A stretch of DNA of 28,759 nt from Macrostomum lignano (GCA_002269645.1 NIVC01005003.1:1-28759); one strand, 5' to 3'. Positions 1-28,759 are shown, numbered from the stretch's first letter. Notes: a model not told the origin generated them from the sequence alone. Numbers and translations are program-made.

Positions 1-10612: not shown

Positions 10613-11344
10613 CTATTCATTATCTGTGAGCTCCATTCTACGCATGATCTCAAACAAGTCGGTTGGATCACTTGTTTCCCTTGTGGTCTGTGGTGCCTCT
10701 TCAGCGTCAATGTTTTTGAGATTATGCAAGCGTTCAAGACGACCGATTCTTCTCACCGATTTCTGCCATTCGGTAAAAACTAAATCTACAAAGACTTTAA
10801 TTGCAGTAATTCTTACTTTGATTCGATCATGCAACGCTGTTGACTGAGTCATGAACTCTTCTAAATTCCTCACTTTACCTGTGTTGGTTGCGACGTTTTC
10901 TTTAATTCTATCATGCAACGCTGTTGACTGGTTCATGAACTCTTCTAAATTATTCACTTTAGCTGTGTTTGTGAAAACTCCTCCTTCAAGAATACGCATC
11001 CGTCTATCAGTGGAATTTCCCAGAAGATTAACTGTCGATCTTAAGCTGTTGATTTGCGAGACTGCCGAAGTTATTTCTGACCTAAGTTCATTAGTTGCGT
11101 TTAACAACGGCACATAAAGCTTATCACTTTCAAACTTCTGCCTGGCTACTTTAAGCCTGAGATCTTCCATGTTTATTTGCAACTGGTGCATGGAGCGCTC
11201 TAGGGTTTTCAGTCTGTTTTTATTCAGTTTGATCTCTGGGATCTTTTCGTCGCTGTTGATATATCGCCTGTCAAGGATGGATATCTGAGCTGATGTAAGA
11301 GCGCTGTTGCCAGAAATGGATTCACCTGCAAAGTTTATCGACAT
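10613..11344 (-). CDS. Coiled-coil protein with a 28-aa internal duplication (possible fibre/spike)
   Basis: 243-aa heptad-rich ORF. NT(A/G)KV.NLEEFM.QSTALHDRIK is repeated with an 84-bp period. The ATG is preceded by TTAAAAAG. Confidence 0.7.
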   Translation of the reverse strand: MSINFAGESISGNSALTSAQISILDRRYINSDEKIPEIKLNKNRLKTLERSMHQLQINMEDLRLKVARQKFESDKLYVPLLNATNELRSEITSAVSQINSLRSTVNLLGNSTDRRMRILEGGVFTNTAKVNNLEEFMNQSTALHDRIKENVATNTGKVRNLEEFMTQSTALHDRIKVRITAIKVFVDLVFTEWQKSVRRIGRLERLHNLKNIDAEEAPQTTRETSDPTDLFEIMRRMELTDNE

Positions 11345-11360
11345 CTTTTAATAGCAAATT

Positions 11361-12161
11361 TTAAATTACAGTTCTTTTTTCTTTGCTGATAATCACAAAC
11401 TGGTAAGGCTGATTCCACTTGTCATAGCAAAGATTAACGAATTCCTCTTGTGAAATCTTTCTGCTTGAGTTTTTTGTTGGATTTATGAAATAGGCAGGCG
11501 CAATGACCTCATTGTAAAATCTTTTTAACCTGTCCTGTGGAATGGTTGGAAACAGGAGAATCAGATTGCAGTTCCCACGAATTGTTTTGTTCGGGAGCTC
11601 GAACCAGTTCTGTGCAATGTAAATTACATTACAATTGTTATGTCGCCCTCTTGTAAAATAGTTTTCTATCTGCTTCTGTGGGCCTGTCATACAATCATCA
11701 AAGACGATCAAATGCTTTCTCCCCTTTTCTAGCTCATCTGGTTGGGGTAGAAGTTTGGTCTTTGGATCAGCCTGTGGATCTCCATAGGTGAACACTTTAA
11801 TGTTCTGCCATTTTTCATTGTCTTTGAGGTGCTTTGCATATTCGGCAGCTACAATTTCAGGGTTACTGGGAAGGCTCATTTGGTTATTAAAACATGCAAT
11901 AATGTCCTCTTTGTTCAGCTTGTTTTGAAGCCCTGCAATCAGCATTCTATACTCATCTTGATACAGTGTGGGAGAGTAGATGTGCAGAGTGTCATAGTCG
12001 ATAAAGCCAGGTCTAAGAAGCATGTTAAAGACTCTGAATGTTTTACCTGAACCTGATGAACCAACAACAATGCATCTGAAGTGACTCGGGATTGACTCAT
12101 GATGAGAAAACTTAATCTGATTACGTGTCCAGTGAGGATTGAAGTCGTTTGAAAAGTCCAT
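11361..12161 (-). CDS. FtsK/A32-like DNA packaging ATPase
   Basis: Walker A GSSGSGKT, Walker B LIVFDD, and the A32-family motif FTRGRHNNCNVIYIAQ. Confidence 0.95.
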   Translation of the reverse strand: MDFSNDFNPHWTRNQIKFSHHESIPSHFRCIVVGSSGSGKTFRVFNMLLRPGFIDYDTLHIYSPTLYQDEYRMLIAGLQNKLNKEDIIACFNNQMSLPSNPEIVAAEYAKHLKDNEKWQNIKVFTYGDPQADPKTKLLPQPDELEKGRKHLIVFDDCMTGPQKQIENYFTRGRHNNCNVIYIAQNWFELPNKTIRGNCNLILLFPTIPQDRLKRFYNEVIAPAYFINPTKNSSRKISQEEFVNLCYDKWNQPYQFVIISKEKRTVI

Positions 12162-12200
12162 TTTTTCTATGATGAAAAAAATTTAAATAATAAATAATGT

Positions 12201-12368
12201 AGATGTGTCATTTCGGGACTTAGATGTGTCATTTTGGGACTTAGATGTGTCATTTTGGGACTTGGATGTGTTATTTTGGGACTTAGATGTGTCATTTTGG
12301 GACTTAGATGTGTCATTTTGGGACTTAAATGTGTCATTTTGGTACTTAATTGTGTCATTTTGGGACTA
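12201..12368. repeat. 8 x 21-bp tandem repeat upstream of the ATPase gene
   Basis: Unit AGATGTGTCATTTTGGGACTT, with few substitutions between copies. Confidence 0.95.
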
Positions 12369-12409
12369 GTCTTGTACCTTTACATTTCTTGTACCCTCGG
12401 AAAGTACCT

Positions 12410-12808
12410 TTAGTCAAATTTGAAACCACTTCCTTTTTTAATGCTAGCTCTCATCTTCTCATAGACTGCAGGGTCCACACTGTCTGGATTTGGGGCCAGC
12501 GGGGCCAGCGGGGCCAGCGGGGCCAGTGGAGGTTGAATCTCTTGTTTAGGTGTTACAGTATCCTTTATCTTTTTGGCTGCTGTGGCTACACTGCCAGCCG
12601 CTTCGGCAACGTTCTTGATGTTCTCTTTGTTCTCTCCAATGACCTTAAAAATCTTAGCCCCCTGAGCGATCAAATCAGCAAGGCCATTCCCAGAGCGTTC
12701 TTTTCTTGGATAGTGGCCTGCAGGGAAAAGTCCAGATCCGCGTTTAATGAGATTAAGTTCCTCTTTGTCATAGTATTTGTCAATGTCTTTTTCGAAAATA
12801 ATTGGCAT
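12410..12808 (-). CDS. Small basic putative virion core protein
   Basis: ATG at 12808 after TTTAAAAAG. It has GxG motifs (RGSGL, SGNGL, terminal KKGSGF) and a PLAPLAPLAP repeat, a layout like Polinton core proteins. Confidence 0.65.
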   Translation of the reverse strand: MPIIFEKDIDKYYDKEELNLIKRGSGLFPAGHYPRKERSGNGLADLIAQGAKIFKVIGENKENIKNVAEAAGSVATAAKKIKDTVTPKQEIQPPLAPLAPLAPLAPNPDSVDPAVYEKMRASIKKGSGFKFD

Positions 12809-12824
12809 CTTTTTAAATAGAAAT

Positions 12825-14021
12825 TTATTTTTTGTTAAACCGTGAAAGCAAAAGTTCTCTTGCTCTTTTATCGATATATTTTCTCTCAAGCATTTTGTCC
12901 AGGATGTTGACAAATTCTTTTCTATTCTCGTCTTTCATTCCGGTCTTTGCCGCTCCTAGAAGAACAGCTAACCGCTTGTAGAATTCAGGCATGCCTTTTC
13001 CAGTTGAGGGCGGTTGGTCTTGAGGTTGTGGAGTTGGTTGGGCTTGTGGCTGCTGGGGAGGTGATGCAAAAGACTGCTCACTTTCAGAGACGGAACTGTC
13101 ATGTGGTGCCTGTCTTTGTTGAGGTGTGAAAACTCTTTGCTTGATTCTGTTCATTCGATCTGGAGAGTGTTGTTCTAAGTGTTGCCAATCTGTTGGGTTT
13201 TGTTTCTTATATTCAGCTACTTGAGTCGGATCTGCATTTTCCAGTTGCCTGAGTACTTCTGTGAAATGTTGCTGCTGCTGTGGTTGTGGTTGTTGTTGCT
13301 GTTGTTGTTGTTGTTCTAGATATTTTATGACTTCCGCCTGATCTGGCAAATCGAACCATTGTTTAAAGTGATTGTACTTTTTGAATCTAGTCAGGTTGAC
13401 ACCGTTATCATACATAAGTCTCAGGACTTCTGGGGCCTTTAGTATTGCTATATCTCTAGCAAGAGCAAAAGTCACTAGATCTCTATAGTTCTTTAGCTGT
13501 TTGTCCGAGATTCTCTCTTGGTTCTTGGTCATAAAAGTCAGTAAGGTTTCTGTGAAAGGAATGCTCTTAGTTTCCGAGCCTTTGACAACAGAAATATGTT
13601 TCTTATTTATGTCGATATAATATTCCACTGGTTCATTATAAATGTTTCTTCTCCACATACTTATTCCAAATACATATTTCCCATCATGTTCGACACGCTC
13701 TACTGGTCCAAAAATGTTATCTGTCACTTTTAGTTGTGATTGATGTGGTTGTGGTTGTTGTGGTTGCGGCTGTATCTGTGGTGCTTCTGGAATTTTGCCC
13801 AAAACCTTTTGCACTTGGGTTTCCTGTATGTCGTCGATAGTTTCTTTGACCTGATCAATATTTTTCTTAGCTTCTCCATACCCGGGTTTATGAAACTCTG
13901 TGGCTGCTTGGACAAACTCATTGTAGGATTGTTGCTCCTTATTTATTAGCCCGGTAACTCGTTTCTCTGCTTGTGCTAGCTTCTCCAATTCAGATATCTG
14001 CTGTGTACTTTTCCGCTTCAT
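12825..14021 (-). CDS. Conserved Polinton protein, Gln-rich, with a C-terminal GKG..RL..LL..A..G helical domain
   Basis: 398-aa intact ORF. The C-terminal GKGMPEFYKRLAVLLGAAKTG..EFVNILDKMLERKYI resembles the conserved C-terminus of uncharacterised Polinton ORFs. Confidence 0.7.
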   Translation of the reverse strand: MKRKSTQQISELEKLAQAEKRVTGLINKEQQSYNEFVQAATEFHKPGYGEAKKNIDQVKETIDDIQETQVQKVLGKIPEAPQIQPQPQQPQPHQSQLKVTDNIFGPVERVEHDGKYVFGISMWRRNIYNEPVEYYIDINKKHISVVKGSETKSIPFTETLLTFMTKNQERISDKQLKNYRDLVTFALARDIAILKAPEVLRLMYDNGVNLTRFKKYNHFKQWFDLPDQAEVIKYLEQQQQQQQQPQPQQQQHFTEVLRQLENADPTQVAEYKKQNPTDWQHLEQHSPDRMNRIKQRVFTPQQRQAPHDSSVSESEQSFASPPQQPQAQPTPQPQDQPPSTGKGMPEFYKRLAVLLGAAKTGMKDENRKEFVNILDKMLERKYIDKRARELLLSRFNKK

Positions 14022-14051
14022 TTCTTATTTTATTTTATTTTTAGTTAAAAA

Positions 14052-15337
14052 ATGAACGACCCACTGACACCAGTTTTCTACAAAATTAACAAGCCTATTT
14101 TGAGTGATGATAGCACAATCAAAGCGACACAAGTTAGAGTTCCGAGTCACGAGAACCAGAATGAAACTAATTTGGGTCCAGGTCAAACACTGACATTTAC
14201 ATACAATGGATGTTCGTCTCTGGTTAGTGTGCACAGTCTTAAGAGCGGCTTCCATATGACATTTCAATTCAAGACAAAAGGTGGTGCGGATGCGGCTCGT
14301 GCTAACGTTGACAAGCATGATGCGGATGTGGCTCTGATCAGTAACTTTTGGGCGTACATGTTCAAGGAGTTTAGTGTATCGAATGGGAGCACTGAGTTGG
14401 AGCGAATCGCCAACTTTGGAATTGTCTATGACGCTCATTGTTTGATCGAGAATCCTGATTTTATTCAGTTGGGAAGTGGTGCAGGTTTTATTGCAGACGA
14501 AAAAGAAGGAGATATCAATGACAGTGGCTATAAAAATAGGAAGAAGAGATACAACTATGCTTGCAAGGTGCTGATGATGCTGCTAAAAACCCGCTGTATC
14601 GGTCTGTTGATGTATTTGTACCATTGAGATTCATGAGTGGATTCTGTAATACATTTAATCGACTGACTAGTAACTTTAGCTACACATTTAGGATGACTAG
14701 AGATGATCGCAGTAGAGTGTTGTGGACTGGGGCGGACCACACAAGGATGGAGGTGAAGCTAACCGGAATCGAGCTGTATTTGGAAGTCATTGAGCCAAAG
14801 ACTGCACTAAAAGCAGACTATCTTAAGGCAATAGAGAAGGACATTGATGTTGCATACACAGCCTACATGTGTCGAGATGAGCGAAACGAAACTAGAACAA
14901 ACATCTGCATTAAAGAGGGATCATGCAGCAATCCAAGGTATATTATTATTAACATGAGAAACCCAAATAGCATTATACGCTACATGCATGGTGACGTGCG
15001 GTCCATTCAGCATGAAATCAGTGATAATCTTTACCCTGCACTGCCACAAAATGGAGATTTCAGTCAGAACAAGATTAGCAAATTTTATAGCGAGTTGGTC
15101 GACTTGGCTGTGAAAGAGAACAATGGAATTGCTATCACTGCTCTTCAATATGGAACTCTATATCCAATGTTTGGCGCTGATGTGTCTGCCAGACAAATGC
15201 CTACTGATAACAGCCCTGTGAATATCGTGACCAACATTGAGAGGACTGTCGCAACACCCGTGGACTTGTACATTATCTATGCATTTGAGAGGAAGGTGAA
15301 GCTTAACATGATCAACAATTCATCCAGTAAAGTTTAA
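14052..15337 (+). CDS. MCP: Major capsid protein (double jelly-roll, hexon-like); 1-bp deletion near 14560
   Basis: About 430 aa after joining the two ORFs. Motifs SDDSTI.., LISNFWAYMF, VPLRFMSGFC and PMFGADVS fit Polinton MCPs. It is adjacent to the penton-like gene. Confidence 0.82.
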
Positions 15338-15361
15338 ATATTTTTTTTGTGGGTGAAAAAA

Positions 15362-16225
15362 ATGGAAGCTATAGCCGAAAGACTAAACAATATTATTTCG
15401 CACTCCAAGGAGAGCATTCCTATTACAATAACTGGGCGGATTAATGACTCAAACGGGATATTTGTTCAAAAATTAGAGCAGGCGATTAGCCTGGATCCAG
15501 GTGCTAATTACCATGTCTATCTTAACGACTTCACTGGTTGGTCAAACGTTCCCAATGTGACGGCAGCAAATAATAAGTTTTATTACAAATGGAAAGGTGC
15601 AGCAGCAGAACCTGTGGTATTCCCTGTGAGCACGCAAAGTGTGGATACCTACAATTACTTTCTAGAAAACGTCTTTACTAAAAGAGGCCATTTTGAGACA
15701 CCTGATATGAGTAAGCCAGAGAAGAAACTGTTCCCTGTTAAACTAACCTATGATCTCACTGTAATGAGAGTGGTCATGCAAGTTTACAAAGATGCGGAGG
15801 TTGAGTTTAAAGATGACACTTGGTATAGGGAATTGGGATTCGTGAAGAAAGTTTATAAGGCAGAATCCACAGCGCGGACTGTCACTCAAGCATCGGGGGC
15901 CGTTAGCATGGCCCGGGAAAGTGTACGCGGTTTGTTCTTAGCACCCAATATAGCAGACATTGTAAAGGGTTTGAATATTCTAATCAGAACTAATCTCAGT
16001 CTTGATTGGGTATTTAAGGGAAAGCGAACTAATATTTTGTACAACATCTCCAACTCTGTAGCTGGAGGACAGATGGTGGTAGAGAAACCAAATCCAGTGA
16101 AAAGAGTTGTATTGAGTAATAAGGAGATTCACGAGATTGTGCTTCAGTTTGAGACTGAAGATGGGATGGGCGTTGATTTTAATGGGGAAGAGTTTGTATT
16201 GACGTTAATCATTGAGAGAATGTGA
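15362..16225 (+). CDS. mCP: Minor capsid protein (penton-like, single jelly-roll)
   Basis: ISLD..YHVYL..WSNVPNVTAANNKFYY at the N-terminus and FETEDGMGVDFNGEEFVLTLII at the C-terminus, typical of Polinton penton. Confidence 0.82.
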   Translation: MEAIAERLNNIISHSKESIPITITGRINDSNGIFVQKLEQAISLDPGANYHVYLNDFTGWSNVPNVTAANNKFYYKWKGAAAEPVVFPVSTQSVDTYNYFLENVFTKRGHFETPDMSKPEKKLFPVKLTYDLTVMRVVMQVYKDAEVEFKDDTWYRELGFVKKVYKAESTARTVTQASGAVSMARESVRGLFLAPNIADIVKGLNILIRTNLSLDWVFKGKRTNILYNISNSVAGGQMVVEKPNPVKRVVLSNKEIHEIVLQFETEDGMGVDFNGEEFVLTLIIERM

Positions 16226-16229
16226 GAAA

Positions 16230-16469
16230 TCACAATTGCCTAATGATTTCTGCAAAGTTATAGTAGCTGTCATAATCTTTTACATAGGTTACTCCATACT
16301 TATGAAACCAATGTCTTTGGAGAGCTTGATTAATATTAGGGACATTGATTTGAACGTCGGGCCAATATTTTCTCATGTATTCGCTGCATTCAAGTTTGCA
16401 TCGGTACTTACTCTTGTAATTAGGCTCGTGCGTTTTGTAATAAGAACCTGGAGAGACAACTGGAAACAT
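16230..16469 (-). CDS. Small orphan protein (79 aa, Tyr/Lys-rich)
   Basis: ATG preceded by CAATAAAA like the other element genes. Its stop is 4 nt from the penton stop. No recognisable family. Confidence 0.5.
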   Translation of the reverse strand: MFPVVSPGSYYKTHEPNYKSKYRCKLECSEYMRKYWPDVQINVPNINQALQRHWFHKYGVTYVKDYDSYYNFAEIIRQL

Positions 16470-16675
16470 TTTTATTGAAAATTTAATTTTTTTCAAAGGG
16501 TAAGGACCCTGCGCTGATGATTTAAAGTCTTAGGGATCTGGTTTCACGTTGCGGATTGAATGTGGGGAGAAGAATGCAGATTATTTTCTGATTGTTTCGA
16601 AGATGCTATGGGTGGATGTCAGTGGATTATGTCAGTGTCAGTGAGCATAACAGGTGTCCTACTGTTATGCTCTGA

Positions 16676-17683
16676 TTCTGTCAGGGATAATGCTCTGATT
16701 CTGTCAGGGATAATATGGATGGATTTAATGGAATTATGGAGGACGTTTTGTGAGCGAGTGCGACCCCCTTTTTTTCTGATTCTGTCAGGGATAATATGGA
16801 TGGATTTAATGGGATTATGGAGGACGTTTTTGGAGCAGGTGCGACCCCCTTTTTTTCTGATTCTGTCAGGGATAATATGGATGGATTTAATGGGATTATG
16901 GAGGACGTTTTTGGAGCAGGTGCGACCCCCCTTTTTTTCTGATTCTGTCAGGGATAATATGGATGGATTTAATGGGATTATGGAGGAGGTTTTTGGAGCA
17001 GGTGCGACCCCCCTTTTTTTCTGATTCTGTCAGGGATAATATGGATGGATTTAATGGGATTATGGAGGACGTTTTTGGAGCAGGTGCGACCCCCCTTTTT
17101 TTCTGATTCTGTCAGGGATAATATGGATGGATTTAATGGGATTATGGAGGAGGTTTTTGGAGCAGGTGCGACCCCCCTTTTTTTCTGATTCTGTCAGGGA
17201 TAATATGGATGGATTTAATGGGATTATGGAGGAGGTTTTTGGAGCAGGTGCGACCCCCCTTTTTTTCTGATTCTGTCAGGGATAATATGGATGGATTTAA
17301 TGGGATTATGGAGGACGTTTTTGGAGCAGGTGCGACCCCCCTTTTTTTCTGATTCTGTCAGGGATAATATGGATGGATTTAATGGGATTATGGAGGAGGT
17401 TTTTGGAGCAGGTGCGACCCCCCTTTTTTTCTGATTCTGTCAGGGATAATATGGATGGATTTAATGGGATTATGGAGGACGTTTTTGGAGCAGGTGCGAC
17501 CCCCCTTTTTTTCTGATTCTGTCAGGGATAATATGGATGGATTTAATGGGATTATGGAGGACGTTTTTGGAGCAGGTGCGACCCCCTTTTTTTCTGATTC
17601 TGTCAGGGATAATATGGATGGATTTAATGGGATTATGGAGGAGGTGAAAAATTTTGTCCCAGAAGCCCGCCATGCCTTCTACT
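16676..17683. repeat. Right terminal inverted repeat: about 12 copies of the ~82-bp unit plus a 38-bp unique terminus
   Basis: Reverse complement of the left array, including the variant innermost unit (GTGAGCGAGTGCGA vs TCGCACTCGCTCAC) and the short GCATTATCCCTGACAGAA tail. The array stops at 17645. Confidence 0.95.
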
Positions 17684-18272
17684 ATTGAGTCGTTTTTCGG
17701 GAAGATCGTTGCAACTCGTCCAGGTTCTAAGCCCAATGTCTCCTTGTCTCGAATACGGCAACTACTTACACCAAGACAAGGCCTCGATGATGCTTAATCT
17801 GATCAATCAGTCAGGCTCAAGCTCTTCCAAAGCCACCCCCCGTGCTCATCTGACTCGCACTAGCCGCTCTCTCCCACTCCCACTCTAGCTCATATTAGGC
17901 TATTTCTATATCCACTCTTTTTTCCCGGGCGCGCTTTAAATCTCTGAACGTGGAATTCTGCTGCGTAATAGCCACAATGTTCCCCCATACAGTATGTTCA
18001 AGCGGGCAGTGTGTATGTAAATAGGCTCTATTGGATGTGGCTCTACTAAGGCTTTAAAACATCGCGCTTCTATACTGCATAGAGAGACAGTTATATAGTT
18101 GCCATCAATCTTAAAATAAATCTACTGCTGCATATCATATGGTAAAGAACTGGGTAGTTTTAATTGCAGATTGCAAACTGGAACTGTCTTGTGAGATACT
18201 GGCTGCCTTCTACTCGTAGTTGGATTCGGGCGACTTTTTCAAACTACCAATGCACGTAGCTTCGGCGTTGTG

Positions 18273-18828
18273 CTGGCCCTATCTGACACCACATCTTGCG
18301 TCCATCTGGCCCTATCTGACACCACATCTTGCGTCCATCTGGCCCTATCTGACACCACATCTTGCGTCCATCTGGCCCTATCTGACACCACATCTTGCGT
18401 CCATCTGGCCCTATCTGACACCACATCTTGCGTCCATCTGGCCCTATCTGACACCACATCTTGCGTCCATCTGGCCCTATCTGACACCACATCTTGCGTC
18501 CATCTGGCCCTATCTGACACCACATCTTGCGTCCATCTGGCCCTATCTGACACCACATCTTGCGTCCATCTGGCCCTATCTGACACCACATCTTGCGTCC
18601 ATCTGGCCCTATCTGACACCACATCTTGCGTCCATCTGGCCCTATCTGACACCACATCTTGCGTAAATCTGGCCCTATCTGACACCACATCTTGCGTCCA
18701 TCTGGCCCTATCTGACACCACATCTTGCGTCCATCTGGCCCTATCTGACACCACATCTTGCGTAAATCTGGCCCTATCTGACACCACATCTTGCGTCCAT
18801 CTGGCCCTATCTGACAACACATCTTGCG
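18273..18828. repeat. 33-bp minisatellite, about 17 near-identical copies
   Basis: Unit CTGGCCCTATCTGACACCACATCTTGCGTCCAT. Confidence 0.97.
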
Positions 18829-19450
18829 CCTTTTTAGCACCCAATTCAACTGAAGCTTATTTTGACGCTTCTAACGGTCGTTAATAAAAATAGATTGTCA
18901 AGAAAAAACTAGAACCAGCAATACGTCAAATGAATACCAAGATGTCAAATGAATATCAAGTTCCTTTAAACCAATGAAACATCTAACAAATGGAGTAGAT
19001 ATAAATTTTAGCTACCAATTTGAAGATCGTTATATTTAAATTGGGGACGTCAAATTCTTATGATACTACTTGAAACTACTGAAGTTGCTGCATTATGGGC
19101 GATTCTGCATTTCCCATTTTCCTTTGAAACGGAATGAAGCTCTTTGGTTTGAGACAAATCTTGATACTTTCAGCGATTTAATTAAAGAAGGCAAAGTTTG
19201 GTTTGGAGAGGCACACAAAATGGTCAATTATTAGTTTCATAAGTGCTATACATGTGGCTAATTTATTACCTGTACTTTTACTAGTTTATCTACTTCGAGA
19301 ATAAAATCGCTTGGATGCTGTAGGCAGGCACGCACTCACACAGGTGTACAGCAACCATTTTGTGACTTTCAAATTGTCAGACATGTACACTCCCTGTGCC
19401 TTGGGGTCTGGGTCTCATGGCTGTGAGTCGCTCGATAACCCACTCCACTG

Positions 19451-21668
19451 CTACTTGATGCAGCAGAACCAAATCCAACCGATGGTGCTGATGAACAGCA
19501 GCAGCAGCACCATCAGCCAGGTGAACATGCCCGGCCCACCGCCCACGCCGGCCTCTGCTAGCCGAACTCGATTTTGCTCGACTGAGATTTGCTCAGTCTC
19601 TGAGTCATCGCCGGTGCCGACTTTCGCTGGCGGCGACTGCGGTGGCTGCACTGCGGAAGGCTGCCGAGCTTGAGAGCTTCGAGGCTTGGCTGGCTGTCGA
19701 GGTGCAACTTCTTTAACAATTTCTTCCGTTGTTGTTGTTGTTGCTTCTGCCGCTTTTGCTGTTGTTGCAGACTCTGTTGTTGCTACCGTGGCTTTCGCCG
19801 ACGAAGACGCCTGAGGACTTGAAGCTGAAGGACTTACCTCATTGAGCGATGGCTTAGATGTTGACTTTGTGGAAGCTTTTGGTGAAGCAGTCGAGACTGC
19901 AACTTCTGGCTCTTTGCTGGCTGCTCCAGCAATTGTCGATAGCACTGATGAAGCTGAGTTGGTGATTTGTTTTTCAGCTGCCGAAGAAGCCTCGAAAACT
20001 GATGTAGTTTGAGCAGCCTGAGTTCCTGCCGCTGCTGTGCTTTGCGCCACTGCAGCTCCTGCTGATGCTGAGGCTTCGGAGGTCGCAGACCCTGACGGCA
20101 TGAGCAGGTCGTCAAAACCGGCCCAGTCACCGCCACCACCGCCGCCTCCTCCTCCTTCTGCATCGCCTGAGGCCGCCTGAAGAGCGGATGCTGAAGTGAA
20201 ATCAGGGGTGACACACTTGGGTTAATCTGCTCCAGAATCTGCTATTAGATCTGCTCCAGAATCTGCTATTAGATCTGCTCCAAAATCTGCTATTAGATCT
20301 TCTTTAGAATCTGCTATTAGATCTGCTCCCGAATCTGCTATTAGATCTGCTCCCGAATCTGCTATTAGATCTGCTCCTGAATCTGCTATTAGATCTGCTC
20401 CTGAATCTGCTATTAGATCTGCTCCTGAATCTGCTATTAGATCTGCTCCAGAATCTGCTATTAGATCTGCTCCAGAATCTGCTATTAGATCTGCTCCCGA
20501 ATCTGATGATACATCTGCTCCTGAATCTGATGGTACATCTGCTCCTGAATCTGATGGTACATCTGCTCCTGAATCTGATGATACATCTGCTCCTGAATCT
20601 GATGGTACATCTGCTCCTGAATCTGATGGTACATCTGCTCCTGAATCTGATGGTACATCTGCTCCTGAATCTGATGGTACATCTGCTCCTGAGTCTGATG
20701 GTACATCTGCTCCTGAGTCTGATGGTACATCTGCTCCCGAATCTGATGGTACATCTGCTCCCGAATCTGATGGTACATCTGCTCCTGAGTCTGATGGTAC
20801 ATCTGCTCCTGAATCTGATGGTACATCTGCTCCTGAATCTGATGGTACATCTGCTCCTGAATCTGATTGTACATCTGCTCCTGAATCTGATGGTACATCT
20901 GCTCCTGAATCTGATGGTACATCTGCTCCTGAATCTGATGGTACATCTGCTCCTGAATCTGATGGTACATCTGCTCCTGAATCTGATGGTACATCTGCTC
21001 CTGAATCTGATGGTACATCTGCTCCTGAATCTGATGGTACATCTGCTCCTGAATCTGATGGTACATCTGCTCCCGAATCTGGAATTAGATCTGCTCCTGA
21101 ATCTGATGGTACATCTGCTCCTGAATCTGATAGTACAGTACATCTGCTCCTGAATCTGATTGTACATCTGCTCCTGAATCTGATGGTACATCTGTTCCCG
21201 AATCTGCTATTATATCTGCTCCCGAATCTGGAACTAGATCTGCTCCTGAATCTGATGGTGCATCTGCTCCTGAATCTGATGGTACATCTGCTCTCGAATC
21301 TGGAATTAGATCCGCTCCTGAATCTAATGGTGCATCTGCTCCTGAATCTGATGGTACATCTGCTCCAGAATCTGATGGTACATCTGCTCCTGAATCTGAT
21401 GGTACTGTACATCTGCTCCTGAATCTGATGGTACATCTGCTCCAGAATCTGATGGTACATCTGCTCCTGAATCTGATGGTACTGTACATCTGCTCCTGAA
21501 TCTGATTGTACATCTGCTCCAGAATCTGATGGTGCATCTGCTCCTGAATCATCTTTAACCAATGAAAGCCATAGACAGCAGCAAATAGAACTCACCAGTG
21601 TTGACAAGTAGCAGAGAAGTCAGCGCAATCGACAGCAGATGCGATTTTCCTTGCCAGATCAGCATCAT
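19451..21668 (-). CDS. Host type I membrane mucin-like protein, about 270 aa, two coding exons (21668..21596 and 20190..19451)
   Basis: Exon 1 ends ACT G|GTGAGT. The acceptor is TTCACTTCAG|CA with a TTAAC branch-like site about 30 nt upstream, and the phases match (phase 1). The spliced product is MMLIWQGKSHLLSIALTSLLLVNTASA (signal peptide), an S/T/A-rich stalk, the TM segment MFTWLMVLLLLFISTIGWIWF and a CCIK tail. Confidence 0.8.
20225..21550. repeat. 24-bp intronic minisatellite with two subtypes
   Basis: ATCTGCTCCTGAATCTGCTATTAG (20225..20490) grades into ATCTGCTCCTGAATCTGATGGTAC. It fills the 1405-bp intron of the mucin-like gene. Confidence 0.95.
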
Positions 21669-22307
21669 GCAAGGCCTAAGAAATGCCACTGTAGATTACA
21701 AATCCACTAGGTTGTCAAACTAAAGACTTGTTCTTTTGAAGGTTTCTGCTTTACAATAGAAGTTTTCTATCTAACAGTCTCTCATAAGAGCGGATAGATG
21801 GAGAGAGTTTGGTTACAATGACAGACCGGCAGCAACTGCTCTTTCGTTGCTCTACAGTACAAATTTTAAGCATCTAACTGCTGCGAGCTTGCTGCATTTA
21901 ACAATATTGTGCTTTCTTGCACAGCCGAGCATGCTGTCTGTCTGTCTGTCTGTCTTTCTTTGCAGCATTTCTTCATTGCACTCGAGCGGGTGTACAGTCT
22001 CCGAGTCACACCATGTCAGAGCGGAGCATAATGCTTGAGCAGAGTACGGTGCGCTGGCCAAACAAAATAGAGAAGAAAGGAAAAGAAGAAAAAAATTCAA
22101 AACAGAATATGAACAAATCTGATTCTTTGTATAACTATGCAGACGTTATTCTTTTTAATTTGCTATTTTTTCGTTCCTTCAGTCCATGCATCATTGCGCC
22201 TCGGGGGGTTTTCAGTATCTCGGTATGATAGACGACTCATCGACCCTGAATTGAATTGTCAGTCTTGCTGGAGTTTTCTAGAGTTCAGAAAGTCTAGTAG
22301 TAGACAG

Positions 22308-22390
22308 GGTAGGTAGGTAGGTAGGTAGGTAGGTAGGTAGGTAGGTAGGTAGGTAGGTAGGTAGGTAGGTAGGTAGATAGGTAGGTAGGT
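22308..22390. repeat. (TAGG)n microsatellite
   Basis: About 20 direct GTAG copies. Confidence 0.97.
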
Positions 22391-23443
22391 TTTGCAGGGT
22401 TTGACGACCAGAGGGCGGCGCTGTTCCATGCGGTGGTCAAAGACTGTTTTGCTCTGTAACGATGAAGCGTCTCAAGGTCGGCGACGACGAATGAGTCATC
22501 AAAGCGGCGAGGAGATGCGCACTCGGTGTTTCAAAGGACTGCCTGCTGACTGACTCCGGCGCCCCGAACTTTGTAGTTGTTGGTAGCTTGGGTGGTTCGG
22601 TAGGTTCGGTAGATTTGGTAGGTCTGATAGGCTCGGTAGGTTCAGTAGGTTTGGCAGGTGCGGTAGGTTTGGTAGGTTCAATATTTTTTAATACAAACTC
22701 GGTGGTACTGCATAGAGCCAGTGAGAATATACTTGAAATCAATCAAAAAAATCGATTGATAATAATCAATCCATGTTGATTTCAGGTTTTTCACAAGGAC
22801 TACTTAAGTTGTCCTTGGTTTTTCAATCAAAACATGGTGAACAGTTGTTAGATAGAAAACAGTGCCACAATGCAAAGCAGAACTGGATAGGAAGTTTTTA
22901 GCATCTTACTCAAAGTAGTTTCTAAGTGAATAGTGTTTGGCAGTAGAATCAGTTCAACGATCTACGAGAGCCTCCACTGGTCTGCCCGGCTGAAGAAGAA
23001 GGGCCTGCAAGGCCAATACGGCCAGCCGTGTGGCCGGTCGATTGACGGGTTGAGTTGAATTGGACAACGCGAAGATTTTCTGTAAGTTGTTTTTTTAAGG
23101 AGGGACGGAACCAGGGGTTTTTTGGTACTCGTACAAGAGGCAGACGCGTTTACCGACGAGTTGTATCTTTTGTCCTTTTCTGTCATCTTGATTTCACCAG
23201 ATCCAAACTGATTCTGATCTCCACGTTTGACCTGTGCAGAATCTTTAATCTTCATCTCTGTCTCCTCATCTTCGCTGGAGGAAACACAAATATCCAACGA
23301 TAAAAATCGGGGGGAGAACAGGTAGCAACGAAGACGGTCAACTGCCGCTTTGTGACGTCTGCGAGCGTCCGTCAGCTGCCGATGAAGCTGCGGCTTTCGG
23401 TTGGGACTGAGGGCAGCCGTCAGTTCGTCTGGGGGGGTTCAGG

Positions 23444-24280
23444 GGGTTGTAGCCTGCAGAGGACACCCGATTGATAATATGGGAGGTTGCAGCCTGCAGA
23501 CGACACCCGATTGATAATATGGGGGGTTGCAGCCTGCAGAGGACACCCGATTGATAATATGGGAGGTTGCAGCCTGCAGAGGACACCCGATTGATAATAT
23601 GGGAGGTTGCAGCCTGCAGAGGACACCCGATTGATAATATGGGGGGTTGCAGCCTGCAGAGGACACCCAATCGATAATATGGGGTTGCAGCCTGCAGAGG
23701 ACACCCGATCGATAATATGGGAGGTTGCAGCCTGCAGAAGACACCCGATTGATAATATGGGGGGTTGCAGCCTGCAGAGGACACCCAATCGATAATATGG
23801 GGTTGCAGCCTGCAGAGGACACCCGATCGATAATATGGGAGGTTGCAGCCTGCAGAAGACACCCGATTGATAATATGGGGGGTTGCAGCCTGCAGAGGAC
23901 ACCCAATCGATAATATGGGGTTGCAGCCTGCAGAGGACACCCGATTGATAATATGGGGGGTTGCAGCCTGCAGAGGACACCCGATTGATAATATGGGGGG
24001 TTGCAGCCTGCAGAGGACACCCAATCGATAATATGGGGTTGCAGCCTGCAGAGGACACCCGATTGATAAAATATGGGGGTTGCAGCCTGCAGAGGACACC
24101 CGATTGATAACATGGGGGGGGGTTGCACTCTGTGGAGGACACCCAATCGATAATATGGAGGGTTGCAGCCTGCAGAGGACACCCGATTGATAATATGGGG
24201 GGTTGCAGCCTGCAGAGGACACCCGATTGATAATATGGGGGGTTGCAGCCTGCAGAGGACACCCGATCGACAATATGGGT
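23444..24280. repeat. ~40-bp minisatellite, about 21 copies
   Basis: Unit GCAGCCTGCAGAGGACACCCGATTGATAATATGGGGGGTT, 38-41 bp variants. Confidence 0.96.
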
Positions 24281-24887
24281 TTAAGTTTACTTTTAGATTG
24301 AAAAAAATGTTGTGGTATTTGATCATTTCTTTTAACTGACAGGCTTCTGAACTTCCGAGAAGCATATGAAACTAGTAAGGGCATGCGAAGACTTACCACA
24401 GCTATAGACGACAACTGTATAATATTCTTCCATTCTTACTAAAAAATCGACGTTTTCAGCGAATATTTAATTACTCGTAGTGCAAGTTTTTCAGAAGCCA
24501 GAGAGATGTCTTGTCTCTCTTTCGGAGCTCTGGGTTTTGTTGCTTTTGTACTCAGATTCGGGTTTGCAATTAATTTGCAAAACTATAGAAAGTGACAAGG
24601 AATTGCCTACAGTCTGCAGGCTTCGTGTCTGTTTCGAGGGCTCTTCAAACTCGCACTGCATGTACAGATCTTTGTCAAATCTTCACAACTTCATATTTTA
24701 CAACAGATTATAGACTCACTGTGTCTTTGCTTGGCTTTGTATCAAACTGCAGACATGAATTAGGTAATTCAGGTCGCAGTAATCAAGATTGGGCCTGACA
24801 GCAATTCGCTCAAAACTAGCTACTGGAGGTAAAAAGTAACGCCTTTTTATGAAAGGCAAAAAATAACTAGCTAGCTAACTACGAGCG

Positions 24888-25877
<990 letters not shown>

Positions 25878-26493
25878 CAATGCACCCTGCTAACTGCATG
25901 GTATTACTGTGGCCTCATTTGTTGATAACGAGGATGAGAATGAAGACGCGGTGAACTCAAAAAGACAGCCCGACGCCAGCCAAACGAACCGCTGGGATGA
26001 CGGCCTGCCAGCCTTTGAATGGGGAGAAGGGAGAGACAGACGGTTGTGGGGTGGCTGCTGGCGGAACAGCGTTGAGGCTTTTTGACAGCCGCGGCATCCA
26101 TTGATGGCGAGGGCGGCGTCGGTCCCAGCCGATGCAGCCAGTCAGTCAGGCGGCTCCATCATAGGGGAGCAGGCTGCGGTGTGACACGGGGAGAATTCAG
26201 TACCGGAACTGCCGACTTCTATAAGCGAGGAGGCTGATATGCAGCTCATAATTCATTACCCTGTCACGTGAATCCTAAATCCCCGCGCGCAGAATGGGCT
26301 TTGTAGTAAACATTATCGGCAATGAAAAAAATCATCAATACATTGATATCATGGCGCTTAGTCGGAGCATATCTGACAGCGCTTTTTTATGCCACTCAGC
26401 TGACCATTCTAATAATAGGTTTGCCATGAGAAAAACATTTATTCGGCCGTGTGTGCTTGGGCTGAAAAAGTATTCAAGTTAGATTTGGACTAC

Positions 26494-27252
26494 TTCTTGG
26501 GATTAGATTCTTGGGGTATCTGGAGATTCTGGGGATATCTGGAGATTCTGGGGATATCTAGAGATTCTTGGGGTATCAGGAGATTCTGGGATATCTAGAG
26601 ATTCTTGGGGTATCTGGAGAATCTTGGGATATCTGAAGATTCTTGGGTTATCTGAAGATTCTTGGGATTTCTGGATAATCTTGGGATATCTGAAGATTCT
26701 TGGGGTATCTAGAGAATCTTGGGGTATCTGGAGATTCTGGGATATCTGGAGATTCTGGGGATATCTGAAGATTCTTGGGATTTCTGGAGATTCTTGGGGT
26801 ATCTGGAGATTCTTGGGGTATCTGGAGATTCTTGGGGTATCTGGAGATTCTTGGGGTATCTGGAGATTCTGGGATATCTGGAGATTTTGGGGATATCTGG
26901 AGATCTGGGGATATCTGGAGATTCTGGGGACTTCTGGAGATTTCGGGGATATCTGAAGATTCTTGGGATTTCTGGAGATTCTTGGATATCTGAAGATTCT
27001 TGGGATTTCTGGAGATTCTTGGGATATCTAAAGATTCTTGGGATATCTGGAGATTCTTGGGATATCTGGAGATTCTTGGTATATCTGACTATTCTTGTGA
27101 TTTCTAGATATTCCTGTGATTTCTAGATATTCCTGTGATTTCTAGATATTTCTGTGATTTCTAGATATTCCTGTGATTTCTAGATATTCCTGTGATTTCT
27201 AGATATTCCTGTGATTTCTAGATATTCCTGTGATTTCTAGATATTTCTGGGA
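26494..27252. repeat. Degenerate 18-20-bp minisatellite followed by about 8 x 19-bp repeat
   Basis: TTCTTGGG(G/A)TATCTGGAGA-type units run to about 27095, then TTTCTAGATATTCCTGTGA units run 27101..27252. Confidence 0.9.
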
Positions 27253-27699
27253 TTTCTGGGTATTCTTGGTCTTGGCACTAGCTTTATTAGGATTTAGACT
27301 TTGAAACTAAATTGTTGGAACTTGAATTGGGATTCAAGTTTGGGACTCCAGGGTTCTTGACACTACGTCAAGGTCTATGAAGACCTGCCAAGAGGTTGGA
27401 AATCCTTCCACCCTACCAGGGGGAAAAGCTGGGATCATGGAAGGAACCTGCTTGTTACTGATTCAACTAAGATCCATCCCCAAACCCACCATCATCCCCT
27501 TGTTCCCGAATTCCCATTGGTTGTGCCTTTGCGAACCCACCCTCGGCGCCGGTAAAGCGACCCAATCCTGCGACTTCTCTCAGTGGTAAGAAAAACCGAT
27601 CTTATTACTTTTAGCTAAACACCGGTGTCAAGTAAGCCACTTGAGATAAATAAAACTTCGAAGCAGATAATTAAAAAACAAACTGCATTAATAACTAAT

Positions 27700-28045
27700 A
27701 TGTCGCGTCATTATCAGCACCAGCAGATTTATGATCCCCAAATTGCCTGCCCAGAGCAATACCTGACTCAACAGCCGTATCACCATCAAGGTCACGTGCT
27801 CTATCAACAAGCCTCAGAAGCTGCCACCAATATACTTCAGTCGCCTCAATGTGCATTCGCTAGCGAAAATGCGTCAACGGTTGGCATGGCAACAACTCTT
27901 CATCAGCATGGCAGCGGGTCAGCAGTCAGGCCGGATTCAACCAGCCCGTGCTGCAGCAACGACAGCGGCGGACAGGCTGGCGGATTCAGTGCGGCGCCGT
28001 TCAAATGGATGGAGATCAAACGGCATCAGGCTAGGATGGCGAAAG
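27700..28045 (+). CDS. Hox1: Exon 1 of a probable Hox paralogy group 1 (labial) homeobox gene
   Basis: Q/H/Y-rich N-terminus followed by PFKWMEIKR at 27997..28023, a YPWM-type hexapeptide of the labial/Hox1 form (cf. TYKWMQLKR, TFDWMKVKR). A canonical donor AAAG|GTGAGC follows a few codons later. The homeodomain exon is not in the window. Confidence 0.72.
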
Positions 28046-28139
28046 GTGAGCCTTTGCTGTGTTTCTGCTTCTGATTTAATGAATGGTAAACCGAATAGTT
28101 AGCAAACTGAGTGTCAGGTGGTGTCAAACTGAGTCTAGA

Positions 28140-28759
28140 AGTGTCTTGACAAGGCGCCAAATTGGGTGTAGAAGTGGTGCCAAACTGGATGTAGAAGTGG
28201 CGCCAAACTGGGTGTAGAAGTGGCGCCAAACTGGGTGTAGAAGTGGCACCAAACTGGGCTTTGAGGTGGCGCCAAACTGGGTGTTGTTGAGGTGGCGCCA
28301 AACTGGGTGTTGAGGTGGCGCCAAACTGGGTGTTGTTGAGGTGGCGCCAAACTGGGTGTTGAGGTGGCGCCAAACTGGGTGTTGTTGAGGTGGCGCCAAA
28401 CTTGGTGTTGAGGTGGCGCCAAACTGGGTGTTGTTGAGGAGGCGCCAAACTGGGTGTTGTTGAGGTGGCGCCAAACTGGGTGTAGAAGTGGCGCCAAACT
28501 GGGTGTAGAAGTGGCACCAAACTGGGCTTTGAGGTGGCGCCAAACTGGGTGTTGTTGAGGTGGCGCCAAACTGGGTGTTGAGGTGGCGCCAAACTGGGTG
28601 TTGAGGTGGCGCCAAACTGGGTGTTGTTGAGGTGGCGCAAAACTGCGTGTTGAGGTGGCGCCCAAACTGGGTGTTGAGGTGGCGCCAAATGGTGTTGAGG
28701 TGGCCAAACTGGTGTTGTTGAGGTGGCGCAGAACTGCGTGTTGAGTGGCGCCAATCCCA
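28140..28759. repeat. 23-26-bp minisatellite in the putative Hox intron
   Basis: Unit GAGGTGGCGCCAAACTGGGTGTT(GTT), with GTAGAAGT variants. It runs off the end of the window. Confidence 0.95.

Follow-up and report, generated by a model that had tools for sequence, protein, structure and literature searches.

Structure of Hox1 exon 1 and its match to a published transcript

The window analysed here, a 28,759-nt stretch of Macrostomum lignano DNA, closes on the 5' part of a Hox gene on the plus strand, upstream of which lie a minus-strand gene, tandem-repeat arrays and a virus-like transposon. The Hox gene contributes the following features:

27673..28045, plus strand: M. lignano Hox1 exon 1, with a transcript-supported leader from at least 27673 and coding sequence at 27700-28045; ends just past the PBX-interaction hexapeptide, next intron in phase 1
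28046..28759, plus strand: first 0.7 kb only of Hox1 intron 1, donor GTGAGC, filled by a satellite
28153..28754, unstranded: 23-bp satellite inside Hox1 intron 1

The open reading frame of the exon starts with an ATG at 27700 and extends over 115 codons plus one base to the boundary AAAG/GTGAGC at 28045/28046, and the peptide PFKWMEIKR is encoded within this frame at 27997-28023 (plus strand). Translating the whole window in six frames gave a single occurrence of the strict PG1-type motif, against none in 300 Markov-simulated windows. The first-pass annotation had placed a hexapeptide exon on the plus strand at 27700..28045, and this was confirmed by a published Hox1 transcript, MLig_HOX1_RNA815_17610 (Table S1/Additional file 1 in Currie et al., 2016, EvoDevo 7:7; PMC4815179), which matches the window over 27673-28047 with 123 of 126 residues identical (tblastn, E 7e-81). 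The identity spans the 5' leader and the entire exon 1, including PFKWMEIKRHQARMAK, and the alignment breaks off at the predicted GT donor. Residues 127-271 of the transcript, with the homeodomain, belong to sequence beyond the window; neither a homeobox nor these residues had a match anywhere within it, the 27.7 kb upstream of the exon included. The homeobox exon is thus placed outside the window, and the link between exon 1 and a homeodomain runs through the published transcript and not through contiguous genomic sequence. On this model, 27700-28045 is the first coding exon, supplying the N-terminal arm and the PBX-binding hexapeptide, and it is very probably spliced at the donor after 28045 to the homeobox exon. 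The window also pins down how the 5' end of M. lignano Hox1 is arranged in the genome, namely its start codon, the end of exon 1, the phase-1 intron and a head-to-head neighbour.

Because the exon and the transcript differ at three points (a D/E substitution, a codon that the window lacks, and an X on the transcript side), the exon in the window could be allelic to the transcribed locus, or a duplicate of it, instead of that locus itself. That it is a duplicated, possibly silent copy and not the source of RNA815_17610 appears to us quite unlikely. Such a copy would fit the one-codon gap among the differences, the extra chromosomes of the sequenced DV1 line, with 180 Mb in duplicated blocks of 95% identity or more, and the lower identity at which P0122, a model from another assembly, matches the region. 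Against it, the start codon, reading frame and donor site are all intact, 98% identity is within the allelic range, and the 5' leader of the transcript is colinear with the genomic DNA as well.

Assignment to the labial class

The segment at 27700-28045 (plus strand) is assigned, on the evidence of sequence comparison, as exon 1 of M. lignano Hox1, a labial-class gene. The transcript encodes a Pfam Homeodomain (PF00046, E 5.6e-23) whose top solved relative is human HOXB1 (PDB 1b72_A, E 8.8e-29); in the PDB ranking HOXB1 reaches 104 bits, followed by Scr (73), Antp (about 71), Gsx2 (69), Pdx1 (67) and Cdx2 (59), and in the 1b72_A alignment the transcript hexapeptide pairs with that of HOXB1. 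In their phylogeny, Currie et al. (2016; PMC4815179) likewise assigned the transcript to Hox1. The Hox1/labial-like class proposed in the first pass is borne out by this homeodomain and its HOXB1 affinity. A non-metazoan host and non-Hox hexapeptide classes (Tlx, Cdx, Pdx and NK) were also considered and are excluded by the transcript and its homeodomain.

The hexapeptide region itself agrees with this assignment. The published PG1 comparator, a primer peptide from the end of exon 1, reads TFDWMKVK, and the PG2 peptide reads PWMKEKK (PMC3038165, PMC8417444); PFKWMEIKR fits the former and not the latter, having a non-proline residue before W and a hydrophobic-K-R run after WM. It departs from HOXB1/PG1 in carrying E in place of K after WM, and about 60 residues separate the hexapeptide from the homeodomain in M. 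lignano Hox1, compared with about 24 in the 1b72 chain. Protein database searches detected nothing similar to the N-terminal arm. No match to the exon protein was obtained in a word-indexed search of 5.8 billion proteins, neither the full exon nor just its hexapeptide region had a significant match in PDB, a full HMMER search of 1.84 billion representatives returned one spurious repeat protein and no relative, and no relative could be confirmed when JGI metagenomes were scanned with a degenerate pattern. The exact products of the exon ORF (with either of two start choices), of the transposon ATPase and of the neighbouring ORF were all absent from the records consulted. M. lignano has two Hox1 (labial-class) genes, and the exon belongs to one of them.

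The interval between Hox1 and the transposon

The interval contains one minus-strand gene and six tandem-repeat arrays:

18273..18828, unstranded: 33-bp minisatellite, 16.8 copies
19451..23426, minus strand: host gene, uncharacterised and head-to-head to Hox1; its product has a C-terminal transmembrane tail; includes the 24-bp array
20225..21550, unstranded: 24-bp array within the minus-strand gene
22308..22390, unstranded: (GGTA)n microsatellite
23442..24279, unstranded: 40-bp minisatellite, 21 copies
24864..25877, unstranded: (TAAC)n microsatellite, about 254 copies
26505..27269, unstranded: 19-bp minisatellite, 40 copies

The minus-strand gene is 98% identical to UniRef entry A0A1I8JR64 from M. 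lignano, a lineage checked by taxid, and 100% identical to model P0123, which maps onto it as four blocks joined by GT-AG introns. A0A1I8JR64, a public protein model, is chimeric and continues antisense across the Hox1 exon. In P0123 the 24-bp array is spliced out, and several frames through the array are open on both strands, as the 24-bp period keeps frames open; the array may be intronic or coding. An alternative model of the gene comprises a signal-peptide-like exon, a 43-nt GT-AG intron, a (DSGADVPS)n repeat, an S/T/A-rich region and the transmembrane tail, with one in-frame stop. No Pfam domain was found in the gene, nor in the unique ORFs of the interval, and Rfam and tRNA scans were empty. 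The "mucin-like gene" proposed earlier therefore stands as a gene, given protein models at 98-100% identity, while the mucin-like label is not established, the array being intronic in P0123. The order going upstream from the exon (satellites, gene, transposon) was described correctly in the first pass, and so was the spacing of roughly 10 kb with a gene in between, the distance from the right terminal array of the transposon to the Hox1 ATG being 10,058 bp.

A Polinton/Maverick-type element

The remainder of the window is occupied by the transposon, whose features are listed below:

3..2350, unstranded: left terminal array, 82-bp tandem repeat, at least 28.9 copies; runs past the window start, the true left end lying outside
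2483..2782, minus strand: accessory RING/C3HC4 zinc-finger ORF (PF15227, E 1.4e-7; PF00097, E 1.4e-6; both over curated cut-offs)
3455..4033, minus strand: parvovirus-type phospholipase A2 (PLA2) ORF (PF08398, E 1.1e-13; 31% identity to the L004 PLA2 gene)
3935..4971, plus strand: rve-type integrase gene (PF00665, E 5.8e-6; 39% identical to the 316-aa L004 integrase, E 3e-60)
5521..9396, plus strand: protein-primed DNA polymerase B (pPolB) gene, in pieces, two of which match consecutive stretches of the PF03175 (DNA_pol_B_2) profile (E 4.5e-6 and 4.8e-5)
9430..9831, plus strand: adenain-like cysteine protease, intact ORF (PF00770, E 1.6e-4; 42% identity to the L004 gene, E 3e-29)
11361..12161, minus strand: A32/FtsK-type packaging ATPase, intact ORF (PF04665, E 3.6e-6, 27.1 bits vs cut-off 22.8)
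12825..14021, minus strand: Q/P-rich 398-aa ORF, intact, no significant family; C-terminus resembles an L004 gene (E 7e-6)
14052..15337, plus strand: double-jelly-roll major capsid protein (MCP) gene (PF21738, E 1.8e-4, under cut-off), one frame change
15347..16225, plus strand: candidate minor capsid (penton) ORF, 292 aa, intact, adjoining the MCP gene; 37% identity with an L004 gene of 261 aa (E 6e-55)
16694..17642, unstranded: right terminal array, the 82-bp unit of the left array in inverted orientation, 11.6 copies

The two arrays are inverted with respect to each other, with arms 95-100% complementary (up to 338 nt at 99%), and they enclose the gene set of pPolB, rve integrase, adenain-like protease, A32-type ATPase and double-jelly-roll capsid gene. 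Judged by this content, the element is classified as a virus-like transposon of the Polinton/Maverick type. Protein-primed PolB and rve integrase, the defining pair of Polintons (PMC5499653), are common to the window element and the Polintons/Mavericks (polintoviruses, including animal relatives of the "adintovirus" type); further points of likeness are the adenain-like protease, the A32-type ATPase, the double-jelly-roll MCP, the terminal inverted repeats and the size. The element differs from these relatives in its termini, which are built of 82-bp tandem units in unequal copy number, in its accessory RING-finger and parvovirus-type PLA2 ORFs, and in the interruption of three core genes. The part of it inside the window measures at least 17.6 kb, the left end and the target-site duplication lying outside. 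Of the "giant viral insertion" described in the first pass, a Polinton-type element is upheld and "giant" is not, this size being typical for a Polinton. The locus documents a lineage of flatworm Polintons that has tandem repeats at its termini and carries RING-finger and parvovirus-type PLA2 ORFs.

The profile matches are of uneven strength: the integrase scores 26.9 bits, under the Pfam gathering cut-off of 32.6 for PF00665, and the protease scores 21.9 bits against a cut-off of 21.3 for PF00770. Comparison with L004, a 10.4-kb metagenomic contig (ena:ERZ21818092 NODE_5414) whose integrase and capsid genes are annotated as rve and DJR, adds to them, as it has a like gene set (ATPase 47%, MCP 43%, protease 42% and integrase 39% identical) and shares PLA2 and four further ORFs with the window element; a PLA2 gene is present in another relative, L002, as well. 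The MCP ORF aligns, in two frames, with residues 1-423 of the 431-aa L004 MCP (E 1.6e-91), and the pPolB gene includes an Endonuclease-VII-like stretch and has a C-terminal piece resembling the L004 polymerase. L004 differs in gene order, and its genes are compact and uninterrupted on a contig that is devoid of host flanks. The sample accessions behind the metagenomic relatives likewise yielded no indication of a host. The 292-aa ORF had no family match in the Pfam scan, and its position suggests a penton protein. Closer relatives of the ATPase, at 62-78% identity, are found solely in metagenome and SRA assemblies, on short contigs, so that the element has environmental relatives, and the more distant one, L004, keeps like genes uninterrupted.

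Probable decay of the element

Eight frame changes were counted in the element, six in the polymerase, one in the MCP and one in the integrase, whose N-terminal piece is in a different frame; the aligned stretches contain no stops, and seven other ORFs are intact. Reading the polymerase pieces as exons separated by short introns was rejected: a strong donor (GTRAGY) is present at none of the seven junctions and looser donor patterns at one of seven, and a loose GT..AG test is uninformative, as all junctions pass it. Given the lack of strong donors, frame changes describe the junctions better than introns do. Since three core genes are interrupted, the copy, as assembled, is most likely a decaying endogenous element. 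We also hold that the frame changes are probably real.

The contrary reading, in which the copy is intact and recently integrated and all eight frame changes are indel errors of long-read assembly, is unlikely in our judgement. The published M. lignano assembly was made from long reads, the tandem arrays themselves show 2% indels, and the absence of stops, the seven intact ORFs and the terminal arrays that are still 95-100% alike would all fit such a copy. However, a single gene holds six of the eight changes, whereas errors should be more evenly spread, and the Hox1 exon and the blocks of the neighbouring gene are free of frame errors when compared with independent sequences.

Relation of the element to Hox1 and the Hox cluster

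In the first pass, a dispersed or broken Hox cluster was deduced from this arrangement, on the premises that Hox2 should be the 5' neighbour of Hox1 and that compact vertebrate clusters exclude large repeats. The former is inapplicable here: no orthologue of Hox2 or of Hox5 was found in Macrostomum, and there is thus no reason to expect Hox2 beside Hox1. The latter is irrelevant in a genome of which more than half is repeats, 15% being simple and tandem repeats. Invertebrate Hox clusters span 500-10,000 kb and admit repeats and non-Hox genes, and 27.7 kb without a homeobox is normal for them. Flatworm Hox genes have been reported as unclustered or disrupted in Schmidtea, Prostheceraeus and parasitic flatworms, so that dispersal is prior knowledge and not something that this locus demonstrates. 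The locus does resemble the disorganised and atomised arrangements (types D and A) of flatworms, with a non-Hox neighbour of Hox1, surrounding repeats and, within 27.7 kb, no further Hox gene, although the window is too short to place the other M. lignano Hox genes.

It was further proposed that the insertion marks a breakpoint of a once intact Hox cluster or perturbs Hox1 regulation, which we consider very improbable. Its attraction lies in the presence of a Polinton 10 kb 5' of Hox1 with no other homeobox in the 27.7 kb upstream, in the proposal that transposable elements contributed to the disruption of the Hox cluster in Platyhelminthes, and in amphioxus, where invasions of transposable elements co-occur with Hox inversions. 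Yet no Hox gene is "missing" beside Hox1 if Hox2 is not found in Macrostomum, and Hox dispersal, being common to planarians, polyclads and parasitic flatworms, long predates a Polinton copy whose arrays are still so alike. Moreover, an entire gene and six repeat arrays stand between the Polinton and Hox1, and the nearest neighbour of the Polinton is the 3' side of the minus-strand gene. A scan of the window for Hox/PBX sites (TGATNNATKR) yielded three against 7.7 expected, none of them near Hox1, which is no enrichment. The window gives no sign of either effect.

With the exon identity, the homeodomain class, the element's gene content and the distances established, we regard as very probable an account that joins the first coding exon of Hox1, ordinary intergenic DNA, a divergent gene and, further upstream, one decaying Polinton copy. 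The DNA upstream of the exon is ordinary M. lignano intergenic sequence, with a divergently transcribed gene, predicted to be membrane-anchored, and several tandem-repeat arrays, and past the 3' end of that gene lies one Polinton/Maverick-type copy with terminal inverted repeats made of tandem repeats. A transposon lying 10 kb away from a gene is to be expected where repeats make up over half of the genome, and the juxtaposition of Polinton and Hox1 is probably ordinary and devoid of functional meaning. The locus carries little weight for Hox biology, as both M. lignano Hox1 and the dispersal of flatworm Hox genes were already published.

It can be speculated, at very long odds, that the Polinton is a recent insertion, polymorphic between M. 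lignano lines or between duplicated chromosome copies, and that its arrays or chromatin state alter the expression of the flanked divergent gene pair, Hox1 included. If so, the polymorphic Polinton would offer a naturally occurring example of a Hox gene modulated by a virus-like element, in an animal where the constraints of the cluster are already gone.

Identity of the Hox1 exon

The window is made up of three blocks, namely a virus-like transposon (3-17642), host DNA (17643-27672), and an exon followed by the start of its intron (27673-28759), the latter filled with a 23-bp satellite. The first-pass annotation had placed a hexapeptide exon of a Hox1/labial-like gene at 27700-28045 (+), and the gene structure bears this out: the reading frame starts with an ATG at 27700, runs for 115 codons plus one base, includes the hexapeptide-bearing peptide PFKWMEIKR and ends at a splice donor (AAAG|GTGAGC). 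The exon has a GC content of 54%, richer than its flanks, and a strict motif in the style of paralogue group 1 (PG1) is found a single time across the six translated frames of the window vs none in 300 first-order Markov simulations. Sequence searches with the exon alone returned no relatives, and thus the Hox1 call, from the exon alone, rested on eight residues. Literature comparators give TFDWMKVK as the end of exon 1 for PG1 and PWMKEKK for PG2 (PMC3038165; PMC8417444), with TFDWMK present in HOXA1, and these peptides favor PG1. The hexapeptide is not confined to Hox proteins and is found, for example, in Msx.

Macrostomum lignano Hox sequences were used by Currie et al. (2016; PMC4815179), whose Additional file 1 lists MLig_HOX1_RNA815_17610, a 271-residue translation in which MSRHYQ...PFKWMEIKRHQARMAK is followed by a linker and then a homeodomain. 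A tblastn search of this transcript against the window gave a single strong match at 27673-28047 (123/126 identical, E 7e-81), which includes the whole of exon 1 together with nine residues translated from the 5' leader, and which ends at the predicted donor; the three differences are one D/E substitution, one X in the transcript and one codon that the window lacks. Transcript residues 127-271 had no tblastn match anywhere in the window. The published transcript confirms the window exon as the first exon of a Hox1 gene. New here is the 5' structure of the M. lignano Hox1 gene.

A downstream exon lacking a homeodomain, or belonging to a non-Hox hexapeptide class, would have spoken against a Hox1/labial-like gene, but the outcome leaves the call standing: the transcript carries a Pfam Homeodomain (E 5.6e-23), and its best relative among all solved structures is human HOXB1 (1b72_A, 104 bits, E 8.8e-29), with Scr (73 bits), Antp (~71 bits), Gsx2, Pdx1 and Cdx2 all well behind. 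The hexapeptides of the transcript and HOXB1 are paired in the HMMER alignment. From hexapeptide to homeodomain, the linker of MLig_HOX1_RNA815_17610 measures ~60 residues, much longer than the ~24 of the HOXB1 chain. In a further Hox1 paralogue of M. lignano, RNA1310_11722.1, FKWMEIKRHQ is identical but the N-terminus is different; this peptide, common to both paralogues, has E and not K after WM.

Host DNA and the minus-strand gene

The host DNA between the transposon and the exon is dominated by tandem repeats.

Tandem arrays in the host DNA
18273-18828: 33-bp unit
20225-21550: 24-bp unit
22308-22390: (GGTA)n
23442-24279: 40-bp unit
24864-25877: (TAAC)n microsatellite, ~254 copies, 90% match, ~1 kb
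26505-27269: 19-bp unit

The (TAAC)n microsatellite accounts for both the sharp GC dip (29%) and the strong strand skew visible when composition is plotted along the window.

A non-Hox gene, divergent from Hox1, is present between the transposon and the exon. A search with its ORF, which identified the host, returned the uncharacterized protein A0A1I8JR64 of M. lignano, a macrostomorph flatworm, from UniRef (98%) and a second database protein model (P0123, 100%). The latter, here model B, aligns at ~100% identity in four minus-strand blocks (23426-23154, 23088-22966, 20190-19861 and 19696-19454) joined by canonical GT-AG junctions, with the 24-bp array falling within a 2.8-kb intron. In model A, derived directly from the sequence, a single frame combines an exon resembling a signal peptide, a GT-AG intron of 43 nt and ~50 copies of DSGADVPS; the frame also includes one in-frame stop, a stretch rich in S/T/A and a transmembrane tail shared with model B. 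Because the period of the array is divisible by three, several frames stay open across it on both strands, and a long ORF there is no evidence of coding. Neither model contains a Pfam domain. The satellites, gene and Polinton described in the first-pass annotation as lying upstream of Hox1 are all present, but its label of "mucin-like" for the gene is unproven, given the array frames open on both strands and the splicing out of the array in model B. Residues 22-72 of A0A1I8JR64 lie antisense on Hox1 exon 1 (27824-27968, -) while its remainder maps to the minus-strand gene 4-8 kb away, and it is a chimeric model.

The Polinton and its relatives

Arrays of an 82-bp unit in inverted orientation bound the element, with arms of up to 338 nt that are 99% complementary and an overall likeness of 95-100%. 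The left array extends past the window start, and the left end of the element lies outside the window. The copy number of the unit is very unequal between the two sides, and the unique sequence they share just inside the arrays amounts to only ~68 bp.

Features of the element
3-2350: left 82-bp array, at least 28.9 copies
2483-2782 (-): RING/C3HC4 zinc-finger ORF adjoining the left array (PF15227, E 1.4e-7)
3455-4033 (-): ORF with parvovirus-type PLA2 domain (PF08398)
5521-9396 (+): polymerase region; DNA_pol_B_2 in two pieces at successive profile positions; Recombination endonuclease VII (PF02945, 26 bits, cut-off 23.6)
16694-17642: right 82-bp array, 11.6 copies
Further Pfam matches within the element: rve integrase, adenovirus-type protease, A32-type ATPase, double-jelly-roll capsid domain

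A protein-primed DNA polymerase B (pPolB) together with an rve integrase is the Polinton-defining pair (PMC5499653). The insertion, called giant in the first-pass annotation, is a Polinton of typical size, and the description of this copy of a Polinton lineage from flatworms is a new item. The endonuclease-VII-like stretch may be a nuclease module inserted in pPolB. Short tandem repeats also occur within the element: at 12200-12367 a 21-bp unit (x8) lies between genes, and at 12492-12526 a 9-bp unit (x3.9) is translated, in the ORFs that cover it, into a short repeated peptide.

Relatives of the ATPase at 47-78% identity (L001 and L003-L006; ENA ERZ27313535 and ERZ21818092/4, Logan SRR32046558 and ERR12380048) were found only in environmental or SRA assemblies, and those at 62-78% come exclusively from environmental assemblies of ENA and Logan. 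One of them, the 10.4-kb contig L004, has the same gene set as the window element with its genes uninterrupted, including PLA2, a 431-aa major capsid protein (MCP) and a 316-aa integrase, and appears to be a genome-like contig of this lineage without interruptions. None of the L004 genes matching the window corresponds to the RING ORF. The PLA2 ORF is conserved in the window and in two metagenomic relatives, L002 (9216-9632) and L004 (6960-7469), which suggests that a virion entry function is retained in the lineage.

Interruptions of the window copy were judged against L004 as it stands.

Frame changes relative to L004
Polymerase: 6
Major capsid gene: 1
Integrase: 1

No stops occur within the stretches aligned to L004. 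The ATPase, protease, PLA2, a 292-aa ORF beside the MCP gene and three further L004-shared ORFs are uninterrupted, and two more are single open frames, the RING ORF and a 398-aa ORF that matches L004 at its C-terminus only. Introns are an unlikely cause of the frame changes because the junctions lack strong splice donors. Since flatworm assemblies depend on long reads, the changes are possibly assembly indels.

Meaning of the juxtaposition

The first-pass annotation reasoned from intact, compact vertebrate clusters, with Hox2 as the expected 5' neighbor of Hox1, to a broken cluster. This reasoning does not fit M. lignano, given that flatworm Hox genes are unclustered and more than half of its genome is repetitive, with simple and tandem repeats making up 15% and with large portions duplicated. 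Planarian Hox genes are unclustered, a polyclad genome likewise has no single Hox cluster, and orthologues of Hox2 and Hox5 were not found in Macrostomum. Invertebrate Hox clusters span 500-10,000 kb, the disorganized type admits repeats and non-Hox genes, and even the ordered amphioxus cluster undergoes transposon invasions. Disruption of the Hox cluster in Platyhelminthes has been reviewed, with transposable elements proposed as one cause. A broken cluster is true of flatworms generally and already known, but it is neither demonstrated nor caused by this locus.

That the insertion affects Hox1 regulation or marks a breakpoint is unsupported, and the window holds no evidence on either: Hox/PBX-type sites are not enriched in it, and the whole minus-strand gene and five further arrays separate the element from Hox1. 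The likeness of the terminal arrays is consistent with an insertion that took place long after clustering was lost across the phylum, an argument weakened by the concerted evolution that arrays undergo. With no homeobox in the 27.7 kb upstream of the exon, several satellites and one transposon, the window is what a random gene neighborhood of the M. lignano genome would look like. The arrangement of Polinton and Hox1 is an ordinary juxtaposition, in which the element lies nearest to the minus-strand gene, whose 3' end is at a distance of 1.8 kb.
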